In this document: piece by piece, positions 1 through 64,000 of the stretch | How positions within the stretch are numbered: position 1 is the first letter of the stretch | Layout: every line of letters begins with the position of its first letter | Virus record (IMG/VR): IMGVR_UViG_3300036982_001423 | DNA from: a virus | Lineage: Duplodnaviria; Heunggongvirae; Uroviricota; Caudoviricetes | Strand: one strand, 5' to 3' | DNA: 64,000 nt | Translations under genes and position numbers: made by a program | The notes under the pieces: model-generated | Databases searched by the model: none | The model's input: only the letters and a program-made list of their open reading frames with translations | What the model was told of the DNA's origin: nothing

Positions 1-534
1 ATGGCTGAAATTCATAAACACAAACCAAAACAAAAAAGATATGGGAATGGTGTAGATGCAGAGACGGGTGCTTGGGTTCATGATCAAGATCCTCCACAAT
101 CCTGTGGATGTGACGCAGAAGATAAACATGCTGCATATTTAAAAGCCCAAAAAGAATACCGTGACTCATTAAGGGAAGAAGCATATCAACAAATAAAAAA
201 ACGCACATTAAAAGAGGATATAATATCAGGTGCGAAATCTGTATGTTGGGAAGGAGCTCGTGCAGCATCAGGGTTCATCCATGCAGGTGCAAAGGTAGGA
301 GATGCTTTTGAACGTGATCTTAATCGAAACAGCCAATCAAGTATTGCAAACAGAGCCGTATTAAGAGCAATGTTCGAGAAACACAAAGCCGCAGAGAAGA
401 AACAAACTAATATGCGTGTAGAGAAAGTTTACAAAGTTGTTTTAAACGGAAAAACCACTGAAATGACGGATAAACAATATAAACAATTCCTAGCAGCAGC
501 TCGTAGTAGTCCGGCACCACGTAAAAGGAGGTAA
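1..534 (+). CDS. hypothetical protein (ORF starts at window edge; may be 5'-truncated)
   Basis: Open frame from base 1; ends 3 nt before SD+ATG of next gene; no recognisable motif. Confidence 0.5.
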   Translation: MAEIHKHKPKQKRYGNGVDAETGAWVHDQDPPQSCGCDAEDKHAAYLKAQKEYRDSLREEAYQQIKKRTLKEDIISGAKSVCWEGARAASGFIHAGAKVGDAFERDLNRNSQSSIANRAVLRAMFEKHKAAEKKQTNMRVEKVYKVVLNGKTTEMTDKQYKQFLAAARSSPAPRKRR

Positions 535-536
535 TT

Positions 537-2552
537 ATGGTAACTAAACACACTCCGATAAAAAAGAAAACCGCAGCATTTGAATATCTCGGTCTTACTG
601 ATTATCCAGTTACACCCAAAAAGGTGATACAAAAACACGGTAAAAAACCAGTCGCAAAGAAACAACCCCCTATGGATTATCTGGGACTTACAGTACCTGT
701 AGTTAAACGGAGTTTAAAACGCACGGTCAAGAAACAAGCAGCGTATCATATACCCGGACTTTCAGGAACTTCGGTTGGTAAAGGCACATCGCCCGGTCTA
801 GCAGGATTAGGCGGGTTCTCTACCACCAAACCCCTGCGGAAAAGCAAACGGAACTCACAAAATATTGGTGATTATTGGGGAGAGGGTTTTGTAAATTCAG
901 TTAAACAAAGAGTATCTACAGCGTATAGTGAAGCAGTTAAAAAACATAAAGAGAAAGAAGAAGAAGAACGTATCCTAGCTGAAAAATTACGCAAAAAACG
1001 CATATTTAATGAAAAGTCAAGGTATTCTTCTAACCAAGAGATGCCCCTCCCGAAACCGCAAAGGAAATATGCAGATGCACAAGAACGAAAGCAGGCAGAA
1101 GCAGAAGAACAAGCGGCTTGGGATAATACACCGGAGTATGGTAAAACAACATATCCTAATAAAAGTCCAACCGAAAAAGCGAAAGATGATTTAAAAGGAT
1201 ATGCTAAACCCAGACCAACACCCCCGGAAGAAAACCCCCTTAAAACTGTAGCAAATAAAGTAAAAAACGCATACGATAAATCTGCATTTGGGGCAGAAGC
1301 AACTGCAAAACGCGAAGCAGAGCGCAAAGAAGCCGAAGAAAAACGTGATGCAGAACGTAAAGCCGCAGATGAAAAACGCAGGGCGGATTGGGTCGCGGAT
1401 GAACCGAACCGTAAAAAAGCAGAAGATGACCGTATAGAAGCCCTAAGACTTGCAAAAGAAGCCGAAGAAAAACGTAGAACTACCGTTGCATTATGGAATG
1501 AACAGGCAGCAATTAAACGAAAATTTGATAGTTTAAATCCTACTGAGAAATCGGTATTCTTACAAAGTTACGATCCATCAAGATTTCCTACAGCATGGTC
1601 TCCATTAAATGATTTACCCCCAGCCCCTCCGACTACTGTTGGTGACTCATATCGGAACGCAGCAGCATCAACGCAACAGTGGGCAACACGGCAAGTAACT
1701 CCGCAAGGGATATGGAATAATACTAAAACTGTAGCGGGATTAACGGCTCGTGGAGTAAAAGGCGCAGCATCTTTAGCTTCACAAGGGATGGAAGCTGCAA
1801 TAGAAATCCGCAACAAAAAATTAGCCGATGACGAAAGAATACGCAAAGAGCGAAACGATGAGTGGTTAGCATTACCCCGGAAAGAACGGCAAGAGATATT
1901 AGAAGAACGAGCATTTAATCGTGAACAAACCGTTAAACTACGGCAAATGAAACAACAGTTCTTAGATTATCAGATGGATAAAGATGACGCTGCATTAACA
2001 GGTCAGAAGTTCCATCCATCCGCATTTAAAGTAGAAAATGCGTATGGCGAAGATAAATGGATAGATCAATATGGTCGGGAACTACCGGGCGAACCGTCAT
2101 ATATGATCAGCAGACCCATAACAGAGGGATCTACTACAACCACTAAAAGACGAACTACTAGTGAACAGATTGATGCAGTGCTGGGTATAAAACAAGGCGG
2201 GTATAAATCGACACCACGCGAACAATCCGTTATAACTCCGGAACCGAGACAATCAATGAACAGTGAAATTAGTGACTTGTTAGGTATAAAACAACGCCAG
2301 TTCCGCCCGGCAAGTCAACCTACATTCACATCAGAACCCGCAGACGAACCCTCTGCATTAGAACTCATGGGCGCATCGCCACGCAAACGCGTACACCGGG
2401 GAGAACAACCGCAACAGCAAGTCCAAGTCCCGTCATCATACGTATCACAACCTACACGCAGAAAGAAATCGTTCCATGAACATGAATCCAAAGAACTTGA
2501 TCAATTCAAGAACAATGAAGCTGCCGTAATGAAACAGTTAATGGGTTTCTGA
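537..2552 (+). CDS. large K/E/R-rich low-complexity protein, coiled-coil-like; possible virion/structural protein
   Basis: 671-aa ORF with strong SD (AAAGGAGGTAATT-ATG); internal repeats FEYLGLT/MDYLGLT and LGIKQ x2; no enzymatic motif. Confidence 0.65.
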   Translation: MVTKHTPIKKKTAAFEYLGLTDYPVTPKKVIQKHGKKPVAKKQPPMDYLGLTVPVVKRSLKRTVKKQAAYHIPGLSGTSVGKGTSPGLAGLGGFSTTKPLRKSKRNSQNIGDYWGEGFVNSVKQRVSTAYSEAVKKHKEKEEEERILAEKLRKKRIFNEKSRYSSNQEMPLPKPQRKYADAQERKQAEAEEQAAWDNTPEYGKTTYPNKSPTEKAKDDLKGYAKPRPTPPEENPLKTVANKVKNAYDKSAFGAEATAKREAERKEAEEKRDAERKAADEKRRADWVADEPNRKKAEDDRIEALRLAKEAEEKRRTTVALWNEQAAIKRKFDSLNPTEKSVFLQSYDPSRFPTAWSPLNDLPPAPPTTVGDSYRNAAASTQQWATRQVTPQGIWNNTKTVAGLTARGVKGAASLASQGMEAAIEIRNKKLADDERIRKERNDEWLALPRKERQEILEERAFNREQTVKLRQMKQQFLDYQMDKDDAALTGQKFHPSAFKVENAYGEDKWIDQYGRELPGEPSYMISRPITEGSTTTTKRRTTSEQIDAVLGIKQGGYKSTPREQSVITPEPRQSMNSEISDLLGIKQRQFRPASQPTFTSEPADEPSALELMGASPRKRVHRGEQPQQQVQVPSSYVSQPTRRKKSFHEHESKELDQFKNNEAAVMKQLMGF

Positions 2553-2558
2553 TCAATC

Positions 2559-2567
2559 TTTTTTTTT
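2559..2567 (+). terminator. oligo-T tract (archaeal-style terminator candidate)
   Basis: T9 run 7 nt after stop codon, no preceding hairpin. Confidence 0.4.
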
Positions 2568-2603
2568 CAAAATGTATATATATCCATAAGTATTCAGTAA
2601 TGT

Positions 2604-2858
2604 ATGGATGAAAAGATCAGTATTTCAGGAATTGTAACAGGTTTGATTGCAATCGCAATATTCTTCGTAGTAACTGGTAGCATAAACACATGGGGATTTA
2701 CGGAAGCAGAAACCGTACAAACCGTATTAATTGTAGGGTTCATGGCACTGTGGGGTGTAAATCAAGCTGCGAAAAGCATTGAGAATGCACTAGTCCAAGT
2801 GGGAATGTATATTCTGACAAAATATTCAGTAATCCCAGAAACTCCAAAACTCAACTAA
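2604..2858 (+). CDS. small membrane protein
   Basis: 84-aa ORF with two hydrophobic helices (IVTGLIAIAIFFVV; VLIVGFMALWGV); followed by T9 run. Confidence 0.5.
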   Translation: MDEKISISGIVTGLIAIAIFFVVTGSINTWGFTEAETVQTVLIVGFMALWGVNQAAKSIENALVQVGMYILTKYSVIPETPKLN

Positions 2859-2859
2859 C

Positions 2860-2868
2860 TTTTTTTTT
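2860..2868 (+). terminator. oligo-T tract
   Basis: T9 run directly after stop of 2604..2858. Confidence 0.4.
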
Positions 2869-3292
2869 ACAGTAATGCATATACATTTATCAAATCACCC
2901 ATGTAAATCTGCTATTTCTACGCATCCCGAAGCATTGTGATCTTTAAGAAGGAATTGTAAACCAACCTTTATATATGTATATTTAATAATCAGACGCAAA
3001 CCGTGACGGCATGTAACCCAGTGATGTTAGACATGAAACACCCTACAGTAGTTATCCACATGTTTTTCGGAAAACCGCACTTCCAAACAAGGAACCCATC
3101 ATACCCGTTTACACCGGCAACCCCTAGATTAAAATATAAATCAACTTGCGAAAACGATTAAAAATGTTACTGGTTATAACCAAATAACAATAGGGATGAT
3201 ACCGACATATCCCAACCCATACTTATTAAATACCCCTCACAAAACCCGAATAATTCGTAAGCCGATATTACACGAGTTATCGGTTCGATTGA

Positions 3293-3514
3293 TTGAACAC
3301 AACAATGCTCTTATATCAAGCAAACATACAGTTATCCATGCAAGCAAACACGCAAGCAAAACCAAAATGCCCGCGATGTGGTGGAGACACTTACTCGCGT
3401 GGGTATGAGATATATGCGCAAGTCCCGCACAAGCGCAAGAAGTATAGTTGTAAAGAATGTGGACATCCATTTTCAGAGAAGAATGTAGAGTTACACCCGG
3501 AGATTAAGGAATGA
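3293..3514 (+). CDS. Zn-ribbon protein
   Basis: CPRCGG...CKECGHPF double CxxC; stop overlaps next start. Confidence 0.5.
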   Translation: MNTTMLLYQANIQLSMQANTQAKPKCPRCGGDTYSRGYEIYAQVPHKRKKYSCKECGHPFSEKNVELHPEIKE

Positions 3515-3885
3515 CGCAAGATATTACAGTTACGAATGGCAACCCTGTAAGTAAAAAGATCAGTGGGTTCTGGACAGGGTTATCCAGTCAGGAAGGGTTT
3601 CTGGTAATGTATACGGACACGCCAGTATTTGACGTAGACGAGAATGGAGAGCAGACGGTCAGAGAAATTAATCGGGAATATGTATTCGACGCACAGATGA
3701 CAAACGAGGTATACGTTTCGATAGCGAGGACAATGCTGGCGTATATCCAGAATGTAGATGAGTTAAGGAAGGCAGAATACATAGCGTTATTAGAGCGTAG
3801 GGAACGTGCAAAAGCAGAGGCAGAAGCAGAAGATGCACCTAAAAAAGAACCAGAACCTCAAGATAACCCGGAGACGCCTGCATGA
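3511..3885 (+). CDS. hypothetical protein (acidic C-terminus)
   Basis: ATGA overlap with upstream gene; 124 aa. Confidence 0.55.
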   Translation: MTQDITVTNGNPVSKKISGFWTGLSSQEGFLVMYTDTPVFDVDENGEQTVREINREYVFDAQMTNEVYVSIARTMLAYIQNVDELRKAEYIALLERRERAKAEAEAEDAPKKEPEPQDNPETPA

Positions 3886-4076
3886 TCGCAGATATCCTAG
3901 GAGGAACCGTCAGAGAAATGTGTGAGTATCTGGACGAGACTGTTCCACAAAACAAAATAGAACTAATCCATCAGGGCATGACGAACGTATTCTTTTTCTG
4001 TATACTAGTAGGATTAATTGCGGGTATACCGACGGGAATTACGATATTCTTGATTGTTAAGAGATTTGTAATGTGA
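3882..4076 (+). CDS. small membrane protein
   Basis: ATGA-coupled; hydrophobic C-terminal helix. Confidence 0.5.
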   Translation: MIADILGGTVREMCEYLDETVPQNKIELIHQGMTNVFFFCILVGLIAGIPTGITIFLIVKRFVM

Positions 4077-4106
4077 GAAAAAAGAAATCAACCATAGGAG
4101 ATTAAA

Positions 4107-4346
4107 ATGAACAAATTACCATCAGAACAAATAGCAGATATAAAAAGAAGATATGCCCCAAGCCCAGAAGAATTAGACTCGAAAAACAGTATAAAAATAG
4201 TATTGATATTCGAAGGTTTCGCGCCCAATGCAAATCAAGCAGGGATAGAAATGATACAGATTGCTGAAGGGTATGGGATGATCATATGCGATATCATAAC
4301 ACAACCCTACAAATGCGATGTAATGAAACCACTCATTAAATCGTAA
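4107..4346 (+). CDS. hypothetical protein
   Basis: SD GGAGATTAAA-ATG; 79 aa. Confidence 0.5.
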   Translation: MNKLPSEQIADIKRRYAPSPEELDSKNSIKIVLIFEGFAPNANQAGIEMIQIAEGYGMIICDIITQPYKCDVMKPLIKS

Positions 4347-4428
4347 TCTTTATTAATCTCATTAGCATATAGGTAATATGAAGTTGGCAGGCTTCACGTA
4401 AATCTGCCCCAATATCTAGCGCAACGTT

Positions 4429-4448
4429 CCTAGGGAGGCATCCCTAGG
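4429..4448. other. perfect hairpin CCTAGGGA-ggca-TCCCTAGG in intergenic region
   Basis: 8-bp perfect inverted repeat with 4-nt loop between genes 4107..4346 and 4472..5671. Confidence 0.5.
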
Positions 4449-4471
4449 AGCCATTCTGGAAACGTTAGAAA

Positions 4472-5671
4472 TTGCGAATTAAAATAAAGCGCAAGATACT
4501 GGTGATCACACTGAAGCATGTTTTATCCAAATCGCAATCGTCTCTAGAAGCATTCCAAGAGAAAGCGAGAGCAGAACACATCATAAAATTTGTCAAATCT
4601 CTTACTGAAAACAAACTTAAAATAATACAGTTGTTAGATTCAGGCTTATACCAAGCCGCAATCGCCCGCAGATTAAAACTTTCAAAATCATATATAAACC
4701 GATTCGTAAAAGAGTTATTACATAAAGGATGTATCTCAAAGGATTTCGTTAATCCTATAACTCATGTAGCTACATCGTACCTCATATCCCCTCAGTTAAA
4801 AGTTTATATTAAAAAACTAGAAACGTCAAAACCCAATTTTAATACGACATTAGCGATCCCCCATAACGTAAGATATAAATTCCCTATGATGGGAAAAAAA
4901 GTAAAAATATCGCTCAATACAAAACGTTTCGCCGCAGCGAAACTCAAAATGGAACGCGACTGGTGCATGCGTGGAGGAACGTGGTATAATTTCACTATGC
5001 GGCACGAACATATAGGGAATGTGGGTATCACAGTAACCCCCAGTTCATTATTAGTATATCAGAAAGACCGTTCTCCAATAATAGCCAAATCATGTGAAGA
5101 TGCAACGAATATCATAAGTATGAGTTTACACGAGGTTGCCAACAGGTTCGTGCAGGAACAGGCGTGGGAAAACGTGCATATAGAACTTGGACAACCAGAA
5201 CTTGTCGGAAGTCCCCATTTCGCTTTTAACAGTAAAATATCTCAAAAAATAGTTGCAGCGGGCAACGCACTCATGCAGGTAGGTAATGGATTAGAAATAG
5301 ATGACTCATTAAAGGGAAAATTCGATCAAGCAGAGATAGAAACTACAGATGCTACGCAAGCAGATTTAGTAGATAAGGGATTAAGAGTAGCAGCGGATAT
5401 TGAGAATATCGTTCCAGCAATGATCCAAAAGGAATTAAGATCAGTATCAGAGCAGGTATTAGGGATCAATGCACAAGCAGAGAAGATAGATTTAATCGTA
5501 AATTCAGTTCAAGCTCTTTGCCAGTCGGGACTTCCACGAGATCCAAGATTGGAACAACTTTTCAACGTCGTTGCAACTCAAGGAAAAACAATCAATCTCA
5601 TGCAAGAAAGCATGCTCGGAATCATCAAAAATATGGAATTAATGTTACACAATCAACAAAAAGGTGTTTGA
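4472..5671 (+). CDS. winged-HTH domain protein (putative transcription regulator) with large C-terminal domain
   Basis: N-terminal KLKIIQLLDSGLYQAAIARRLKLSKSYINRFVKELLHKGCI resembles an MarR/ArsR-like wHTH; 399 aa. Confidence 0.55.
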   Translation: MRIKIKRKILVITLKHVLSKSQSSLEAFQEKARAEHIIKFVKSLTENKLKIIQLLDSGLYQAAIARRLKLSKSYINRFVKELLHKGCISKDFVNPITHVATSYLISPQLKVYIKKLETSKPNFNTTLAIPHNVRYKFPMMGKKVKISLNTKRFAAAKLKMERDWCMRGGTWYNFTMRHEHIGNVGITVTPSSLLVYQKDRSPIIAKSCEDATNIISMSLHEVANRFVQEQAWENVHIELGQPELVGSPHFAFNSKISQKIVAAGNALMQVGNGLEIDDSLKGKFDQAEIETTDATQADLVDKGLRVAADIENIVPAMIQKELRSVSEQVLGINAQAEKIDLIVNSVQALCQSGLPRDPRLEQLFNVVATQGKTINLMQESMLGIIKNMELMLHNQQKGV

Positions 5672-6398
5672 AACGAGTCATCCAAACAAAACCTACACAA
5701 ATTTTTGCAAATTTTGTAAAAAAAAGTTTAAAACAAAAAATAAAATAAAATTATTCTGTTCAACAAACTGCTATGGAAAATGGCAATCAAAATACAGAAT
5801 AGGAAACAAGCATCATGGAACGGGAACAAAACAATCTCTTGAAACTAGAAAAAGAATATCAGAATCGATGAGTGGAAAAAACCACCCCAATTTTGGTATA
5901 AAATATTCAAAAGAAAGATGTTCCAAGATGAGTGAACGTAGTAAAGGAAAAAATAGTTATTGGTATAACAAAAAATTATCCCCCTCTCACGTAACTAATA
6001 TAATATCGGGAAATAAAAATAGCATCAAACGAAAATTAAACCCCCAAAAAAAAGGGATAGAATCTACGGCATGGTTAGGTGGAAAAACAAAAGAAAAATA
6101 CCCATCATTTTTAAGAGAGAAAACCGTTAATCGTATAATTTATGCAACTTATAGCAACAAATGTGTTATCTGCGGGGCATCTCCAGAGCAATCAAAAAAA
6201 GAAAGTAACTATGGATTAGCAAAACACCATTGGGATTATAACAAAAACTCAATTAATATTGTAACATTATGTAAAAAACATCACGATATGACTTCAATAA
6301 ACAAAGACCGCCCTTATTGGGAACAATACTTCCACGAACTAACAGCACTCACCTATGGGGGTACACCTATTATATTCAAAACGTTTCTAAAACCATGA
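5664..6398 (+). CDS. HNH homing endonuclease with NUMOD3 DNA-binding repeats
   Basis: Repeated E(T/E)RK(R/K)ISES..GK.HP..G motifs (NUMOD3); C-terminal CVICG...KHHWDYN...LCKKHHD HNH signature. Confidence 0.75.
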   Translation: MFETSHPNKTYTNFCKFCKKKFKTKNKIKLFCSTNCYGKWQSKYRIGNKHHGTGTKQSLETRKRISESMSGKNHPNFGIKYSKERCSKMSERSKGKNSYWYNKKLSPSHVTNIISGNKNSIKRKLNPQKKGIESTAWLGGKTKEKYPSFLREKTVNRIIYATYSNKCVICGASPEQSKKESNYGLAKHHWDYNKNSINIVTLCKKHHDMTSINKDRPYWEQYFHELTALTYGGTPIIFKTFLKP

Positions 6399-6687
6399 CC
6401 AACCCCTCTCTCTTGATCCTGCAAACAGAACTGGGCTTCCAACTACTATATGCAACATTGTTGCTCCTATTTGCAGCATCACTTTTCGTATGTGTATATA
6501 CATTCAGAGAACTGATAAGGGAAACCAGATTACCGGGAAAACGATTATTTGGGTTCAATTGCGATGGTTGTATGGGTAAATTCAGAGATAATGGCAAACC
6601 CTATATCAGATGTTTGATAAAGAAACCGATAGTCTCGTGGTTGTTGAGAACCAAACTGTTAAAACCACTGACTGCAAATAACTAGAT

Positions 6688-6876
6688 ATGTCAAAATACC
6701 TATTCCCGGCAAAAGAATTAACCGAAAGGGAAGGTGCATGTCCGAGATGTGGGTATATCCCATTAAAAATACTCATCAAGCACACATCACTAGCATACAG
6801 GGGTTTCAAGATGGAACCGTATACTCGTATAATGTATGCGTGTGAAGGGTGTAACAGCAGACTCTCTACACATTAG
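6688..6876 (+). CDS. small Zn-ribbon protein
   Basis: CPRCG...CEGCN pair of CxxC. Confidence 0.4.
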   Translation: MSKYLFPAKELTEREGACPRCGYIPLKILIKHTSLAYRGFKMEPYTRIMYACEGCNSRLSTH

Positions 6877-6880
6877 ATAA

Positions 6881-6915
6881 TATATATATAGCACAAGCGC
6901 CTTATTACTATTACT
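6881..6915 (+). promoter_or_regulatory. conserved promoter element TATATATATA-N7-CGCCTTATTACTATTA (copy 1 of 3)
   Basis: Same composite motif at 8265..8295 and 56405..56439, each ending about 20 nt before an ATG. Confidence 0.55.
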
Positions 6916-6932
6916 CAACAAGAGGTAATGGT

Positions 6933-7736
6933 ATGGTTAAATACACACGGAGACACTTCCAAGAAATTTCGGCACTAATTTCCAAAGTTCCGAAAGCACA
7001 GCGCAGAGAAGAAGCCGAACGATATGCTAACATGTTCAGAGCAGACAACCCAAGGTTTGACAAGGGTAAGTTCATGGCAGCCTGCAAACTGGACGCAGAG
7101 AATGTAGGTAAATATTTACCTCCAAACTTCAAAGCAAAATTTATGTCGGGAGTGACCATAAATCGCGCAGAAGGATCAGCAACATTGAATAAAGCGAACA
7201 CAGACTTTATCAATAAATCTATTTCGAACCCCAGTAAAGCAAAACAATTTAATATGGTATTAGATAAAAAAGGATTATCGTATCTTTCAACGGGGAGTGG
7301 AACATCAACAATCTATAAATCGGCACAACTCCTTCCAGCAACCGGAGGGAATGATAAAACAAAATCTTTAGGAAACTGCGGATGCAAAGGGAAAGGCAAA
7401 GCCAAAAAGAAACCGAAAAAGATAGGCAATCTGAACTCGTTCAGAGCAACCCAGTGGGAAAAAGTCAAGTCTTCGGGAATGCTCAACGATTATACGAATG
7501 CAGAGAAACGGTTTTCAACGGCTACGGATAAACAGTTAGCCAATTTACGTGGATTTGCAAAGACGCTAACCCCAGAAGATCGGCAATACCACAAAAGTTA
7601 TGCTAGTTACTCGACATGGCAATTAGCAAACACCAAAAAACAACCCACAGCACTTACTGAAGAAGCGTGGAGAGCCGAAGTTAAAAAGAACATGACGGGC
7701 GGATTAAAAGCCTACGCAAAGAAACAGAATATGTAA
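6933..7736 (+). CDS. hypothetical protein
   Basis: 267-aa ORF downstream of conserved promoter element; contains GNCGCKGKGKAKKK stretch. Confidence 0.6.
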   Translation: MVKYTRRHFQEISALISKVPKAQRREEAERYANMFRADNPRFDKGKFMAACKLDAENVGKYLPPNFKAKFMSGVTINRAEGSATLNKANTDFINKSISNPSKAKQFNMVLDKKGLSYLSTGSGTSTIYKSAQLLPATGGNDKTKSLGNCGCKGKGKAKKKPKKIGNLNSFRATQWEKVKSSGMLNDYTNAEKRFSTATDKQLANLRGFAKTLTPEDRQYHKSYASYSTWQLANTKKQPTALTEEAWRAEVKKNMTGGLKAYAKKQNM

Positions 7737-7757
7737 TTTATAATATGCGGAGATTAC

Positions 7758-8224
7758 ATGGCAACCAAACGCACGGGATGTAAGAAACCGAGGCTCGTGG
7801 GGAGGCTAAACTCGTTTCCACCTATAGTTGGATGTGGAGCTGGCAATTGCACTATGCCAACACTCCTATCCAAAAAACCAATTACAAAAGCCGAAGTGAA
7901 GTTCATGAAAGGGGTAAAAATAGACCGTTACGAATGTTCACAGGTTTATCCCGGAGGGAATTGTAATGGGGGAAGTGTAATGGGGGAAGTGTAACCATCA
8001 ACAAAACCTCCAGCACTCCGGTAATCCGGGCATTAAGCAGGTCTCCGGATAATGCAACGGTAAAATCTATTCAGGCTGGGATGACAAGGAACGCAGACGG
8101 TTCTACTACCCTGTCAATGGATGCGTGGAACAAGTTCCAGAAAGCGGTAAATGCGAAACGTCCGGATATCTTCGCACCTGTTAAATGGACTAGGTTCGTG
8201 CGGAAAGAAACCGAAACGAACTAA
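7758..8224 (+). pseudogene. gene interrupted by frameshift from a 14-bp tandem duplication (7758..7994 plus 7991..8224 in the +2 frame)
   Basis: Removing one copy of GTAATGGGGGAAGT restores a continuous ORF of about 150 aa whose C-terminus carries the GMTRNADGSTTL...DAW repeat also found twice in 13443..13688. Confidence 0.55.
7963..7990. repeat. perfect 2 x 14-bp tandem duplication GTAATGGGGGAAGT
   Basis: Read directly from sequence; followed by partial third unit GTAA. Confidence 0.85.
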
Positions 8225-8264
8225 AAAATAATTCATTTTTTCTTCTCTCGTATTTTCCCAAATC

Positions 8265-8295
8265 TATATATATACGGGACGCCTTATTACTATTA
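8265..8295 (+). promoter_or_regulatory. conserved promoter element TATATATATA-N5-CGCCTTATTACTATTA (copy 2)
   Basis: See 6881..6915. Confidence 0.55.
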
Positions 8296-8314
8296 TCCGA
8301 ATGGAGAATGTATT

Positions 8315-8440
8315 ATGGCAAACAAAATACCTAAAACTAATAATCAGTTTGGAGGTTCATTAGAACGCATAAACGATAATTTAAAGAAACAGCGACCCAA
8401 ACGATTATTTGGAGAATTACCTATTAAGAAAAACTGGTAA
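8315..8440 (+). CDS. small hypothetical protein (41 aa)
   Basis: First ATG 20 nt downstream of conserved promoter element. Confidence 0.35.
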   Translation: MANKIPKTNNQFGGSLERINDNLKKQRPKRLFGELPIKKNW

Positions 8441-8513
8441 TACGGTTTTTATAATGTGTATATACAGTCCACACCTGTAAATAGGTATCCCCTCATGGGA
8501 AGAGTACTCAATC

Positions 8514-8657
8514 ATGACAGCACAACGAAGAAAACGACAAGGTGGCGACTTTATGGATATTGTCGCCAGTGAAAAGAAAAAACCCGTAAACCCAATGTTT
8601 CCGGGAACATGGGAAGGAGCTATGGGTGCAGCTCGAAAAGCACCAAGGCGCAGGTAA
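8514..8657 (+). CDS. small basic protein (47 aa)
   Basis: ORF below track cutoff; R/K-rich. Confidence 0.3.
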   Translation: MTAQRRKRQGGDFMDIVASEKKKPVNPMFPGTWEGAMGAARKAPRRR

Positions 8658-8902
8658 GGGCATACCCCATGCCCACCTCACCTTCTGGCGAACAGTTTGC
8701 AGATAAGAACCGTAACGGCTACCCGGACAACTTCGAAGCCGAAGAAACTGCGATAAAAGCCCAGTTCGCCCAGCGTCGTGCCCAATATGGCAAGAACAGA
8801 GAATGGGACAACCCGTTGATTGACGATGATACGGGTGATGTCATGGAAATGAAGAACAGCGTTTTTGAAGAACTATTTGGCTTAAAGAAAAAGGTGAAAT
8901 AA
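8609..8902 (+). CDS. hypothetical protein, paralog of 8905..9207 (true start may be ATG at 8669)
   Basis: Shares NxNGYPD(N/E)(F/Y)EA(E/Q)ET ... D(D/K)D(T/S)GD(V/P)ME(M/E)K with the next gene. Confidence 0.55.
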   Translation: MGRSYGCSSKSTKAQVRAYPMPTSPSGEQFADKNRNGYPDNFEAEETAIKAQFAQRRAQYGKNREWDNPLIDDDTGDVMEMKNSVFEELFGLKKKVK

Positions 8903-8904
8903 AC

Positions 8905-9207
8905 ATGGCATGGAAACAATATCCAAAGAAACGACAGCACAGGTATCCCCCCAAACAACAGCAACCTACAGAACCGGCAGCCCCGGTAGAAGCAACGCCA
9001 TTAACTGACCTGAACAGTAACGGGTATCCGGACGAATATGAAGCGCAAGAGACGATGTTATTCGACCAGATCAGATCTCGCAGAAAATCGTATGGATATA
9101 CAAAAGAGATTGAAGCATATTCTGGTGTAGGTCAGAGTGCAGATAAAGATAGTGGTGATCCGATGGAAGAAAAGAAATCCGCGTTCCGGGAAATACTGGG
9201 GATGTGA
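8905..9207 (+). CDS. hypothetical protein, tandem paralog of 8609..8902
   Basis: See above. Confidence 0.6.
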   Translation: MAWKQYPKKRQHRYPPKQQQPTEPAAPVEATPLTDLNSNGYPDEYEAQETMLFDQIRSRRKSYGYTKEIEAYSGVGQSADKDSGDPMEEKKSAFREILGM

Positions 9208-9213
9208 TTTAGC

Positions 9214-9456
9214 ATGCCTCCCCGCACAAGATACGGTAGACCCGTAAGAGTTCCGTTTATCGACCCAGAAATGCGGAAACGCATTGAACAGAACGTTAAA
9301 GATAATAAACAGTTAGGCGGCATGGCACTGACAAAGGCGGATGCAGAGCGTCAAAAGAAAAAGTTTGAGTTAAAAGGATATATTTCATGGATTATCAGGA
9401 TCAACTCCGATAATTACCATATTATGATCAGCAAACTTAGTGGGGGATTTAAATGA
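9214..9456 (+). CDS. hypothetical protein
   Basis: 80-aa ORF in coupled array. Confidence 0.5.
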   Translation: MPPRTRYGRPVRVPFIDPEMRKRIEQNVKDNKQLGGMALTKADAERQKKKFELKGYISWIIRINSDNYHIMISKLSGGFK

Positions 9457-9857
9457 CAATACGAAAACAAAACCGCAAATTAAAATGGATTGAACCGGGA
9501 CATTATCCGAAAAGTGAACGTATCCACTTACCGGAAACTGAAACACCCGCAGACCCGAAAGTAAGACCTGTAAAGGGTAGAAAACAGAAAAATCCGTATC
9601 ATGAAGAACCCCGCCAGAAATATCCGGCACGAGTTCCTAACAAACGAGTTGAAAAAGAAATCCCGAAACGGTATATCAAACTAAAGAACTGGGTTGTTAT
9701 CGATGGACGCCGATGGGAATTAGTTACAATCGCAGAACCCACAGATGCAAAACGTATCGTAGCGTTCGCAAAACGTGCGGGTAAAGAGTATAAAGTAATC
9801 AAAGTAGGAAACGTATTTGAAATCTACGAAGAAGTTCAGTATGGAAGTGATGATTAA
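9453..9857 (+). CDS. hypothetical basic protein
   Basis: ATGA overlap; 134 aa. Confidence 0.55.
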   Translation: MTIRKQNRKLKWIEPGHYPKSERIHLPETETPADPKVRPVKGRKQKNPYHEEPRQKYPARVPNKRVEKEIPKRYIKLKNWVVIDGRRWELVTIAEPTDAKRIVAFAKRAGKEYKVIKVGNVFEIYEEVQYGSDD

Positions 9858-9859
9858 TC

Positions 9860-10327
9860 ATGGTAACTAAACGCGAACCGTTATTTGAATGTATGGAATG
9901 CGGAAAGAAATTCTATACTGTAGGGGCAGCAGAACGAGCATCATTTGGCAGTTCCGGGTGTCCGGGCTGCGGAGGTTCAGATATTGAACCGTATTACGGG
10001 ATAGGTAAAACAGTAGGTAAGTTCGGGAAAGAAATCAAACACCATCATCACAAGACGGCAATTAAGAAGGCACACACGCACATTATTGGAACGAAACCTC
10101 ACAAACAGAAAGTTGTGAGTGCAGGAATAGTTCCAAGGAATATCGAGATTTATGGAAAGAAACTCACATTAAATGATGAAGATAGGGAACAGTGGGTAAG
10201 TAACGACGAAGGTCTTTACAGTTGTTGGAGACAATCCAGACAATCAAAACGCCAGTTCGTAAAAGAGAACCGTGCAGAACTTACTAGAATAATAATGGCA
10301 TATCTAAACAGAGAACCGAAGAGGTAA
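9860..10327 (+). CDS. Zn-ribbon protein with His-rich segment
   Basis: CMECGKKF...CPGCGG; HHHHKTAIKKAHTH. Confidence 0.6.
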   Translation: MVTKREPLFECMECGKKFYTVGAAERASFGSSGCPGCGGSDIEPYYGIGKTVGKFGKEIKHHHHKTAIKKAHTHIIGTKPHKQKVVSAGIVPRNIEIYGKKLTLNDEDREQWVSNDEGLYSCWRQSRQSKRQFVKENRAELTRIIMAYLNREPKR

Positions 10328-10333
10328 TTGGAA

Positions 10334-10648
10334 ATGACACGCACACAACCGCCTAATCCAGCAACCCCCCCAAAACCAAAACGCAGTAAAGTTAAACGCA
10401 CAGCAGTCCCGCACGACCCGAACGTAGGTTACATCACGAGAAACGGTCAAGGTGCTACAATCGAAGCGTTTGATTATTTAGTGGGTAATACAACCGAATA
10501 TATCGACAAAGAACGATACGCATTAAGACCGGGTAAACGTATATCAAGAAAATACAGAGATCCAAAAACAGGTAAGTGGAAAGGCGGAAACGTCTACTAC
10601 GAACTGAGAGCGAACCGTGCGGATTTGGATGCAGATAAGAGGTTATGA
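10334..10648 (+). CDS. hypothetical protein
   Basis: ATG at 10334 (track ORF begins with TTG at 10328). Confidence 0.55.
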   Translation: MTRTQPPNPATPPKPKRSKVKRTAVPHDPNVGYITRNGQGATIEAFDYLVGNTTEYIDKERYALRPGKRISRKYRDPKTGKWKGGNVYYELRANRADLDADKRL

Positions 10649-10896
10649 GTATGACCGATTATGTAGCTACAGTCTATAGATTACCGGGAAGTATAATCGT
10701 CAGAATTAATGGCACGAATTACATGTTCTCACGAAACATGAGTGGATTAACCGTAACTACTCCCAATTTCAAAGTAGACAAATCGTGGACGCCGATATAC
10801 AGTCAAGTAGTAAAAACAAACCTGATAAAAACAGCTCGCAGCGTAATGGAACACGCAGCAAATAAGTTAGGTAAAGGCTGGATGACGGGTACATAA
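10645..10896 (+). CDS. hypothetical protein
   Basis: ATGA overlap. Confidence 0.55.
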   Translation: MSMTDYVATVYRLPGSIIVRINGTNYMFSRNMSGLTVTTPNFKVDKSWTPIYSQVVKTNLIKTARSVMEHAANKLGKGWMTGT

Positions 10897-10908
10897 ACTG
10901 AGGGTATC

Positions 10909-11160
10909 ATGAGTTACTTAATCGCAGTTCCGGGCTTTAAACAAATAATCAACAAAAAGCAATATCGAATAGTCCGTATGTTTTCCAAGAAACAAGAAGC
11001 GATAACATTCATTGATAATTATAAGCGAGTATATGCATTACCAAAAGACGCAATTATACTATACGAACGTAAAAAACAAGGTAAATTATTCGGAAGACAC
11101 CCGTATTGTATTGCAGTTAAAGAAACAAGAATGTTTGATTTCAGTGGAGACTTAAAATGA
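10909..11160 (+). CDS. hypothetical protein
   Basis: SD GAGGGTATC-ATG. Confidence 0.55.
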   Translation: MSYLIAVPGFKQIINKKQYRIVRMFSKKQEAITFIDNYKRVYALPKDAIILYERKKQGKLFGRHPYCIAVKETRMFDFSGDLK

Positions 11161-11253
11161 TTGACGTATCAAAATCCCCAATCCCGCTATTCGTTGATCG
11201 CTCGTTGCTATCATATGACGAACTCAACGATCCAGATTATGCCTTAAAACAAC

Positions 11254-11535
11254 TTGAACAACTTAACGGTGGATATTACTCTATCACATGTAGTAAATGC
11301 CATCATTGCAGGTGATAAAATGAAAACAATATTACTACAGATAAAACGAGGTAATTATACTTACAAACTATCCGGATGGGATTTCACAGCATCTGGTGCA
11401 GAACGAGCATCACGCATAATGAAAAACAATAACCGTTCTGTAATATTAGTGGAATACCCAAAAGGTTCAGCCTATAAAGGGAGTAATTACACTAAATATA
11501 CAGATGCCCCAATATGGGCGATCTATTATAGGTGA
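11254..11535 (+). CDS. hypothetical protein (alternative start 11320 with SD GGTGATAAA)
   Basis: 93-aa ORF. Confidence 0.45.
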   Translation: MNNLTVDITLSHVVNAIIAGDKMKTILLQIKRGNYTYKLSGWDFTASGAERASRIMKNNNRSVILVEYPKGSAYKGSNYTKYTDAPIWAIYYR

Positions 11536-11558
11536 AATTATCTATTTGACGTGCAACC

Positions 11559-11927
11559 ATGACAGACCTTATGAACGAACTACTATACGGCGGAAAAAAG
11601 AGATCTAGCTGTAAAAAGAAATTACGGAAATGCTGTAAGAAAACCCAATTAGAACTTACAGGTAAAAAGAAAGTAAAAAAATGTTGTTGTTTACCCGGCG
11701 GAGGTAACAACAGTAAAGGTTCGAAATCAACCAGTAGGGGCAGTAGGGGAACAGAGACCGGAAGACGCACCACGTCTCCAGAACCCACACGAGATACGGG
11801 AAGTGATAGACGCAGCACTACAGAACTCGATACACGAGATATAAGTTCTGCATTGATGAGCGGGATCGGAGCAAGTATGAGTGGAACCGTGACTGGTGGC
11901 GCAACTGGTGGAATAACCAGAGGATAA
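11559..11927 (+). CDS. Cys-rich N-terminus / Ser-Thr-Gly-rich C-terminus protein
   Basis: CKKKLRKCCKK...KKCCC followed by low-complexity STG-rich tail. Confidence 0.5.
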   Translation: MTDLMNELLYGGKKRSSCKKKLRKCCKKTQLELTGKKKVKKCCCLPGGGNNSKGSKSTSRGSRGTETGRRTTSPEPTRDTGSDRRSTTELDTRDISSALMSGIGASMSGTVTGGATGGITRG

Positions 11928-11930
11928 CCC

Positions 11931-12161
11931 GTGTATATCCGCAAGAAAGACACTATGAAAAACGCTGATAAACTAGCAGAAAATATCCAGAGAGATTTAA
12001 ACATAATCAAACTTCAAACAGCGAACAGTAAAGCGTTTAAACGTAACAGTGTCCATTTCGCAGGGTTAAACAAAAAAGCCGAACGCATCTACAAACTCAA
12101 ACCGGATAACGTGTATATCACCGTAAGACACGGGAAAGTGTGTATTACAATGGGGGTATAA
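11931..12161 (+). CDS. hypothetical protein (probable ATG start at 11955)
   Basis: ORF; GTG at 11931, first ATG 11955. Confidence 0.45.
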   Translation: MYIRKKDTMKNADKLAENIQRDLNIIKLQTANSKAFKRNSVHFAGLNKKAERIYKLKPDNVYITVRHGKVCITMGV

Positions 12162-12162
12162 C

Positions 12163-12363
12163 ATGAAACTTGAATACTGGGCAGTTACAAAAGACAGGAA
12201 AAGAATAACGTTCCGCACTCGTAAAGAAGCAGCGGAATGGCAGAAGATGATGAAAGTCAAAGAACCGAAAGGTAACTATCACATCTTCGACAACAACCCG
12301 GACGGCTATATCAGTAAAAACCGTGGAAAATCATGGCGCACTGATCGGAGGCATACGATCTAA
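12163..12363 (+). CDS. hypothetical protein
   Basis: coupled ORF. Confidence 0.5.
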   Translation: MKLEYWAVTKDRKRITFRTRKEAAEWQKMMKVKEPKGNYHIFDNNPDGYISKNRGKSWRTDRRHTI

Positions 12364-12581
12364 TGGTAGTCTACAGGGACGAAGAGATCCTATCAAAACT
12401 CCCGGTCAAGAAACTGTGGGAGAAACAAGCAGCAATCCATAAACAGCAATCGCACAATTACGAATTGTATACACACGCATTAAAAGCCCATAATCACGAA
12501 AAGGCAAAAGAACTGGAAGAGATGTCGAAACAATTAGAAGCCGAAGATAAAGCCATAACTCATATACTGCGGAGTAGATAG
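12363..12581 (+). CDS. hypothetical protein
   Basis: TAATG overlap. Confidence 0.5.
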   Translation: MVVYRDEEILSKLPVKKLWEKQAAIHKQQSHNYELYTHALKAHNHEKAKELEEMSKQLEAEDKAITHILRSR

Positions 12582-12779
12582 ATGATAAAAAAACGCACTA
12601 AACTCACAATAAAAAAACTCAAAGCCGGAGACGATCCGCGTATAGAAGCACGAAAAGAAGTACGTTTATTAGTTAAGGAAGGAGTACCGTTATCAGATGC
12701 TTTGATAATAGTATCTAACAATCATCTACCAGCGTTCATGAGAAAGAACGATCCGTTAAAAGAATGGACGCATAGATAA
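12582..12779 (+). CDS. hypothetical protein
   Basis: coupled ORF. Confidence 0.5.
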   Translation: MIKKRTKLTIKKLKAGDDPRIEARKEVRLLVKEGVPLSDALIIVSNNHLPAFMRKNDPLKEWTHR

Positions 12780-12835
12780 CTAGAACGCCCCGGAATTAGA
12801 CAGTGATGGGGTACATGTGATCACAGGTGAAATAA

Positions 12836-13030
12836 ATGGTTAGAGTAAGTAAAACCGCAATACAGAGACAGCCGGGCTACCTTTATTATCTCGGTAAAGA
12901 TGGATATGTCTGGGCATCGCCCATGAAAAGCAATAAGACTGGTACGAAACACCGTGTTGGCACAGAACACATGACCCGTCCAAAAGGCATGTGCTGGGTT
13001 GGCAAAACGGGCTACGTAGAAACTAAGTGA
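12836..13030 (+). CDS. hypothetical protein
   Basis: SD GGTGAAATAA-ATG. Confidence 0.45.
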   Translation: MVRVSKTAIQRQPGYLYYLGKDGYVWASPMKSNKTGTKHRVGTEHMTRPKGMCWVGKTGYVETK

Positions 13031-13064
13031 AGGTATCCCCCTTCACCAACTTTAAGGAGAAAAA

Positions 13065-13436
13065 ATGCCGACCTACAAAGACTGGGATGACTATTTCGCT
13101 AAAATACCGGCACAGAAATTATTGCAATATCGTAATGCAATTGAAGTGCTGATGAAAGACACAATGATCCATAAGAACTGGGGGGAACTTAGTACACTTG
13201 CAGTTCTCATGGAAAACGAAATCCACCGTAGAACCCGTGTAGAACAGAAAGGTCAGCGTCCGATCATCACAGGCTCATATAGCAAACCCAAGAAAGGTAC
13301 ATGTTCTAAATGCGGAACTAAACTCACCCCCAAAAAGTTTCAAGGCACTTTAATGGAATATTGTCAAAAATGTGATTCATATTTGGATCGTAATGCATTA
13401 ATTGAAGTATTTAGCGTCCCAAAAAGAAAGCGGTGA
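13065..13436 (+). CDS. Zn-ribbon protein
   Basis: SD AAGGAGAAAAA-ATG; CSKCG...CQKCD. Confidence 0.6.
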   Translation: MPTYKDWDDYFAKIPAQKLLQYRNAIEVLMKDTMIHKNWGELSTLAVLMENEIHRRTRVEQKGQRPIITGSYSKPKKGTCSKCGTKLTPKKFQGTLMEYCQKCDSYLDRNALIEVFSVPKRKR

Positions 13437-13442
13437 ACATAT

Positions 13443-13688
13443 TTGACGAAATTCGAAGAATTCAAAAAAGGCGTAACTCGTAACGCAGACGGTTCAACGA
13501 AACTGAACACAGCATCCTCAAAAATGTATGACGAGTGGAAAACCAAGATTGGAGACCCGACAAATCGCCCGAAAGTCCAAGAGTTCTTAAAAGGTATAAC
13601 TCGTCACGCAGATGGCACTATTACTATCAGTGCAGCATCTACGATAATGCTGAAACAGTTTATGCAGAACCGTAGGGCAAACAAATGA
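13443..13688 (+). CDS. protein with internal duplicated GxTRxADG(S)T motif (TTG start or internal ATG)
   Basis: FKKGVTRNADGSTKL... / FLKGITRHADGTITI...; same motif in C-terminal part of frameshifted gene 7758..8224. Confidence 0.45.
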   Translation: MTKFEEFKKGVTRNADGSTKLNTASSKMYDEWKTKIGDPTNRPKVQEFLKGITRHADGTITISAASTIMLKQFMQNRRANK

Positions 13689-13889
13689 CCTAAAATCCTT
13701 TCTTGGTGGAGTGATAAGTAATGGTTTGTAAGAAACGCAAAGGCGGTAAGAAAGGCAAAGCACATAAGAGCAAGAAGAGGTAGTTGTCTCATGGCAGGCA
13801 AAAAACCGAAATCATGGATACAATCCCGGAAACGCAAAGAGAAACGTGCAGTTAAGAAATCATGGGTAGTTCCCGTAAAGGCTTAAATC

Positions 13890-14084
13890 ATGCTAAACCG
13901 CACAAAACGCACCGATAGACGACTAAAGAAATTAAACAGTCGTGTTGAACGGGAAGTTCTCATCTTCCCGGAAAAACACGATAAATCTTTACAGAGGCTG
14001 ATAAAGAAAACTAAACCTAGACGCAAAACATTCAAAGAACAAGTAGCAGAATGGGAAGAATTTAACCGGAGAACCCTAGAATGA
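13890..14084 (+). CDS. basic hypothetical protein
   Basis: K/R-rich 64 aa. Confidence 0.5.
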   Translation: MLNRTKRTDRRLKKLNSRVEREVLIFPEKHDKSLQRLIKKTKPRRKTFKEQVAEWEEFNRRTLE

Positions 14085-14236
14085 TAACCCTACGCAAAAT
14101 CAACCATAAACGAGAAGGCGGGTTAATTATCGGAAAAGGCGACCCGAACTATCACAGGACAACCATTAGCCAGAAAGAATGGAAAGAAGCGACAGAGAAA
14201 CAAAACGCCAAGAGACGTAAGAAGGTATTCAGATGA
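14081..14236 (+). CDS. small protein, paralog of 46939..47112 (IIGKGDP motif)
   Basis: 51-aa ORF with ATGA coupling both sides; 24-nt nearly identical core TAATTATCGGRAAAGGCGACCCGA shared with the gene just downstream of tnpB. Confidence 0.5.
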   Translation: MITLRKINHKREGGLIIGKGDPNYHRTTISQKEWKEATEKQNAKRRKKVFR

Positions 14237-14529
14237 CCAAACCGGGACGTTGCTACGAAGAAACGTTTGCTATCATGCAGAACGATGACACAATCGCCAA
14301 ACACGGGAAAATTGTTCACGGCACAGTCAAAGACCCGAAAACCAAGAAAGTCATTGAACATGCATGGATCGAAATAGGAACGATGGTTATAGACCCGACA
14401 ATCTCCGATGGCATGATACGGAAAGAACAATATTATAAAGTAACGACAGCGAAACCGCAGAAATACTATACTGACTTACAAGCGATAAACCAAGTACTCA
14501 AACAAAAGAAAGGTTTCTGTAAGTGGTGA
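14233..14529 (+). CDS. hypothetical protein
   Basis: ATGA overlap. Confidence 0.55.
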   Translation: MTKPGRCYEETFAIMQNDDTIAKHGKIVHGTVKDPKTKKVIEHAWIEIGTMVIDPTISDGMIRKEQYYKVTTAKPQKYYTDLQAINQVLKQKKGFCKW

Positions 14530-15621
14530 TTATTTATTTAGTTGAGCATATTCTTCTTTAGTATAGAAACATTTACCCCAATAGTCCTCATCAATAATCT
14601 TCTCAAATTTTTTGATCCATGTTAGTTTATCTTTTGCAACTTCCCCATGTTCTTTTGCAGTTAATAAAACAAATTTATTCGGATCTTCGCCCACATAATG
14701 CCGATACATATTAGGTTTTTTTGCAGTTCCAATATTAATCATCGCATAGTAACCGTGATCATCTTCAGACCATTCACAGCAAGCCCTCTCTTGCCAGTAT
14801 ACATGATGACGAGTTAATGCACGACCCCCATTATCTATTTTTGTTTTCTTAGAGAGGATACTACGATTATTTTGAAATGTATCGATTCTAACCCATAGAT
14901 CTTTATTCCACAATTCACAATATTTTTTCTTTCCATTATAACGAACATTCCCATACCAAAAACCGCCTACTTTTGCCTCCACAACTTTCATAGTGTGCAT
15001 TTCAGATTTAGGTCGTCCAATTTGTGCAAGACTCATCCGTTTACATGTTTCAGAAGTAAATGTTTGCCCTATATGTGCAATCCGCAGTTTTTCGCGGGTT
15101 ATTAAAGAAGCGGGCTTTCGTTTCGCTCTTACTTTCGGAATTTTCGGGATATCAACAAGTATTTTTACTGTCGCAACTTTATATTTAGATTCCCGTTGAG
15201 GTTTAATTTTAATTGGTCGGATTCGTTTTTTCTGGGATACGCTCATTCTTTTACGTGTTTCTTCTGACACGGGATTTAATACAGAACGTATCTTTAGGGC
15301 GTTTCGGATTTTATCTCTTGTGAGGGGGTTTTCCATCCGCTTTTTAGCCGCAACTCGCATACGTTCAAACGATTCAGCAGGAATTTCAAAATTAGTACGG
15401 TCATGTTTTTTAGTTATTATTTTTGCCGTATGTTCTTTTGATTGAATTTTTCCCTTATTTGCAATAGATAATTTTTTACGAGCCTCTGGAGAACGCATTC
15501 TCATTATAGCTGCATCAGATATTTTTTTACAATGTTCGGGAGTAAACCGTTTACCCCTATTTGCAACAGATAACTTTTGTCTCCAGTTCTTATATTTTAT
15601 AGGATCTTTTGGTGCAGGCAT
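14530..15621 (-). CDS. homing endonuclease, NUMOD3 repeats + HNH-like nuclease domain
   Basis: Only clear minus-strand gene; repeated RKKLSIANKGK / TRKRMSVSQKK / CKRMSLAQIGR NUMOD3-like motifs; C-terminal HH...N...H His-Me finger-like region. Confidence 0.7.
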   Translation of the reverse strand: MPAPKDPIKYKNWRQKLSVANRGKRFTPEHCKKISDAAIMRMRSPEARKKLSIANKGKIQSKEHTAKIITKKHDRTNFEIPAESFERMRVAAKKRMENPLTRDKIRNALKIRSVLNPVSEETRKRMSVSQKKRIRPIKIKPQRESKYKVATVKILVDIPKIPKVRAKRKPASLITREKLRIAHIGQTFTSETCKRMSLAQIGRPKSEMHTMKVVEAKVGGFWYGNVRYNGKKKYCELWNKDLWVRIDTFQNNRSILSKKTKIDNGGRALTRHHVYWQERACCEWSEDDHGYYAMINIGTAKKPNMYRHYVGEDPNKFVLLTAKEHGEVAKDKLTWIKKFEKIIDEDYWGKCFYTKEEYAQLNK

Positions 15622-15864
15622 ACACTCTATAAGAGTTAATATTATTTAATAATGCCTAATACCTAGTTTTATCCTATTGAATTAGTTACCCCAAACAAAT
15701 GCCCAATGCCGCAATCCCCAATTAGCACAAATCCCAAAATCTGGAATTATCTATTTTTTGACGCCTAATGCCGTGACACCTCCGAATCCTCGAATACCAA
15801 CGTAACGCCTAATGCCTAACCCCCCGGACTACTGCTCGGCATTGGAAGGCGCACCTCCGATCCC

Positions 15865-15951
15865 CCGACACCCCCCGCACAGACCCCTGCTAAAATTACA
15901 CGGATGTATATACAGGGAGAACACAGTTTTTTTAAAGCACTTCGATCCAAT
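15865..15951. repeat. direct repeat unit 1 (CCGACACCCCCCG ... AAATTACACGGATGTATATACAGG ... AAAGCACTT)
   Basis: Second copy at 16085..16157, about 220 bp away. Confidence 0.6.
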
Positions 15952-16084
15952 GCCGAGTATCCCGAAGGCGAGGCATTCGCACTCTCCGAGGACACGGCAT
16001 TGGTATTTTCCACCAGATTTTCTCCAACGGTTCACCCGCCGAGAACCCCGCCGGATCCCCCCGTATGACTAAAGCTCCTCCACG

Positions 16085-16157
16085 CCGACACCCCCCGAAC
16101 CCCCCGATAAATTACACGGATGTATATGCAGGAAAGAAGCCCAAATTATAAAGCACT
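16085..16157. repeat. direct repeat unit 2
   Basis: See 15865..15951. Confidence 0.6.
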
Positions 16158-17396
16158 TTAATTTATGAATAATTAATTATCCCCCTTCTTTCTTTCGTAC
16201 TATCTATTATTCCTCTGATAATCTCTATTCCAAAAGAGAGTACCCCCCTACCCCCCTAAGAGAAAGGGTTTTTCCCTTATTATCCCCATAGTGAATAAAG
16301 GTGATAAAGGGAATAGACCCCTCATAATAGGAGCAGGGTAATATCCCGCAGGGTTAAAGCTCTTTTATGGACTGCATATACAGAACGAAAATTACCGAGC
16401 CGAGCCAAGCCCCCAAGCCCAGACCCGACCCGACCCGACCAGACCAGACAAACCCCGGCACCGAGGGAAAGGACGACCCCCGCCCCCCGGACAACCCAGA
16501 ACGCAGGAACGATGGTACACGAGATTGCCGCACCCCCCGCACTTCTAAAGAAAATACGCCTGTACCAGACGAACTGCCGCACCAAGCCCTCCGAGGTAAA
16601 ACACCCCCCGCACACCTCTGACACCGAGGTTAAATTTAGAACCCCCCGCCTGTACACGCCTGTAAAAGCAGGTTCAAAAAAAGAGGCAAAAAAGAGTAAA
16701 AAAAGCCAAATCTCCGACGTAAAAATCACTTTCACCCCCCCGCCCAAAGGTATATATCCTACCCAGTCAATCTATCAATCATGCAATGGATGGAACAAAC
16801 GGGAGGGAAAAAGTGAACCAGTGAACCGGGACACTCCTTATCATAGGAGAAAACCCGGAAAAGGATCGGTGATAATCCAGAGGGTAAGCCCCCCTGATAA
16901 CAACCAAAATTTCCCGCCTGATAGGGAGATAAAAAGTTGTAAGTCAGGAGGAAACCTCAAATTATCCCCGACCAGACAATTTTAAACGAGCGACCCAAAT
17001 GTTAAATCGCCGTCATAAAGAGAGCAGATTTTATTTTTCACCCGATCAGTTATGACCTGACAAGACGGAGAGATTAGCCGGTAAACCGGGATAAGAGATT
17101 ATCGCAATGGGAAACTCAGCGTATCCGAGAGGATATACTAAACACAAACACCGAGGTAAAAACGAGTAATATCGTAAGTAACCCCACGAACAACCACACC
17201 CGTAAACCGTTAAACGGCACACGGAGAACAGCCGAAATTTACCAGTTATGGAAATTTAGGGATTTTTGTTTTTTCAATCGCCAACAACAGCCCGGCACAG
17301 GCAACCGGACGGGATTTATGTAAACCAGTTATGGAGTACACAGCAGGATCACGCCCTGCCAAATCCGTTAAAAAAACCAGTACCGCAAAACGACCA

Positions 17397-17435
17397 CAGA
17401 TCACGCCGAAACAGGCACGATCACGGAGGGAAAAT
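17397..17435 (+). promoter_or_regulatory. conserved 33-nt leader GATCACGCCGA-N-GGCACGATCACGGAGG immediately upstream of ATG (copy 1)
   Basis: Near-identical element at 22016..22057 ahead of another ATG; contains direct repeat CACGATCACG. Confidence 0.55.
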
Positions 17436-19067
17436 ATGACAACCGTAAAAAGCGAACTACTAACACACATTAAAGCGAAATATTCAATTATCGCCCTTCA
17501 GACTTCAGAAGAAGCCAGAGCGATCCGCATAATTGGAGAAATCGCAGCCGACCCGCAGACCGTAAAAAGACAAGTCTATATCGGCAGCATCACAAAGGGA
17601 TTATACCCCGCAGACGACGAAAAATCTTCTGGTTATTGTGCAGCCATCGACCTACTCAATATGATTGAGGAACAGCAAAACCAGACCAAACCCGCGCCGA
17701 CAATTTACATATTGCTCGACCAACACGAAGCGATCACAAACGACCTTACATATCGCCGGAAACTGCGAGATCTTCAGACCTTGTTAAAAGCGAAAAACTC
17801 AACAATTATTTTGATAAGCCCCACCGTAGAAGTGCACCCGGACTTATCAAAGACCATTACGGTTTTTGACCTGCCACTACCTGATAAGGTAGAACTTGAA
17901 GAAATCTTATGTACGCGGGTAAAATACCTACAAAAACAGGTAAAAACACTCAGGGATGAGATCACCAGTAAACCCGAACAAACCGCCAGTATCCAAAAGA
18001 AACTGGACACACTCGTACCGATCACCGAAGCACTCATACGACAAGCTACAGAGCAAAAGGATGCAATTGTTTCAGCCTTACAGGGAACAACCGGAGGAGA
18101 AGCAGATCAGACAATCGCCAAATGTATAGTTCTTAAAGATCTCAATATCTCAACAATTTTACAGGAGAAGAAGCAGATCGTTAAGAAATCCGGAGCACTC
18201 ACCTATCAGGAAACCGACGAAACAATCGCCGGAATAGGAGGGTTGAAAAACCTCATAAATTGGGGAAAATCAGCCCGGAACCGCTTTACTGAGACCGCAC
18301 GAAAGTACGGATTAACCCCGCCGAAAGGAGTTATTTTCGTAGGAGCACCGGGAACGGGTAAAACGTTAAGCGCAAAAGCACTTTCCAATCTATTCAATAT
18401 CCCCCTACTGACCTTAACAATGGCGGAAATGACTTCCAAGTACTACGGACAGACCGGCAATAACATGATAGCAGCGATCAAGCTGGCACAAGCTATGTCA
18501 CCCTGTATTGTGTTTGTCGATGAAATCGACAAAATGTTCGGTACTTCAGGAGGGAACGAACACGAAGAAAGCGCACGTACACGAGGAGCACTCTTAACCG
18601 CAATGGAAGAAAGCACAGGGATTTTCTGGTTAGCAACATGTAACCAACCCACTGCATTAGCGCCGGAACTGTTAGCCCGATTTCCTACTGTATTCCATGT
18701 AGATTTACCAAGCCCGACAGAGCGCAGGGAAATTTTTAGTATTCACCTAAAAAAGATCAACCGCGACCCAGTAAAATTTGACCTTGACCGCTTAACCGCC
18801 GTCAGTGACGGGTATGTTGGAAGGGAGATCCGGAACGCTTTACAGGAAGCGTTAGGACAATCTTTTGACGAGGGTATAGAGATCACAACCGATCATATCA
18901 TAAAAGCGATCCGCACGATCACCCCAACCAGCGTACAACGTAAGGACGATATCGGCAGGATCAGGAAATGGTGTGAATTAAACGCACGACCCGCCAACGA
19001 GCAACCGGAGAAACCGGAAAGCCCGACAATGAGCGAAGCAGATCTCAACAAAGAACTTGAGATCTAA
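17436..19067 (+). CDS. AAA-family ATPase (classical AAA clade) with about 290-aa N-terminal domain
   Basis: Walker A GAPGTGKT, Walker B IVFVDEID, second region of homology ALLTAMEE...ATCNQPTALAPELLARF; start placed at 17436 after conserved leader+SD (track ORF extends to 17331). Confidence 0.85.
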   Translation: MTTVKSELLTHIKAKYSIIALQTSEEARAIRIIGEIAADPQTVKRQVYIGSITKGLYPADDEKSSGYCAAIDLLNMIEEQQNQTKPAPTIYILLDQHEAITNDLTYRRKLRDLQTLLKAKNSTIILISPTVEVHPDLSKTITVFDLPLPDKVELEEILCTRVKYLQKQVKTLRDEITSKPEQTASIQKKLDTLVPITEALIRQATEQKDAIVSALQGTTGGEADQTIAKCIVLKDLNISTILQEKKQIVKKSGALTYQETDETIAGIGGLKNLINWGKSARNRFTETARKYGLTPPKGVIFVGAPGTGKTLSAKALSNLFNIPLLTLTMAEMTSKYYGQTGNNMIAAIKLAQAMSPCIVFVDEIDKMFGTSGGNEHEESARTRGALLTAMEESTGIFWLATCNQPTALAPELLARFPTVFHVDLPSPTERREIFSIHLKKINRDPVKFDLDRLTAVSDGYVGREIRNALQEALGQSFDEGIEITTDHIIKAIRTITPTSVQRKDDIGRIRKWCELNARPANEQPEKPESPTMSEADLNKELEI

Positions 19068-19226
19068 ACTTTTTTGTTGCTTTGTGTATATACATACACA
19101 AAACGAACACACCGATCACCCCGGTAAAAAAGCATTCAACAGAACAGCCATGAGAACACAGCGCACGACCAGAACGGGAACCCCCGCAAAACGGTCACAG
19201 CGCACGTTTATAGGAGGATCAACAGC

Positions 19227-19604
19227 ATGAGCCACATAACAACCGTAAGCACTAAAATAGTGCTTAAAAACGAGCAGATGATTAAGAACGCACTCACCGT
19301 AATGAGTAAGCAATTTGAGGGCATGACCTTTCAAAAAATGGATGAAAGCACCATTATGGTGAGATACGCAAAAATTGAGAACTACCAGACACACGGAAAC
19401 CTCAGGTTCATTAAGAACCCCGCCGGTATTTGGGAGATGCAGCTAGATACGTGGATGTGCGACGCGGAGATCGCTAAAGTCAGAGAAGCGTTTTTCGTGC
19501 AGTATCAGACCGCCGCAGTATCTTCATATCTGGCACAGAAAGGATATTCGACTACCAAGAAGAACGACGGCAAAAACGTAATCCTTTCCGCAGTGAGGTA
19601 CTAA
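19227..19604 (+). CDS. hypothetical protein
   Basis: SD AGGAGGATCAACAGC-ATG. Confidence 0.6.
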   Translation: MSHITTVSTKIVLKNEQMIKNALTVMSKQFEGMTFQKMDESTIMVRYAKIENYQTHGNLRFIKNPAGIWEMQLDTWMCDAEIAKVREAFFVQYQTAAVSSYLAQKGYSTTKKNDGKNVILSAVRY

Positions 19605-19605
19605 A

Positions 19606-19812
19606 ATGTCAGAACAACTCACAATAACGATCACCCCCGACGGAATAAAAATCGATGCAGCCGGATACACCGGGAATAAATGTATAGTGGAGCAAGATGC
19701 ATTAGAGAAGTTTTTACTTCAGACCGCCGGAGTTAGCACACGGAACAAAAACCAGAAAAGGAAACTTGAAACCAGCTATCAGAAAGCCCCCGGTAATCAG
19801 GTGAGGTATTAA
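19606..19812 (+). CDS. hypothetical protein
   Basis: coupled ORF; ends VRY like preceding gene. Confidence 0.5.
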   Translation: MSEQLTITITPDGIKIDAAGYTGNKCIVEQDALEKFLLQTAGVSTRNKNQKRKLETSYQKAPGNQVRY

Positions 19813-19814
19813 TT

Positions 19815-20579
19815 ATGGCAGTACCAACGGAAACATTAGACAGATCAATTTTTGTTGTCGGTATAAAAATGGGAAGCCCGAACCAGAGTAAAGGTGAAGA
19901 TCTGGACGAGTATGTTAGACAACTCACATACAAGAAACCGAAAGCTGAACGGTTACAGATCGGGAAAGTCCGGCAATCGATCAACGTAGTGGTTGACGGA
20001 ACATGCATGAAATTTTTCAACGTGAAGATCACCAACCAAGCCGGAAAAGAAACCCTTGAACGGGAATGCGCCCGAGCTGACGCAGAGATGAAGAAGATCG
20101 ACAGCACTATGCATGTAACCCCGGTCTTTTTCGAGGTAAAAGTATCATCCATGAACGCCGGTAACATGTTTGATCAAATGAAAGAACAGCTAAGCGTCCA
20201 AGTCCATCAAAAGGTACTGGATAGAGTAGAGAGCGCAATTGAGAACAGCCGGAACCCCGACGGCACGTATAAACCGATGACCGGCAAAACCCGCACAGCC
20301 TTGATCGCTATGTTAGACAAGATCAAGGAGATCAACGTATTAGGTGACGACGAAGTAGGAAACCGCATTGAAACCATGAAAGGACAGATCACCGAGGGCA
20401 GTTTAATCCCTATGCGAGATGAAATTTTAGCCTTGTTGGAGGATGTACAGGGCAGCGAGAACCTTGAAATCAGCCCCGACCAGACCGAGAGCGAGCACGA
20501 CCCGGACGAAAAGGAATACGAAGCAAAACCCTTCAAACCGAGCGCACAGGACGAGATCGCATTAGAGGATCTCATCTAA
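19815..20579 (+). CDS. hypothetical protein with acidic C-terminus
   Basis: 254-aa ORF. Confidence 0.6.
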   Translation: MAVPTETLDRSIFVVGIKMGSPNQSKGEDLDEYVRQLTYKKPKAERLQIGKVRQSINVVVDGTCMKFFNVKITNQAGKETLERECARADAEMKKIDSTMHVTPVFFEVKVSSMNAGNMFDQMKEQLSVQVHQKVLDRVESAIENSRNPDGTYKPMTGKTRTALIAMLDKIKEINVLGDDEVGNRIETMKGQITEGSLIPMRDEILALLEDVQGSENLEISPDQTESEHDPDEKEYEAKPFKPSAQDEIALEDLI

Positions 20580-20601
20580 TTTTTCGGAGAGATAAAGCAC
20601 C

Positions 20602-20787
20602 ATGATAGGAATATGCAAAAGCCGGAAGTCAGGACACACGGACACCGAGATCGACACCCTAAAAGAATGGAGATGTTGGAAATGTGTAGATATCGCATTC
20701 ATTAATCCGGAGGATAGAATTAAAGCTCAGCAAAAAGACTATTTTGCTGTTTGTGAGATGTGCCGGGATTTTACCCCGAAACCCTGA
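20602..20787 (+). CDS. small Cys-rich protein
   Basis: SD GGAGAGATAAAGCACC-ATG; C...C...CWKC...CEMC. Confidence 0.5.
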   Translation: MIGICKSRKSGHTDTEIDTLKEWRCWKCVDIAFINPEDRIKAQQKDYFAVCEMCRDFTPKP

Positions 20788-21072
20788 TATCCCCTCTATC
20801 ACCCGGCGTACCCTTAAGGGTACGCCTACCCTCTTTCCCCCCAAACAATGCATATACACAAAGGACTTTTTAAAGCACCTTTAGGGTTTAATCCCGTTGT
20901 GTATATCCCCGTATTATCGAAGTTAGTACGGAACGTTTTACACGCTGTTAAGCGTTATATTGTCCTTATGACGGTTCACTGCCGTATAAGGATTTTCAAA
21001 AGTATAGCTATTCGACCAACCCCGCACCCGACCCGTATAAAGGTCACAGTGCCCGTTTATTTGAGGATAATC

Positions 21073-21507
21073 ATGAGATCAAGCAAAGAGTTTAAATTAG
21101 AACCAACCAAGACCGGAACCCCCGCCTTGCCTGCCGGAGGAGGAGCTTATACGAATAAGTACTCAGCCCACACCGTACTATCAGCCGACCTTACTCATAA
21201 AACAGCCTTGTTTATCAAGACTGCCGGTAATCTGGCATGTATGAACGACCAAGCGATTATACCGATCCAGCAGGGGGATATCATAGTAATCTTACAGGGT
21301 CTTAAACCCGCGAGCGACCAGAACCCCGCAGCTAATATCGATGCATGGAAGATCACCGAGATCACCCCGACCACTGCAATAGGCGAGAGTATTGAGATCA
21401 CACACAACCAGATCCCTTATTCCGTGATAGAAGGATCACAAATCTACCACAACCGGGACGGCAGTTATTTCTGTTTATCCCCAGTAACAGGAGATAAAAA
21501 TGTCTGA
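21073..21507 (+). CDS. hypothetical protein (start chosen at ATG 21073 with SD GAGGAT; track ORF extends to 20848)
   Basis: Upstream extension has no SD and overlaps conserved motif region. Confidence 0.5.
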   Translation: MRSSKEFKLEPTKTGTPALPAGGGAYTNKYSAHTVLSADLTHKTALFIKTAGNLACMNDQAIIPIQQGDIIVILQGLKPASDQNPAANIDAWKITEITPTTAIGESIEITHNQIPYSVIEGSQIYHNRDGSYFCLSPVTGDKNV

Positions 21508-21916
21508 TATTTCAATGGGTATTAACCCTGAAATGGTTGAAATGCTCTTTAAAGAGTTGCAGATCAAGCCGGATCGCTATGACGCGATTTACGAGGTTTT
21601 AACCGAAGCAATCGCAATGTCAGGAGAAGAACCCCCAAACCCTTTCGATATGTTACAAAGGTTTATCGCCAAGACCTCAAAGGCTAATGAGCTAGCCTTC
21701 TTATGCTTCATGGCAGGCACGATCACCGGAACAATTGGCACACTCATCCAGAGCCACCAGAACACCCCGGAAATGTTGAAAAAAGCGATGATCTTTGGAG
21801 CTACACACTCCGAAGACGTACAAAAATTAGCCGCTGAAAATGGGTATAATCTCCCAACAGCAACCGCAGCAGAAGCCAAAAAGGTAAAACACCCCGACGA
21901 TATAATGTACGGATAA
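21500..21916 (+). CDS. hypothetical protein
   Basis: ATGTCTGA overlap; 138 aa. Confidence 0.55.
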   Translation: MSDISMGINPEMVEMLFKELQIKPDRYDAIYEVLTEAIAMSGEEPPNPFDMLQRFIAKTSKANELAFLCFMAGTITGTIGTLIQSHQNTPEMLKKAMIFGATHSEDVQKLAAENGYNLPTATAAEAKKVKHPDDIMYG

Positions 21917-22015
21917 TGTACGGATAATCATAATATTTTTGCACACCCCTAAAAACCATATACTTTTTGGGTCAGACCGAGAAGGATATTTTCAATATGT
22001 ATATGCAGGAGAATA

Positions 22016-22057
22016 CACGATCACGCCGACAAGAGGCACGATCACGGAGGAATAATT
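22016..22057 (+). promoter_or_regulatory. conserved leader CACGATCACGCCGACAAGAGGCACGATCACGGAGG (copy 2)
   Basis: See 17397..17435. Confidence 0.55.
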
Positions 22058-22219
22058 ATGAGCATAACAGATGAAAAAATTACACAATACATGATAGGAG
22101 GATTTTTCCTCATCATATTATTTGTTGGTCTTTGGAATGTAGCAGGAACAAATGGTATTTCAATCGCATGTTTCACCCTACTGATCCGCCAATGTTTAGA
22201 CCTAATGACAAAACCATAA
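22058..22219 (+). CDS. small membrane protein (53 aa)
   Basis: Strong SD GGAGGAATAATT-ATG; hydrophobic helices; below track cutoff. Confidence 0.55.
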   Translation: MSITDEKITQYMIGGFFLIILFVGLWNVAGTNGISIACFTLLIRQCLDLMTKP

Positions 22220-22299
22220 AAAATACGATCACAGGAGGATAACCAGATGATAACCCACCCATTTTTCACCACGCACAACGACGGAGAAAATTTTTACCG

Positions 22300-22566
22300 C
22301 ACCCACGAATGCCGAGCAACCGAGCCACAGATCCAATGCCAAGTTCCGATCCGCAGACGAATGCCGAGTAGTTTTGGGGAACACGGCATTGGCTCCACAG
22401 GTAAGGCATTAGGCTTCCATCCTGTATATGCAACACGAACTCCACTGGCGAGTCAAGGTATTTCGTGTGGAACACGGCATTAGGCTTCGACGGAATGGTA
22501 AAGAACACGCCCAGAATACCCCAGACAATGGGTATGTATATGCACAAGACATTAGGCATTACGACG
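22300..22566. repeat. cluster of GGCATTAGG / AATGCCGAG motifs in non-coding region
   Basis: At least 8 copies of the GGCATT/AATGCC core; same motif in opposite orientation at 15649..15816. Confidence 0.55.
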
Positions 22567-22576
22567 GAGGTTCAAA

Positions 22577-22780
22577 ATGTCAGACATAAGTAAAGGACTA
22601 AAATTAGTGCAAGAAACGGACGCACAGATTTATCAAAAAGTAAAGGAACTCAAAGACCTTATGTATGAGCGCAGAACTCTAATGGAAATGATCAAAGAGA
22701 AAGCGCCGGACGACTGGTTAGATCAATTTCTCACTACGGGTAATCAGATCTCAATAGAGGATATTGAGATATTCATTTAA
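22577..22780 (+). CDS. hypothetical protein
   Basis: SD CGGAGGTTCAAA-ATG. Confidence 0.55.
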   Translation: MSDISKGLKLVQETDAQIYQKVKELKDLMYERRTLMEMIKEKAPDDWLDQFLTTGNQISIEDIEIFI

Positions 22781-22986
22781 CTATTTCGGTTCATAGTTCC
22801 GAGGTTAAATATAACCGGGATAATACCCCGGCAGTATAGCAGGAGAACATCATTTTCCCTCAAAATATCAATATATTTTTCATACCTGTATATACATCGG
22901 TTCAATCCGAGGGCAGGTTTTCAGAGTATCGTAGGAGAACACAGCGCACAACTCAAAGAAAGTTAAGCGCACGTTAAAGGAGATTG

Positions 22987-23628
22987 ATGTATATGCACAG
23001 ACAAGAACCTATCGAAACTATTGTGGAACCCGCCCATTTCCGGGCAGGAGTTTACCACCAAACACAAACATTGAAAATCTATCAGGACGACGATCCGCAA
23101 AACCCCCGGACGGAATGGGATAACTTCGGGAAAATGGTATGCTTCCACAAAAGATACCAGTTAGGGGATGTAGGACACGGCATTAGTGAGGACGATTTTT
23201 CTGCATGGTCGGAACTGGAACAGTATTTGATTGAGGAGAAGGGTGCGGCTGTAATTCTGCCAATTTATATGTATGATCATTCCGGGCTATCAGTGAATAC
23301 GACAGGATTTTCGTGTTCATGGGATAGCGGTCAGATTGGATATACATATATAACCTGCAAAGAAATACTGGAGAATTGGGGGGAGAACCAGATCACAAAG
23401 GAACTCCGTCAGAAAGCCCATGATCTTTTAGTTGGAGAAGTCCAGAACTACAACGATTATCTCACCGGAAATGTATATGGATATATTCTGGAAGATGAGA
23501 ACGGTAACGAACTCTGGTCATGTTGGGGATATTCCGGGGATGGCGCAGTCGAGCAGATCAAATCCGAACAACTGTATATACACAACTCACAGAAATCCAC
23601 AGGAACTCAAGTTAATGCAGAGGCGTAA
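22987..23628 (+). CDS. hypothetical protein (MYM start)
   Basis: SD AAAGGAGATTG-ATGTATATG. Confidence 0.6.
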   Translation: MYMHRQEPIETIVEPAHFRAGVYHQTQTLKIYQDDDPQNPRTEWDNFGKMVCFHKRYQLGDVGHGISEDDFSAWSELEQYLIEEKGAAVILPIYMYDHSGLSVNTTGFSCSWDSGQIGYTYITCKEILENWGENQITKELRQKAHDLLVGEVQNYNDYLTGNVYGYILEDENGNELWSCWGYSGDGAVEQIKSEQLYIHNSQKSTGTQVNAEA

Positions 23629-23632
23629 AACT

Positions 23633-23848
23633 ATGGTTCAAAATTCTGAATGTGAAACACAAACACTCTATTTTCTCATTGAACAGGGTAAGGGTAAAAT
23701 CCTCAAAGCAGACCCCCTTCTAAAAAATATCGCAAAGAAATGGAATAACTCAAAACCGGGATCAAACTTTGTATTAAAAGGGCATGTAACCTTTGAAAAC
23801 AATAAACTGAAACCGTCAGAGCTAGCATTAGCAATAGATGGAGTGTAA
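23633..23848 (+). CDS. hypothetical protein
   Basis: first ATG after upstream stop. Confidence 0.5.
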   Translation: MVQNSECETQTLYFLIEQGKGKILKADPLLKNIAKKWNNSKPGSNFVLKGHVTFENNKLKPSELALAIDGV

Positions 23849-23851
23849 ATT

Positions 23852-24136
23852 ATGGCGACAGATGCTTATGATGTTTGGGATACCCTGTATGAAATCATGT
23901 GCGTACCCTGCAATCATCACGATTATTGCCACGGTACAGAAGATGAGGCAAATGATCAACAGATGATCGTATGTATGGGAAAAGGGCAGATCACCCGTAG
24001 TATCAAACAGCAGGTTGAAAAAGACGACATCGACAACCCGAAAGGAGTATGCCCAGAATGTGGTACAGAACTAAGAGAAGTCGTTGATCTTGCCAGTGGT
24101 AAACAGGTTTATGAATGTCCTGAATGTGGCGAATAA
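23852..24136 (+). CDS. Zn-ribbon protein
   Basis: CPECGTEL...CPECGE. Confidence 0.6.
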   Translation: MATDAYDVWDTLYEIMCVPCNHHDYCHGTEDEANDQQMIVCMGKGQITRSIKQQVEKDDIDNPKGVCPECGTELREVVDLASGKQVYECPECGE

Positions 24137-24274
24137 CTCCGGTATATATATACATTTTTCAGATACGCGGAAACAGCCGACCCCCCACAACACCCCGTTG
24201 TTCCGCCCGGTTATGGCGATGTATATACATTTTACAAATATTCAACGCATTTGGATTCGGAGAGATGATAACAC

Positions 24275-24565
24275 ATGAAAACAGCAGTTGTAAGTTCCAA
24301 AGACCTATTCGACAGAAAGAAAAACCCCACCCTATGCTTATCGGCATTGAGGGGTACAGGACAATGCCACAGATGCGACAAGATCTCAAAAGTGATCACA
24401 CATACCCCATTGAACGAATTACTATTATTATTAAAATGCAAACCCCATATATCACCTGAAAATATGGCGTTTATGAAAGAGTATGATGAACACTTACAAA
24501 AAAGAACCGTATTGGAGAATGAGATCGATCTACTCCGCAAACGGTTATCGCTGAAAGGAGAGTAA
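24275..24565 (+). CDS. hypothetical protein
   Basis: 96-aa ORF. Confidence 0.5.
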   Translation: MKTAVVSSKDLFDRKKNPTLCLSALRGTGQCHRCDKISKVITHTPLNELLLLLKCKPHISPENMAFMKEYDEHLQKRTVLENEIDLLRKRLSLKGE

Positions 24566-24569
24566 GAAC

Positions 24570-24824
24570 ATGGTAACATGCTACTCAAAACAATATCTGG
24601 ATGAAAATGAGATCATCGACAAGACATTCTATTCATCCAAGAACCCGGACGCAAAGAGGGAACGGGATACACTGGCACGACAGTTAAGAAAAGAGGGATG
24701 GAAAGTAACGACGAAACTCTACCATTTCTATGATTTTGGCGGGAGTGCTACATATACATTATTCGCAGAGCGGAAGAAAACCCCGACTGTAACTGGTGTG
24801 CAGCAAGAAATAGCAGTTGTGTGA
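24570..24824 (+). CDS. hypothetical protein
   Basis: 84-aa ORF. Confidence 0.55.
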   Translation: MVTCYSKQYLDENEIIDKTFYSSKNPDAKRERDTLARQLRKEGWKVTTKLYHFYDFGGSATYTLFAERKKTPTVTGVQQEIAVV

Positions 24825-25129
24825 TGTATATGCAGTTATCAAACTATTTCGAGAGGGCAGTCCCAAAAGAAGAAGATCCGACGTTAAGCAGTCCGATCAT
24901 ATATCGTGCTATCCAATTTGAAACAAAACTATCACCAGAGAGTATCAAAGAGATCGCCAGAGATGTTTATCCGGGCATAGAAAATCTAATAACAATTATC
25001 GGAGTAACCCCCAAAAGGATAACCCGTTTCAGGGTATCAGTGACGGATGCAAGCACATTCGCATTCGCTAATCTCATATACCAGTGGATGAATTGGGAAA
25101 ACAACGACAGCAAACAGAATAAATGGTGA
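24824..25129 (+). CDS. hypothetical protein (MYM start)
   Basis: GTGATGTATATG context. Confidence 0.55.
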   Translation: MYMQLSNYFERAVPKEEDPTLSSPIIYRAIQFETKLSPESIKEIARDVYPGIENLITIIGVTPKRITRFRVSVTDASTFAFANLIYQWMNWENNDSKQNKW

Positions 25130-25135
25130 GTAAAA

Positions 25136-25372
25136 ATGAACGTAAAAACTTTAATCGAACTCTTATCCCACGAAAATCCAGACCAAGAGGTATATTTTTC
25201 GTTTGACAGTCATGATCGTTGGGGAACCACGTTAGCCGCAAAAGTAACCGAGATCGGAGAAACAGAAATTCAATATACCGCATACCACGAATGTTTCTGC
25301 GTACCGAAATCAGACGAATCTAATGATAGTGAGAATGACGACAAACAAAAAACCGTAATCCTCCTATCCTAA
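25136..25372 (+). CDS. hypothetical acidic protein
   Basis: 78-aa ORF. Confidence 0.55.
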   Translation: MNVKTLIELLSHENPDQEVYFSFDSHDRWGTTLAAKVTEIGETEIQYTAYHECFCVPKSDESNDSENDDKQKTVILLS

Positions 25373-25382
25373 CAAGGAGTGA

Positions 25383-25964
25383 ATGTATATGTATCCCGTA
25401 CACACAAAAGGCGCGAGCCGAGTATATTCAATCGACGGCAAAGAAATTATCAGCGTTGCATTTTTCGATGAACACGGCATTGTCGCACAAACGACATTCG
25501 GATGGCTTGAAACCGGAGATCCGGATTCAACGTATCGGAAAGATGTTGAGGCATTGGAGTTAGAGAAAACCCCCAAGCGCAAACTGAAACCAGAGTTTTC
25601 AGAGATGTATATACAGCAACAGCCATTCATCGCCAGAGGTGAAGTTGCGATTGGGGGAACCGTAAAAAATACCGGATATATCTTGTATCTACCCTACCTG
25701 AAAGACGATTGGATGGTGGGTAAACAAACCGAAATTAGCGGTATTTATCAATCAGAGTATATCATTTACCACAACCCCAAGAACGGATATATTATTACTA
25801 CTTACAATGGAGGAAAACAGATTAAAGAGAATGTGGATTTTGTGGAACGGATCGCCATCCTATTAAAACCGATGGGGATACGTGAGAACACATTGAACTC
25901 TATATACATCATCGAGAACCGTCAAGAGATCGAGAAGTTGATCAGGGATTTCCATCATGCCTGA
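25383..25964 (+). CDS. hypothetical protein (MYM start)
   Basis: SD AAGGAGTGA-ATGTATATG. Confidence 0.6.
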   Translation: MYMYPVHTKGASRVYSIDGKEIISVAFFDEHGIVAQTTFGWLETGDPDSTYRKDVEALELEKTPKRKLKPEFSEMYIQQQPFIARGEVAIGGTVKNTGYILYLPYLKDDWMVGKQTEISGIYQSEYIIYHNPKNGYIITTYNGGKQIKENVDFVERIAILLKPMGIRENTLNSIYIIENRQEIEKLIRDFHHA

Positions 25965-26109
25965 CACATACATGATCGTGAGATGGTACGATGCAGACCG
26001 ACCAAACGAGATCAAACAACGCGGTCTAACATTAGAACAGGCAAAACGACATTGTATTGTGAAAGGTACAGGCGCAGGATGGAAAGAAGGATTTACAAAG
26101 GAGAATTAA
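25957..26109 (+). CDS. small hypothetical protein (50 aa)
   Basis: fills gap; overlaps upstream stop. Confidence 0.4.
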   Translation: MPDTYMIVRWYDADRPNEIKQRGLTLEQAKRHCIVKGTGAGWKEGFTKEN

Positions 26110-26110
26110 A

Positions 26111-26617
26111 ATGAGTACCAGATGCAACATTATTATTAAGGATGAGAGTAAAGACAAGTTGATTTTTTACCGTCATTCAGACGGATACCCGGAGGGTACA
26201 TTACCGACCCTAAAAAAGTTTATGAGCTGGGTAGAAAATAGCAAGATCAGGAACAACGTACCGCAAGCCGCCGGTTGGCTGATCATGATTGGTGCAACAG
26301 AGTACGGGCGTGTATATGTAGGTGGCGGGAAATACGAGCAGAAACCCTCACTCACCGAACCACAGACCGATCTTGATCACATCACTGGATGGCAAGTAGG
26401 GGCATACGAACCGACGACGGATATCCACAGTGATATAGAATATCTATATACACTGGACTTAATCACACTCACAATCACAATCCAAAAGGTGACCGGAAAA
26501 AACAAATACAAAACGATTGATACGATCAAAGATTTCAGCGAACCGAAACCAGAACCCACACAGGCAGAAGTATTAGCCTCCTACAACCAAGATCCGGAAG
26601 CATTGGAGATCATATAA
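26111..26617 (+). CDS. hypothetical protein
   Basis: SD AAGGAGAATTAAA-ATG. Confidence 0.6.
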   Translation: MSTRCNIIIKDESKDKLIFYRHSDGYPEGTLPTLKKFMSWVENSKIRNNVPQAAGWLIMIGATEYGRVYVGGGKYEQKPSLTEPQTDLDHITGWQVGAYEPTTDIHSDIEYLYTLDLITLTITIQKVTGKNKYKTIDTIKDFSEPKPEPTQAEVLASYNQDPEALEII

Positions 26618-26877
26618 TGTCGAAATATCAATTTTGTAAGGGCTGCGAGCATATCAGCACGATAAAATTACGTGGTATCCATTCATACCACGTAGATCAT
26701 ATAGACTGCCCGGCACGTTTCAACCCGTATGAACCGATTATTGATAATCAGGACAAATCACAGCGAAACCCCCATGCCTGCCCGAAACATGAGCGTTTCA
26801 TGTTGATGGAACAGATGAAAAAGACGGGATACAAACCACCGGAACTGGTTAGTCTATCACCACCCGACGAAACCTAA
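26617..26877 (+). CDS. Cys/His-rich protein
   Basis: CKGCEH...H..HVDHIDC...HACPKH. Confidence 0.55.
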   Translation: MSKYQFCKGCEHISTIKLRGIHSYHVDHIDCPARFNPYEPIIDNQDKSQRNPHACPKHERFMLMEQMKKTGYKPPELVSLSPPDET

Positions 26878-26977
26878 AATTTTTCTATGTGTATATACAG
26901 TAGAATCCCACCAGCGTTGTGTAGTCCCCGAACCAGCAGAACGACGGAGAGGCAACACTGAAAGGGTTAGGAGATGA

Positions 26978-27196
26978 ATGTATATGGAGTTTCCAAAAGA
27001 TGCAACGACGGAAGATAAGCAATTCTTAAAACAATGTTATCTTGACAATCTATTATTAGCGAGATCGCAATCCTATGAACGGATTAAGAAATTAAGGGCT
27101 AAAATTAAAGAAATATTAATCTTTATTTCAGAGGACAAACAAGAGATCGAACAACTCTCAAAAGAGATCGCAGAGGTTGAAGGTACGGAGATTTAG
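26978..27196 (+). CDS. hypothetical protein (MYM start)
   Basis: SD TTAGGAGATGA-ATGTATATG. Confidence 0.55.
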   Translation: MYMEFPKDATTEDKQFLKQCYLDNLLLARSQSYERIKKLRAKIKEILIFISEDKQEIEQLSKEIAEVEGTEI

Positions 27197-27199
27197 GCA

Positions 27200-27502
27200 T
27201 TGGTGATAAAAATGAAAGACGGTGAACGGATATTTCTCACATGCAAGTCAAAAGATTGCACCAGATCAGTTACAAACAAACGATGCACCTTATCACTGGT
27301 ATTATTCAATAACGCCGACGGCAAATTACTTGCATTAGACCTCAACAACCGCAAGTTTTGCACATTAGAATGTGATACCCCTCTTTGGAAGGTCAGCCCA
27401 AATAAACCCGGCAGAAAGAAATTATTGGCAGAGAATAAGAAAGCGAATATCGATCTTGACCTGTTAGACTTAATCGGTGAAACGGGATTGGAGATCACAT
27501 GA
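27200..27502 (+). CDS. Cys-containing protein with C-terminal LDLIGETGLEIT tag (family of 3)
   Basis: C-terminus matches those of 42550..43179 and 53166..53720. Confidence 0.6.
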   Translation: MVIKMKDGERIFLTCKSKDCTRSVTNKRCTLSLVLFNNADGKLLALDLNNRKFCTLECDTPLWKVSPNKPGRKKLLAENKKANIDLDLLDLIGETGLEIT

Positions 27503-27693
27503 TACAAGGAGGACGATGCCACAACTTAAAGTGTAAAGAATGGGTGTGGTATGATACAAACACAAAGGAAATAACGATCCCATGTCAGAATTGCGGTAAT
27601 CCATTCCCAGTAGCTGAGATATTAGAAAGAATACGGATCGATGATGAAAAATACGACCAGAAACACAAGAAGTCGAAACGGGATTGGAAATAA
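27499..27693 (+). CDS. Zn-ribbon protein
   Basis: CHNLKC...CQNCG. Confidence 0.55.
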   Translation: MIQGGRCHNLKCKEWVWYDTNTKEITIPCQNCGNPFPVAEILERIRIDDEKYDQKHKKSKRDWK

Positions 27694-27694
27694 C

Positions 27695-27859
27695 ATGATG
27701 CTTTTTGGAATTACAGACGACGAAATTGAGATTATCATATCCGCATTACATACAACAGACCCGGATAAAAGTTTAAATGCAGTAAAAACACTTGAAAATA
27801 TCCTATTTACCCGACAGATCACAAAAGATACAATCATGGAGGTAATAAATCATGACTGA
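27695..27859 (+). CDS. hypothetical protein
   Basis: ATGATG after upstream stop. Confidence 0.5.
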   Translation: MMLFGITDDEIEIIISALHTTDPDKSLNAVKTLENILFTRQITKDTIMEVINHD

Positions 27860-28055
27860 AATACCCGAAAAAGAATACCAAGAAATTATAACGTTAAGTG
27901 AACGCATTAAGCGGAGAGGGTGGGAACAAGACGACGATTTGAAAAACTTAACTAATCTACTCCACGCTTTACATGGGGAAGGGATCAGAGGGCGGGAATA
28001 TACCCCCTCCGGCAAACCATCGGTGTTTGTAAATGGTATATGGGTGGAGAGATAA
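27852..28055 (+). CDS. hypothetical protein
   Basis: coupled ORF. Confidence 0.5.
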   Translation: MTEIPEKEYQEIITLSERIKRRGWEQDDDLKNLTNLLHALHGEGIRGREYTPSGKPSVFVNGIWVER

Positions 28056-28056
28056 C

Positions 28057-28281
28057 ATGACAGATAAACAACCCCTGACAGACAGAATGAAATTAAGGAT
28101 ACAAGCCCTATCCGCATTAAAAAACGCACTATTACCGGGTTTTTGTGAAGGTATGGTATGTGATCAAACCTGCCCGTTATATATCCACAAATATCTTCAC
28201 AAACGAAATGAACCCTGCGAGTGGATGAAAACGTATGAAGCGATAGACCGCATGGAACTCATCAAACATGAAGGTGACTGA
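28057..28281 (+). CDS. hypothetical protein
   Basis: ATG 2 nt after upstream stop. Confidence 0.5.
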   Translation: MTDKQPLTDRMKLRIQALSALKNALLPGFCEGMVCDQTCPLYIHKYLHKRNEPCEWMKTYEAIDRMELIKHEGD

Positions 28282-28517
28282 TGTATATGGATATAGAAAA
28301 AGACTATGTAGATTTTGGCGAAGTGTGCCGTAACCAATTAAATATGCAATGTCAGTCAGGATATTACCGGCTAAAAGGACTACAAGGATATCCAGTTATG
28401 GGTGACGGATTGAGGGTAATAGGAAATGATTTTAATTATCATTCTCTTAAAATTCATAAAGACGATATCCAGAAATTCAAGGACAGGATCGACGCATACA
28501 ACAAGAGATACGAGTGA
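28281..28517 (+). CDS. hypothetical protein (MYM start)
   Basis: TGATGTATATG. Confidence 0.55.
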   Translation: MYMDIEKDYVDFGEVCRNQLNMQCQSGYYRLKGLQGYPVMGDGLRVIGNDFNYHSLKIHKDDIQKFKDRIDAYNKRYE

Positions 28518-28807
28518 TGTATATGTATCGCGAAGCCCAAGTCCCGATTAGTCCCACAGATTTCCATGAACCGGAAAAAGTAAGGGCAAAGATCAACCCT
28601 ACTCAATACATACTCGTCAACCCGCAGAACGGACACATCCACGCACAGGGTAGTTTACCGACAGTTGCGGCGGTATGGGGTATTGAACGCGAATTAGGCA
28701 ACGACTTGAAATTAGAAGTCAGGGAATTGTACCTGAAAGATCTTCGTACTGTAACCGAAGAAGAATTAAACTACGAAGTTGAACTGAAACGGCGCAGGGA
28801 GAGATGA
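28517..28807 (+). CDS. hypothetical protein (MYM start)
   Basis: GTGATGTATATG. Confidence 0.55.
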   Translation: MYMYREAQVPISPTDFHEPEKVRAKINPTQYILVNPQNGHIHAQGSLPTVAAVWGIERELGNDLKLEVRELYLKDLRTVTEEELNYEVELKRRRER

Positions 28808-29218
28808 ATGTATATGCAGAACTCAAATGGCAACACTGGGCAGGAACGAAGTCTGGAAAATCCAATACCCGATCCGCTTGATACTACTATCTCGGCATTG
28901 AAACACGAAAGCGACCTGAAACGATGGAAATATATTGAGCGATTAGCGGCATTTGAACACGACCAGTGGATCGGATATTCCATGTCGATCTTACCCGCAT
29001 TTGACGAGTATATTACGGTATTCAACGGTTTAATTGATCATTACAATTTAACCCCAAAAGACCCGTTATACAAAACGGTAAAACGGTTAGATGAAGAATA
29101 CCGGGAACGTAACCGCAAATGGGCTGAATGTCGGTATAGTTTCAGCAAATTACCGTTTGAACAGAAAGAAAAGTTCCGGTATATGGGAAGGCAAGCTTAC
29201 GAGAGGATGATCAAATGA
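28808..29218 (+). CDS. hypothetical protein (MYM start)
   Basis: GAGATGAATGTATATG. Confidence 0.6.
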   Translation: MYMQNSNGNTGQERSLENPIPDPLDTTISALKHESDLKRWKYIERLAAFEHDQWIGYSMSILPAFDEYITVFNGLIDHYNLTPKDPLYKTVKRLDEEYRERNRKWAECRYSFSKLPFEQKEKFRYMGRQAYERMIK

Positions 29219-29361
29219 GTGGTATTCAAGAACCCCCGGATAATTATTACTTGCCGGACGAAGATTTCCGGTTGATGGAGAGCCTGTATATACAGACGCG
29301 AAAACAAGAACGGGCAGAAGCAGAGTATCTGCTCAATCACGCATATCAACAGAGAAACTAA
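29215..29361 (+). CDS. small hypothetical protein (48 aa)
   Basis: ATGA overlap. Confidence 0.45.
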   Translation: MSGIQEPPDNYYLPDEDFRLMESLYIQTRKQERAEAEYLLNHAYQQRN

Positions 29362-29841
29362 ACTATATATACACTCATAAAACGAGTCGTTCTTCTATGA
29401 AGTTTGGACTCAAATGGCTCCAAATTTTGATGTATATACACAAACTTTGGCAAACGAGTTCGAGGGTCGTTGGGGGAACACAAGATATTTCTTTTTTGAG
29501 GGTGCATATAAATTAACACTCCCGTAAGGTAGCAGCCAAGCCTATCTCACTTTGGATGAGAAAACCCCGGCGCGAATCCGGGCGGGAGAATGGGATCATG
29601 CAGGAGCGTTACGCTCTCAATGCATTCCCGTTTAAAACATGATTCACGGCAATTGGTAAGACCCTGATGATCTAAAAAGATGTATGTGAGATGGTATAAA
29701 TTATATGAGAGATTGTTGATGAACGCTAACCCGATAGGAGTACTACTATCAGGGTGTGTTTGTTTCATCCGGCTTGTGGTTCGCTACCACATCCCGGATT
29801 TTACCCGTTAATGGGTTTTCTTTTTAAAAGGAGATATTATT

Positions 29842-30201
29842 ATGAGGACATGCATCCACTGTAACGTAGAAAAAGATACCACCGAATTTTATAGGATGAA
29901 AAAGGACAGTAAAGGTAAACAATTGTGGTGTAAGGACTGTCAGAATGAGTATGCGAATACAAGGTATCAGTGGAATTTAGCCAATGTTCCAAACTATCTA
30001 AAAATACGGAATGAATACCAGAAAGAATATTCCCGCAAACGGCGCAGAGCCGCAGGATTACCGGAGCGGGGAGTTCGTGGTGTATATACAGGAGTTGTCT
30101 GTACTATGATCAAGACCCATCACGAAGAATTAAAAAATGATCCGGAACATCTTACGACAGAGTTCATACAGAAAATATTGGGTAGAAAATGTAACCAATA
30201 A
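29842..30201 (+). CDS. Zn-ribbon protein
   Basis: SD AAAAGGAGATATTATT-ATG; CIHCN...CKDCQ; followed by T7 run. Confidence 0.6.
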   Translation: MRTCIHCNVEKDTTEFYRMKKDSKGKQLWCKDCQNEYANTRYQWNLANVPNYLKIRNEYQKEYSRKRRRAAGLPERGVRGVYTGVVCTMIKTHHEELKNDPEHLTTEFIQKILGRKCNQ

Positions 30202-30278
30202 TTTTTTTCTTCCTCCGTATAAACCCCTATTAGTCAGAGTGATATGGTCTATGGGGGGTACAGGAGTTTGATAAGCAA

Positions 30279-31202
30279 ATGAACGATGAAGATTTAATCC
30301 CTTTTATTAAAAAGGCATTCGTACTAGGTATTGTAATTGTAATTATTATGTTCATTCTCTCATTGATCGGAGGGATAATCATTACAGTTCCCGCCGGTAG
30401 TGTGGGTGTGCAGAACACTTTTGGAGTTGTAGACACAAATCTGTTACAGCCGGGATTGCATATAAAAAACCCATTCACAGAAGTCATAAATTATAACACA
30501 CGCACCATGAAATATATGGATTACGGTAAATCAGACGTAGCGACAATCACAGCCTTATCAAACGACGGGCTTGAAACAACAATGGGTATCGCAGTCAATT
30601 ACCGGATTAACCCGGAGAAAGCGGCAGAACTATTCAAACGAGTAGGTACAGATTATTCCGGTGTGATTATGGTAAATCCAATTCATTCAGTACCCAGAGA
30701 TATGATCTCAAAATACGACACTAAAACGTTATATTCAGCATCACAAGAGGGCAGTTCAGACCGGACGAAACTGGAACGCGAACTATATGCGTCAGTAGCA
30801 GACCGCATTAACGAAATGGGTGTTAAAGATTCGATTATTATTGAACAGGTATCAATCCGTAACATAGATTTCGTACAGACGTATAAAGATTCAATTGCAT
30901 CGAAAATGAAAATGGATACCGAAATTCAACAGAAAAAACTTGAAGTTGATAAACAGGTAATGGAAGCGAAACGGGTATCCGCAGAAGCAGAGGGTACAGC
31001 GAACAAAGCCCGTATTGAAGCGCAAGGCAAAGCTGATGCTGCAAGGATCGAAGCGCAAGGTATGGCAGATGCAAGTGCGAAATTAAGTCTTGTATCGGAT
31101 AACTACATTAATTTGTACTACTTGCAGACCATGAAAGATAATCCGAAAGCGATATACATCCCCGTAGGTCAGAACGGATTACCGCTATTCAGATCAGTAT
31201 AG
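30279..31202 (+). CDS. SPFH/band-7 (stomatin/prohibitin/HflK-like) membrane protein
   Basis: N-terminal TM helix, band-7 core (GSVGVQNTFGVV...LQPGLHIKNPF), C-terminal coiled AEAEGTANKARIEAQGKADAARIEAQG repeats. Confidence 0.8.
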   Translation: MNDEDLIPFIKKAFVLGIVIVIIMFILSLIGGIIITVPAGSVGVQNTFGVVDTNLLQPGLHIKNPFTEVINYNTRTMKYMDYGKSDVATITALSNDGLETTMGIAVNYRINPEKAAELFKRVGTDYSGVIMVNPIHSVPRDMISKYDTKTLYSASQEGSSDRTKLERELYASVADRINEMGVKDSIIIEQVSIRNIDFVQTYKDSIASKMKMDTEIQQKKLEVDKQVMEAKRVSAEAEGTANKARIEAQGKADAARIEAQGMADASAKLSLVSDNYINLYYLQTMKDNPKAIYIPVGQNGLPLFRSV

Positions 31203-31283
31203 TAATATGAATACATATACATTTTTTGAATGATGACGGTTCAACCCGTATTATTTAATTAAACATATTAGGGAGTGTAAGAA

Positions 31284-31421
31284 ATGATGACAGAACCAGA
31301 AATTCGAGATATGCGGAACGAATATTGGACGATACTCGATAAAACGAAAAACAAAGTTGAACGTGAACGAATTGCATCGATCATACTGATATTCGACGTA
31401 GTATTAGGAGAACACGATTAA
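31284..31421 (+). CDS. small hypothetical protein (45 aa)
   Basis: SD AGGGAGTGTAAGAA-ATG. Confidence 0.45.
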   Translation: MMTEPEIRDMRNEYWTILDKTKNKVERERIASIILIFDVVLGEHD

Positions 31422-31422
31422 T

Positions 31423-31716
31423 ATGCCAGAAACCTGTGAGAACCGATGTGAGAATTGTGTATATGTAGATCGTGGATACGATGATTGCAGCCACATGATC
31501 CATTTCATATCGGATAGGTGTCCGATCTATGGAAATGCCGGGATATACATCCAAGTAAATCAAAGGCATCTGCCCATTGAAATGATCACTTGTTGGATCG
31601 GGTGCAACCATTTCAGGCTTGACGAAGAATACAAACAAAAATGTGAAGAAACCGAAAAGTTCATTGAAGGAATGAACAAACAATGGGATGAAACGAGGGC
31701 GAAGAATGACCAGTGA
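31423..31716 (+). CDS. Cys-rich protein
   Basis: CENRCENC...C..CP..C pattern. Confidence 0.55.
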   Translation: MPETCENRCENCVYVDRGYDDCSHMIHFISDRCPIYGNAGIYIQVNQRHLPIEMITCWIGCNHFRLDEEYKQKCEETEKFIEGMNKQWDETRAKNDQ

Positions 31717-32092
31717 TAAAGAACGATACATCAAATTCGCTGATAGTATGTTCAAATTACCGCAGGATATCAATCCCCCCGTTACCAAAGAGGAACTTGA
31801 TCGTATTGCAAGTGGATGTAACCCCTGCATACATGACAATTTGGTATGTGAGGCATGTCCGGAAAGCACCCCAAAATTAATTCAAGCCATTCTCTCCCGT
31901 CCAGACCCGCTTACAATACTGGAAGCGTGGACAGACCACGAGTACGATAAATTACAAAATTGTGATGGATATGAGGAAATCATAGACTTCCTAAAAAATC
32001 TGGTGTATTATCAGAAAAAGGTCATCAAACAACTCCGCACCAATCCAGAAGCGGTGCGACAACAGGGGATTAAAGAGGGATGGATACAATGA
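31706..32092 (+). CDS. Cys-containing hypothetical protein
   Basis: CNPCIHDNLVCEACPE. Confidence 0.5.
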   Translation: MTSDKERYIKFADSMFKLPQDINPPVTKEELDRIASGCNPCIHDNLVCEACPESTPKLIQAILSRPDPLTILEAWTDHEYDKLQNCDGYEEIIDFLKNLVYYQKKVIKQLRTNPEAVRQQGIKEGWIQ

Positions 32093-32508
32093 CAGCCACA
32101 GTAACAATTGAATTAACCGAAAAACAGGCGGGTGTAATAATGCAAGCATTAGAACTATACTCTCGTCTGAAAATGGGACAATTTGAAACTATCACAGATA
32201 GTTTTTTCATGGATACTTTCGACAAAGAATTAAAACGCCCGGTATTCGATCAGGATATGGCAAGGGCGTATTTGATGCAATCTCGTGCAGTGATATTCAC
32301 GGACTTACAACACGGTGCATATATAGGCATATCGCATACCGGAGAAAGTTCTAAAATATCATGGGATATTTACCAACAGTTGCGGCACGACCTATGTGTA
32401 TATACAAACCCGAAACCGTCAATTGATCAGAGAGGCAGATCGTATGACAAACCCCATGCGTTATCGAAACAACCATTACCGAGGGTAGTAATAACCGACG
32501 AGGAATAG
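32089..32508 (+). CDS. hypothetical protein
   Basis: ATGA overlap. Confidence 0.5.
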   Translation: MTATVTIELTEKQAGVIMQALELYSRLKMGQFETITDSFFMDTFDKELKRPVFDQDMARAYLMQSRAVIFTDLQHGAYIGISHTGESSKISWDIYQQLRHDLCVYTNPKPSIDQRGRSYDKPHALSKQPLPRVVITDEE

Positions 32509-32509
32509 A

Positions 32510-32854
32510 ATGTCGCACAGATACTTAAAAATTCGTAGCTGTAACGAATGCCCGAAAATAAAAAACAATTCGTATTCATTACCGTTTTGTAACCAACCGG
32601 GCATATCCGCAGTATTAATCCTAAAAGATTTAAGCAGTATTCCGGCAGACTGCCCGTTAGAAACTGAGTATGATATCTGCACACAGATCAAGACGAAGTT
32701 TGCCGACCAGATACTTGAATATCTAATACCGAAACGGGAACGAATATCACGCATATCGCCGTCCTCTTTAGGCGTTCTTGACAGTATTATTGTAATGATC
32801 CAGAAGATGAAAGAGAGTGAAAAAAATGGAACAGATAAAGATAATTTGGCTTGA
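32510..32854 (+). CDS. Cys-containing hypothetical protein
   Basis: CNECPK...C...C. Confidence 0.5.
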   Translation: MSHRYLKIRSCNECPKIKNNSYSLPFCNQPGISAVLILKDLSSIPADCPLETEYDICTQIKTKFADQILEYLIPKRERISRISPSSLGVLDSIIVMIQKMKESEKNGTDKDNLA

Positions 32855-32959
32855 CTTGATCAATAAGATCACAATCAATCCGCATGGACGGCACATCAAC
32901 CCCTCAGTAAACACCGTACAGCAGTATGTATATGTATCTACAAAAAAGGAGAGATAACC

Positions 32960-33304
32960 ATGACAGACAAAATAGAACAAATTGGTTGTTGGGTCGGGTT
33001 AATGTTAATTTTTGCATTCGGTATAGGTAGTGCTCTGTGGTTACATCAACCAAATAACGAACTTATTACTAATATCACCGTTATAGAAAAATATTCAATC
33101 GGTGCAATTCCGGGGGGTAAATCAGTACAGTATGTACCCTCAAAAATCATTGATGAAAAAGGGAATTTATATATTATCTCACAAGAGCCATTATGGGCGA
33201 AATTAAAAATCAATCAAACCTACGAAGTAAGGATTATCACGACAAATGCGGGTAGTCAAAAAGTAATCAATGCAGTACGAATTGACGGGATGTGGTGGCA
33301 ATAA
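32960..33304 (+). CDS. membrane-anchored protein
   Basis: SD AAAAGGAGAGATAACC-ATG; N-terminal TM helix. Confidence 0.55.
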   Translation: MTDKIEQIGCWVGLMLIFAFGIGSALWLHQPNNELITNITVIEKYSIGAIPGGKSVQYVPSKIIDEKGNLYIISQEPLWAKLKINQTYEVRIITTNAGSQKVINAVRIDGMWWQ

Positions 33305-33447
33305 TGTCAGAAGTTATTTTTGAACAACGGATGATTGATCTATTAGAACAAGCCGGTGAACATGCATTTGAAGTGATGATTGAACAATACCGGATTAACC
33401 CGGAGGCTATGCAAGCGTTATATGGAGATCCGAATGACTACCACTGA
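33304..33447 (+). CDS. small hypothetical protein (47 aa)
   Basis: TAATG overlap. Confidence 0.4.
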   Translation: MSEVIFEQRMIDLLEQAGEHAFEVMIEQYRINPEAMQALYGDPNDYH

Positions 33448-33790
33448 TAGAGAATTAGACGAGTTCCATCCGTTGGTGCAGCAGAAGAAAGCAAAGGATA
33501 TGATGGTGGAACGCAAACACGCAAAAATCCAGTTCGTCTTATCTTGGCGACAAGGAGTTATACCGTGTGAATGGATAGATCCGTTCATGGGTGTATTCCA
33601 TAAGATCGGTGAAACCGGGATGATCACTATAAACGGTTTACCGAAAGATTCATTGATCATCGGTCAGCATTTCGTGGAACTGGATACAGGTGAAAGTCCG
33701 TGTAAATTTTGTAACTCAATGGGTGTCCGATGTCCGGACGACTCGTTGTGTGATGTATATACAGCGTTCAAAGAGACGGCGAGAAAATGA
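33434..33790 (+). CDS. Cys-containing hypothetical protein
   Basis: C-terminal CKFCNSMGVRCPDDSLC. Confidence 0.5.
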   Translation: MTTTDRELDEFHPLVQQKKAKDMMVERKHAKIQFVLSWRQGVIPCEWIDPFMGVFHKIGETGMITINGLPKDSLIIGQHFVELDTGESPCKFCNSMGVRCPDDSLCDVYTAFKETARK

Positions 33791-33996
33791 CACAAGAGAA
33801 AAAGATTATTTTAAAATATACGGTTGAAATTTTGGTTGAAGGGTATGGGGACAAACCCTATTTCAAAGAAATTGCAGAGCGTTCTATTAAGGACTTATTT
33901 TTAGATATCACATCGGCGCATGTAACCAAAGGTTCGGCTACCGTAAAGATCAAGAAAACAACCATTCTGCAATGCGAAGATATGGGGGAACCATGA
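33787..33996 (+). CDS. hypothetical protein
   Basis: ATGA overlap. Confidence 0.5.
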   Translation: MTQEKKIILKYTVEILVEGYGDKPYFKEIAERSIKDLFLDITSAHVTKGSATVKIKKTTILQCEDMGEP

Positions 33997-34220
33997 AACC
34001 CCCCTTCTTACCTTACCAAAATAAATGTGCAGTATGCGGGTGTGAAAAAGGCGGGTTAGGGTATTGGTATACAACTAAATACGAGCCGGGCGTCTTAAAA
34101 CCGTGTAATCAGTTCGCTCATACAGTAAACACATTCACTTGTAACGCTTGCGGCGCAACGACCTTTTACGAGCAGATCCCGGTAATCACAAGCGTCCAGT
34201 TTGTAGGGGAATTACAATGA
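33993..34220 (+). CDS. Zn-ribbon protein
   Basis: CAVCGC...CNACG. Confidence 0.55.
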   Translation: MKPPFLPYQNKCAVCGCEKGGLGYWYTTKYEPGVLKPCNQFAHTVNTFTCNACGATTFYEQIPVITSVQFVGELQ

Positions 34221-34393
34221 CATTATATGTAGTAACAATTTATCTCAAAGAAACCGGGTTTGAAAAATCATCTTCATCTACATATGGCGAAGTACGCGAT
34301 GCAGTTGAGGCGTATAATAATGCAGTTATTGATCCCCGCACTCTATATGCATATTTATCCGAAACATGGGCGACATTCATGAATATGGGATGA
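34217..34393 (+). CDS. hypothetical protein
   Basis: ATGA overlap. Confidence 0.5.
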   Translation: MTLYVVTIYLKETGFEKSSSSTYGEVRDAVEAYNNAVIDPRTLYAYLSETWATFMNMG

Positions 34394-34563
34394 TAAAAAT
34401 GGCGATTCAAGCCATAGCGCAGTGTGAATGTGAAAAATGTAAAAGTGATCTTTTCCATGTCAGGAACGAATATTTAGGCAATTTTCCTACCCCGCCCTAT
34501 ACGAAAGTAACCGTGATCTATTGCAGTCAATGTAAAACGATTTTAGGGAAGGTGTATCCATGA
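34390..34563 (+). CDS. Zn-ribbon protein
   Basis: CECEKC...CSQC. Confidence 0.5.
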   Translation: MIKMAIQAIAQCECEKCKSDLFHVRNEYLGNFPTPPYTKVTVIYCSQCKTILGKVYP

Positions 34564-34823
34564 CAGAACCCAAATTCATCCCGTTCTTTAGCATATTAAA
34601 TTTAATCTTTGCCGGAATAGCGGGATATATTAGTTATTTCATGGGTTTAGCATATAATGTATCCACAGGTAATAACTTCAACCCGTTAATAATGGTATTT
34701 TTGATTTCAGGAATATTCCTAATATTTGCATTAGTCATAGGAGTTATGGAATACACGCTGTATATACAGAACGTAGACGAATACAAACAATTAGACGAAA
34801 TGTTCGAGAGGTATCCACTATGA
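34560..34823 (+). CDS. membrane protein
   Basis: two TM helices. Confidence 0.55.
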   Translation: MTEPKFIPFFSILNLIFAGIAGYISYFMGLAYNVSTGNNFNPLIMVFLISGIFLIFALVIGVMEYTLYIQNVDEYKQLDEMFERYPL

Positions 34824-34984
34824 AGAAAATTGATTATACAGTTCCGTATTCTGAATGGGAAGTATTCTGTTCAAAATGCGGGCATAAGGGGCGAGTAGCA
34901 GACTTCCCGGAGAAGCGATGTACAGTGTGCCAGAATGATATGTTCTATCACGGTAACGGCTTTGTAAAGAGGTTGAAAGAATGA
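34820..34984 (+). CDS. small Zn-ribbon protein (54 aa)
   Basis: CSKCG...CTVCQ; ATGA overlaps both ends. Confidence 0.5.
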   Translation: MKKIDYTVPYSEWEVFCSKCGHKGRVADFPEKRCTVCQNDMFYHGNGFVKRLKE

Positions 34985-35205
34985 CGGATCACGATGTTTG
35001 TTATGAGTGTCTGTGTCTTGCAAAATACAAAATATTTCCGGGCAGCATAACTCCAGATGAAGCACGACACCTACCAAGAGAACTTCAATATTGTATGGTA
35101 TCTGGACGACTATTAACTACCGAAATTAAAACACAAATTGCAGATATTGGGTGCATGTCAAGATTACCCCATCTAAAACCTCTCTGTGGAGATGATAACG
35201 AATGA
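34981..35205 (+). CDS. Cys-rich hypothetical protein
   Basis: CYECLC. Confidence 0.5.
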   Translation: MTDHDVCYECLCLAKYKIFPGSITPDEARHLPRELQYCMVSGRLLTTEIKTQIADIGCMSRLPHLKPLCGDDNE

Positions 35206-35357
35206 CCGACACGGAACTTTATGTATGTACAGGATGTGACTTAAACTGTAAATTACGGCAGAACAGTGAAATGGAAAAGCAATTCCCTACAATTTGTCCT
35301 CACGAAGTATTACCCTATTATGAAACAACGCCGTGGAAACTCAAGGTGAAACCATGA
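35202..35357 (+). CDS. small Zn-ribbon protein (51 aa)
   Basis: CTGCDLNC...CPH. Confidence 0.45.
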   Translation: MTDTELYVCTGCDLNCKLRQNSEMEKQFPTICPHEVLPYYETTPWKLKVKP

Positions 35358-35566
35358 AATATTTAGTAAAATATTCAGAACATCAATGCAGATGTATTAC
35401 CGTCGAAGCAGATACCGCAGAGGAAGCTGAGCGAATGGTGATGGACGGCGATGTAGATTATGAAGATTCAGTTGAAGAAAAACAACGTCGTGCAAACGCA
35501 TTAAAATGGGAAGAAAAACGCAAAGCCGATGAACTTGCCCGTCTTGAACAACAGGCAACTCCATAA
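35354..35566 (+). CDS. hypothetical protein
   Basis: ATGA overlap. Confidence 0.5.
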   Translation: MKYLVKYSEHQCRCITVEADTAEEAERMVMDGDVDYEDSVEEKQRRANALKWEEKRKADELARLEQQATP

Positions 35567-35583
35567 CCTTTTTTGGTGGTATT

Positions 35584-35781
35584 ATGATCGAATTAACGGA
35601 ACAGGATTTAACTGATATCACCGTCGTATTGGTCAGAATAATAATGCTGATTGATGTAGAACACCAAAATCGGTCACGGTATGGCGAATTACATGATAAA
35701 ATACAAATTATCAGACGTAAAAATGGAACATTTGTGAGTGTAGATTCAAATGAAAAAAACCGCAGAGAAACCACAGAGTAA
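35584..35781 (+). CDS. hypothetical protein
   Basis: 65-aa ORF. Confidence 0.45.
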   Translation: MIELTEQDLTDITVVLVRIIMLIDVEHQNRSRYGELHDKIQIIRRKNGTFVSVDSNEKNRRETTE

Positions 35782-36478
35782 TAATAATGTATATGCAAAA
35801 ACATGCCTGTTAGATTCCATGCATATTGGGGAGTTCGAGGAGCTGGGTATTCCAGTAAACCAGAGAGTAAAATCCGATGGGGTTGAATTTCTGAAAACCT
35901 TACCGGATCATAGTATTCCGTGTTGTTTCTTCGATCCGCAATACAGAGGCGTATTAGATAAAATGAATTACGGGAATGAAGGTGCAAGGCAGAAAGGCAG
36001 GGCGACTTTAACTCAAATGGACGTAGTTAAAATTGGCGAGTTCTTATACGAGATTGACAGGGTATTAGTGCCGTCAGGACATTTGTTCCTTTATTGTGAC
36101 AAATTCCATTTAGTTGAAGGAATAACCAGTTGGTTTGAGTGTACTGATTTGAACGTAGTTGATCTTATCACATGGAATAAAGAGAGGTTCGGGATGGGTT
36201 ACAGGACACGCAGAATGGCAGAATATTTAGCCGTATTACAGAAAAGCCCGAAACGAGCTAAGGGGATATGGTCTATCCATAATATTCCGGATGTATGGTC
36301 AGAAAAACAGATGAAAGATCATCCGCACTCAAAACCGATAAAGTTACAGTCAGCGTTGATTGAAGCGGTTACAAGAAAAGGTGATGTAGTGCTTGATCCC
36401 GCAGCAGGTTCGTTCAGTGTAATGAAATCTGCATATACAGTTGGCAGACATTTCGTGGGCTGCGACTTGGAGGGTTGA
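35750..36478 (+). CDS. DNA N4-cytosine/N6-adenine methyltransferase (beta-class amino-MTase; start uncertain, alternative ATG 35819)
   Basis: Catalytic motif IV FFDPQY (DPPY-like) before AdoMet motif I VLDPAAGSFSV; permuted order typical of beta-class. Confidence 0.75.
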   Translation: MKKTAEKPQSNNNVYAKTCLLDSMHIGEFEELGIPVNQRVKSDGVEFLKTLPDHSIPCCFFDPQYRGVLDKMNYGNEGARQKGRATLTQMDVVKIGEFLYEIDRVLVPSGHLFLYCDKFHLVEGITSWFECTDLNVVDLITWNKERFGMGYRTRRMAEYLAVLQKSPKRAKGIWSIHNIPDVWSEKQMKDHPHSKPIKLQSALIEAVTRKGDVVLDPAAGSFSVMKSAYTVGRHFVGCDLEG

Positions 36479-37119
36479 TTAGCATGGTGTATATACAGGA
36501 AAGTTTTCCGGGGCGAGAAGATGGCAGTTACACCCTATTATTTGGCGATGAACAGATCGGGTCGTTAATTAGTGCCGTCCACGCAACGGCGATCAGGATG
36601 GGTACTGAGTTAGAACATCTGGTTACAGAACTGGCACAGACGATAGATAATAGTAATCTGGATGCGTTCTTCAACAAGACGTTAAAACCGGGTGTATATG
36701 TAATCCCGAAAAAGACCATGAAAGATAAACGGTTACGGTTCGACCAACAGCCGGATGTAATTGTTGTAAACGTAACGCAGAACAGTTGTAAGGTTATCGA
36801 GATCAAACTGGGAGATCAATTTGATACGAAAAAATCCGCAGGAGAAGTTGAAAACTTAAAACTATATGCGGATAAACTCAATCGAGCGACTAATTACAGG
36901 GTATCGTATGCGATTTGCATGTGGTATGCGAAAGATAAAGCAGCCGTAATTACAGGGTTTAAAGGCACAATTTCACCCGCAGAAGCATTGACCGGAGCAG
37001 AGTTCTGTCAGATGGTAGGTATCAGTTACAAAGATATTAATGCCCGTATTGCACAGAACCAGAAAGCGAACAGGGATTTTCTGTTCAGTAAAGTGCATGA
37101 ACTACAAGGGAGGTATTAA
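36475..37119 (+). CDS. candidate PD-(D/E)xK nuclease (possible restriction endonuclease partner of the MTase)
   Basis: ATGA-coupled to MTase; QPDVIVVN ... KVIEIKLG fits PD-x(n)-ExK spacing. Confidence 0.5.
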   Translation: MISMVYIQESFPGREDGSYTLLFGDEQIGSLISAVHATAIRMGTELEHLVTELAQTIDNSNLDAFFNKTLKPGVYVIPKKTMKDKRLRFDQQPDVIVVNVTQNSCKVIEIKLGDQFDTKKSAGEVENLKLYADKLNRATNYRVSYAICMWYAKDKAAVITGFKGTISPAEALTGAEFCQMVGISYKDINARIAQNQKANRDFLFSKVHELQGRY

Positions 37120-37120
37120 A

Positions 37121-37516
37121 ATGGATAATACAAAACTTACAGATATTCATGTCAGATATCACCGTAACGGGATTGGCGGAGAAGGGTTCTTTGCGATCCA
37201 TTTCATATCTAAAGGTGACGGCAGCGACAAGATGTATGACGGTAAACTGATATGTGTAATCGTACCGGGTGCAGAGGAAAGCGACGACCAATATGGATTT
37301 ACGGGTCAGTGTTACGTGGTAAAACCGAGCAGACCTGATTTGTGTTTCAGGGGAGATAATTTTGAACCTTATATGCGTGACATTCTACATGCGTATGAGT
37401 TATCATGGGATAGCGAATACCAGAAACACTCAAAAGCCGGTACAATCATGGAAGGCATGACGTTCAAGAATATAGATGAAGTAACGGCGATTATTAAAGG
37501 CGGGAATGGTAAATGA
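37121..37516 (+). CDS. hypothetical protein
   Basis: SD GGGAGGTATTAAA-ATG. Confidence 0.55.
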   Translation: MDNTKLTDIHVRYHRNGIGGEGFFAIHFISKGDGSDKMYDGKLICVIVPGAEESDDQYGFTGQCYVVKPSRPDLCFRGDNFEPYMRDILHAYELSWDSEYQKHSKAGTIMEGMTFKNIDEVTAIIKGGNGK

Positions 37517-37545
37517 CAATCCTATCATGCATGGGGTAGAATTAT

Positions 37546-37845
37546 ATGAATGAATTGAAGGTGATAACCACAGGCGGAAATGTAATGCGTGTATATACAG
37601 TTCAGGAGATAGACGACCTCAAAATTCTACGACACAAAGAAACTATATCCACAGGGAATAGGCAATATGTGATTGGGAATACAACGGGTTACGGGATTGC
37701 TGAAGGGTTATTCATGTGCTGTATATGCACACCGAAATGGAAATGGACGGAGGATATTTCAAAAGCATTACGTTTCAATTACGAAACGGCAATAAGGATT
37801 ATCCATAAAAAAAATTGTGTAAAGTTAATTGAGGTTCGAGAATGA
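37546..37845 (+). CDS. hypothetical protein
   Basis: 99-aa ORF. Confidence 0.55.
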   Translation: MNELKVITTGGNVMRVYTVQEIDDLKILRHKETISTGNRQYVIGNTTGYGIAEGLFMCCICTPKWKWTEDISKALRFNYETAIRIIHKKNCVKLIEVRE

Positions 37846-37988
37846 CTGTAGCCAAATGCCATTCATGCGGCAGAGAATTAATCGCACCGTATGACGGACA
37901 CCCGTATTGGTGTGTCGAATGTTCGTATGAAGATGAACTGAAAGAACGAGCGAAAGAAAATAAGGTGAGGAATAATGAAACCAGATAA
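37842..37988 (+). CDS. small Zn-ribbon protein (48 aa)
   Basis: CHSCG...CVEC. Confidence 0.45.
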   Translation: MTVAKCHSCGRELIAPYDGHPYWCVECSYEDELKERAKENKVRNNETR

Positions 37989-38574
37989 ACTAATATTATA
38001 TTGTCCGATCTGTGACATGAAAACCATGCATAAAAAAAAGGACGATTCGTTTTATACCGAAACACACACATTATCTTATTATAAATGTACCGTATGTGAT
38101 AAAATTGTATTATCTGACGGAAAACACGACAGAATAGTGTCAGGATTAATCGGTAATCTTCTATTCAAACTATTTTATGGTAACAGACGGAAAAAATTAG
38201 ATATGGCTCGGCATTTATATCACCTTACCCACGATCAGAACAAAATGTATGAAGATAACTTATCACGGCGTATAAATAAAGACGAAAATGATAAAGACGT
38301 ATTTTATGAAACGGGTTTAACGTTAGAAGAAATCATTAAACGTGAAGGACAAATATATGCAGATCAGCTCATTGATTGGTGTGTAGATAACGATTTAGGT
38401 AATGGTTCATACTGTCCGAGAACCGGGGGAAGTTATCGTCCGATACAAACATCCCCATTAAGATTTGAATATGTGAGTGGACGTAGGTATCATCGTGCAT
38501 TAGCACAGCAATTAGGTGCGACGGTAATCGTAGATAATATGGAGAAAGATGAAGTTAAACAAGGTGAGAAATAA
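37975..38574 (+). CDS. Zn-ribbon-containing protein
   Basis: CPICD...CTVCD at N-terminus; 199 aa. Confidence 0.6.
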   Translation: MKPDKLILYCPICDMKTMHKKKDDSFYTETHTLSYYKCTVCDKIVLSDGKHDRIVSGLIGNLLFKLFYGNRRKKLDMARHLYHLTHDQNKMYEDNLSRRINKDENDKDVFYETGLTLEEIIKREGQIYADQLIDWCVDNDLGNGSYCPRTGGSYRPIQTSPLRFEYVSGRRYHRALAQQLGATVIVDNMEKDEVKQGEK

Positions 38575-38786
38575 TGGTAACATGGGGCAACAAGAAAAAC
38601 ACGGTTAAATGTACTGGTAGTAAAAGACCGGGTATATTTTGTGAAGCATGTTTCCACGCAGAACCCCACGAAGAAAGTTTAGACTGCATATACAGAGAAG
38701 AAGCAATCAAACCAGAACGGCGACGTATTTGTAATTGTTTAAATTATCTTATTCGTTGCGAGGAAGTGAATAAAAATGACCTCTGA
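38574..38786 (+). CDS. Cys-rich hypothetical protein
   Basis: ATG overlaps stop; C...C...C..C. Confidence 0.5.
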   Translation: MVTWGNKKNTVKCTGSKRPGIFCEACFHAEPHEESLDCIYREEAIKPERRRICNCLNYLIRCEEVNKNDL

Positions 38787-39054
38787 AATCGACCTGCTAT
38801 TAGCCGAATTAAATACAGAAGAAACATTACTTTTAAATGATTGCCAAAGCAGATTTGAAACAATCGGGAGGATTGTAACCGTTGAGGGTTTTTGTCTGGA
38901 ACTGGTAATACGAATATCAGACCAGATAACTCGTGAACATGAAAGGATACTTGACAATATAGACTGCATAGAGCAAATTAAAAAAGAAAGGGCAGCAGCC
39001 AATACAACTAAAAATGCAATGATAAGGATGGGTAATAAAAATGTCAGATCATAA
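38776..39054 (+). CDS. hypothetical protein
   Basis: 92-aa ORF. Confidence 0.5.
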   Translation: MTSEIDLLLAELNTEETLLLNDCQSRFETIGRIVTVEGFCLELVIRISDQITREHERILDNIDCIEQIKKERAAANTTKNAMIRMGNKNVRS

Positions 39055-39343
39055 AAAAGGCGACCTGAAAGTATGGTGGATACCGCAAGTGCCGATGCAA
39101 GCATTTACCGTCAATGTAAAGAGCATACGGGAAGCGAAACTCTTGTTAAATACGTTAGGAAAATATGATATGTTTCAGTATCAGCACCGGATTAAACCGG
39201 ATTACTCTAACGCCGGGGGTTTGAACGTATATTCACCTGAAGATGCAGATGAAAACGGCGAATGTTGGGTAACGTGGTATAATGACGACGGTTCGGATAT
39301 TGATGAAGTAGATGAGGAAGGGAATACCGTATATGACGACTAA
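39041..39343 (+). CDS. hypothetical acidic protein
   Basis: 100-aa ORF. Confidence 0.5.
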   Translation: MSDHKKGDLKVWWIPQVPMQAFTVNVKSIREAKLLLNTLGKYDMFQYQHRIKPDYSNAGGLNVYSPEDADENGECWVTWYNDDGSDIDEVDEEGNTVYDD

Positions 39344-39971
39344 TAAGAAACTTGAAGGGTTCGTAGATGAACTTAACCCGACTACTATCATGGTATGCGG
39401 AAAAACGATCTATTTACCGCAGGATAAGCGGGGATATGTAAGTGAACAGAACTTATCGGTAGCTGATGCAGTTAGGATCACGTATACTCCAAAAGGCGAT
39501 ATAGTTACCATAGACCGGCTCTCAAAAGAGGATAAAGCCAAGTTAGGCAAACTACCGACTGTAGCGAAGATCATAGATGCAGAAGCCGAACAGAAAAAGA
39601 ATATGCATATAAACAATCCGACAACAGTTGCGCCACCAGCAACGGGCGTGTATATACAGCCGGAAGAGTCGAAAAAGGAGTCAACACCAACAGGAATGGA
39701 CTCGAATAAGGCTGTGCATATACAGAAACCAGAGGTTACGTGGATTACTGAACGGGAAAAGAACAACACGATTATATTAGAGTCGTTACTGGCAAGGTCA
39801 GTAGAGATCGTCAATGCAAATTACGTGGCATTCGATAATATTGGCAAAAGCCCGTCAGAGTTCATGGAAGTGTTGGATGCAAGATGCGTGTTGGTCGAGA
39901 GGATTACGGACAGGTTATTTGAATATGTGAAAAAGAAGGTGAAAGATGAACAAATCCATGACAACCTTTAA
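39333..39971 (+). CDS. hypothetical protein
   Basis: ATG overlapping upstream stop. Confidence 0.55.
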   Translation: MTTNKKLEGFVDELNPTTIMVCGKTIYLPQDKRGYVSEQNLSVADAVRITYTPKGDIVTIDRLSKEDKAKLGKLPTVAKIIDAEAEQKKNMHINNPTTVAPPATGVYIQPEESKKESTPTGMDSNKAVHIQKPEVTWITEREKNNTIILESLLARSVEIVNANYVAFDNIGKSPSEFMEVLDARCVLVERITDRLFEYVKKKVKDEQIHDNL

Positions 39972-40116
39972 CCCCGATGGAAACCACTGTCCGAAGTCGT
40001 GTTTATGTCCCATGTGCAAAAATGACAATGATTGCGATGCGGCTTGTGAAATATACTTATCTATGGTTAATGACTGCACCGAATGTGAAATCTGTAAGGC
40101 GCGAGGTAATCTATGA
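39958..40116 (+). CDS. small Cys-rich protein (52 aa)
   Basis: CPKSCLCPMC...CDAAC...CTECEIC. Confidence 0.45.
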   Translation: MTTFNPDGNHCPKSCLCPMCKNDNDCDAACEIYLSMVNDCTECEICKARGNL

Positions 40117-40322
40117 AAGGATATAGGAAAATAGACACATCCGATATAATTTTTGGTAGTGAAATGAATTTGTCTGATGATGATTTGTACAACCAAGAGG
40201 AACGCATGAGAAGTATCCTCGGTACAATAGCAACGTATGCAGAAGAAAAGAACTACCGTGATTTCGTGGTGGTTGTATATGCAAAAAGAGGCGAACCACG
40301 ACCGACCACGATGCGGAGATAG
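40113..40322 (+). CDS. hypothetical protein
   Basis: ATGA overlap. Confidence 0.5.
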   Translation: MKGYRKIDTSDIIFGSEMNLSDDDLYNQEERMRSILGTIATYAEEKNYRDFVVVVYAKRGEPRPTTMRR

Positions 40323-40327
40323 CAAAG

Positions 40328-40483
40328 ATGGAGAGGAAGGGGATTTTGAAAGTATTACGAGATCAACATGAAGTTTTCAAATCCGAATTAGATGATAAAG
40401 ACAACCCCTTCTCAATACAATACCGGGAAGGAAAAGAAAACGGGTTGCGTATAGCCATAATGGAAGTAGAAGCAAGGAGGTAA
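40328..40483 (+). CDS. small hypothetical protein (51 aa)
   Basis: fills gap before SD-led 40491 ORF. Confidence 0.4.
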   Translation: MERKGILKVLRDQHEVFKSELDDKDNPFSIQYREGKENGLRIAIMEVEARR

Positions 40484-40691
40484 TTAGACAATGACGGATT
40501 TTGAGAGTGGAATAGTAATAGGTGCAATAGTTGCAAATATAATATGGGTTATAGCATTAGCGATATTCATGCGTAACAACACTATCAAAGCGAGGGTATA
40601 AAATGATACCTTCGTATGAAAACATGTCCCTATTGGGAATATTAGATATGATAGGTCTTTTATTTTTCATGGCAACAATGGGGGGAGACGT

Positions 40692-40934
40692 GTGAACGAT
40701 TTAGATAAAGGAACTGTTGTATATGTGATATGGCTATTTTGCATGTTCTGTATTGTTTTCGGGATGGTATTTATAATGGAAACAAACAATATGCCTCAAA
40801 CAAATACCCCAAATATAGAAAAATACTATGAACGAGTAAACTTTTGTAACTCAAATCCCTGTATCTGTAGATGTGAATCGGCAGGTAATGGGGGATTAGA
40901 AGAATGTACACATCTATGTAGGGGGGGATATTGA
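40692..40934 (+). CDS. membrane protein with Cys-rich C-terminus
   Basis: TM helix then NPCICRCES...C..C. Confidence 0.5.
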   Translation: MNDLDKGTVVYVIWLFCMFCIVFGMVFIMETNNMPQTNTPNIEKYYERVNFCNSNPCICRCESAGNGGLEECTHLCRGGY

Positions 40935-41329
40935 TGACAAAAAGTAAAGTCAGAAATTACAGCGAAAAGAAAGCGAAACGGGCTTATAATCACCAACAGA
41001 CGTTAATCCGTAAACTCAACAGGTCGTTGAATAACCGCACGGATAGCGAGAAAGCGTGGAACACTGAAATATCAAAGATACAAAATGCATATGTATCTGT
41101 GGTATGTGATGAGTGTAAAAAACCGCACCAGATAGAGTTCAAGGATTGGCAGGCAGGGAAATATAACCGCACTTGCTATATATGTAGAACGAAACTGGAA
41201 AACGCAGAGAAACGGAAGATCGTAGCCCTAATCAAACCGCTATTACCGAAAGATTGCGAAGTGTTCGCAGATAATGACGGTTGGAAATATGGTGGGATTA
41301 AGATCGTAAAAACGAGTAAACCTATATGA
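40931..41329 (+). CDS. Zn-ribbon protein
   Basis: CDECKK...CYICRT. Confidence 0.55.
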   Translation: MMTKSKVRNYSEKKAKRAYNHQQTLIRKLNRSLNNRTDSEKAWNTEISKIQNAYVSVVCDECKKPHQIEFKDWQAGKYNRTCYICRTKLENAEKRKIVALIKPLLPKDCEVFADNDGWKYGGIKIVKTSKPI

Positions 41330-41541
41330 CCGACCACATAATCAGTGAGGATCAGTTATCCTCACTTAAAATAGGAGCACAAAAACAATTTGCACCCTCT
41401 CTTACAGACCCTCTTACGGATATCGAGATTGAAACATTACGAGAAATGATCAAACGTCATAGGCAAGAGATGAGAATATTGGCACACATAGAGCAATTTG
41501 AGAAAGAGGTTATGCCAGATGATTACTTCACTAAGTATTGA
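41326..41541 (+). CDS. hypothetical protein
   Basis: ATGA overlap. Confidence 0.5.
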   Translation: MTDHIISEDQLSSLKIGAQKQFAPSLTDPLTDIEIETLREMIKRHRQEMRILAHIEQFEKEVMPDDYFTKY

Positions 41542-41698
41542 CGAATTGAAAGCAGCAGGGATCATCAGCGACACGATCCTGAAGGGATTAAACAAACTGG
41601 AAATCCAGTATAACCGACACCCTGATAAAGAACCGTATAAACGAGAGTTTGTGTTGGGGTTATTGGTTGCATATGGAGAGGATGTGAAAACAAGATGA
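41519..41698 (+). CDS. hypothetical protein
   Basis: first ATG in frame of track ORF 41498. Confidence 0.45.
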   Translation: MITSLSIDELKAAGIISDTILKGLNKLEIQYNRHPDKEPYKREFVLGLLVAYGEDVKTR

Positions 41699-41934
41699 GC
41701 GATTATTGGACGAAAGAAAGATTTATAGATATCGGTATCGCAGGAATCAGCATTTTCATCATGATATTCATATTTATGGTATTTCTTGCGTGGATTAATA
41801 ACGACCTATCATGGAACACGGTAACCATGAGCGCACAATTCGCAATCGGATTAGATGCACTCGCAATGTGTGTCGGGGCATTAGGGGCAATATGTCGTAA
41901 TGATAAAAACCGGGATGTGAAAGATGTATCCTGA
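41695..41934 (+). CDS. membrane protein
   Basis: two TM helices. Confidence 0.55.
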   Translation: MSDYWTKERFIDIGIAGISIFIMIFIFMVFLAWINNDLSWNTVTMSAQFAIGLDALAMCVGALGAICRNDKNRDVKDVS

Positions 41935-42109
41935 TCACTCCTTTGAAATTACGCTGATATTCACGAAAGATGAACTTGCAGAAGTGATGGATGCATATAC
42001 ATATGGAAAGCACGACCACGAACAGATCGCAGATTATTTGCGGAGGTCTTTCGTAGAAGCCGCAAAGTTAAGCAAAACATTAAGAGGCAGTACAGTGAAG
42101 TGTTTTTGA
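41924..42109 (+). CDS. hypothetical protein
   Basis: 61-aa ORF. Confidence 0.45.
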   Translation: MYPDHSFEITLIFTKDELAEVMDAYTYGKHDHEQIADYLRRSFVEAAKLSKTLRGSTVKCF

Positions 42110-42543
42110 TGGGTCGCGATGTATGTTTCTTCGATGATGAAGATGGACAAACTGCGCTTTGCTTGAACGAAGGTAAAGGCGTATACTGTAAGGATTGTAA
42201 TATGAACCCCTTCCCTAATAGGATTGTACCGGACGACCGGGTATTGAGGAGAGTAAATATGTCACCATGCGAATATGAACTAATGAGCGACAGCGAATAC
42301 AATGAGATGATAAAAGGCAGGGCAGATCATTATCCGCACCGCACCAGAGGCAGGCATCAGGCAATGAAAGCCGTGCATAAAACCAGTGCATATGCAGTTG
42401 AATACGAACTGATCTCCGCAGAAGATTATGCAAATATGACCGTAGGTGAACACCGTTTCCCACGGTCACGTTCAAACGGTTTAAAGAGAGGCAGAGGATT
42501 TACCCGGTTGAGGTTTAGTCTGAGAAACCCGCGTCGGAGATGA
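42109..42543 (+). CDS. Cys-containing hypothetical protein
   Basis: ATG at 42109 (track ORF starts GTG 42100). Confidence 0.5.
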   Translation: MGRDVCFFDDEDGQTALCLNEGKGVYCKDCNMNPFPNRIVPDDRVLRRVNMSPCEYELMSDSEYNEMIKGRADHYPHRTRGRHQAMKAVHKTSAYAVEYELISAEDYANMTVGEHRFPRSRSNGLKRGRGFTRLRFSLRNPRRR

Positions 42544-42549
42544 ACAGGT

Positions 42550-43179
42550 ATGGCATTGGGTCAGAAAAAACCCGCAGACCATATTTCCCGGTACAAGACA
42601 TTAGCCATCCGTGATGAACAGACCGGAACTATCATAGGGTATAGAAACAATCCGGAATATGTATCCACCATGCCTTTCGACCCTATGGACAATCTAAAGT
42701 TCGCATGCACGAAATACCCGGAACGGGTATACGACGATGTATTCTGTGAATACAAAGGCGATAAGGGTATGGGTGCATGTGAAGATTGTCAATATCTGGT
42801 AACAATTAACAATGCACACGGGAATTGTGAACACGAACAGATAATTTACGGTGAAGATTCGATCTGCGTATTATCCAATCGCAGGGTATGTTTTGAAGAA
42901 TGTTTGGATTGTCCCTCATTTGAACAGTATACGGGGAAAAAGATATTACGAGCAAAACCCACAACCGAAAAAACCATCTGTGTACAAACCGTAAATAGAA
43001 CGATTGATAATTCCCGCATAAATAAACCATGTCCGTATAAAGTAAATGGCGAATGTGGTAACTGTGGGGGTTTAGTGCATATAAACAGTAAAGAACCAGT
43101 AGTAAAAAAACCCGTAGAACCGTTAACTGATCTGGAACTACTGGATATTATCGGGGAAACCGGATTGGAGATATCATGA
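42550..43179 (+). CDS. Cys-rich protein with C-terminal LDIIGETGLEIS tag (family of 3)
   Basis: Many Cys; C-terminal tag as in 27200..27502 and 53166..53720. Confidence 0.6.
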   Translation: MALGQKKPADHISRYKTLAIRDEQTGTIIGYRNNPEYVSTMPFDPMDNLKFACTKYPERVYDDVFCEYKGDKGMGACEDCQYLVTINNAHGNCEHEQIIYGEDSICVLSNRRVCFEECLDCPSFEQYTGKKILRAKPTTEKTICVQTVNRTIDNSRINKPCPYKVNGECGNCGGLVHINSKEPVVKKPVEPLTDLELLDIIGETGLEIS

Positions 43180-43316
43180 AAGACGACAAAAAGAAATGTC
43201 CGAAATGTAATGCGCAGATGAACATCGTTAAACGCAAGTCGGTGATGTTGGGGAATATGATGAGTATCCTCCAATGCCCGTCATGTTATTACGAAACATT
43301 TTACGACTGTAAATAA
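43176..43316 (+). CDS. small Zn-ribbon protein (46 aa)
   Basis: CPKCN...CPSC; ATGA overlap. Confidence 0.5.
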   Translation: MKDDKKKCPKCNAQMNIVKRKSVMLGNMMSILQCPSCYYETFYDCK

Positions 43317-43333
43317 AAAGGAGTGTATAAATT

Positions 43334-43780
43334 ATGTCAGGAAAGGAAGAACTTAACGAAACGAATGAGATACTGTATGGAAAGAAGAACGCAAAGCCGG
43401 TAACTGATATTGTTACTAACGGTAAACCAGAGAAGGTCAAGACTGGCGGCGACGAACTGATGGATGAGATTTTGTATGGAAAGAAGAAATCTAAAGTTGC
43501 CAGTGGAGAGCCGAAAGCAAAGACTGATGGCGATGAGCTGATGGACGAAATCTTGTATGGCAAGAAGAAACCCAAGAAATCAGGCGACCCGACAGAAACC
43601 AAAGAACCGAAAGCAAAGACTGATGGCGAAGACCTGATGGATGAAATCTTGTATGGCAAGAAGAAACCCAAGAAATCTTCGGATAAGAACTATGTCGAAG
43701 CCATGACAGATGAGTTAGTTAAAGATGCGCCGAAACCAAAAGGCAAGAAGTTTGACAGGGATGAATATTTCGGGCTGTGA
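43334..43780 (+). CDS. tandem-repeat protein (4 x EILYGKKK / DELMDEILYGKKK units)
   Basis: SD AAAAGGAGTGTATAAATT-ATG; four repeats visible in translation and DNA. Confidence 0.6.
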   Translation: MSGKEELNETNEILYGKKNAKPVTDIVTNGKPEKVKTGGDELMDEILYGKKKSKVASGEPKAKTDGDELMDEILYGKKKPKKSGDPTETKEPKAKTDGEDLMDEILYGKKKPKKSSDKNYVEAMTDELVKDAPKPKGKKFDRDEYFGL

Positions 43781-44238
43781 ACCTGATGAGTGATGAGGTT
43801 GTAATCAAATACATCGAAGATGAAACGATTTTGTTAGAAGATACATATACATCTATTTTTACAATGAAAAGCGGGATTAAAGCGGGGATTGCGTTTCTGT
43901 GTTTTACAGTATTATTTTATGGAATAGGTTTATTTGCCTATACTCTTACAGCAAACCCCACCCCAATACCTATCATAAACTTTGTTATTATGGGTTTAAT
44001 AGTGACTGTATTATTAGCCGTTATGGGCGGTTCATTTAATGAAGAAATCCCTGCGTATGTAGTTAGATTACAAGGTCGATACAACACTCGCAGAGAAATC
44101 AAAAAAACTACGCCGGGTAATGATCAAATAGCGATATGTAGGGCGGCGAAGCAACTGGAAGCCGAAGCATGGGTGATTGTTAAGAAAGATCGTGAACTTG
44201 AACTAATCGCACAGAATTGTAACAAGGAGGTAAAATAA
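43777..44238 (+). CDS. membrane protein
   Basis: several TM helices. Confidence 0.55.
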   Translation: MNLMSDEVVIKYIEDETILLEDTYTSIFTMKSGIKAGIAFLCFTVLFYGIGLFAYTLTANPTPIPIINFVIMGLIVTVLLAVMGGSFNEEIPAYVVRLQGRYNTRREIKKTTPGNDQIAICRAAKQLEAEAWVIVKKDRELELIAQNCNKEVK

Positions 44239-44240
44239 CT

Positions 44241-45047
44241 ATGGAATTAAGTTTATCATTTTTAGCACAGTTTCGGAACTATTACGGCAAACCGTTTGAG
44301 ATCGTATCCGGGCGTAATGCATATACATTTGACAAAGACCGACATGCGAAGATGTTAGAGAAAGACGGTATTTATCTACTGTTAGAGAACCCGCCGCAAG
44401 ACAATCTGAAATACAAGTATGACAAAGCGTTGTTCATCGCTGCAAGGACGGCAGATAAATTCTTCCCGACAAATGATCCGGCGAAAGTCAAAGCCAGTTT
44501 CCATTTAGGCGCAGATAAGATGCGGTTTGAATTTCATCAGCAGATGCACAAACTGTATCAGACGCAAGCGTGTGTCTTAAAAGTAGTTAATTTCGATAAC
44601 ACCCGTAGGGATTACAGGATTGACCGGAAAGATTACGATTATCTGGTTAAGAACGACGGCGTGTTTGTATTCATCTATGTAGTAGGCGACAAACCGAACC
44701 TGATTATGGAAGTCGCCACACTGGCAGCGAAAAGCATAGTTGGGTTTAAGGATACTACGAAAAGTTCCCTGACGTTGCATTTCGAGTTGAGTGTATATAC
44801 ACTAAAGATGTTAGACGACCTCAAGATTAGATCGTTATTGACGAAAGAACCGAAAGTTCCCGCAGCCGTTGTAGAAACACAACCTGATGTATACCCAATG
44901 CCAGCAGAACAGATTGGGCAGACTACCTTCAAGGATGTAGATAATTATTTGGCGAAAGGATTACCAATAACTATTATCTTACCGGAAGGCAAGACAGAGT
45001 TAATCTTAACATGTACGATAATCAAACAAGAACGGAGAGCCGTATAA
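44241..45047 (+). CDS. hypothetical protein
   Basis: SD AACAAGGAGGTAAAATAACT-ATG; 268 aa. Confidence 0.6.
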   Translation: MELSLSFLAQFRNYYGKPFEIVSGRNAYTFDKDRHAKMLEKDGIYLLLENPPQDNLKYKYDKALFIAARTADKFFPTNDPAKVKASFHLGADKMRFEFHQQMHKLYQTQACVLKVVNFDNTRRDYRIDRKDYDYLVKNDGVFVFIYVVGDKPNLIMEVATLAAKSIVGFKDTTKSSLTLHFELSVYTLKMLDDLKIRSLLTKEPKVPAAVVETQPDVYPMPAEQIGQTTFKDVDNYLAKGLPITIILPEGKTELILTCTIIKQERRAV

Positions 45048-45250
45048 TGTTTGGAAACGTCCAACCGAATTTTGATATCACAACTACCCCACTTTTTGAG
45101 AAAGCCGTAGCGTGGTGGGAAGGGTATCGTCCGTGTGCATATACATTAGAGAAACACATGGCACGTCCGGGTATCAATATCCCTGATACCGCAGGTCAAG
45201 AGTTAGCTATTGAAATTGCGAGTATATTGAAAAACATGGAGAAACATTAA
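45047..45250 (+). CDS. hypothetical protein
   Basis: TAATG overlap. Confidence 0.5.
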   Translation: MFGNVQPNFDITTTPLFEKAVAWWEGYRPCAYTLEKHMARPGINIPDTAGQELAIEIASILKNMEKH

Positions 45251-45616
45251 ATGACAGACCGAGATAAAAGCGGGAGGTTCGTTAAGAAACAAGAACCGCC
45301 AGTATCGCAACCGAAGTATCCACATACAGAAGGGATATATTCAGCCATTCAGTATAAGGATAAACAGAAACAGAAATCATCAAATCTATTCTTAACTGGC
45401 ACAGTAATAGTAGCGTTATTTCTGGCTTTAGCATTAGGTTTGTTTCTCGGTATGGAATCCACAAAGAACCCGAATATCAGTAACAACGCAACGATGAAAC
45501 AGTATAATCAAGCACTGATACTTAACACCCAAAAAGAACTGATTGGTCAGATCATCGATTATGAAATAATGTATGGTTCAGGGTCAGTTAGGTGGAATGT
45601 GGGCGTAGACTTTTAA
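45251..45616 (+). CDS. membrane protein
   Basis: TM helix LFLTGTVIVALFLALALGLFLG. Confidence 0.55.
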   Translation: MTDRDKSGRFVKKQEPPVSQPKYPHTEGIYSAIQYKDKQKQKSSNLFLTGTVIVALFLALALGLFLGMESTKNPNISNNATMKQYNQALILNTQKELIGQIIDYEIMYGSGSVRWNVGVDF

Positions 45617-45719
45617 CTAAACAGGCGGGAAGCCCCCCGCGCAAGATGGGGGATGAAAACCATCACCCTATCAACAGAATCTATTAAATACTAATAAGTG
45701 TTATAACTGGTATCAAATT

Positions 45720-45860
45720 ATGAAAAACTATACAAAAGTAACTAAAAAGATCGACTGTAACCACAGGATACGGTTTGACAACACAGCATTGAGAGCTGCG
45801 GAAGCAGATAGTGGTGATACATTAGAGATATTATTCAAAGTGATCAAGAAAAAGGATTGA
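45720..45860 (+). CDS. small SpoVT/AbrB-like (swapped-hairpin) DNA-binding protein
   Basis: KVTKKIDCNHRIRFDNTALRAAEADSGDTLEI resembles the AbrB/MazE fold signature; stop overlaps tnpB start. Confidence 0.45.
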   Translation: MKNYTKVTKKIDCNHRIRFDNTALRAAEADSGDTLEILFKVIKKKD

Positions 45861-45861
45861 G

Positions 45862-46920
45862 ATGATCTTAACCTTCAAACTCAAGCATGAACAGAACTAT
45901 GATAGTCTGTTAAAGAAAGCGTTTGAAGTAGCGGAGTTTACGGTTGCTAATAAGATCCGATCCCCGAACACTACGTTTGTTAAAGATATACGGGGAGATT
46001 TACCGTCAATGATAGCATGTCAGGTGATGAAAAAGTATGGTCATCAGAAAACGATCAAAGCAGTTCACAATGCCAACTTAATTATACCGGGACAGGGTGT
46101 AAAGTATATTGAAGAAACGAACTCTATTTGGATACCGTGTCTGAAACTACATTTAGAGAATACTATTAATCGGACTTTCAGTAAGATCAACCAAGTAGAA
46201 GTTGACCGAGAGTTTGCGTATATTTCATGCACTGTAGCAGAACTACCGGAGATGATACCCTATGAAAATATCATAGGAGTTGACAGGAACACAACCGGAC
46301 ACATAGCCGTATCAGCGAACTTAACTACAGGTCAGGTAAGGATGATGGGTAAGAAAGCCCAACACCTCCATACAAAATACCGACAGTTAAGAACGGCTAT
46401 GCAAAAGGACGGACAGTATCGCAAGGTTGAACGGATCAAGAGCCGTGAAAGCCGGATCGTGAAGGACTTAAACCATAAGATCAGTCGTAAACTGGTTGAT
46501 ATGGCGAAAGTCCAACATGCAGCATTAGTATTCGAAAAACTGACGGGTATTCGAAATACTAAAAAACAATCCCGTTCATTCAAGCCATCCCTGCACAGTT
46601 GGTCATTCTATCAACTACAAACGTTCATAGAATACAAAGCCAAGCTGCTCGGAGTGCCTGTTATATACGTTGATCCCGCATACACTAGTCAAGACTGTTC
46701 TAAATGCGGTACAAGAGGACAACGATATAAAAAGGTGTTTAAGTGTCCTGCTTGTGGACACGCAGATCATGCAGACGTTAATGCAGCGTTCAATATTGCA
46801 AAACGTCAACAAACCATGATCGCTCGTATACAGACAAAGATGTGTACGATGGGAGCACTGATCTCCCACGACGACGCTCTGTTCGAACGCGAACACCGTT
46901 TAGAACCCCACGGTCTTTAG
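45862..46920 (+). CDS. tnpB: TnpB (IS200/IS605 OrfB) RuvC-like RNA-guided nuclease
   Basis: RuvC-I GVDRNT, RuvC-II E in LVFEKL, Zn finger CSKCG...CPACGH, RuvC-III HADVNAAFNIAKR. Confidence 0.85.
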   Translation: MILTFKLKHEQNYDSLLKKAFEVAEFTVANKIRSPNTTFVKDIRGDLPSMIACQVMKKYGHQKTIKAVHNANLIIPGQGVKYIEETNSIWIPCLKLHLENTINRTFSKINQVEVDREFAYISCTVAELPEMIPYENIIGVDRNTTGHIAVSANLTTGQVRMMGKKAQHLHTKYRQLRTAMQKDGQYRKVERIKSRESRIVKDLNHKISRKLVDMAKVQHAALVFEKLTGIRNTKKQSRSFKPSLHSWSFYQLQTFIEYKAKLLGVPVIYVDPAYTSQDCSKCGTRGQRYKKVFKCPACGHADHADVNAAFNIAKRQQTMIARIQTKMCTMGALISHDDALFEREHRLEPHGL

Positions 46921-46938
46921 ACGTGGGAGTAGGTCAGT
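46850..46938 (+). ncRNA. candidate omega-RNA (TnpB guide RNA scaffold) / IS right end; extent uncertain
   Basis: CTCCCACG (46863..46870) pairs with CGTGGGAG (46922..46929); inner hairpin CCCACG-gtctttaga-CGTGGG spans the tnpB stop codon. Confidence 0.3.
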
Positions 46939-47112
46939 ATGACTATAACATTAAAGCGTAGTACCTTTAACAAACCGGGTAACGTAATTATCGGGAAAGG
47001 CGACCCGATGTTTACCCCAACCCCGGAGAAACTCCGACAGTGGCGTGAACTTACGCACGAACCGGAGTGGAAAGTAGCGCAACGTAAAAAAGACAGAGCA
47101 TTTGATTGGTGA
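46939..47112 (+). CDS. small protein, paralog of 14081..14236
   Basis: MTITLKRSTFNKPGNVIIGKGDP vs MITLRKINHKREGGLIIGKGDP. Confidence 0.5.
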   Translation: MTITLKRSTFNKPGNVIIGKGDPMFTPTPEKLRQWRELTHEPEWKVAQRKKDRAFDW

Positions 47113-47117
47113 ACTTT

Positions 47118-47384
47118 ATGGCAGTCTTAACAGCAAAAAGAGTAAAAGAACTAAATGTGATTTTGAAACAGCACCGTCCAGACAAATATGCAGAAGGATG
47201 GCGAGCAACAGCAGAAGGGTGGCAACCAACCGCAGCAATCATCGCTGCATATAAACCGAGGAAAACTCCGTGCCGATACTGTGGGAATAAAACCTTTAAT
47301 TTTGCCGGATTGGGTACGGAAGTAACTCCAATGTGGGAATGTAAGAAATGTGATGCGTTACATAACGCCAGTCGAAAAAAATAA
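47118..47384 (+). CDS. Zn-ribbon protein
   Basis: CRYCGN...CKKCD. Confidence 0.55.
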   Translation: MAVLTAKRVKELNVILKQHRPDKYAEGWRATAEGWQPTAAIIAAYKPRKTPCRYCGNKTFNFAGLGTEVTPMWECKKCDALHNASRKK

Positions 47385-47412
47385 TTATATATACATTTTT
47401 AAGGTGAATTTC

Positions 47413-47613
47413 ATGGGAGATTATTGTCAACATGCGACGGTAGAGTATGTCATATTGAGTGGCAGTACTGAAACAGATGCAGAGATTGATGGCTTGTTAT
47501 TACTAATCCGGAACTCGTTACGAGAACAGTTCCCGTGTTGTATGGTAACAGTTGCTATTGAAGAAAAGTTAATCGAACAAACCCGCCCGATTGATGGGGC
47601 GAGTTACAGTTGA
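47413..47613 (+). CDS. hypothetical protein
   Basis: SD AAGGTGAATTTC-ATG. Confidence 0.45.
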   Translation: MGDYCQHATVEYVILSGSTETDAEIDGLLLLIRNSLREQFPCCMVTVAIEEKLIEQTRPIDGASYS

Positions 47614-47879
47614 TTGAATTACTATCAACCCTCATAAACGCTAGTGGTACGCTTTTATCCATAGCAGGTGCGGTCTACAATGCAAAAGGACACCACAAGT
47701 TCGCATTAGTGTTGTGGGCGGTCAGTAATTGCATCCTAATAGTGTTCTTTACGGGCGTAGCGTTAGGTTGGTTTGTATTGAACGGGGGTGCATGGTTACA
47801 GGTCGGACTTTACATAGTATTTTGTATAACGAGCTGTTACGGATACTGGAGAATCAACAAGAAGGAGAACCTAAAATGA
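47610..47879 (+). CDS. membrane protein (TTG start implied)
   Basis: 3 TM helices; no in-frame ATG near 5' end. Confidence 0.4.
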   Translation: MIELLSTLINASGTLLSIAGAVYNAKGHHKFALVLWAVSNCILIVFFTGVALGWFVLNGGAWLQVGLYIVFCITSCYGYWRINKKENLK

Positions 47880-48067
47880 CAGACCAGAAACAATTAGCCG
47901 AGAAACACAAGGAACTAGTAAAAGCCGAGAAATTACTGACCGATTACGGTCTGATGGTAATCTCGAAATACAACAAAATGATGATATCTGCGGTTATTGT
48001 AGCCGTAATAATCATCGGGATAGTCACGGGATTTTTTATCGGAGTAATAGTAGGAAGAATGGGGTGA
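47876..48067 (+). CDS. small membrane protein
   Basis: ATGA overlap; C-terminal TM helix. Confidence 0.5.
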   Translation: MTDQKQLAEKHKELVKAEKLLTDYGLMVISKYNKMMISAVIVAVIIIGIVTGFFIGVIVGRMG

Positions 48068-48273
48068 ACGGCATGGACGAAGATGAACTCACTGAGACGG
48101 AACTGGAACAGCGTGTCCGTGCATATACATGTAAACAATACCTGAAACGGAAAGGCTATATCTGCATGGATAAAACCGAATGGAATTGGTATGTCCAACG
48201 CAAACTTACATTCTTCGCAGCCATAGTAATATTCGCACTGGCAATTGGCATTATCATAGGTCAGGCGATGTAA
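48064..48273 (+). CDS. small membrane protein
   Basis: ATGA overlap; C-terminal TM helix. Confidence 0.5.
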   Translation: MNGMDEDELTETELEQRVRAYTCKQYLKRKGYICMDKTEWNWYVQRKLTFFAAIVIFALAIGIIIGQAM

Positions 48274-48722
48274 TGTTAGCGATCTTAAAATGTCCGAATT
48301 GCGGTAAAGTATATCCGGATTATAATGCAGGAAAGACGAGGGCATGTTGTCCGAATATTCAAGTATGTCAGGAAAAGTTCTGGATTGATAGTACGACAAT
48401 GATGAACGTAAAGTTCAGCACAGAATTCACTCCAGAACGAGATACTGCCTACATATACATCAATGTGTTCAACTCCAACTGTTATTTAGCCGTCAGAGCG
48501 TATTCTGAAGATGCAGGGAATTTCCTAGTAATCCCGTTAAGTGAACGCAAGATTGGCGAACTCACAAGAAAGAATACTTTATCAGCAATCCCGACAGATT
48601 TCAAGCACCAGTCTGCATGGGACGGGTTAGTTATCAAATCAGGTTGTTACCCGGTCAGTGCAGAGATGGAAAGAGAGATCCGGAAAAATCTATATGTTTC
48701 AGTACCAGAGGTTACAGCATGA
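48273..48722 (+). CDS. Zn-ribbon-containing protein
   Basis: CPNCGK...CCPNIQVC. Confidence 0.55.
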   Translation: MLAILKCPNCGKVYPDYNAGKTRACCPNIQVCQEKFWIDSTTMMNVKFSTEFTPERDTAYIYINVFNSNCYLAVRAYSEDAGNFLVIPLSERKIGELTRKNTLSAIPTDFKHQSAWDGLVIKSGCYPVSAEMEREIRKNLYVSVPEVTA

Positions 48723-49099
48723 AAACTACATATACACAAATTAACGTACCGTTTTACAACGAAATGATCAGGGCGATGTTCGACTGCGGAAAAGACAGGA
48801 CTTCAAGGTTTAAGAAGATCGGAAATGTAGGCGACCAGTTCGCATTAACGCACCCGGAAACTATGGAACAGCGATGGTGGATGATTGACGCGATCCAGAA
48901 ACATACGTTAGGTGAAGTAGCGATGCACATGTATAAGAAAGAAGGGTTTATATCAGAAGAAGATTTCATGCGGTTTTGGGTAAAGATGCATCCGACCAGA
49001 GTTACACCGACGCATCAAGTATTTGTACATATTCTAAAACCAGTGGAGAATGAACATGCAACACCCTCAAAAACCGGACAACAGACTTTGCAAGAATAA
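48719..49099 (+). CDS. hypothetical protein
   Basis: ATGA overlap. Confidence 0.55.
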   Translation: MKTTYTQINVPFYNEMIRAMFDCGKDRTSRFKKIGNVGDQFALTHPETMEQRWWMIDAIQKHTLGEVAMHMYKKEGFISEEDFMRFWVKMHPTRVTPTHQVFVHILKPVENEHATPSKTGQQTLQE

Positions 49100-49307
49100 C
49101 GAATTAGAGGCACAGATACTCGAAGCGTTATCCGAAAAACCGTGGTTATCTTCACAGCAGATTTACGATAAAATCAATTGTAAATATAAAATAAGGACTG
49201 TAAGGTATCATCTAAAGAAGATGATGATAGAGAACCGTATAAAAACGGGACATAAATTATCGAATATGTTAATAACAATGTATGCAATTAAGGAGGAGAA
49301 AACTTAA
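49050..49307 (+). CDS. possible wHTH DNA-binding protein
   Basis: LSSQQIYDKINCKYKIRTVRYHLKKMMIENRIK. Confidence 0.45.
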   Translation: MNMQHPQKPDNRLCKNNELEAQILEALSEKPWLSSQQIYDKINCKYKIRTVRYHLKKMMIENRIKTGHKLSNMLITMYAIKEEKT

Positions 49308-49309
49308 TC

Positions 49310-50014
49310 ATGTCTTTAGCAAAAAAATTAGCAGCGTGTTTTATTATATTAGCAGTCTTTATTATTTTAACGACACCCCTATCAGAAAGTTCAGCGTTAT
49401 TGGGGGGTAGTATTCCGGGCGTATTAACGTGTTTAGGTGTAGTTATAATTATAGAATGGATATGGAAAAAATTACCCGATATATGGGCAGAAAAAAAATC
49501 ACAAGATGAAATTTATGGAGATAACAGTATGGCAGTAGCAAAGAAAACCGTAATGAAAAAGAAACCGAAAGCCGAACCGGGATTGTTCCAGAAGTTCAGT
49601 GCATATGTAGCCAAGAACCGTGCTGCGAATGCGAAATCTGGCGAACCTTCATTGACAGACGAATTCTCGAAAATGGGTGCAGATTGGGGTAAGAATTTAA
49701 CGAAAGGCATGGCAGAAGTCGGCAGGTCAGAGGAGGAGAAACTATCAGGTAAAACCAAAAAACCTGTAACGGGTACGTTCCAAGACGACGATGATTACGC
49801 CCAAGATACCTTATTTGGAGGTAAGAAAACAAAACCCGTTTCTCAACCTACACAAACAATCCGTAACGATCCATTAATAGACGACGGCGAGATCAAGATT
49901 ACGTTTTTAGAGTCGGGTAAATTGATAATCCAACGGTCTTCTGGTTCGGGTGTTGCGTTAGACAAATCCGAACAAATGCGTGTATATACATTACTGAAAA
50001 AACTAATCGGGTGA
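49310..50014 (+). CDS. membrane-anchored protein
   Basis: SD AAGGAGGAGAAAACTTAATC-ATG; two N-terminal TM helices. Confidence 0.6.
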   Translation: MSLAKKLAACFIILAVFIILTTPLSESSALLGGSIPGVLTCLGVVIIIEWIWKKLPDIWAEKKSQDEIYGDNSMAVAKKTVMKKKPKAEPGLFQKFSAYVAKNRAANAKSGEPSLTDEFSKMGADWGKNLTKGMAEVGRSEEEKLSGKTKKPVTGTFQDDDDYAQDTLFGGKKTKPVSQPTQTIRNDPLIDDGEIKITFLESGKLIIQRSSGSGVALDKSEQMRVYTLLKKLIG

Positions 50015-50244
50015 TGGGTATGGATTTCACAATCCCGATAGAAGATGTAAAAAAACTCTGTGTGATGCTGCGTATGCGTGAAACGGATCGTTGGGAAGAA
50101 GTCGGCAGACCGAAAAACGACGGATATATTAACGGTTCGCATTCAGGATACGGTCACGCATTGAGGGATGTCGAGCAATGGTTAGGATACATTGAAACAG
50201 CATTGAAGGCGAAACAAAATGACAAATCAAACAATTCAGATTGA
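50014..50244 (+). CDS. hypothetical protein
   Basis: TGATG overlap. Confidence 0.5.
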   Translation: MGMDFTIPIEDVKKLCVMLRMRETDRWEEVGRPKNDGYINGSHSGYGHALRDVEQWLGYIETALKAKQNDKSNNSD

Positions 50245-50368
50245 ACCCACACCTTTAGAAGTTATTACTCTTACAACTGCGTTAAGTCTGGTTATCATTC
50301 TAGTAACAATCGGGATATTAGTCATAATATCTACAATCCCGCAACTTCCAAAAGGAGGTTCATTATGA
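50219..50368 (+). CDS. small membrane protein (49 aa)
   Basis: TM helix; followed by GGAGG of next gene. Confidence 0.4.
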   Translation: MTNQTIQIEPTPLEVITLTTALSLVIILVTIGILVIISTIPQLPKGGSL

Positions 50369-50580
50369 TCGATGATGTATATGCATTACTAACATGGCTT
50401 GAAGACCAGTCGTTAGAGTGTCATAATAAAAAAGGTAAAAAGGGTTTAACATTGATAGACGACCACGGATATTTCATGCAGGAACAGGCGTATAATCGTG
50501 TAATCTATTATATCAAAACAATGGGGAAACCAACACCCCCCTACAAACACGAGAACCAAGCGGGTGAGAATAGGTGGTAA
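50365..50580 (+). CDS. hypothetical protein
   Basis: SD AAAGGAGGTTCATT-ATG. Confidence 0.55.
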   Translation: MIDDVYALLTWLEDQSLECHNKKGKKGLTLIDDHGYFMQEQAYNRVIYYIKTMGKPTPPYKHENQAGENRW

Positions 50581-50813
50581 TATTAGTGAACCCAACCCCC
50601 TTCGAAGTATATTGTGCAGGACAATGTTTAATCCTATCCTCAGGAATATATTTAACAATCTCTGTAATCTACTTGTGCGTATCAAATTCAAACTTAACTC
50701 AAGCAGGAGTGATATTCCAATCTATAATTACAGTAGGTCTTCTAATAGGTGGTTGTACTGCGGCGTTTGTAGGGATATATCATGACGAAAACGAGGTAAA
50801 AATATGGAAATGA
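50574..50813 (+). CDS. membrane protein (GTG start implied)
   Basis: TM helices; start uncertain. Confidence 0.4.
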   Translation: MVILVNPTPFEVYCAGQCLILSSGIYLTISVIYLCVSNSNLTQAGVIFQSIITVGLLIGGCTAAFVGIYHDENEVKIWK

Positions 50814-51067
50814 TAAAGAAAATTTTAGATTATGCCAAAGCCAATCGTGATGCAAACATTGTAAACGAAATCACCGATTATGGAAACGGCATCCTATATT
50901 TTCAAGCCGAAAACGGATACAATCCCTTTGGGAAAACATTATCAAAATACTTAAAAGAAAATTCATCTCTCAAAGTAATTTCAATCGCTTCTTATATTGA
51001 CCAGCGGGGAGGATTTGCGGGAACTACAGTAGGATATTTTGTCATTATGGGTGTGAGGGTATCATGA
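50804..51067 (+). CDS. hypothetical protein
   Basis: 87-aa ORF. Confidence 0.5.
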   Translation: MEMIKKILDYAKANRDANIVNEITDYGNGILYFQAENGYNPFGKTLSKYLKENSSLKVISIASYIDQRGGFAGTTVGYFVIMGVRVS

Positions 51068-51504
51068 ACTTCAGAGTTGAGTTATTAATATACCTCATTA
51101 TGGTCGTTTTAGTCTTGATAATAAGCTCAATGTTAATACTTTTTATCAGCAACCAAGTACCCGTAACCATCCCGTCATCACAAGACCCGCATATCAACAC
51201 AATAGGTTACGCACAACATTATGTAAAATTCACGATTTTCCCGAACCAAGAAGGATTAACTGTAACGGTAAAAGGAGAACCCGCTACTTGTAATGTCCCG
51301 GCACCGATGGTATATTGCGATCCGGAAGTCTTGAATAAAACTCAAATTACGATGATCGGTATGACTGATAGCAATTCCACCGTTACGTTTCCTATGGATA
51401 AAACCATTAAATATTACGTAACTCTCCCGGAACGGCATATCAGTGTAGAAATATATCCGAGAGACTCGGAATATAAATTGTATGGGAGGATATATGACGA
51501 CTGA
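51064..51504 (+). CDS. membrane-anchored protein
   Basis: N-terminal TM helix. Confidence 0.55.
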   Translation: MNFRVELLIYLIMVVLVLIISSMLILFISNQVPVTIPSSQDPHINTIGYAQHYVKFTIFPNQEGLTVTVKGEPATCNVPAPMVYCDPEVLNKTQITMIGMTDSNSTVTFPMDKTIKYYVTLPERHISVEIYPRDSEYKLYGRIYDD

Positions 51505-51745
51505 AGAATATCCGGAAGGAGGTCTGAACCATTTAGCGTCTGGTGTATATACAGTTACGAAAACGTTCTGCACCCAGATGGATTGTATCAACCGCACAAG
51601 TTGTCACGATAAAGAAGGTGTGAATGCCGAGATTGGTTTATTAGACAAAGACGCTGGTTGCTATATGATCTGCCACGAATATCAGGTCGTATTATCGGAT
51701 AAAGAACAGGATAAAAAAGTATATTGGGCGAGGAAACAGATATGA
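51494..51745 (+). CDS. Cys-rich protein
   Basis: SD GGGAGGATAT-ATG; C..C...C...C..C. Confidence 0.55.
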   Translation: MTTEEYPEGGLNHLASGVYTVTKTFCTQMDCINRTSCHDKEGVNAEIGLLDKDAGCYMICHEYQVVLSDKEQDKKVYWARKQI

Positions 51746-51927
51746 AAGGCACAAATCACGCCCTTATACGTGCAAAAACCAGAGAAATATCTAATCTCAT
51801 CAACAACTTAAAAATGTATATAGATTTCAAATCATTAGTGTTCGTAAAAGAAGGCGATAAATATTCGGGGATCATCATAATGTTCGATGAACCGATTGAT
51901 ATCAACAACGAGGAAAAACATGATTAA
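51742..51927 (+). CDS. hypothetical protein
   Basis: ATGA overlap. Confidence 0.5.
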   Translation: MKGTNHALIRAKTREISNLINNLKMYIDFKSLVFVKEGDKYSGIIIMFDEPIDINNEEKHD

Positions 51928-52348
51928 ACGAGTAGCACTTATATTTTTACTAATCATTCTAATGACCGTCCCCGTCCAAGCGGGATATATGGTATTACAG
52001 AATGGTACAGACCGGAATGTTATTGGCGGTTCGTATACATGGACAGCAGATGGCAGAACATATAGCCCGGATGGAAAGATTACGTGGTATGAAACAGGTA
52101 ATGAAAATCACGTTAAAGGCGGATTTAATGCAGTTGCACACGGAACTATTACGTTAGATACGGGCAGGTCAATTCAATGGGAATTAGGTCGCACAAAAAC
52201 CCCGTATTACTGGAAAACACTATCTTGTAAAGGGACATGCACGTTTAAAATGACAGGCAATTTCTATGCGAATGGGAAATACATTGGCGTCTATGACGTT
52301 ATAGGTGAGGGTACATGGGCAGGATTTACTGCCCCGATGAAGGTGTAA
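51920..52348 (+). CDS. secreted/exported protein with signal peptide
   Basis: MIKRVALIFLLIILMTVPVQA signal-like N-terminus. Confidence 0.55.
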   Translation: MIKRVALIFLLIILMTVPVQAGYMVLQNGTDRNVIGGSYTWTADGRTYSPDGKITWYETGNENHVKGGFNAVAHGTITLDTGRSIQWELGRTKTPYYWKTLSCKGTCTFKMTGNFYANGKYIGVYDVIGEGTWAGFTAPMKV

Positions 52349-52351
52349 CGT

Positions 52352-52522
52352 ATGAGTAAAACTACAATTGGGAATTGTGTCCATTGTGGAAAACCTTTTG
52401 ATGATAGCACGACAATATGGTACATGAAGAGCAACCCGTATCATCCAGCCTGTATACGTAGGAATCGGGAACTGTTAGACGAGTGGCGAGCAACCGCATG
52501 GACACAGAAAGAGATTATGTGA
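52352..52522 (+). CDS. small Zn-ribbon protein, paralog of 54410..54562
   Basis: CVHCGKPF...YHPACIRRNRELLDEW vs CPECGMEI...YHPVCVMDNKNLLAQW. Confidence 0.5.
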   Translation: MSKTTIGNCVHCGKPFDDSTTIWYMKSNPYHPACIRRNRELLDEWRATAWTQKEIM

Positions 52523-52528
52523 TTACAG

Positions 52529-52882
52529 ATGGCAAATTCAGCTAAGGTCGAGAAAGAAGAACGGATTTGGGATGACCCAATGCCGGTAGATCAGAAAATC
52601 CCGGTAGCGTTATCCAGTAAACATTTAATCGAGCAGCAAACGGTATTCTTACAGGACAATCCGGAATACATATACAGATACTTACAGGATATGCGGTGGA
52701 ACAACCAACGGGCGACAGGATATACATTTGGATTACTTTTTATCTGTATTGGTGTTATGATACATTTCATGCCGTTACTGTTACCCGAAATGACAAACGA
52801 TGATTTAATCGTGTCGTTTCTATTAGGTGGAGTCGGTATGTTCATAATCGCAACGGTGATGGCGAAGGTGCAACAAGTATGA
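52529..52882 (+). CDS. membrane protein
   Basis: two TM helices. Confidence 0.55.
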   Translation: MANSAKVEKEERIWDDPMPVDQKIPVALSSKHLIEQQTVFLQDNPEYIYRYLQDMRWNNQRATGYTFGLLFICIGVMIHFMPLLLPEMTNDDLIVSFLLGGVGMFIIATVMAKVQQV

Positions 52883-53160
52883 GCGTAGTATCGACAATGA
52901 TCCATCGTGGTGATTACGCAGAGCGTATCCAGAAAATATATGCCTATGTGAAAAAGAAAAACGATAAATCATTTACTTATCAAGAACTGGTAAAGAAAAT
53001 CCCGGAGTTCCATCAGGCATACTTGAAAAGCATGCGGGAATCTAATGTCATTAAGTTACTGAACGGAAAACGTAAAGTAACCTCTACGAACAAGAAACAT
53101 CCGACAGTATGGGTATTTACTACAGAAGCTCTTTTTCTATTGGAACAGACAAGCCGGTGA
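52879..53160 (+). CDS. hypothetical protein
   Basis: ATGA overlap. Confidence 0.5.
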   Translation: MSVVSTMIHRGDYAERIQKIYAYVKKKNDKSFTYQELVKKIPEFHQAYLKSMRESNVIKLLNGKRKVTSTNKKHPTVWVFTTEALFLLEQTSR

Positions 53161-53165
53161 GTAGG

Positions 53166-53720
53166 ATGCCAATTACTAGTAAGAAAAGCAAACGCAATTA
53201 CCCGCACCACATTGTTTTAGATAAAGACGACACCGATACCCTAGTGGAGAACTTGTTTACTCATAAAACTACAGGGAACAGTAGCGAATGGATACCGAAC
53301 TATATCCCGCAGGATGTATATGCACCGTATCAATGGGGTAATAGCACATATCCGAGTAATATCCCATCAATCTCTAATCCGTCAGTTCCCCCGGCTAAAC
53401 AACAGTTCAATCCGGAAGACCATCAGGGTAAATACTGTGCGCACGTTCACCTTACATATCACGGTGTAGAGCATACGGGTATACTGTTTGTAAAAAAATG
53501 CGGGCATTGGAAATTACTAGAGTATAATGGCGCTAAAATAGCGGGCGGTAATTCCGGTTCATTCGAAGCGGAATGCAAGAAAGGTATATTAAAAATCGAA
53601 GTTATCCATGTCTTATACGACGCAGATAAACCGATAGTGCAACCTGCAAAAGAACTGGAAGGGTATGGCGAGTTAGACATTTTAGATATTATTGGCGAGA
53701 ATGGGTTGGAGATATCATGA
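53166..53720 (+). CDS. protein with C-terminal LDILDIIGENGLEIS tag (family of 3)
   Basis: C-terminal tag shared with 27200..27502 and 42550..43179. Confidence 0.55.
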   Translation: MPITSKKSKRNYPHHIVLDKDDTDTLVENLFTHKTTGNSSEWIPNYIPQDVYAPYQWGNSTYPSNIPSISNPSVPPAKQQFNPEDHQGKYCAHVHLTYHGVEHTGILFVKKCGHWKLLEYNGAKIAGGNSGSFEAECKKGILKIEVIHVLYDADKPIVQPAKELEGYGELDILDIIGENGLEIS

Positions 53721-53878
53721 GTGCAAACAAAAGCAAATATATGGTGGTCACACAAGTTTTCCTAAAAAAAGATTACCCGGAGAAGAATGTGTTGTTATCA
53801 GAAACAACATTATTTTTCAGTAGGAAAAAAGATGCAAACTGTCAAGCACAACCTATATTTCAAAAGGAGATACCATGA
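53717..53878 (+). CDS. small hypothetical protein (53 aa)
   Basis: ATGA overlaps at both ends. Confidence 0.4.
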   Translation: MSANKSKYMVVTQVFLKKDYPEKNVLLSETTLFFSRKKDANCQAQPIFQKEIP

Positions 53879-54147
53879 ACCCCAAACCAAACTGTGACAC
53901 ATGCCCGAAAAATCATACGAAAGATTGCCCGATTGACTATGAAAAGTCAAATGGCAATTCAGATATTTTTGATGGGATGAGCCGTGTAAGAAATAATTGC
54001 ATAATGGCATGTCACCCCTTCGCCCGTCAATGGTTGGTGGAAGATATTGTGAAGGAGTTGGAAATGCTGAAAGAAAACAAACAACTGAACATGGATTTTG
54101 TAACGTATAGTAAGATAATCTTAATTATACGGGGTGTTAAAAAATGA
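53875..54147 (+). CDS. Cys/His-containing protein
   Basis: SD AAGGAGATACC-ATG; CDTC...H..C. Confidence 0.55.
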   Translation: MNPKPNCDTCPKNHTKDCPIDYEKSNGNSDIFDGMSRVRNNCIMACHPFARQWLVEDIVKELEMLKENKQLNMDFVTYSKIILIIRGVKK

Positions 54148-54413
54148 ATTACATTATATCAGAGGAACAACTATCAGACCTCGAAGATTATCGGGACAGT
54201 GCATATACAGAACAGATATTAGTTATCGGTTCGTTAGTTCGGGACATGCCATTAGAACAGGAGTTAAGATCTTTTGGAGAGAAAATATTAGACGACCTGT
54301 GTAACCTGTTTCGGTGGACGAACAAAGAGGCGAATTTCAGACCGTGGAATATCGGGCATATTGAAGATGTACTACGGGCATATCGTGAAAAATACAGGGT
54401 GAAACCAGAATGA
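54144..54413 (+). CDS. hypothetical protein
   Basis: ATGA overlap. Confidence 0.55.
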   Translation: MNYIISEEQLSDLEDYRDSAYTEQILVIGSLVRDMPLEQELRSFGEKILDDLCNLFRWTNKEANFRPWNIGHIEDVLRAYREKYRVKPE

Positions 54414-54562
54414 CACTGTTATGTCCCGAATGCGGGATGGAGATACGGATGGGTAAGAAAGTATATTTCTTACGAGGCAAATCCTATCATCCGGTATGCG
54501 TGATGGATAATAAAAATCTATTAGCACAATGGAAAGTAAAGAGAGAAGGTGATGATCGGTAA
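54410..54562 (+). CDS. small Zn-ribbon protein, paralog of 52352..52522
   Basis: see 52352..52522. Confidence 0.5.
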   Translation: MTLLCPECGMEIRMGKKVYFLRGKSYHPVCVMDNKNLLAQWKVKREGDDR

Positions 54563-54621
54563 TCTCAATTATTTACTGATCAGATTACGAAATAGAGCGA
54601 TTAAAAGGAGTTTAAAAAAAT

Positions 54622-54828
54622 ATGATATTAGAAATTATAATTGGATTTGTTATAGGAAGCACATTCACTATAACCTGTTATGAATGGTCGAACCTTAGAG
54701 ATACATACCGTAAAAAGAAAGAAGATAAAATGTTCAACAAACTAAAAAAAGAGATCACATCAGACCTTCTTGAACGCATACAAAATATAGAGAAACAAAT
54801 GAAAGAGTTAAAGGAGTTAAAATCATGA
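54622..54828 (+). CDS. membrane-anchored coiled-coil protein
   Basis: SD AAAAGGAGTTTAAAAAAAT-ATG; TM helix. Confidence 0.5.
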   Translation: MILEIIIGFVIGSTFTITCYEWSNLRDTYRKKKEDKMFNKLKKEITSDLLERIQNIEKQMKELKELKS

Positions 54829-55181
54829 CGACACAACTAATTAAATGCACATGTAAATCAGAATTTCAGGACGCAATGTATGGACAGGGGATCAGAGTAG
54901 GGAATACTACCTCAAGTAGCCAGTATAGGTGTACTGTATGCAGCACCGTTAGCGGCACAAAAACTGCATCTACAGTAAAAGCACCCGTAATTGCAGCAGC
55001 TACGGCAGCCATTGAGAAAGAGAAGGGGAAAGAGAAAGCCGTATCAGAAGCAGCGTCAAAGAAATCAAGTAAAGGCGGTAGCAGTAAATCGAAATCCAAG
55101 AAAGCCGTAAAAGCAGGCGGCAGCAAGGATATCAAGAAAGAGCCAAAGAAACAAAAGAGCGTGAAGGGGACTAAGAGATGA
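54825..55181 (+). CDS. Zn-ribbon protein with lysine/alanine-rich histone-H1-like tail; candidate DNA-binding/packaging protein
   Basis: CTCKS...CTVCS then KGKEKAVSEAASKKSSKGGSSKSKSKKAVKAGGSKDIKKEPKKQKSVKGTKR. Confidence 0.6.
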   Translation: MTTQLIKCTCKSEFQDAMYGQGIRVGNTTSSSQYRCTVCSTVSGTKTASTVKAPVIAAATAAIEKEKGKEKAVSEAASKKSSKGGSSKSKSKKAVKAGGSKDIKKEPKKQKSVKGTKR

Positions 55182-55333
55182 TCCTCCCCCGATTAAGCGA
55201 TAGAGAGATTGCCGAGCAATACAGCAAAATCTCTGGATTATCTAACCCTTCAGAACGATTACAACTAATCCAGATCGAGCTACAATTTCGCATAATTGAG
55301 GAATTAAGGATATTATATGGCGCAACTCACTAA
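55178..55333 (+). CDS. small hypothetical protein
   Basis: ATGA overlap. Confidence 0.4.
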   Translation: MILPRLSDREIAEQYSKISGLSNPSERLQLIQIELQFRIIEELRILYGATH

Positions 55334-55496
55334 CGTAATAGTAACCCCCAGTATGATCATTGAATATCTGGAAATGAAAAGCAAAGAGCAAGACCTAAAC
55401 AACCAATCAAAAGAACCGAAAAACACACTCGTACAATTCCTAAAAAACCAATCAAAAGAACCGGAAAGCACAATTATACAATTCCAAGAACCGTGA
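55317..55496 (+). CDS. small repeat-containing protein (59 aa)
   Basis: contains 2 x about 42-bp tandem DNA repeat encoding NQSKEPxxT..QF. Confidence 0.4.
   Translation: MAQLTNVIVTPSMIIEYLEMKSKEQDLNNQSKEPKNTLVQFLKNQSKEPESTIIQFQEP
55393..55480. repeat. two tandem units of about 44 bp (AACCAATCAAAAGAACCGRAAARCACA...TACAATTCC)
   Basis: read from sequence. Confidence 0.7.
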
Positions 55497-55502
55497 TCTC
55501 GT

Positions 55503-55811
55503 ATGTGTGCGGATGATACTGAAGGAATAGTTGATATGTTTTGGGGGGGTTTGTATAATATATATAAATCCCTCAAACGCTGGTATACGGGTATTACTCG
55601 CAACTGCGATTGTAAGTATTGGAGAAAAAAAGATCATTGTCATTATTATTACGCTATTTATCCATCTGTCCACGAAATGCCACGATGTAAAGGATGGAAA
55701 GTATGTCCACAGTGTATTGAAACACATAATTTCTGCGATTACGAGAATATCCCCGCCACCACTAGATTCAAAAAGAAATTAAATAACCAAATTGGAGGCA
55801 ATCATGTGTGA
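55503..55811 (+). CDS. Cys-rich protein, paralog A (LKRWYTGITxNCDC family)
   Basis: tandem paralog of 55804..56190. Confidence 0.55.
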   Translation: MCADDTEGIVDMFWGGLYNIYKSLKRWYTGITRNCDCKYWRKKDHCHYYYAIYPSVHEMPRCKGWKVCPQCIETHNFCDYENIPATTRFKKKLNNQIGGNHV

Positions 55812-56190
55812 AGATGCAGGAGGAATAAACGCTATTATATCTACTTTTAAGAGAGATTATCACAACCTTAAACGTTGGTATACAGGTATCACTCATAACT
55901 GTGATTGTAATTCATGGCATAAAAAACACTGTCTATTTTATGGAATAGACCCCCTACCCCTTTGTATTGGGTGGAAAACATGTCCACAGTTCAAGGAGAA
56001 ATCAAATGGTAGTTCTCAACCAATTTACGACGGTATTCCCGCCACCGCACGGTTCAAAAAGAAATTCCTAGCGTATGCGAATACTGATAGGGGTGCGTGG
56101 GTAGTAGCTGCCGGGTGTTTAGCCGGGATTATGCTGCTCGATGGATTTCTGATGGGGGTAATCACTGGCACGTTCCAGTTCGTTTTGTGA
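55804..56190 (+). CDS. Cys-rich protein, paralog B with C-terminal TM helix
   Basis: LKRWYTGITHNCDCNSWHKK...IPATARFKKK; 3' end duplicated again at 56355..56400. Confidence 0.55.
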   Translation: MCEDAGGINAIISTFKRDYHNLKRWYTGITHNCDCNSWHKKHCLFYGIDPLPLCIGWKTCPQFKEKSNGSSQPIYDGIPATARFKKKFLAYANTDRGAWVVAAGCLAGIMLLDGFLMGVITGTFQFVL

Positions 56191-56404
56191 AGATCAGGAT
56201 CGGTGAAATAAATGATTTGTCCGGGATGTATTTTAGCAGGGATTGCGATTTGGTATGCGTTATTTTGGGATAAAACAAAAGCATGGGTTTCAAAAAAGTA
56301 TAAATTACTCAAAGGTGAAGAACAAATTTGATTGAATGTATATGCAGGTAATAACTTTCTGATGCGGATAATTACTGGCACGTTCAAGTTCGTTTTGTAA
56401 AGAA

Positions 56405-56439
56405 TATATATATATACCCCAAGCACCTTATTACTATTA
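56405..56439 (+). promoter_or_regulatory. conserved promoter element TATATATATATA-N9-CCTTATTACTATTA (copy 3)
   Basis: see 6881..6915. Confidence 0.55.
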
Positions 56440-56459
56440 TTCAATAAGGATGTGAATCT

Positions 56460-56765
56460 ATGGTAGTAAAGAACTTTTATGATATAGCCGTACGTATCCA
56501 AAACGCTAGCAACCCAATAGCAGTAGTTGGAGAATTACGAGAAGCAATGATCGCTGCACACGGAACCAACCAAATCCGTAAAGATCCGGCAGTCCTAGCA
56601 ATCTTCTATAAGGTGTATGATATGCTCGGTGCACCGACAGAGAAAGAGATGCATTTTGCATATAAACAATGTGAAGCGTTCAGCCAAACCCCCGATCTAC
56701 CGGGTAAAGCCATTGGTAGTTATGGTAAAAAAGGTTGCGGCTGTGCAGTAAAGAAGCGACGGTGA
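56460..56765 (+). CDS. hypothetical protein (KKGCGCAVKK C-terminus)
   Basis: 21 nt downstream of conserved promoter element. Confidence 0.55.
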   Translation: MVVKNFYDIAVRIQNASNPIAVVGELREAMIAAHGTNQIRKDPAVLAIFYKVYDMLGAPTEKEMHFAYKQCEAFSQTPDLPGKAIGSYGKKGCGCAVKKRR

Positions 56766-56770
56766 ACCTC

Positions 56771-57403
56771 ATGACAACGACACGCAAATTAGAAATATAC
56801 CCGATTTCCCGGTGGAAACCCGCAAGCAAACAGCAAGCAATAGCAGTACAAGAATTAGGTGCTACACACATTATGTTCCGTCCAGATGAACGGTCATTAC
56901 CTTTATGGGTACAGAAAGAACTTACTGAAAAAGGATTAACCGCAATTAAAATTGGATATACCACATATGTAAGTAATACCTATGCATGTGTCCCTAAAGC
57001 ATCCATAGTCGGTAATTTCGGTAAGAAGAAGCATCCAAAATTACCCATAGTAGACATATCAACAGAACAACTATTCAATAGTTGGATTAAAAAAGAACGT
57101 TTAAGCCACGCTAAACGGCTTGCCAAAAGTATCCCCCACGAACCGATATGGTACGATGAAATTTCACATTCATGGGAAGCAGAGGAACCTGTAACTCAAG
57201 GTAAGTTCGGTGCGAAGAAGTCCGGTTGCGGCTGCACTGAAACCGTAGGGGGATTAGCACGTTTAAAGGAATATACGGAACTAATAAAAGAGATGCAAAA
57301 GGAGAAAGAGCGTAAGAAAAAAGGGACAATCATATATGGAATAACGGGTAGTGGCAAACACCTATCGGCAAAAGCAATAGCAAACTTAAAAAGAAACCCG
57401 TAA
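56771..57403 (+). CDS. hypothetical protein (contains KKSGCGCTETVGG and P-loop-like GITGSGKH)
   Basis: 210 aa; the GxxGSGKH match is weak. Confidence 0.5.
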   Translation: MTTTRKLEIYPISRWKPASKQQAIAVQELGATHIMFRPDERSLPLWVQKELTEKGLTAIKIGYTTYVSNTYACVPKASIVGNFGKKKHPKLPIVDISTEQLFNSWIKKERLSHAKRLAKSIPHEPIWYDEISHSWEAEEPVTQGKFGAKKSGCGCTETVGGLARLKEYTELIKEMQKEKERKKKGTIIYGITGSGKHLSAKAIANLKRNP

Positions 57404-57533
57404 AAACTATCGGTAACTTCAGAGGTTCGCTATACCCAGAATTCCATAAAACAACAATTCAAGCATTGAAAGAAGAATATGACCGACGGAAAAAAGCAGG
57501 AACGTGGATAGGCAAATTTGGAGGTATTTGATT

Positions 57534-57878
57534 ATGGTAAGACTTACAATTTATTGCGAACAATATGGTTATTATTGGGGGTTCACTCCGAAACAGTTTA
57601 TTGAATATTGTAATAAAACTATTGCAGAACGGGTAGCAGAATTACCTAGAAGTAACCAATTAAAAGGAAGACCTGCCACAATATACCCATCAGAAAGATA
57701 TTCAAGAAATCAATCTGAAAGAAATTCATTTTCAGGAAGCCCGTATGTTATCTTATATCATCCTTTAGATTGGGAGATGGAAGATTTCAGAATCTCAAAA
57801 CAAGAAGTAATCCAAAGATTATCTGAATTAAGAGGGACTCATACCACTTTGAATCTAGGTAACTTCCGAGGTATTTGA
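57534..57878 (+). CDS. hypothetical protein
   Basis: SD GGAGGTATTTGATT-ATG (repeated start context). Confidence 0.55.
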   Translation: MVRLTIYCEQYGYYWGFTPKQFIEYCNKTIAERVAELPRSNQLKGRPATIYPSERYSRNQSERNSFSGSPYVILYHPLDWEMEDFRISKQEVIQRLSELRGTHTTLNLGNFRGI

Positions 57879-57880
57879 AT

Positions 57881-58174
57881 ATGGCGTGGCATTTAATGTT
57901 ACAAACTGATGACCCTCAAGAAACCCACGCATTAACAGCATTTTTAAAGAAGAACGGGATTGCAGACCGATATATCAAGCACGTATCCACTTACAGTGAT
58001 CATATAGCCAATATGACCAAAGAAGGCTACTGCGAAAAAGAAATAGCAAGACGGCTGGAGAATATCTGGGGATTTGAGATATATGTATCTTCACACATAC
58101 AATCACGGAAACGTAGTAGGTTATCAAATGACTGGTGGGACTTATACCAACGCAAAAAATATATCAAACCCTAA
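57881..58174 (+). CDS. hypothetical protein
   Basis: GAGGTATTTGAAT-ATG (repeated start context). Confidence 0.55.
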   Translation: MAWHLMLQTDDPQETHALTAFLKKNGIADRYIKHVSTYSDHIANMTKEGYCEKEIARRLENIWGFEIYVSSHIQSRKRSRLSNDWWDLYQRKKYIKP

Positions 58175-58229
58175 AATCTGATAACAAAAACCACACGCTT
58201 AACTTAGGTAACTTCAGAGGTATTTGATT

Positions 58230-58370
58230 ATGACAACAACACGCAAAACCAAATGTAAATGTATATGTAATAAGAAACCCGTTCGGCACACAGGAATATT
58301 TAGTGTAACAAAACCTAAAAGGCAAGGGAATTTTGAAGGTTCACCCCCCTCAAATTATTGTGGGAGGTAA
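58230..58370 (+). CDS. small Cys-rich protein (46 aa)
   Basis: GAGGTATTTGATT-ATG (third copy of start context); MTTTRK N-terminus like 56771 gene. Confidence 0.4.
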   Translation: MTTTRKTKCKCICNKKPVRHTGIFSVTKPKRQGNFEGSPPSNYCGR

Positions 58371-58407
58371 AACATGGTCGGGAAAACTTATTGTGGGTAG
58401 TATCGAA

Positions 58408-58989
58408 ATGATTATCAAACGCAAACCCGTAGTAAAGAAACCCGCCCGTAAAACCATAGTTGGCACGTTCGGCAACCCTAAAATGGCGAAGTTCTATGGC
58501 GGTAAGAAACTCTATCAGAACCCGCCTGCACAGATTGAGTGTTCGTGTAACGAATGTAAAGAGATGTGTTTACGTCACCCGTGTTGGGGAACCCCAAAAG
58601 AGATGTTGAAGTTAATTGAGTTAGGGTATGGCAGACGGTTAATGATGGATTATTATTTCGATACTTCAGGTAAATTCGGTAGAAAAGAAACGCAAATCAA
58701 TATCATCACCCCGGCGTTAGTAGGTTACGAAGGTTCAGTAGCCCCGTTCGGGAAAAACAACCGATGCACCTTCTTAAACTCACAGAACCTATGCGAGATC
58801 CATAATATTAAACCGATTGAAGGTAAAATAGCGAGCCATGCGTGTGAACGCCCGAAAGATGGCAGGCACAGTTCCATGTCGAAGTTACATCTATCTATTG
58901 TCAACATGTGGGCTACACACGAAGGCGAACAAGCAGTCAAAGCATGGAATTACGACATTAAGGGTTCATGGGGGAAAATAAGGCAATGA
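58408..58989 (+). CDS. Cys-rich protein (start uncertain; track ORF from 58333)
   Basis: ECSCNECKEMCLRHPCW; 194 aa from first ATG. Confidence 0.5.
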   Translation: MIIKRKPVVKKPARKTIVGTFGNPKMAKFYGGKKLYQNPPAQIECSCNECKEMCLRHPCWGTPKEMLKLIELGYGRRLMMDYYFDTSGKFGRKETQINIITPALVGYEGSVAPFGKNNRCTFLNSQNLCEIHNIKPIEGKIASHACERPKDGRHSSMSKLHLSIVNMWATHEGEQAVKAWNYDIKGSWGKIRQ

Positions 58990-59018
58990 AAAGCAGATGC
59001 CGGTTCGGGTGATGAACT

Positions 59019-59318
59019 ATGGGAGATGGCGAGGTACATTTAAAAAACGGTAAATTATATGATATGCTTTGGGAACCCCTAAAGAAAAGAACTACGAAAC
59101 CCCAAATGTTAGAGAATATACCGATCCCAAAAGGTTCTTACGAATGTTATGGTGTCATGGGGGGTGATGATGGATACGTGATTACTCTTACAAGTAAACA
59201 AAAGGCGATTGCCGAACTTAAATACAATACTAAAATGTATGGTAAAAATAATACTCACCTATTAATTATGTATTTCACACCACAAGGCGAGTTAATTAAT
59301 TTTATGGCAATTGGGTGA
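59019..59318 (+). CDS. hypothetical protein
   Basis: 99-aa ORF. Confidence 0.5.
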   Translation: MGDGEVHLKNGKLYDMLWEPLKKRTTKPQMLENIPIPKGSYECYGVMGGDDGYVITLTSKQKAIAELKYNTKMYGKNNTHLLIMYFTPQGELINFMAIG

Positions 59319-59322
59319 ACTT

Positions 59323-59589
59323 ATGAAAAGCAGATACAGGTTCAGATGCGTAGAGTCCAGTGCAGCAGTAATCAACTATATCACGGATCATTCAACCAGA
59401 ATATCGTATGAAACGTTCTTGAAGTACGTAGACCGAGACAATTTCTACGAATTCGAGAAATCATTAGGATATGACAAACACCTACGTATGAAAGACGATT
59501 ACGTAGTTGGCTTCTACAAATCCAAACTGCCTAATGGCAAACTATGTCAGTATGTAGACTGGTCAGCCATCGAGCATGTCTTCTACTAA
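59323..59589 (+). CDS. hypothetical protein
   Basis: ATG at 59323. Confidence 0.5.
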   Translation: MKSRYRFRCVESSAAVINYITDHSTRISYETFLKYVDRDNFYEFEKSLGYDKHLRMKDDYVVGFYKSKLPNGKLCQYVDWSAIEHVFY

Positions 59590-59891
59590 CTAACTCTCTT
59601 TTGTAACATTTATGCCTCTTATGCCCCAATGGTAACACGGTGCTTCGACGTAGTGCTGGCAACTTGTTACCATTATGTTACCATTACTTTTGTGTATATA
59701 CATTAAGGAAAAGCAATAGCGGGGTTTAAAGCCCAAAAAGCATTGGCAAGTATCAAAGTGCGATCAGAAACCCGGATTGGATTTGGTGAAATATGTGTCG
59801 TTAAAAAATTTGCTAATTGGTTTATATGATCGGGTAATTATATTATAGCACAACTAACTATAACAAAGTATAAATACTTTTACGACGTAGA

Positions 59892-60044
59892 ATGTGTATG
59901 GTAAACCTAAATGCAAGAACCACAACCATCGCCATAACTACAGAAACATACCTACGATTGGAAAAATTAAAGATAATCCCTCAAGAACCATTTGATAATG
60001 TAATTCAAAAATTGCTTGACGAACACAATAAATCCAAGGTTTGA
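59892..60044 (+). CDS. archaeal-type putative antitoxin (VapB-like small protein)
   Basis: ITTETYLRLEKLKIIPQEPFDNVIQKLL matches the E(T/V)YxxLxxLK ... (S)FxDVIxxLL signature of the archaeal putative-antitoxin family. Confidence 0.5.
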   Translation: MCMVNLNARTTTIAITTETYLRLEKLKIIPQEPFDNVIQKLLDEHNKSKV

Positions 60045-60048
60045 TCAC

Positions 60049-60258
60049 ATGCTTTTCAATCAACCAAAAAGCAAGAATTTTGGAAATCCTATAGATAATT
60101 ATGGGGAAAAAGTCCAACTATCTATAAGTAGGGATCTCAAAGAACTTTTAGAATTAGAAAAAATTATCCCTCAAGAGCCTATGGAAATTTGTATACGTCG
60201 AATTATATCAGAACGTAAAGCGTTCCTATCAGAACTCAAACCCTTAAAAAGAGAGTGA
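60049..60258 (+). CDS. second antitoxin-like domain protein
   Basis: LKELLELEKIIPQEPMEICIRRII repeats the same motif. Confidence 0.5.
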   Translation: MLFNQPKSKNFGNPIDNYGEKVQLSISRDLKELLELEKIIPQEPMEICIRRIISERKAFLSELKPLKRE

Positions 60259-60764
60259 TTATGGAATCATCTATTCGTATGAGTTATAATGATTTCAGAC
60301 AAAATGTGCTAAAGAAACCCCCCATATTCCAATACGAAGGTAAAGGCGAACCCATATCATGCGTATATTTCATAAAATTTGATTACTATTGTCCAAACAT
60401 GGGTGAAATGAAATTAGTTAAAATCGGTCAAAGCATAGATCTAAAATGTCGATTAAAAGCCCACACCAAGTTTCCAAATGGAAAACTCATAGGTATCATA
60501 CGGAGTGAAACCCCACATTTATTGGAAACAAAGATTCACCAGATATTTAAAAATAAAAGATATGGGGGTTGTGAATACTTCCTAGAAACTGATGAAATAA
60601 AAGAATTTATCTTTGATTATATGTCTGATGACGATTATATGGAAGTAAAATATTTCAATCAATGCCACCACTTTCATATAATAGAAAAATCAGAATATCG
60701 TCAGATGTTTGAAAAATGGAGGGACTTATGGACATATCAGAAATCGGCAATTCAATCCAAATAA
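60255..60764 (+). CDS. T5orf172 / GIY-YIG-superfamily domain protein
   Basis: CVYFIKF...LVKIGQSIDLKCRLKAH...LETKIHQIF...GCEYF matches GIY ... YIG ... R ... E ... (E)wF layout. Confidence 0.55.
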   Translation: MIMESSIRMSYNDFRQNVLKKPPIFQYEGKGEPISCVYFIKFDYYCPNMGEMKLVKIGQSIDLKCRLKAHTKFPNGKLIGIIRSETPHLLETKIHQIFKNKRYGGCEYFLETDEIKEFIFDYMSDDDYMEVKYFNQCHHFHIIEKSEYRQMFEKWRDLWTYQKSAIQSK

Positions 60765-60982
60765 GGATCACATATGAAGATGCAGAAAGATTGCAGACGA
60801 TGAAAACTCGCCCCCAACAACCGTGGCACAAGGCGTTAAACAATCTCTTAAAAGAATACGACGAATTGAAAAAAGAAAACGCCGTATTAAAACGACAGTT
60901 ACGATCACGATATGAAGTCAAAAGCCCGGCACTTCCGGGTAATGTCCAAGCAATTGAACTGAAAGCAGAGCAATTAGAATAG
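60728..60982 (+). CDS. ribbon-helix-helix (CopG/Arc-like) candidate + coiled-coil
   Basis: N-terminal beta-strand/helix pattern IQIRITYEDAERLQTM; leucine heptads at C-terminus. Confidence 0.45.
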   Translation: MDISEIGNSIQIRITYEDAERLQTMKTRPQQPWHKALNNLLKEYDELKKENAVLKRQLRSRYEVKSPALPGNVQAIELKAEQLE

Positions 60983-61229
60983 TGTATATACACAAACTTA
61001 AAACAACCATTTCTTTCATTTTTCATGTATCTTTGTGCAACAAAACAGAGATCGTTGAAATTAGAGGCACATTAATTCTACCGACCGTTCAGTTATACAA
61101 TCATGCATCTACTTCCTAAATAGGATGTAGTCATTTCGAGGTTAAACACGCTCTAAAATGACACTTTAGTAGATAATAATATACCTAAAATCAGAAAGGT
61201 AGATATAGTTTTACACCAAATCAAATTGT

Positions 61230-61814
61230 ATGGCTGAACGTGTTATTGAAAGACAAGGTTCACGAATTTTAACACCTTCTCAATATTTGAGATTGCGTGA
61301 ACAGTTAGATCCTAACATTGGTTATCAATTAATTACTGATGCTCTTTTGAATACTGGTTTAAGAACCGTTGAATTCTGGCATCTTGTTGACAACCCCCAT
61401 TGGTATCACTCATCAAGTAGAGTAATAGATTTACCTGCGGTGGGTGCGGCAAAAAAACAAAAAAGTTCCAAAAAAGATAGGACAATCCGTTTAACGGAAA
61501 ATGGTTGTAAATCATTGGATACTTTATTTGCAGTGAAAATAAAATTTAAGGATAGAGATCAGATGGGAAAGGCATTAAAAAGAGCTGCTATAAAAGCAGG
61601 TTTTGGTGCAAGATATATCAATCCTAAGATGTTCAGAAAAATGTTAGTGAGTTATTTGTGTGATTGTAGAAAAGAATTGGGTATAGATGCATTAGATATC
61701 ACTGCAAATATGGGTCACGACGAAAAAACATTACGCGATCACTATCTGGGGATAGGGTTTAATGAAAAAGATCATTTAGAAATACTTGAATTTTTACAGG
61801 GGTGGAAATTATAA
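61230..61814 (+). CDS. tyrosine recombinase / integrase (catalytic domain only, 194 aa)
   Basis: Box I LRTVEF (Arg), box II MGHDEKTLRDHYLGI (His ... Arg ... Tyr nucleophile). Confidence 0.65.
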   Translation: MAERVIERQGSRILTPSQYLRLREQLDPNIGYQLITDALLNTGLRTVEFWHLVDNPHWYHSSSRVIDLPAVGAAKKQKSSKKDRTIRLTENGCKSLDTLFAVKIKFKDRDQMGKALKRAAIKAGFGARYINPKMFRKMLVSYLCDCRKELGIDALDITANMGHDEKTLRDHYLGIGFNEKDHLEILEFLQGWKL

Positions 61815-61834
61815 CAACAATCACAGACATAGCA

Positions 61835-62062
61835 ATGTGTGCCTTAGGATTAATCCTCGGCACCGCAGGCACATATTTCTTCTTAAAGGCGAGGGACAAG
61901 AAACTTGTGAGAGGGATAGAAAGGGCGTTAAAGAAATGCAGTTTAAGGATGAATGATCCAAAGATCAGCAGTTTGGACAAGATGTTTAAATTGGGTGAAT
62001 CTACGGCGTATAACAAGATCCTTAATTTAATGAATGGCAAGAAAAAGGAGATTGAGGAATGA
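61835..62062 (+). CDS. membrane-anchored hypothetical protein
   Basis: TM helix; first ATG in frame. Confidence 0.45.
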   Translation: MCALGLILGTAGTYFFLKARDKKLVRGIERALKKCSLRMNDPKISSLDKMFKLGESTAYNKILNLMNGKKKEIEE

Positions 62063-62135
62063 ATATCTGGACGGGGGTATTGGTTACGGGTTCATCATTA
62101 TTTAACAAACCTACGACGCAAAAGGAGGTGAACTA

Positions 62136-62300
62136 ATGCCGGAATGGACGATCACCCACAGGATTACATGGCATATCTGTGCAGACGGTAAAGAATTAGC
62201 CTCGTGCGAAACCGAGAAACAAGCGGAAATCTTATTAGACTCAATACGTAACGTTGAAACGTCAAAACAGATATCAGAACAGAAAGGAAGGTTATTATGA
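62136..62300 (+). CDS. small hypothetical protein (54 aa)
   Basis: strong SD AAAGGAGGTGAACTA-ATG. Confidence 0.55.
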   Translation: MPEWTITHRITWHICADGKELASCETEKQAEILLDSIRNVETSKQISEQKGRLL

Positions 62301-62584
62301 AAATCCCCGTCGAAGAAATCATAAATCGCTGTGAAACGGTGTATAAATTATCATTAAAAACTGATGATAAATACGCCCAATTAGCATATAGAGGATGCAT
62401 ATTAGGTTTTTTGGACATATGTTTAATCTTTGAGGATATTCCACACATTACTTTTAATGAAATAAATTGCCACTACAAAGATAAATTTGATGGAATAGAA
62501 CAAGATACTTATTTACTAGGATATGATTTAAGTAAAATCAAAGTAAAAATAATTAACGACAACAATATAAATAACGAGATGTAA
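62297..62584 (+). CDS. hypothetical protein
   Basis: ATGA overlap. Confidence 0.55.
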   Translation: MKIPVEEIINRCETVYKLSLKTDDKYAQLAYRGCILGFLDICLIFEDIPHITFNEINCHYKDKFDGIEQDTYLLGYDLSKIKVKIINDNNINNEM

Positions 62585-62589
62585 TTACC

Positions 62590-62787
62590 ATGAAACTTTT
62601 TGAAAATCAGCAAGAAACAAAACCGAAAATCGAGTTTTTGGGAGGGGTGTTCTGTGCCTTTGGAACTTGTGCGTGGATTGGGTTTTTACTCAATGCGAAG
62701 ACACCAGTGATCCCATATCTTGCATTAATCCCGTTAGGTTTATTTTGTGCATATACATACGGTACATTGAAAGGTGATCCAGCATGA
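62590..62787 (+). CDS. small membrane protein
   Basis: two TM helices. Confidence 0.5.
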   Translation: MKLFENQQETKPKIEFLGGVFCAFGTCAWIGFLLNAKTPVIPYLALIPLGLFCAYTYGTLKGDPA

Positions 62788-63029
62788 CAGACGAAGGCGT
62801 AAAATGGATGATGGAGAATATCCTGAAAGCATCCGCAGAGTTGATTGTAGCACAAATCATCAATAAGGTATTGACAGATGGCGGTATTGAACAATGTATC
62901 AAAGTAGATGCACTGCAACATAAAATGGATATCCGCAGGAAACGTGCAACCCCAAAGAGATATCAAATGTTAAAAGTCAAACGTAGTTGTAAAGATTACG
63001 CAGAGTATGGAGATGCGAAATGCCGGTAG
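62784..63029 (+). CDS. hypothetical protein
   Basis: ATGA overlap. Confidence 0.5.
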   Translation: MTDEGVKWMMENILKASAELIVAQIINKVLTDGGIEQCIKVDALQHKMDIRRKRATPKRYQMLKVKRSCKDYAEYGDAKCR

Positions 63030-63190
63030 CGTTAAGTGTGTATGTCAAATGTCCAAGAAAAGGCACGTATATGCCATTATCGTATTGCAAAGAGTGTGTG
63101 CATTACAATGGCACGATGTCATTGACGGGCGAACATGGAGAAGTAACTGAGACGATAGTAGTTTCGTGTGGTGTGGTAGAAGATGACTAA
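63020..63190 (+). CDS. small Cys-containing protein (56 aa)
   Basis: C..C...CKEC. Confidence 0.45.
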   Translation: MPVALSVYVKCPRKGTYMPLSYCKECVHYNGTMSLTGEHGEVTETIVVSCGVVEDD

Positions 63191-63503
63191 ATATTATTTA
63201 GTAACTGAGAAAGAACTTGATATGATCAAAAACGATTGCGCCCATACGGAAACTAATACTTGTGATGGTTGTGAGTATGAAGGAAAAAGTGGTCACAATC
63301 CCATTACATCATTTAATCCATGCACGTTCAAAGGCGCTAATATTTTAATGGATGAAGTTCTCACCCGCAAACTCCCAAGTAAGGTGTTAAAAGAGCTTGA
63401 ACGATTACACAAAGCCTGTGGGAAATATGATTATTATGAGGAAGGACGACGGGATGCGTTCGATGTTGCCATCCAGATAGTTAAGAAAGGAGGAAAATTA
63501 TGA
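63183..63503 (+). CDS. Cys-rich hypothetical protein
   Basis: C...CDGC...C. Confidence 0.55.
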   Translation: MTKYYLVTEKELDMIKNDCAHTETNTCDGCEYEGKSGHNPITSFNPCTFKGANILMDEVLTRKLPSKVLKELERLHKACGKYDYYEEGRRDAFDVAIQIVKKGGKL

Positions 63504-63712
63504 ATTGCGCTTGTAATAGATACGTAACGTGTACTGAATGCAGAACTGACTATAAACAAATGATGAAATACAAAAAACAGATAACGGATACCATATCCTA
63601 TCTTGAACAGTATCTAATCGATGAAAATAATTATGCATATACAGGTTGTGATCGTGCGTTCAGCAACTTATCACAAGAGATAATCGCACGTCTTAAAATG
63701 GAGGCTATATGA
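63500..63712 (+). CDS. Cys-rich hypothetical protein
   Basis: CACNRYVTCTEC; ATGA overlap. Confidence 0.5.
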   Translation: MNCACNRYVTCTECRTDYKQMMKYKKQITDTISYLEQYLIDENNYAYTGCDRAFSNLSQEIIARLKMEAI

Positions 63713-64000
63713 AAGAATACGTCATAACAGAGGAACAGATACAACGCCTCGCAAAAAATGGTGTGTCTGCAATATCAGAAAAGATTGCGTATTCGGTGTT
63801 ATCTCGCCCACTCTCTGAACACGATGCAGTTAAGAGAGAAGTTCCATCATCGAAAGAACTGATCCTATTAGCAACAACAGACTTCAAGAACCGTGAAGAA
63901 AGAAAAGGATTGCACGATCAAGCCTCATGGACTTCTGGATGGATAACTGGTTTCTTATCAGAACGGAAACCATACTGGTCAAAAATCCATGATGCTGAAA
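63709..64000 (+). CDS. hypothetical protein (3'-truncated by window edge)
   Basis: ATGA overlap; ORF runs off window. Confidence 0.5.
   Translation, partial: MKEYVITEEQIQRLAKNGVSAISEKIAYSVLSRPLSEHDAVKREVPSSKELILLATTDFKNREERKGLHDQASWTSGWITGFLSERKPYWSKIHDAE

Follow-up and report, generated by a model that had tools for sequence, protein, structure and literature searches.

Probable pseudogenisation of a redundant accessory gene in an uncultured freshwater virus by a short tandem duplication

The plus-strand gene at positions 7758-8224 of the 64,000-nucleotide viral DNA stretch analysed here (the window) is the last of a two-gene unit (6933-7736, 7758-8224). Its upstream neighbour (6933..7736, plus strand) encodes 267 amino acids, including the basic junction motif GNCGCKGKGKAKKKPKKIGN, and the unit is bracketed by two plus-strand copies of a promoter-like or leader element. 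One copy (TATATATATA...GCCTTATTACTATTA, 6879..6918) is located just upstream of gene 6933, and the other (8256..8302) opens the next unit (gene 8315) and is 86% conserved in L003, a contig that carries an ortholog of the gene studied here. The element spans about 45 nt, reads (A/T)TCTATATATATA-N9-GCCTTATTACTATTAT(C/T)C and lies about 20 nt upstream of start codons. Further copies are present at window 56403-56444 (exact core at 56426), at 5009-5055 of contig L007 and at ~925-975 of L003. The 14-nt core occurs three times exactly in the window and five times when up to two mismatches are allowed, compared to 1.1 expected occurrences, and no shuffled sequence reached five. It probably serves as a promoter or leader specific to this virus, and contigs assembled from short reads break within it.

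Within gene 7758-8224, the 14-nt sequence GTAATGGGGGAAGT is present twice, perfectly and head to tail, at 7963-7976 and 7977-7990 (...CCCGGAGGGAATT GTAATGGGGGAAGT GTAATGGGGGAAGT GTAACCATC...). The perfect units are preceded by an imperfect copy, GGGAAtTGTAATGG, and followed by the partial copy GTAA, and Tandem Repeats Finder (TRF) describes the plus-strand array at 7956..7994 (GGGAAtTGTAATGG / GGGAAGTGTAATGG / GGGAAGTGTAA) as 2.8 copies of period 14 with 96% matches and a score of 71. No other perfect tandem duplication with a unit length of 12-30 nt is present in the 64 kb analysed, and none was obtained in 30 shuffled windows. The first unit (7963..7976, plus strand) encodes part of a Gly-rich hairpin loop (...CNGGS). 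The second unit (7977..7990, plus strand) constitutes the inserted copy and is missing from the orthologous or homologous DNA on L003 and a further contig, L004.

The break from frame 0 to frame 2 falls exactly at the duplication. Since 14 is not a multiple of three, the frame shifts and translation meets a TAA, itself made by the duplication, five codons past the start of the second unit. What remains in frame 0 is a truncated ORF of 78 amino acids (7758..7994, plus strand; GGAG 8 nt upstream of the ATG), the product of which consists of the ancestral N-terminal 73 residues followed by VMGEV. The orphaned, out-of-frame remainder in frame 2 (7967..8224, plus strand; stop at 8222-8224) is open for 85 codons without internal stops and encodes the best conserved part of the family (VTINKTSSTPVIR...IQAGMTRNADGS...RPDIF); between 7967 and 7991 both frames are open. 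Removal of either unit restores the frame, and deletion of 7977-7990 yields a 453-nt ORF of 150 amino acids. The original prediction had described a perfect 14-bp tandem duplication frameshifting a gene, with a fused protein of approximately 150 amino acids once one unit is taken out; coordinates and arithmetic proved correct on the sequence, and the two halves are contiguous in every relative. In the JGI annotation, the product of ORF 7758-7994 starts at Met32, giving a 46-aa protein, and a crude gene model of the window has its largest gap after 7994. About 80% of the window's ORFs lie on the plus strand, and gaps between genes have a median of 6 nt. We suggest that annotation should mark 7758-8224 as one disrupted gene, rather than as a 78-aa gene plus non-coding DNA.

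Relatives of this gene are few. A word-indexed search of 5.8 billion protein clusters recovered P0001 (263 aa), with 67% identity at 94% coverage, and a second homolog, P0002 (238 aa). Beyond these, an exhaustive HMMER profile search across 1.84 billion representative proteins yielded just P0007 (144 aa) and the locus's own fragment. All three relatives encode both halves in one ORF and lack the duplication, their junctions reading ...PGGSCGG-VTINKTSS..., ...NNCGSK-VTINKTSS... and ...SAPGH-TVNYNISKAS..., respectively. P0001 represents the positional ortholog. Directly downstream of the gene, window 8231-8948 shares 86% identity with its contig, L003, whose DNA at the homologous point (GGT AGT TGC GGG GGA GTA ACT) contains no duplication. 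No match to 6900-9300 was obtained among GenBank phages by megablast, and scans of IMG/VR, JGI metagenome contigs and GTDB genomes, run with the protein or with the family alignment, produced pattern matches only, none of which was confirmed by tblastn. Searching Pfam with the repaired protein and its homologs returned nothing meaningful. The protein family is very rare, uncharacterised and modular. Within the window, kinship of the C-terminal motif to ORF 13443-13688, which had been put forward as homology, received moderate support only (hhalign probability 62%, E 7.5e-5, 47 columns; tblastn E 0.06).

Comparison to the ortholog also bears on the age of the break. By tblastn, the orphaned part is 72% identical to P0001, compared to 49% for the N-terminal part, and the orphaned half shows a dN/dS of 0.043 relative to L003 at a dS of 0.84. 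This half has therefore been under strong purifying selection for essentially the whole separation of the two viruses and, given the low dN/dS together with the lack of internal stops, the break is young. The comparison of related genomes called for earlier thus came out in favour of a disrupted gene, with single-ORF relatives, no two-copy form among them and a conserved downstream segment. Relative-rate counts aimed at decay of the orphaned half gave 3 window-specific and 1 L003-specific amino-acid changes (14 and 5 at the nucleotide level), numbers that come from few sites and a saturated outgroup. The undecayed state of the orphaned half fits a very recent event; it would also fit continued low-level expression. 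Ordinary, unselected reversion of the unstable duplication, or background ribosomal slippage, is possible.

Another reading is gene fission into two independently expressed, functional halves. The first half does have a good start and a GGAG site, and an ATG is available in the downstream frame at 8081. However, frame 2 contains no ATG, GTG or TTG before 8081, and the start at 8081 would give only 47 amino acids, lacking the conserved VTINKTSS...IQAG and preceded by no GGAG-type site; this 47-aa product is absent from the protein collection. Moreover, the halves are fused in all homologs and, a low-confidence structural model (pLDDT 54) puts the break within a beta-hairpin and not between domains. 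We therefore regard fission as highly improbable.

The two-copy form is not confined to the window. Two Logan contigs, one each from runs SRR11848694 and SRR11848394, encode precisely the 78-aa product; the latter run is listed as a Lake Greifen metagenome (PMC10244341), and the upstream gene 6933-7736 is identical on JGI contig L005 (sample 3300036979) and on L001. Contigs L001, L002 and L005, which come from lake metagenomes, match the window at 100% identity across 1.4-3.2 kb and each carry two copies; their ends, at window 6902, 8267 and 8300, lie inside the repeated promoter-like element and not in the duplication. Including the window, there are four assemblies from at least three data sets, produced by at least two pipelines (JGI and Logan), and the two-copy allele is the consensus, or dominant, form in each data set assembled. 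The four assemblies may share one lake system and one clone, in which case the assemblies would be independent and the lineages not.

These contigs speak against an assembly or sequencing artefact, in which the real genome would hold one copy. Short tandem repeats can mis-assemble and the data are all metagenomic, but the four contigs from three data sets run identically through the site with no contig break there, and a perfect 14-bp duplication is atypical of sequencing error. In addition, the perfectly periodic stretch comprises 33 nt, and by our reasoning, rather than by computation, an assembly graph with k=31 would not form a repeat cycle over so short a length. Taken together, the identical assemblies, the location of their ends elsewhere and the 33-nt periodicity indicate that the duplication is real, and the artefact that had been listed among the possible explanations almost certainly does not apply.

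A one-copy version was not found anywhere searched, although a minority one-copy subpopulation may exist at the level of reads. The repaired protein, considered with three possible starts, is absent from about 15 billion proteins. A DNA pattern allowing one to three copies found no match in IMG/VR and the JGI contigs, a result of little weight as it missed the known two-copy form too; these two collections, as scanned, evidently hold no contigs of the same strain. The one-copy junction is defined by the k-mer GGGGGAAGTGTAACCATCAAC, preceded by AATTGTAAT.

Contingency loci such as the CTCTT repeats of Neisseria opa, the CAAT repeats of Haemophilus lic1 and the poly-G tracts of Campylobacter provide a precedent for repeats that act as genetic switches. 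The array studied here resembles them in that it is located in a coding region, its copy number sets the frame and it is in principle reversible by slippage. If the 14-bp array expanded and contracted during replication, it might toggle production of the full-length protein as a reversible ON/OFF switch. The orphaned half is perfectly preserved (dN/dS as above), the family is multicopy and its loop is hypervariable at this site, and perfect tandem duplications are unstable and revert by the same slippage that creates them, as in the Streisinger model. In contrast to contingency loci, which carry many short units and typically reside in bacterial surface-antigen genes, the viral array has two full copies of a long, 14-nt unit (2.8 copies in total), and the tract is absent from the ortholog and the other homologs (L003, L004, P0007). 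All four assemblies are two-copy, with no bubble or break at the site and thus no sign of polymorphism, and neither the search for the repaired protein nor, for what little it weighs, the copy-number pattern scan revealed an ON form. There would also be a single ON state, the one-copy form, since arrays of two or more copies always meet the same TAA. A four-copy array (+42 nt) was considered as a second ON state and rejected, as frame 0 runs into the TAA after the second unit regardless. The phase-variable site, or slipped-strand switch, suggested earlier is consequently hard to reconcile with the small number of copies, the lack of the tract in relatives and the lack of copy-number variants among the assemblies, and we consider it very unlikely.

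Apparent fixation in at least three data sets nevertheless leaves room for an advantageous or conditionally reversible allele. The two-copy allele might represent a selected, readily reversible OFF state in a multicopy, loop-hypervariable family, for example one that evades a protein-sensing host defence. We view this scenario as very unlikely. If true, an OFF state reverting by 14-bp slippage would amount to phase variation in an environmental virus, and a fluctuating mixture of one-copy and two-copy reads, if found, would make the case interesting as viral phase variation.

Translation could also bridge the two frames. Programmed -1 frameshifting is well known from dnaX (A_AAA_AAG) and from G/GT of phage lambda (G_GGA_AAG), and the arrangement at 7758-8224 is similar in that the downstream frame is -1 and the overlap contains a G-run. 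A programmed or leaky -1 event on the G5 run would require tRNA-Gly at GGG 7983-7985 to slip to 7982-7984, giving a product of about 155 amino acids with a 5-residue loop insertion (junction ...CNGGSVMGGSVTINK...). The shift needed, from frame 0 to frame 2, is indeed -1; G_GGG allows perfect re-pairing in the P-site, the overlap at 7967-7991 is open in both frames and the downstream half is intact. However, frame 0 of ORF 7758-7994 contains no X_XXY_YYZ heptamer. The candidates T_GGG_GGA and G_GGG_GAA are non-canonical and would at best permit P-site slippage, and the A-site codon GAA cannot re-pair after slippage. No hairpin or pseudoknot supports the site: the 136 nt at and after it (7955-8090) fold with an MFE of -33.8 kcal/mol, no better than shuffled sequences (mean -32.95 kcal/mol, z = -0.24; 77/200 fold at least as well), and no Rfam family reached the gathering threshold in the window. 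The homologs are all single-frame and hence conserve no recoding signal, and the two-frame arrangement, including the overlap, is a by-product of the young duplication. With neither a heptamer nor significant downstream RNA structure, the idea of a programmed-frameshift site finds no footing, and -1 frameshifting is very unlikely in our view. Transcriptional slippage was ruled out as well, given that a G5 run is too short for it.

This leaves loss of function, the one of the three explanations offered in the original prediction that is backed by evidence. We consider it likely that the gene, a redundant accessory one, became a pseudogene through a recent slipped-strand duplication. The one-copy sequence that we infer, ...GGGAATTGTAATGGGGGAAGTGTAACC... 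(GGGAATTGTAATGGGGGAAGTGTAA), contains an 11-nt imperfect direct repeat, GGGAAtTGTAA / GGGAAgTGTAA, the two members of which are 14 nt apart and identical at 10/11 positions (GGGAATTGTAA and GGGAAGTGTAA). A nascent strand ending in the second direct repeat could re-pair with the first, whereupon the 14 nt would be copied again. Such a slippage product predicts the T-G-G order of the 2.8-copy array, as observed.

Slippage of this kind is textbook knowledge. According to the Streisinger model, tandem duplications arise at short direct repeats, with classic examples in the rII and lysozyme genes of phage T4. The duplication at 7963-7990 shares with these mutations its head-to-tail arrangement at a pre-existing imperfect direct repeat, the premature stop and the existence of relatives without the duplication. 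It differs in that it resides in an environmental virus population, where it is apparently fixed, rather than in a laboratory mutant; nothing essential differs beyond this. The case also illustrates that, in several samples of a virus population in the wild, the consensus can be a loss-of-function allele.

The site of the duplication encodes a Gly-rich turn (...NCNGGS|VTIN...) of a loop whose length differs in every homolog, ranging from GG (in one domain of the 306-aa protein on L007) to about 20 residues in the 7758-8224 gene. This variability points to a region with a history of indels, and the case thereby draws attention to a rare modular family in which the hairpin loop is an indel hot spot. 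An AlphaFold model built from a 4-sequence alignment is of low confidence (pLDDT 53.8) and provides a hint on secondary structure only; it tentatively shows two helix-hairpin-helix repeats, with the site in the loop of the first one. On this model, the 78-aa stump would be missing half of the first repeat and the whole of the second, leaving a basic N-terminus that is disordered, a single helix and a single strand. The most conserved 60% of the protein is no longer translated. A Foldseek search of the PDB assigned no fold (best E 0.28).

The 3' end of the gene contains a second frame discontinuity, which the original prediction had missed. The ancestral C-terminal tail, GSCGKKPKRTKK*, is encoded on the plus strand at 8193..8231 in frame 0 only; its DNA is homologous to that of the ortholog linker GSCGKKNKK, and the tail also matches the end of P0002, GSFGKRKRSK*. 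A net length difference of 29 nt relative to the ortholog at ~8176-8190 puts this tail out of frame with the middle domain, which is read in frame 2. Even after repair to one copy, the gene would therefore end in a non-homologous 10-residue tail. As P0007 does not have the tail, it may be dispensable. The occurrence of two indels that change the frame within 470 nt fits relaxed constraint on the 7758-8224 copy.

Redundancy could explain why the loss was tolerated. P0007 and the adjoining 306-aa protein, in which the domain is present twice more, were found in the same two samples as the locus. The longest contig recorded for P0007 measures 115,114 nt, and the same figure is reported for the phage-like 115-kb contig carrying the locus, for which a look-up of the 41-aa downstream product gave no record; the shared samples and the matching length suggest that P0007 belongs to the same genome. 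The 306-aa gene lies directly upstream of P0007 on both L007 and L008, and L007 does not overlap the window. Three additional intact domain copies thus appear to be present in the viral genome. Given these copies and the position of the gene at the end of its unit, its loss was probably tolerated. The downstream genes probably have a promoter of their own, so the frameshift should exert no polar effect on them.

The paralogous cassette on L007 (5069-6435) is of interest for the architecture of the family. Its 306-aa protein combines a Zn-ribbon-like N-terminus (CSQCG...CPHC, as in P0002) with two domains, and P0007, which follows it, carries the third domain copy. A basic motif, G-[SN]-[CFY]-G-x-K-K-x-K-P-K-x-[IV]-G-[NR], recurs at the N-terminus of single-module family proteins and at every junction of multi-module ones (window 7404-7430 and 7782-7805; L007 5069-5989; P0001 residues ~155-172; P0002 ~62-78). 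The motif may act as a joint for module shuffling or as a site of processing. At its C-terminus, P0001 carries an additional module of about 110 amino acids (…YNTYASYKSNPANK…; L003 ~590-889) that, by eye, resembles the C-terminus of the 6933-7736 product (…YHKSYASYSTWQLANTKK…; window 7600-7736); tblastn did not report this pair at E <= 1. The resemblance suggests module exchange. L007 further encodes unusual cargo, namely a histone-fold protein (PF00808 CBFD_NFYB_HMF) and two SprT-like proteins (3373-3633 and 1991-2802). If L007 belongs to the same virus, as appears to be the case, this cargo may hint at the host lineage.

Most window proteins tested had no Pfam or PHROG match. Mobile-element genes encode an HNH/NUMOD3 endonuclease (5664-6398, plus strand), a homing endonuclease on the minority strand (14530-15621, minus strand) and a transposase-like protein (45862-46920, plus strand; phrog_506, E 9e-41). 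ARAGORN found no tRNA genes in window 1-64000. Two other repetitive regions were observed. An ORF-poor, C-rich stretch of 439 nt at 16073-16511 is densely filled with short tandem repeats, namely GACCC x5.6, CCAGACCCGA x3.1 and TACCCCCC x2.2, and contrasts with the background of 40% GC, and the top TRF score in the window (142) belongs to a 45-bp tandem repeat at 55394-55485 with 2.0 copies and 87% matches.

Follow-up and report, generated by a model that had tools for sequence, protein, structure and literature searches.

What is carried by a long stretch of phage DNA without genes is the question raised by positions 15622-17435 (~1.8 kb) of the 64,000-nt sequence analysed here (the window). 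A first-pass annotation had placed this gene-free region at 15622-17330, between a minus-strand HNH homing endonuclease gene and an AAA ATPase gene, and had proposed a replication origin or master regulatory region, with structured non-coding RNAs as a fallback. Both flanking genes and the absence of genes between them were confirmed; the right end had to be moved, the gap extending to 17435. The region is a compound conserved non-coding locus of an uncultured phage clade, and the reading that we prefer, with a probability of about one half, is a regulatory array driving a new phage non-coding RNA of 0.5-0.9 kb. Its features and those of its neighbourhood are as follows.

14530-15621, minus strand: NUMOD3-type homing endonuclease gene (PHROG 314 'homing endonuclease', E 5.7e-7; repeated NUMOD3-like motifs in the translation)
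15651-16003, no strand assigned: nine AATGCC / GGCATT boxes in the order >>>>><><< (box map and inverted repeat I5)
15865-15951, plus strand: repeat module 1, with C-box CCGACACCCCCCG at 15865, palindrome TGTATATACA at 15905-15914 and TTTAAAGC at 15931-15938 (families D2, D7)
16085-16157, plus strand: repeat module 2, with C-box at 16085-16106, TGTATATGCA at 16121-16130 and TATAAAGCAC at 16148-16157 (families D2, D7)
16181-16290, plus strand: pyrimidine-rich block with core AGAGAGTACCCCCCTACCCCCCTAAGAGAAAG and a small hairpin, AAGGG-TTTTT-CCCTT
16354-16383, plus strand: promoter-like element TTAAAG-N13-TGCATATACAG, conserved in the alignment (coordinates from sequence reading)
16384-16745, plus strand: C/A-rich, G-poor repeat zone (families D2, D3, D5; TRF; C/G ratio 1.2-2.7 per 100 nt)
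16746-16759, plus strand: conserved AAAGGTATATATCC box, of which RRAAGGTWTATAT aligns in 8 of 8 sequences
16780-17229, plus strand: predicted folded RNA domain with many helices, ~450-500 nt (folding z-score, model R1, covariation)
17230-17275, plus strand: terminator-like hairpin AAATTT-ACCAGTTATGG-AAATTT followed by TTTTTGTTTTTT (local folds)
17330-17435, plus strand: leader cassette of the AAA ATPase gene, with hairpin GCAGG-ATCACGC-CCTGC, two GATCACG boxes and then a GGAGG Shine-Dalgarno sequence
17436-19067, plus strand: AAA ATPase gene (PF00004; homologues of ~543 aa, 56-97% identity)
22308-22577, no strand assigned: second AATGCC/GGCATT array, containing TGTATATGCA motifs; the gene that directly follows it starts at ATG 22578

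Using the AAA ATPase as a syntenic anchor for locating relatives, we found nine related metagenomic phage contigs in which the orthologous gene is likewise preceded by 1.3-2.5 kb without genes (the gap was seen in L001, L003, L004, L085, L086, L087/L121, L088/L089 and L122/L123; one further contig, that for P0003, is represented by its gene table only). The stretch is real and conserved across this clade. The anchor protein, of SpoVK/Vps4 type, is a 578-aa ORF covered to 94% by its homologues of ~543 aa, in keeping with translation from the ATG at 17436, ahead of which GGAGG can be read in the sequence. At the other edge, no minus-strand gene occupies the position of the endonuclease in L001, L003, L004, L085, L086 or L087; the endonuclease gene is an insertion outside the conserved locus. 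Identity between non-coding sequences was 70.6% over 683 nt for L004/L088, and 75% over 561 nt and 83% over 271 nt for L085/L088 and L085/L089, whereas the four-fold degenerate sites of the adjacent gene were 26-49% identical, that is, saturated, with a nucleotide identity of 57-70% for the gene. Conservation so far above synonymous sites rules out junk and a recent insertion of host DNA, the latter having been named beforehand as an outcome that would speak against the proposal; as these alignments indicate, the locus is under nucleotide-level purifying selection in the nine related contigs.

Region DNA had no match among INPHARED phage records, exact-motif and protein-pattern scans of IMG/VR yielded no close relative, and a 19-nt leader motif searched against GTDB genomes gave one chance hit inside a bacterial gene, without a match to the RNA model R1 described below. 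A metagenome scan returned a single close locus (L005, on the same contig as L089); the other loci had at most 39% amino acid identity, and the 26 whose upstream DNA was testable had neither gap, C bias nor motifs.

Decayed or atypical coding sequence, neutral junk and recent insertion are largely refuted as explanations of the region and scarcely credible. In its favour, a 222-codon stop-free frame spans 16317-16985 and several further ORFs of 60-157 aa lie inside the region. When stop-free frames were compared among relatives, however, none was conserved by strand, position or length; the ORF translations are of low complexity and had no Pfam or PHROG match, and gene callers left the relatives' gaps mostly empty. 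A conserved small protein was rejected since tblastn gave weak hits only, spread over several frames, and frames differ among relatives, and stop-codon reassignment was rejected because it opened no long frame. No tRNA or tmRNA genes were found, including none near the region.

The composition reported initially was borne out. Between 15622 and 17330 the plus strand contains 28.4% C and 18.7% G, against 18.9% and 21.7% in the whole window; ten of the 13 CCCCCCG sites of the window lie inside the region, each on the plus strand (window expectation, 3.7), and the (CCCGA)3(CCAGA)2 pentanucleotide array is present at 16419-16449. The repeats needed correction. Three GCCTAATGCC boxes had been listed; two of them (15763 and 15807) are exact, and the third, near 15651, reads AATGCCTAATACC, a variant. 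The repeated block was confirmed: CCGACACCCCCCG recurs at 15865 and 16085, and a unit of 24 nt, AAATTACACGGATGTATAT(A/G)CAGG, at 15893 and 16109 (96% identity). It contains no contiguous 45-bp repeat, however, consisting instead of pieces of 16, 24 and 9 nt scattered across ~75-90 nt.

The left third of the locus has the look of a control region. Within the AATGCC array, a perfect 12-nt inverted pair, CTCGGCATTGGA / TCCAATGCCGAG (15835-15846 and 15946-15957, 99 nt apart), encloses the first promoter-like module, and promoter-like TGYATATACA and TTTAAAGC motifs are interleaved with the boxes. The two repeat modules are spaced by 216-220 nt, and modules of the form ATATACAG-N17-30-TTTAAAGC are present in every relative. 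The box arrangement is repeated in L003, L004, L085 and L086. In three genomes, moreover, the >>>>><><< order of boxes is found again 6.5-7.5 kb downstream, in a twin array (boxes at 22308-22555 in the window, 13179-13499 in L003 and 7803-8125 in L004), with TG(T/C)ATATRCA motifs between the boxes, 35-160 nt ahead of a Shine-Dalgarno sequence and ATG. We read the first array as a candidate operator array, and the loose label of a master regulatory region suits the locus, whose array has a twin directly upstream of a gene. HTH proteins are encoded in the window, for example by the ORF at 4472-5671. Since both arrays share one orientation pattern, they were rejected as the inverted termini of a mobile or invertible 7-kb segment. 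The ATATACA core is not confined to the region: ATATACAG occurs 27 times over the whole window against 2.7 expected. The palindromic motif lies 50-150 nt upstream of 33% of Shine-Dalgarno-preceded starts compared with 16% of random positions; it is also common within ORFs on both strands, and the promoter-like motifs match no established consensus. Like phage promoter-operator arrays, this one has direct and inverted short boxes bracketing promoter-like motifs and a second copy before a gene; unlike them, its boxes (AATGCCTA/AATGCCGAG) and palindrome match no described consensus tested, and the spacers between inverted boxes vary from 13 to 17 nt, unusual for a rigid dimer site.

The middle of the locus begins with the pyrimidine-rich block, whose core AGAGAGTACCCCCCTACCCCCCTAAGAGAAAG aligns in the window, L003, L085 and L086 and in which TRF called TACCCCCC x2.2 at 16241-16258. 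At the promoter-like element that follows, TTTAAAG(C/A) and then (T/C)ATATAC align in seven of eight sequences, the copy in L087 being degenerate (GAAAC...TGTATATGCAG). From this alignment, TTAAAG-N13-TGCATATACAG is a candidate start of a long non-coding transcript, its promoter function being putative. A simple sigma-70 scan, whose consensus may not be that of the host, found 14 candidate promoters against 9.7 expected, no enrichment, and did not call this element, which on reading has ~3-4 of 6 matches per hexamer. The C/A-rich zone is built from CCGA(G/C)GT(A/T)AAA ... CCCCCCGC(A) units and CGCCTGTAC boxes, includes an A-rich tract at 16676-16712, and shares homologous blocks of 560-680 nt with 70-75% identity among L004, L085 and L088. 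No consistent pairing was seen in this zone on reading of the alignment, and a TGCGGC/GCCGCA helix was rejected, the copies being direct rather than complementary in the window and L086; this C-rich half showed no structure and could work at the DNA level. The AAAGGTATATATCC box that follows the zone may be an internal promoter for the folded domain.

In the right part, the folding z-score for 16780-17435 is -4.3, and the best-supported piece, 17106-17198, contains a GNRA hairpin (TATCC-GAGA-GGATA, 17122-17135) and was found by model R1 in seven lineages. In alignment A7 of this piece, 83.5% of cells were paired, compared with 74% in shuffles and 40-53% with slid partners, with six pairs showing compensatory change; in its helices 1 and 2, 91% of cells pair, with five compensatory pairs (slid controls, 40-53%). 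Alignment A8, a five-sequence consensus of 50 pairs in 11 helices, had 19 compensatory pairs against 4-10 in slid controls and 79.9% of cells paired against 31-53%. Each helix is supported by 5-7 independent sequences, and the consensus structure was derived from the alignments used for scoring. Across homologues, compensatory pairs thus exceed the controls, and the fallback idea of a structured non-coding RNA fits these covarying helices with GNRA loops. The R1 piece was not found in L087/L121 or L001, so that conservation of the fold is not uniform across the clade; a match in the distant locus L008 (E 0.016) was taken as chance because that locus is without gap or motifs.

Which strand folds is a separate matter. 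The reverse complement folds and covaries equally well (76 pairs, 18 compensatory), so pairing statistics fail to fix the strand and DNA hairpins would fit too; a comparison of G-U and A-C counts was given up as a test of strand, the G/U-rich reverse strand folding no worse. Loops favour the plus strand: GNRA or UNCG loops made up 15 of 108 tetraloop hairpins on the plus strand (5.7% expected from composition) and 7 of 188 on the minus strand (3.8% expected). So does the hairpin followed by a U-tract, found on the plus strand only. The orientation of the neighbouring genes, which apart from the endonuclease gene lie on the plus strand, points the same way. A hairpin beside a U-run stands ~150-190 nt ahead of the gene start in most of seven lineages (local folds of the window, L085, L088, L003, L123, L004 and L086, with L004 and L086 least clear); the window and L085/L088 have different stems around a shared loop, CAGTTATG. 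With few G-C pairs in its A/U-rich stem, the hairpin at 17230-17275 escaped the simple terminator scan. It may form the 3' end of the RNA or serve as an attenuator. Downstream of it, the ~110-nt leader before the AAA ATPase gene is an ordinary gene leader: the cassette, with GCGCACG or GATCACG boxes, recurs before the window genes at 19227 and 22984 and before several genes in L004, L087, L088, L086, L123 and L001.

The RNA looks new, long and partly folded, and unlike any Rfam family. At gathering thresholds the whole window had no Rfam match, and at a relaxed cut-off 15500-17600 gave four chance-level hits, all with E of at least 1.4; in L004, L088, L123 and L121 there was none with E of 1 or less. 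Relaxing the limit to E 10 brought nothing beyond chance level from any of the 4227 Rfam models, which include GOLLD and ROOL and cover OLE, riboswitches, group I and II introns, RNase P, tmRNA and 6S.

From this arrangement we infer transcription, its strand, the RNA ends, regulator binding to the boxes and RNA function, as follows. The left third (15651-16160) would be a promoter-operator array, in which direct and inverted AATGCC/GGCATT boxes, probably bound by a phage DNA-binding protein, are interleaved with what would be the phage's own promoter-like motifs, TG(T/C)ATATACA and TTTAAAGC. The remainder would be a non-coding RNA gene read from left to right, the direction of almost all genes. 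Its transcript may start at TTAAAG-N13-TGCATATACAG (16354-16383), giving an RNA of ~0.9 kb, or at the internal AAAGGTATATAT box (~16750), giving one of ~0.5 kb. The 5' part of the RNA would be an unstructured C/A-rich zone with Shine-Dalgarno-like CGA(C/G)G(G)TAAA units and CCCCCCG boxes, the 3' part a ~450-nt multi-helix domain with GNRA loops, and the end the hairpin and U-tract at 17230-17275, after which the AAA ATPase gene would use its own standard leader cassette. As for function, our guess is an abundant scaffold or decoy for a host or phage protein, bound through the repeated single-stranded units, with the folded domain, again a guess, supplying stability or a second binding surface.

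The same elements could instead belong to the AAA ATPase gene, as a long cis-acting 5' leader or attenuator of its operon in which the folded domain and the hairpin/U-tract at 17230-17275 decide between termination and antitermination into the downstream genes, and the C-rich, G-poor untranslated stretch is a natural Rho loading zone. The RNA elements do lie directly upstream of this gene on the same strand in all relatives, the terminator-like hairpin is conserved between folded domain and gene, and the C/G ratio is 1.2-2.7 across ~400 nt without an ORF. We nevertheless hold this reading to be unlikely, if the most serious of the alternatives, because the gene carries a complete leader cassette of its own, as do several other genes, which suggests separate expression; moreover, L085 has an extra 170-aa ORF between RNA and AAA gene, and L124 has the AAA gene without the region. 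A replication origin, the headline of the first-pass annotation, found no positive support in the tests made and appears doubtful, somewhat more so than the leader. Under it, the CGACGG...CCCCCCGC units would be iterons for an unrecognised initiator, the A-rich tract or an AT-rich patch the unwinding element, and the promoters a source of transcriptional activation or priming; consistent with this, four or five repeated units adjoin the ~40-nt A-rich tract, a 40-nt patch with 85% A+T lies at 16142-16181, promoter-like elements stand alongside, this is the longest conserved non-coding region in the window, and the cumulative GC skew peaks locally at ~14 kb before falling to a minimum at ~22 kb. 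The skew is, however, positive both at 1-14 kb and after 22 kb, with no sign switch across the region in the 64-kb window, so that the dip is attributable to C-rich DNA, in the stretch itself and in genes, and not to a change of strand. Nor do the repeats behave as iterons, families D2, D3 and D5 being spaced irregularly (33-612 nt) without regular phasing, or as archaeal origin boxes: the search found no dyad-plus-G-string unit, all ten CCCCCCG strings lie on the plus strand in one orientation rather than inverted around an unwinding element, and none of the inverted repeats found involves them. There is one DnaA box, with one mismatch, and no DnaA-box array; AT-rich patches are short; and no replication or initiator protein was recognised among ~30 window ORFs of at least 120 aa scanned with Pfam or PHROGs. 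C-rich RNA made by plus-strand transcription disfavours stable R-loops, a further count against an origin, which would also leave unexplained the long-range covarying helices with GNRA loops; and the box array has a second copy ahead of an ordinary gene. The resemblance to iteron origins and archaeal ORBs is that of clustered short non-coding repeats beside A/T-rich patches, whereas the irregular spacing, the one-way C-strings and the lack here of a dyad-plus-G-string, initiator, DnaA-box array and skew switch set the locus apart.

Very improbable, too, is a DNA-level signal of some other sort: an injection-stop or partition-like site like that of T5, for instance, or a site for packaging or for organising the nucleoid, to which the box-binding protein would attach in many copies. 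It would account for a large conserved untranslated stretch, dense in direct and inverted repeats and palindromes, after small early-type genes, and the untranslated region of T5 is likewise large, conserved, rich in repeats and palindromes and next to small early-type genes (10.1101/866236). What defines the T5 injection-stop region, however, is a fixed array of eight DnaA boxes lying within a terminal repeat (bioRxiv 10.1101/866236), and neither a DnaA-box array nor a terminal repeat is seen at this locus, which in a 180-kb contig is ~40 kb away from the closer end; the second box array upstream of a gene and the RNA-like features also count against such a site, which would leave the latter unexplained.

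The non-coding RNA that we favour has its closest counterparts among large phage RNAs. GOLLD and ROOL are large ornate RNAs described from many phage genomes, and the vibriophage ICP1 makes a ~800-nt transcript, its most abundant, from a ~1-kb ORF-less gap (PMC7567579); by cryo-EM, GOLLD and ROOL form homo-oligomeric RNA-only complexes (PMC12286853). The present locus shares with them a non-coding unit of several hundred to ~1000 nt in an ORF-less phage gap, with many helices and GNRA-type loops. It differs from GOLLD and ROOL in having no sequence or structure match to them and no tRNA genes nearby, and from all three in that a long unstructured C/A-rich zone and a protein-box array precede the folded domain and that the RNA itself is inferred. 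A bolder version of our reading, speculative and on balance improbable, would be a new class of large RNA in which a single-stranded C-rich, Shine-Dalgarno-like arm sequesters a host factor (for example the 30S subunit or S1, Rho, Hfq or another RNA-binding protein), a domain of ROOL/GOLLD size may self-assemble or bind a phage protein, and the box-binding regulator switches its synthesis and also controls the operon ~7 kb away.

Only a few large structured phage RNAs are known. When expressed, RNAs of this kind (GOLLD, ROOL, the ICP1 transcript) are abundant; they have no known role, and each new, unrelated one with a clear genomic context is a further route to their function. Here it would come from a phage clade without representatives found in the INPHARED, IMG/VR and GTDB species genomes searched, nearly all of whose scanned proteins have no assignable function. 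Long 'empty' stretches in phage genomes deserve to be tested for RNA or regulatory function before being called origins. Since this locus is more conserved than the adjacent gene and carries a recognisable control array, it is probably important for the infection programme of these phages.

The window is phage-like, and almost every ORF in it is small, lies on the + strand and has no assigned function. Homologues of the AAA ATPase, of ~543 aa, cover 94% of the window ORF and, as read in the sequence, GGAGG precedes the ATG at 17436; since both fit a real start there, the gene-free stretch is 15622-17435, about 1.8 kb without credible genes, with the following neighbours and features.

14530-15621, - strand: NUMOD3-type homing endonuclease gene, left neighbour
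15651-16003: array of nine AATGCC/GGCATT boxes (orientations >>>>><><<), the leftmost part
15865-15951 and 16085-16157: two repeat modules, each a C-box, TGTATAT(A/G)CA and (T)TTAAAGC
after the modules: pyrimidine-rich block with conserved core TACCCCCCTACCCCCCTAAGAGA
16354-16383: TTAAAG-N13-TGCATATACAG, aligning in seven of eight sequences (L087 copy degenerate)
16384-16745: C/A-rich, G-poor zone, C/G ratio up to 2.7
~16750: AAAGGTATATAT box, conserved in the alignment of relatives
about 16780-17229: G-balanced stretch, folding better than shuffles (z = -4.3)
17230-17275, + strand: hairpin, then TTTTTGTTTTTT
17330-17435, + strand: leader cassette of the AAA ATPase gene (ATCACGC-loop hairpin, a small hairpin flanked by two GATCACG boxes, SD, ATG)
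17436, + strand: ATG of the AAA ATPase gene (within a 578-aa ORF), right neighbour

Most of what the first-pass annotation had described here was found again: the C-over-G bias (C 28.4% vs G 18.7%), the CCCCCCG runs (10 of the 13 window copies, all on the + strand), the GCCTAATGCC boxes (on sequence reading), the pentanucleotide microsatellite (16419-16449) and the repeated block, a composite repeat in two copies. A contiguous 45-bp direct repeat, also claimed, is absent. Two of the motifs also occur outside the region: the ATATACA core is ~ten-fold over-represented across the whole window, and another group of AATGCC boxes is clustered at 22308-22555. The strongest tandem repeat of the window is at 55394-55485 (45-nt unit, 2.0 copies, 87% matches, TRF score 142). 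Elsewhere, the window carries a TnpB/Cas12f-like ORF of 352 aa (45862-46920, +; PF07282, E 1.4e-26; PHROG 506 'transposase', E 8.6e-41) and a weak phage integrase family match below the curated cutoff (61230-61814, +; PF00589, E 2e-4).

Since no similar DNA was found in isolate phage records or IMG/VR, we took the AAA ATPase as search anchor and retrieved the metagenomic contigs that encode its nearest homologues (56-74% aa identity). All of those that extend far enough upstream show a gene-poor gap in this position, of about 2.0 kb in L001 and L003, 1.76 kb in L004, 1.4 kb in L085 (followed by one extra ORF), 1.3-1.9 kb in L086 and 2.47 kb in L087; L088/L089, L121 and L122/L123 start inside it. 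The homing endonuclease gene has no copy at this site in the relatives and is thus a recent insertion at the locus edge, not part of the feature; a second homing-endonuclease-like gene with NUMOD3 motifs lies at 5664-6398 (+; PF07460, E 1.6e-11). L124, a contig whose homologue is 57% identical, has ordinary genes where the others have the gap, and gap, C bias and motifs were all missing from the more distant AAA relatives examined (<=39% identity), which confines the feature to one clade. L003, a 32.6-kb ENA contig, encodes an ART-PolyVal domain protein (5260-5778) and, beside phage-like genes, ABC transporter, MacB and FtsX-type genes (16581-19579), which could be a block of cargo acquired from a host, mark a prophage junction or come from chimeric assembly.

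Gap sequences of clade members align as colinear blocks that are 70.6% (683 nt), 75% (561 nt) and 83% (271 nt) identical. In the adjacent AAA gene, overall DNA identity among relatives is 57-70% and four-fold degenerate sites are saturated (only 26-49% identical), so that selection on the nucleotides themselves must keep this non-coding DNA. The region does not encode protein: the strand, position and length of the longest stop-free frames change from one relative to the next, tblastn gave only weak, low-complexity matches spread over several frames, stop-codon recoding gained no frame, and a 157-aa ORF was without Pfam or PHROG family match.

The box array holds a perfect 12-nt inverted pair on either side of the first repeat module, and module equivalents are present in all relatives. 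The same order of boxes recurs 6.5-7.5 kb downstream in a second conserved array, which precedes a gene in the window (22308-22577), L003 (13179-13526) and L004 (7803-8160), with TG(T/C)ATATRCA motifs between GGCATTAGGC boxes, the last ~35-45 nt before SD and ATG; the minus-strand ORF called over it (window 22266-22559; L003 13008-13496) is probably spurious. The array is probably a control element rather than an origin-specific feature. In the simplest reading, a phage regulator would use the boxes as its operators, and the palindromic motif would form a phage promoter core. Enrichment of this motif is seen 50-150 nt ahead of starts that have an SD (33% vs 16% at random positions) and outside ORFs (41 observed vs 30.5 expected), with many copies still intragenic. 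The 64 kb carry 23 copies of the perfect 10-bp palindrome TGTATATACA (~0.1 expected from a rough base-composition estimate), on both strands, inside and between ORFs (e.g. 8457, 19085, 26890, 29285, 59693), and 13 copies of each of its one-off variants TGCATATACA and TGTATATGCA; the palindrome could serve as a phage promoter core, as a binding site or as a target of modification. Between ORFs it is often preceded by a T-rich run, and a gene for an N6/N4 DNA methyltransferase is present at 35750-36478. Two more intergenic sites, 20848-20900 and 59693-59734, have the palindrome followed by TTTAAAGC in the manner of the repeat modules; the spacer is about 10 nt at the first (20852) and about 25 nt at the second (59696).

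The leader cassette recurs, with GCGCACG or GATCACG boxes, ahead of the window genes at 19227 and 22984 (sites 19150-19226 and 22921-22990) and of several genes in L004 (1944-1993, 3958-4018, 5665-5727), L087 (2847-2894, 4820-4869), L088, L086, L123 and L001; the final 110 nt of the region thus make up a gene leader of the kind ordinary in this phage clade. Each cassette, of ~100 nt, comprises a hairpin with the conserved ATCACGC loop and a covarying stem, GGTATCGCAGGAGAAC, two 7-nt boxes on either side of a small variable hairpin, SD and ATG. The two boxes are identical within a cassette, which suggests that these direct repeats share a partner, either an RNA or a dimeric protein.

Between array and leader, the C/A-rich zone is composed of CCGA(G/C)GT(A/T)AAA...CCCCCCGC units, CGCCTGTAC boxes and an A-rich tract. 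In the folded stretch, the piece 17106-17198 has a GNRA-loop hairpin in all lineages, with varying stems that keep complementarity (ACCC/GGGT, ACCA/TGGT, GATAA/TTATC, ATCT/GGAT, ATCC/GGAT), and a second helix (GGAGG/CTTCC, GACGG/CTGTC, GGCGG/CTGCC, GGAGA/TCTCT) surrounding a small hairpin and a conserved AAGTA. R1, the covariance model of this piece, matched it in seven lineages (E 1e-12 to 1e-25) and nothing elsewhere with confidence; the piece was not recovered in L087/L121 or L001. Scored on the same alignments from which the structures came, with few independent sequences, 83.5% of cells were paired in R1 (74% in shuffles, 40-53% with slid partners), with double changes at six pairs, and a five-sequence consensus of about 700 nt (50 pairs, 11 helices) had 79.9% of cells paired vs 31-53% and 19 compensatory pairs vs 4-10 in slid controls. 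Its long-range helix UGUUUUUG/CAGAAACA becomes CUUUUUC/GGAAAAG in L085. The hairpin at 17230-17275 has counterparts in most relatives folded, with a conserved loop (CAGTTATG) and variable stems.

The reverse-complement consensus is equally good (76 pairs, 18 compensatory), as expected of a G/U-rich strand, so covariation counts do not fix the strand and would in principle also fit DNA hairpins. Three other features of the sequence favour the + strand as the one that would be transcribed: an excess of GNRA/UNCG loops among its tetraloop hairpins (15 of 108, 5.7% expected from composition; - strand 7 of 188, 3.8% expected), a U-run after the hairpin on this strand only, and the orientation of the neighbouring genes, all on the + strand.

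The feature is real, conserved and unannotated, and its most likely reading, with a probability of about 0.5, is a promoter-operator array driving a non-coding RNA of 0.5-0.9 kb. In this RNA an arm of unstructured repeats would precede a folded 3' domain, and the transcript would end at the hairpin and U-tract ahead of the AAA gene's own leader. The first-pass annotation had proposed structured ncRNAs or a master regulatory region as alternatives to an origin; covarying helices, the conserved locus and the recurring box array argue for such a role, and a covariance-model search gave no match to Rfam families in the window or relatives. We consider it unlikely that this transcript instead serves the AAA operon in cis, as its leader or an attenuator.

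A replication origin, the other proposal, is somewhat less likely still and found no positive support: repeat spacing is irregular, the C-strings all have one orientation, A+T patches are short, the single DnaA box has one mismatch and no initiator gene is recognisable, while GC skew is positive on either side and its dip coincides with the C-rich DNA itself. A DNA-level signal of some other kind, comparable to the untranslated repeat region of T5, is improbable; coding sequence or junk, given the varying frames and the nucleotide-level selection, is the least probable of all.

Among known systems, the putative non-coding RNA comes closest to GOLLD and ROOL, which are large phage-associated RNAs, and to the transcript of vibriophage ICP1, roughly 800 nt in a roughly 1-kb ORF-less gap (PMC7567579). 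A member of none of their families, the locus, whose expression we infer, is like them in kind.

Follow-up and report, generated by a model that had tools for sequence, protein, structure and literature searches.

Results

Two-hairpin leaders in the AAA-ATPase module

The window, a 64,000-nt stretch of DNA from an uncultivated large phage, contains an AAA+ ATPase gene and, downstream of it, several other genes whose ribosome-binding sites are directly preceded by similar structures. The features are listed below.

17333..17342, + strand: box GGAGTACACA, a variant of GGAGAACACA, at the 5' edge of the ATPase leader (motif scan)
17343..17359, + strand: ATPase leader hairpin 1, GCAGG-AUCACGC-CCUGC; the stem covaries across relatives
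17399..17422, + strand: ATPase leader hairpin 2 (copy 1), GAUC-AC-GCC-gaaaca-GGC-AC-GAUC; model score 50.6 bits
17425..17430, + strand: SD GGAGGG, with ATG 17436 5 nt later (from the sequence)
17436..19067, + strand: AAA+ ATPase gene, 543 aa, corrected start; PF00004 at 1.8e-29, phrog_8638 at 2.4e-99
19085..19094, unstranded: palindrome TGTATATACA ahead of the g125 leader
19111..19125, + strand: g125 leader hairpin 1, ACCG-AUCACCC-CGGU
19161..19203, + strand: g125 hairpin 2, long form, GCGC-AC-GACC-[22 nt with its own stem]-GGUC-ACA-GCGC; then ACG, AGGAGG (19212-19217) and ATG 19227
20971..20985, + strand: g144 leader hairpin 1, ACGG-UUCACUG-CCGU
21024..21052, + strand: g144 leader hairpin 2, GCAC-CC-GACC-cguauaaa-GGUC-ACA-GUGC; then GAGGA (21063-21067) and ATG 21073
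21963..21984, + strand: hairpin-1-like stem-loop CUUUUUGG-gucaga-CCGAGAAG upstream of the next palindrome; assignment as hairpin 1 tentative
21998..22017, + strand: palindrome TGTATATGCA with box GGAGAATACA directly after it
22019..22043, + strand: hairpin 2 (copy 2), GAUC-AC-GCC-gacaaga-GGC-AC-GAUC; 46.9 bits; SD GGAGG at 22046-22050, ATG 22058
22058..22219, + strand: 53-aa hydrophobic ORF; no orthologue in related contigs, phrog_9657 at only E = 0.0013
22225..22239, + strand: leader fragment ACGAUCACAGGAGGA, the hairpin 2 3' arm plus SD, repeating 22038-22051
22887..22910, + strand: g213 leader, palindrome TGTATATACA, then hairpin 1 UCGG-UUCAAU-CCGA (22897-22910)
22934..22982, + strand: g213 leader, box GGAGAACACA, hairpin 2 GCGC-AC-AACU-caaagaa-AGUU-AA-GCGC (22944-22970), ACG and SD AGGAG (22978-22982)

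A sequence-only reading had singled out two near-identical sequences before the ATPase gene and the 53-aa ORF. These are present, with CACGATCACGGAGG exact at 17416-17429 and 22037-22050 and an ATG after each. At up to two mismatches, CACGATCACGGAGG gave 2 matches compared to 0.19 expected, and two or more were seen in 3 of 100 shuffles. The stretch common to both copies is 26 nt long at 88% identity (17410-17435 and 22031-22056). Farther upstream the likeness returns at 73% (17330-17355 and 22002-22027), once the 52 nt that separate the two GATCACGCC in copy 1 are skipped. Copy 1 had been placed from 17397, but its GATCACG begins at 17399. The 10-nt internal repeat that had been described is exact in copy 2 only; copy 1 reads ACAGATCACG and CACGATCACG. 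The SD-to-ATG spacings, 5 and 7 nt, are as reported.

Both sequences are copies of a conserved two-hairpin leader that occurs five times in the window, before ATG 17436, 19227, 21073, 22058 and 22987. The copies before ATG 19227, 21073 and 22987 came to light by a covariance model and direct reading, and the original pair is the most alike pair of leaders within the window. All five copies lie within one AAA-ATPase gene module and end with an SD and a start codon. The proposal of a 33-nt element co-regulating two genes was incomplete: the full leader is about 90-130 nt long, with two hairpins and five copies in the window.

In order, a predicted leader consists of a GGAGAACACA-like box, the two hairpins, a tail ACG and an SD 2-12 nt after the tail. 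Hairpin 1 carries a conserved loop of 6-7 nt, (A/U)UCACGM, on a variable stem of 4-5 bp and lies 30-50 nt upstream of hairpin 2. Hairpin 2 has a G-N-N-C outer stem of 4 bp, a 2x2 internal loop (5' AC opposite AC, AA or CA), an inner stem, a variable apical part and the ACG tail. Its apical part ranges from 3-4 to about 60 nt without a fixed sequence, its paired length is 7-9 bp in short forms and about 12 bp in long forms, and 10-28 nt separate it from the start codon. The g213 hairpin 2 is the third-ranked model match in the window, at 11.7 bits, and this gene starts at TTG 22984 or ATG 22987. A scan for the GGAGAACACA box with at most one mismatch gave 16 matches compared to 8.9 expected; exact or near copies lie at 15916, 17333, 19151, 22008 and 22934.

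A palindrome, TGYATATRCA, recurs upstream of the leaders. Its order relative to hairpin 1 varies between genomes, and the order hairpin 1, palindrome, hairpin 2 is also found in the related contigs L004, L008 and L010.

Covariation and folding

For hairpin 2, pairing was counted in 26 distinct leaders, taken both from the window and from metagenomic contigs of related phages. In the pair-count alignments, loops were removed and the register was set by hand from sequence anchors; some rows (found by regular expression or model) were chosen partly on pairing, and orthologous rows are non-independent. In hairpin 2, 98.9% of 182 cells were paired. Both sides changed in five of the seven pairs, and one position takes GC, UA, AU and CG. 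Cells with changes on both sides numbered 42, compared to 13.5 +/- 2.4 in shuffles, none of 500 of which reached this number. When the partner was shifted by 1-3 columns, only 10-40% of cells paired. The outer stem was found as GAUC/GAUC, GAAC/GUUC, GCGC/GCGC, GAGC/GCUC, GCAC/GUGC and GUCC/GGAC. In hairpin 1, the four loop-proximal pairs were 85-100% paired, each with both-side changes (0 of 500 shuffles), and its stem variants among relatives include CCGG/CCGG, AAAGA/UCUUU and GGGG/CCCC.

Compensation was also seen over short evolutionary range. The GCGC/GCGC of the window is replaced by GUCC/GGAC in L009, at about 91% protein identity, and its GAUC/GAUC by GAAC/GUUC in L001, at 97% identity. 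Stems differ even inside one genome: the window has GAUC twice, GCGC twice and GCAC/GUGC, and L004 has GCGC, GAGC/GCUC and GAAC/GUUC.

To avoid bias, a set of 18 leaders (10 ATPase, 8 g125) was picked solely because the proteins encoded downstream are homologous. Hairpin 2 was directly 5' of the SD in 17 of these, and the internal-loop letters were AC opposite AC, AA, CA or ACA, although the parser placed no constraint on them. Only 3 of the 78 other SD-plus-ATG starts in the window have an AC-type hairpin. The g125 and g144 leaders of L008 have AU/UG in the internal loop rather than AC/AC and, therefore, conservation of the unpaired letters is not absolute.

Pairing on the + strand includes six G·U pairs in hairpin 2 and three in hairpin 1, compared to one A·C. 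Because of these G·U pairs and the adjacency to the SD, we read the element as a sense-strand 5' leader. Structure prediction, which had been proposed as a check, recovered the hairpins in the minimum-free-energy folds with the SD unpaired; single-sequence fold z-scores were modest (-0.4 to -2.7). The earlier idea of a shared 5'-UTR structure was of the right kind, since a hairpin with extensive covariation sits at the site. The apparent direct repeat CACGAUCACG arises because the GAUC outer stem is self-complementary and C-AC-G recurs at each helix junction.

Distribution

The leader is found repeatedly in at least 12 related contigs, at 4-5 copies per genome. Orthologous genes in these contigs also carry leaders, those of g125 being in L003, L072, L009 and L075-77. 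The covariance model, R1, found non-seed copies at E 1e-5 to 1e-9 in L011 (three), L004 (15178) and L003 (7152 and 8970). Searched with filters off, the 64-kb window gave nothing credible outside 17.3-23.0 kb. No Rfam 15 family matched the whole window at gathering thresholds or 15600-23100 at E <= 1 with permissive filters. The leader hairpins exist, covary, lie on the sense strand beside the SD, are confined to the ATPase module and are absent from Rfam. In L079, there is no leader before the ATPase gene, which overlaps the upstream gene there.

Gene starts and the orphan ORF

The sequence-only reading had moved the ATPase start to ATG 17436, and relatives bear this out. Close homologues, 542-550 aa long, match the 578-aa long form over no more than its last 94%. 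The in-frame upstream start is missing in seven of nine relatives; in the 97%-identical L001, an in-frame stop lies 54 nt upstream and there is no other start. The g144 start was likewise moved from 20848, the ORF-track position, to ATG 21073, where orthologues begin at the equivalent position. The genes of the module keep their order throughout the clade.

The ORF at 22058..22219, which had been called a small membrane protein, is hydrophobic and 53 aa long, and relatives hold no orthologue of it. On either side of it stands ACGAUCAC(A)GGAGGA, at 22038-22051 and at 22225-22239, the latter fragment having no fold of its own. This bracketing by leader fragments suggests a cassette-style insertion; one leader copy appears to be the junction at which the orphan ORF was inserted. 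In L003, the equivalent last leader heads an unrelated 113-aa gene. Mean leader identity is the same within genomes as between orthologues (0.65 and 0.65). Some within-genome pairs are far above orthologues (L008 0.87, L003 0.83, L004 0.79-0.81, compared to about 0.6), and some copies within a genome are homogenised or duplicated.

Discussion

A candidate operator for a trans-acting factor

The two-hairpin leader is most likely a shared RNA control element. The chances are about even, judging from the sequence comparisons, that the repeat forms the promoter-distal half of a structured 5' leader RNA, present in several copies and serving as a putative operator for a trans-acting factor. An operator is suggested because the stems vary while the unpaired letters (AC, ACG and the UCAC of the loop) are retained and the apical part can be dispensed with. 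The factor would most likely be a phage protein and, bound 10-28 nt from the start codon, may co-ordinately control ribosome access and/or mRNA stability across the module. Conserved unpaired letters with covarying stems, at this distance 5' of the start, bear on assignment to the translational-operator class.

A bolder reading is somewhat unlikely. It posits a new type of post-transcriptional regulon, in which the factor switches the whole AAA+ ATPase module and the leader doubles as a gene-insertion junction. The factor would recognise C-AC-G helix junctions, of which each leader would display three: one in the loop of hairpin 1 and, in hairpin 2, one in the internal loop and one in the 3' tail. 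If true, a single portable RNA/DNA element would link regulation to the acquisition of genes.

Another possible explanation, also on the doubtful side, is that the RNA works without a factor: as a 5' stabiliser against 5'-end-dependent decay, as a standby structure or insulator that keeps the SD unpaired, or as a host endoribonuclease site where the polycistronic RNA is cut into units. Hairpins head each translation unit, the SD is single-stranded in predicted folds, the apical part varies freely, and no RNA-binding protein candidate for the leader was found in the ATPase module, all of which would suit it. However, a passive hairpin does not explain why AC / A(C/A), the ACG tail and the hairpin 1 UCAC are conserved amid changing stems, nor the restriction to one module among more than 100 window genes, and the stems, at 7-9 bp, are much shorter than RNase III substrates. 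We consider it unlikely that the leader is chiefly a mobile cassette like the promoter-early stem-loop (PeSL) elements, with portable expression signals whose mutual homology drives gene recombination, insertion and loss, the near-identity of the two copies being the trace of a recombination event. The bracketed orphan ORF, the unrelated gene behind the last L003 leader and the strikingly similar pairs in L008, L003 and L004 point this way, and PeSLs too have an SD and start codon at their end, with recombination taking place between the SD and the -10 (PMC2839356). Against it stand the clade-wide gene order, the equal average identities, covariation and conserved unpaired letters that recombination leaves unexplained, and an element with neither sigma-70 promoter nor terminator. 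This alternative is compatible with the operator explanation and not a replacement for it.

Processive antitermination, in which a nut- or put-like leader RNA modifies RNA polymerase to read through terminators inside the module, has little probability. Consistent with it are the purine-rich loops (GAAACA, GUAAAA, GACA, GACAAGA) of short hairpins placed in phage operon leaders, and the terminator-like hairpins with T-runs ahead of some leaders (19040-19075 and 21963-21990). Nevertheless, neither YGCTCTTWA nor GCTCTT, the sequences sought as boxA (CGCUCUUA-like), occurs in the five leaders, loop length runs from 4 to about 60 nt compared to the defined boxB pentaloop, and each unit has a copy directly ahead of its SD, not one to an operon, with no Rfam match. 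A double-stranded DNA operator, bound as a direct or inverted repeat by the dimeric transcription regulator proposed earlier, is very improbable despite the exact 10-nt repeat of copy 2 and its nearness to an upstream region with a palindrome. Among relatives the repeat erodes while the pairing persists (GAAC..GUUC, GAGC..GCUC, GUCC..GGAC, GAUC..GAUU), G·T positions are present, and the half-sites lie anywhere between 16 and about 75 nt apart. Copies in one genome differ in half-site and stem sequence and, therefore, a single sequence-specific DNA-binding dimer could not recognise all of them. Hardly credible is a folded single-stranded DNA recombination site that marks gene cassettes like integron attC. 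Structure is indeed conserved rather than sequence, with an unpaired central part, a variable terminal structure and element fragments flanking an orphan ORF. But stems are much shorter than in attC, synteny is conserved, no integrase was seen among the scanned window proteins, and the R''/R' cores RYYYAAC ... GTTRRRY are not in the hairpin arms, nor do R-box pairs flank the hairpins, whose outer stems are GATC, GCGC and GCAC/GTGC.

The leader provides a concrete, testable cis-regulatory RNA in a scarcely annotated lineage of large uncultivated phages. The leaders mark the heads of five translation units, correct two gene starts (17436 and 21073) and tie several orphan genes to the AAA+ ATPase as what would be one co-regulated set. 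Covarying stems with fixed unpaired letters offer ready bait for a binding factor, and the bracketed ORF points to a way in which phages of this kind may bring new genes under a control circuit already in place.

Comparison with known systems

In the T4 and MS2/PP7 operators, a phage protein controls translation through an RNA element. T4 RegA sites are unstructured, AU-rich and overlap the AUG, and the RegA regulon spans many mRNAs. For gp43 and for MS2, the operator is a small hairpin in which unpaired bases are critical; these two and the gp32 operator each serve a single gene. The leader resembles the T4 RegA, gp43 and gp32 and the MS2/PP7 coat-protein operators in being an RNA element at or beside the ribosome-binding site, but it lies 5' of the SD, has two hairpins and occurs in 4-5 copies per genome.

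Lambda nut (boxA plus boxB) and HK022 put act as RNA; they lie in phage operon leaders and form small hairpins whose loops are rich in purines. The leader shares these traits, but it lacks boxA, its loop length is unconstrained, its internal loop is conserved, and one copy stands beside the SD of each translation unit. A boxB assignment (5-bp stem, fixed GNRA-like pentaloop) was rejected on the variable apical loops. T7 RNase III processing sites are repeated intergenic hairpins with an internal loop and a helix of about 20 bp. The leaders are likewise repeated internal-loop hairpins between phage genes; a T7-type site was rejected since it needs about two helical turns, compared to 7-9 bp in the short forms of the leader.

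PeSLs are cassettes of T4-type phages made up of a sigma-70 consensus promoter and a G/C-tract terminator stem-loop (Arbiol, Comeau & Krisch 2010, PMC2839356; Comeau et al. 2014, PMC4122927). A sigma-70 promoter scan of 15500-23000 gave 13 sites compared to 12.0 expected, and none of them is a recurrent feature of the leaders. The sequence after each hairpin has no U-tract (tails CAAAUCC, ACGGAGG and ACGUUUAUAGG), so the leader appears to lack a PeSL-type terminator. In contrast to PeSLs, it consists of two small covarying hairpins with conserved unpaired letters, in a region of mostly conserved gene order. As with PeSLs, whose copies can recombine and flank orphan ORFs, it is a short composite cassette repeated between genes in a variable phage region, with a stem-loop, an SD and start codon at its 3' end, and copies or fragments flanking an orphan ORF. 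The leader is a new RNA motif, not a new principle.

The reported leaders and the starts of their genes

The sequence-only reading had described a 33-nt leader with an internal direct repeat before two genes, and both sequences were found where it had placed them. CACGATCACGGAGG is exact at 17416-17429 and at 22037-22050, with 0.19 matches expected in the window at up to two mismatches. Copy 1, before the ATPase gene, and copy 2, before a 53-aa ORF starting at ATG 22058, are 88% identical over 26 shared nt, and each carries an SD 5 or 7 nt before its ATG. Two details required correction: GATCACG of copy 1 begins at 17399, two bases later than reported, and the 10-nt internal repeat is exact in copy 2 and inexact in copy 1. 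The earlier observation is real but incomplete.

Copy 1 lies upstream of an AAA+ ATPase gene (PF00004; phrog_8638), and the proposed move of its start to ATG 17436 was supported by the comparison with related metagenomic phage contigs. Close homologues are 542-550 aa long and align to 94% of the 578-aa long form, and the portion covered is the form starting at ATG 17436. In the contig L001, whose protein is 97% identical, the frame is closed by a stop 54 nt upstream and offers no start between the two, and 7 of the 9 relatives lack an in-frame upstream ATPase start. In the relatives, the ATPase gene is followed by the syntenic genes g125, g68, g254, sometimes g61, and then g144 and g138. A second start in this module probably also needs to be moved:

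20848-21507, g144-type ORF of the ORF track, whose ATG 20848 lies inside a palindrome

Its orthologues in L003, L004, L008 and L010 begin at the residue equivalent to ATG 21073, which is most likely the real start, behind a leader and SD.

The window has no counterpart at 19068-19226 of the 58-69-aa gene that most relatives carry directly after the ATPase (for example, L003 3625-3819 and L004 11654-11845); in L072 and L009, too, the g125 leader comes directly after the ATPase. Base composition sets the ATPase module apart from the remainder of the window, with a G+C content of 0.46 at 16000-22000 compared to about 0.40 elsewhere. The GC skew is negative at 14-18 kb.

A covarying hairpin precedes the SD

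When the upstream regions of ATPase orthologues were aligned, the conserved feature was not the direct repeat. The window has GAUC...GAUC where L001 has GAAC...GUUC, the two arms of an outer stem. Every sequence was predicted to fold into the same architecture of a 4-bp outer stem, a 2x2 internal loop, an inner stem of 2-5 bp, a loop and a tail, followed by the SD (hairpin 2). The suggestion of a shared 5'-UTR structure is supported by structure prediction and by the covarying stems. The apparent repeat CACGAUCACG arises because GAUC is self-complementary and C-AC-G recurs at helix junctions.

To avoid circularity, 18 leaders were taken by homology of the downstream protein alone, and the finder left the internal-loop letters unconstrained. 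A hairpin was found directly 5' of the SD in 17 of these, compared to 3 of the 78 other SD-preceded ATG starts in the window. The internal loop of the 17 has 5' AC (rarely CC) opposite AC, AA, CA or ACA, and the tail is mostly ACG. Plain MAFFT alignment of whole leaders put the 3' arm of GATC-type copies out of register, since CACG is present twice there, so fixed-length stem strings were used for pair counts. These were made on 26 distinct leaders with loops removed and the register set by us from sequence anchors. Related rows of this set are not independent, and the methods that supplied some of the rows favor paired sequences. Of 182 stem cells, 98.9% were paired, five of seven pairs showed two-sided changes, and cells with two-sided changes numbered 42 versus 13.5 +/- 2.4 in shuffles (0/500). 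Slid registers were 10-40% paired. One position takes GC, UA, AU and CG, and compensation is seen at short range, with GUCC/GGAC in L009 (about 91% protein identity) versus GCGC/GCGC in the window. The apical part ranges from 4 to about 60 nt. The exceptions were the L008 g125 and g144 leaders, with AU/UG in the internal loop, and the L079 ATPase, which has no leader.

Eight clean sequences were used to build a covariance model, which was then searched against the window with its filters off. The two reported copies scored 50.6 and 46.9 bits, a copy at 22944 came third, and nothing credible was found outside 17.3-23.0 kb; on the relatives, non-seed copies were found at E values of 1e-5 to 1e-9. 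A copy with a long loop, ahead of ATG 19227, and a fifth one, ahead of ATG 21073 (GCAC/GUGC), were recognized by reading and folding. The search for further copies thus yielded three more leaders, for a total of five in the window, and every one of them stands at the head of a translation unit in the ATPase module. There are at least four in L004, at least five in L003, and three each in L011, L008 and L010. A loose structural regular expression alone was not enriched in the window (22 matches versus about 19 in shuffles), and its matches are real only with the full context.

Upstream elements

A box, GGAGAACACA, usually lies 5' of hairpin 2, and nearly all leaders have another hairpin (hairpin 1) 73-102 nt upstream of the start codon. 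Its stem varies (GCAGG/CCUGC, CCGG/CCGG, AAAGA/UCUUU, GGGG/CCCC and others) around a conserved (A/U)UCACGM loop, and the four pairs next to the loop are 85-100% paired, each of them covarying.

A 10-nt palindrome, TGYATATRCA, is also found upstream, before or after hairpin 1 according to the genome. It is about 100 times commoner in the window than expected (72 strand-matches versus 0.57; about 50 sites, including 15905, 16121, 19085, 21998 and 22887), and in L004 there are 16 within 21.6 kb. Its occurrences in relatives are frequently part of longer palindromes of 18-20 nt. A role as the leader promoter gained little support: the 150 nt upstream of SD-preceded starts show weak enrichment (33% versus 24%), SD-preceded ORFs contain 18 of 50 sites, and the sequences on either side are arranged with dyad symmetry (T-rich at -9 to -7, A-rich at +16 to +18). 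The palindrome is a candidate operator, promoter part or RNA hairpin. A literature search on it and on similar leaders found nothing relevant.

Level and possible mode of action

The sequence-only reading had also proposed that the direct repeat binds a dimeric regulator. The stem sequences differ among copies of one genome and the spacing of the half-sites varies from 16 to about 75 nt, which goes against that proposal. On the + strand there are six G·U pairs in hairpin 2 and three in hairpin 1, with one A·C. The genes are all on this strand, and hairpin 2 ends 2-12 nt before the SD. Together, the strand bias, gene strand, SD adjacency, differing stems and variable spacing argue for a sense-strand RNA structure over a duplex-DNA site. 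A reading on the antisense strand, where AC/AC would turn into tandem G·U, was rejected: the AA, CA and ACA variants would be unpaired there, and A·C mismatches would replace the nine G·U pairs of the sense strand.

Among features of known elements, no U-tract follows hairpin 1 or hairpin 2; no boxA, attC core site or sigma-70 consensus recurs in the leaders; and the leader region has no Rfam match even at E <= 1. While the stems vary, the unpaired AC and A(C/A), the ACG tail and the UCAC of the hairpin 1 loop are held. Such a pattern is typical of the site of a trans-acting factor, not of a generic stabilizing hairpin. Hairpin 2 lies 10-28 nt before the start codon, where it would be within reach of an initiating ribosome. 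The predicted folds leave the SD free, which makes occlusion by a bound factor more likely than SD sequestration. Given the free stems, the held unpaired letters, the position and the free SD, we favor the leader as a putative operator that would coordinate translation and/or stability of the module mRNAs.

When the module proteins were searched for a partner with PADLOC, Pfam (E <= 5) and PDB, nothing emerged beyond generic AAA matches and a sub-threshold DUF2997 hint for a 68-aa protein. A 61-aa ORF at 20602-20787 (+), kept in L009 and L008, has two CxxC pairs resembling a zinc ribbon and could be a nucleic-acid-binding regulator. It has a paralogous segment near 28.3 kb (about 28297).

Surroundings and distribution of the leaders

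Almost every ORF of the window lies on the + strand, and the majority are short and lack annotation. The gene content includes homing-endonuclease-like genes, a methylase and a TnpB-like gene, no tRNA or Rfam family was found in the window, and the whole looks like part of a large uncultivated phage. Features outside the module were as follows:

5664-6398, + strand, homing-endonuclease-like ORF with NUMOD3 repeats (phrog_314; PF07460)
14530-15621, - strand, homing-endonuclease-like ORF with NUMOD3 repeats (phrog_314; PF07460)
43365-43677, 3-4 tandem in-frame copies of an 81-99-nt repeat within coding sequence, up to 95% identical
45862-46920, + strand, TnpB-like gene, 352-aa ORF (Cas12f1-like TNB domain PF07282, 1.4e-26)
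6875-6922, 8257-8304 and 56401-56448, 48-nt intergenic-looking repeat (ATATATATA...GCGCCTTATTACTATTA), three copies, 63-85% identical

Near the module, the ORF at 14530-15621 is alone among sizeable genes in lying on the minus strand. It adjoins about 1.7 kb upstream of the ATPase (15622-17330) with no convincing gene and no Rfam match; similar gaps occur in relatives. Within it, the alignment of 16540-17100 with L001:25-605 alternates between nearly 100% identical blocks and variable patches with 1-nt indels, and a 157-aa ORF (16512-16985) is not kept in L001. This segment looks like a conserved non-coding element, perhaps a structured RNA or an origin. Arrays of GGCATTRGGC (16 matches versus 4.0 expected at up to one mismatch) flank the module on both sides in inverted orientation in the window (15654-15816, -, four copies; 22405-22557, +, three copies) and in L003 (265/289, -; 8034/8125, +). 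L076 has matches at 677-909.

A DNA similarity search against deposited phages and an IMG/VR scan with a single protein gave no match, and the ATPase relatives recovered by a profile scan were all distant (25-39% identity) and had no leaders. Exact matches to the 16-mer GGAGAACACAGCGCAC numbered 4 in viruses and 82 in genomes, fewer than expected by chance for 596 Gb, and none had the rest of the element. The pattern CACGCC-N4-20-GGCACGWTCAC gave more than 120 matches in IMG/VR. These are all repeats in coding sequence (ITGTPTGGTFTL) from high-GC phages, and their spans are multiples of 3. The relatives are known only from metagenomes, one from a 180-kb contig (Ga0504911_0000013). As far as these collections show, the leader motif is restricted to a single clade of phages from metagenomes.

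Of the leaders in the window, those of the ATPase and of ATG 22058 resemble each other most closely over their last 70 nt (0.73), close to the 0.77 between the ATPase leader and its L001 orthologue. In several genomes, certain paralogous pairs have much higher identity than their orthologues (0.87 in L008, 0.83 in L003 and about 0.80 in L004, versus about 0.6). General concerted evolution within genomes was rejected since mean identities are equal (0.65 versus 0.65); homogenization is limited to particular leader pairs. Related contigs contain no orthologue of the 53-aa ORF behind copy 2, and the corresponding last leader in L003 precedes an unrelated gene. The ORF is flanked by ACGAUCAC-GGAGGA (22038-22051) and ACGAUCACAGGAGGA (22225-22239), both consisting of the 3' arm of hairpin 2 plus the SD.

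The leader is a new structured motif of a general kind already known. In T4-type phages, PeSL cassettes carry an SD at their end and undergo recombination with one another (PMC2839356, PMC4122927). The 53-aa ORF bracketed by SD-ending repeats resembles these cassettes, but the promoter and terminator that define PeSLs are not present in these leaders.
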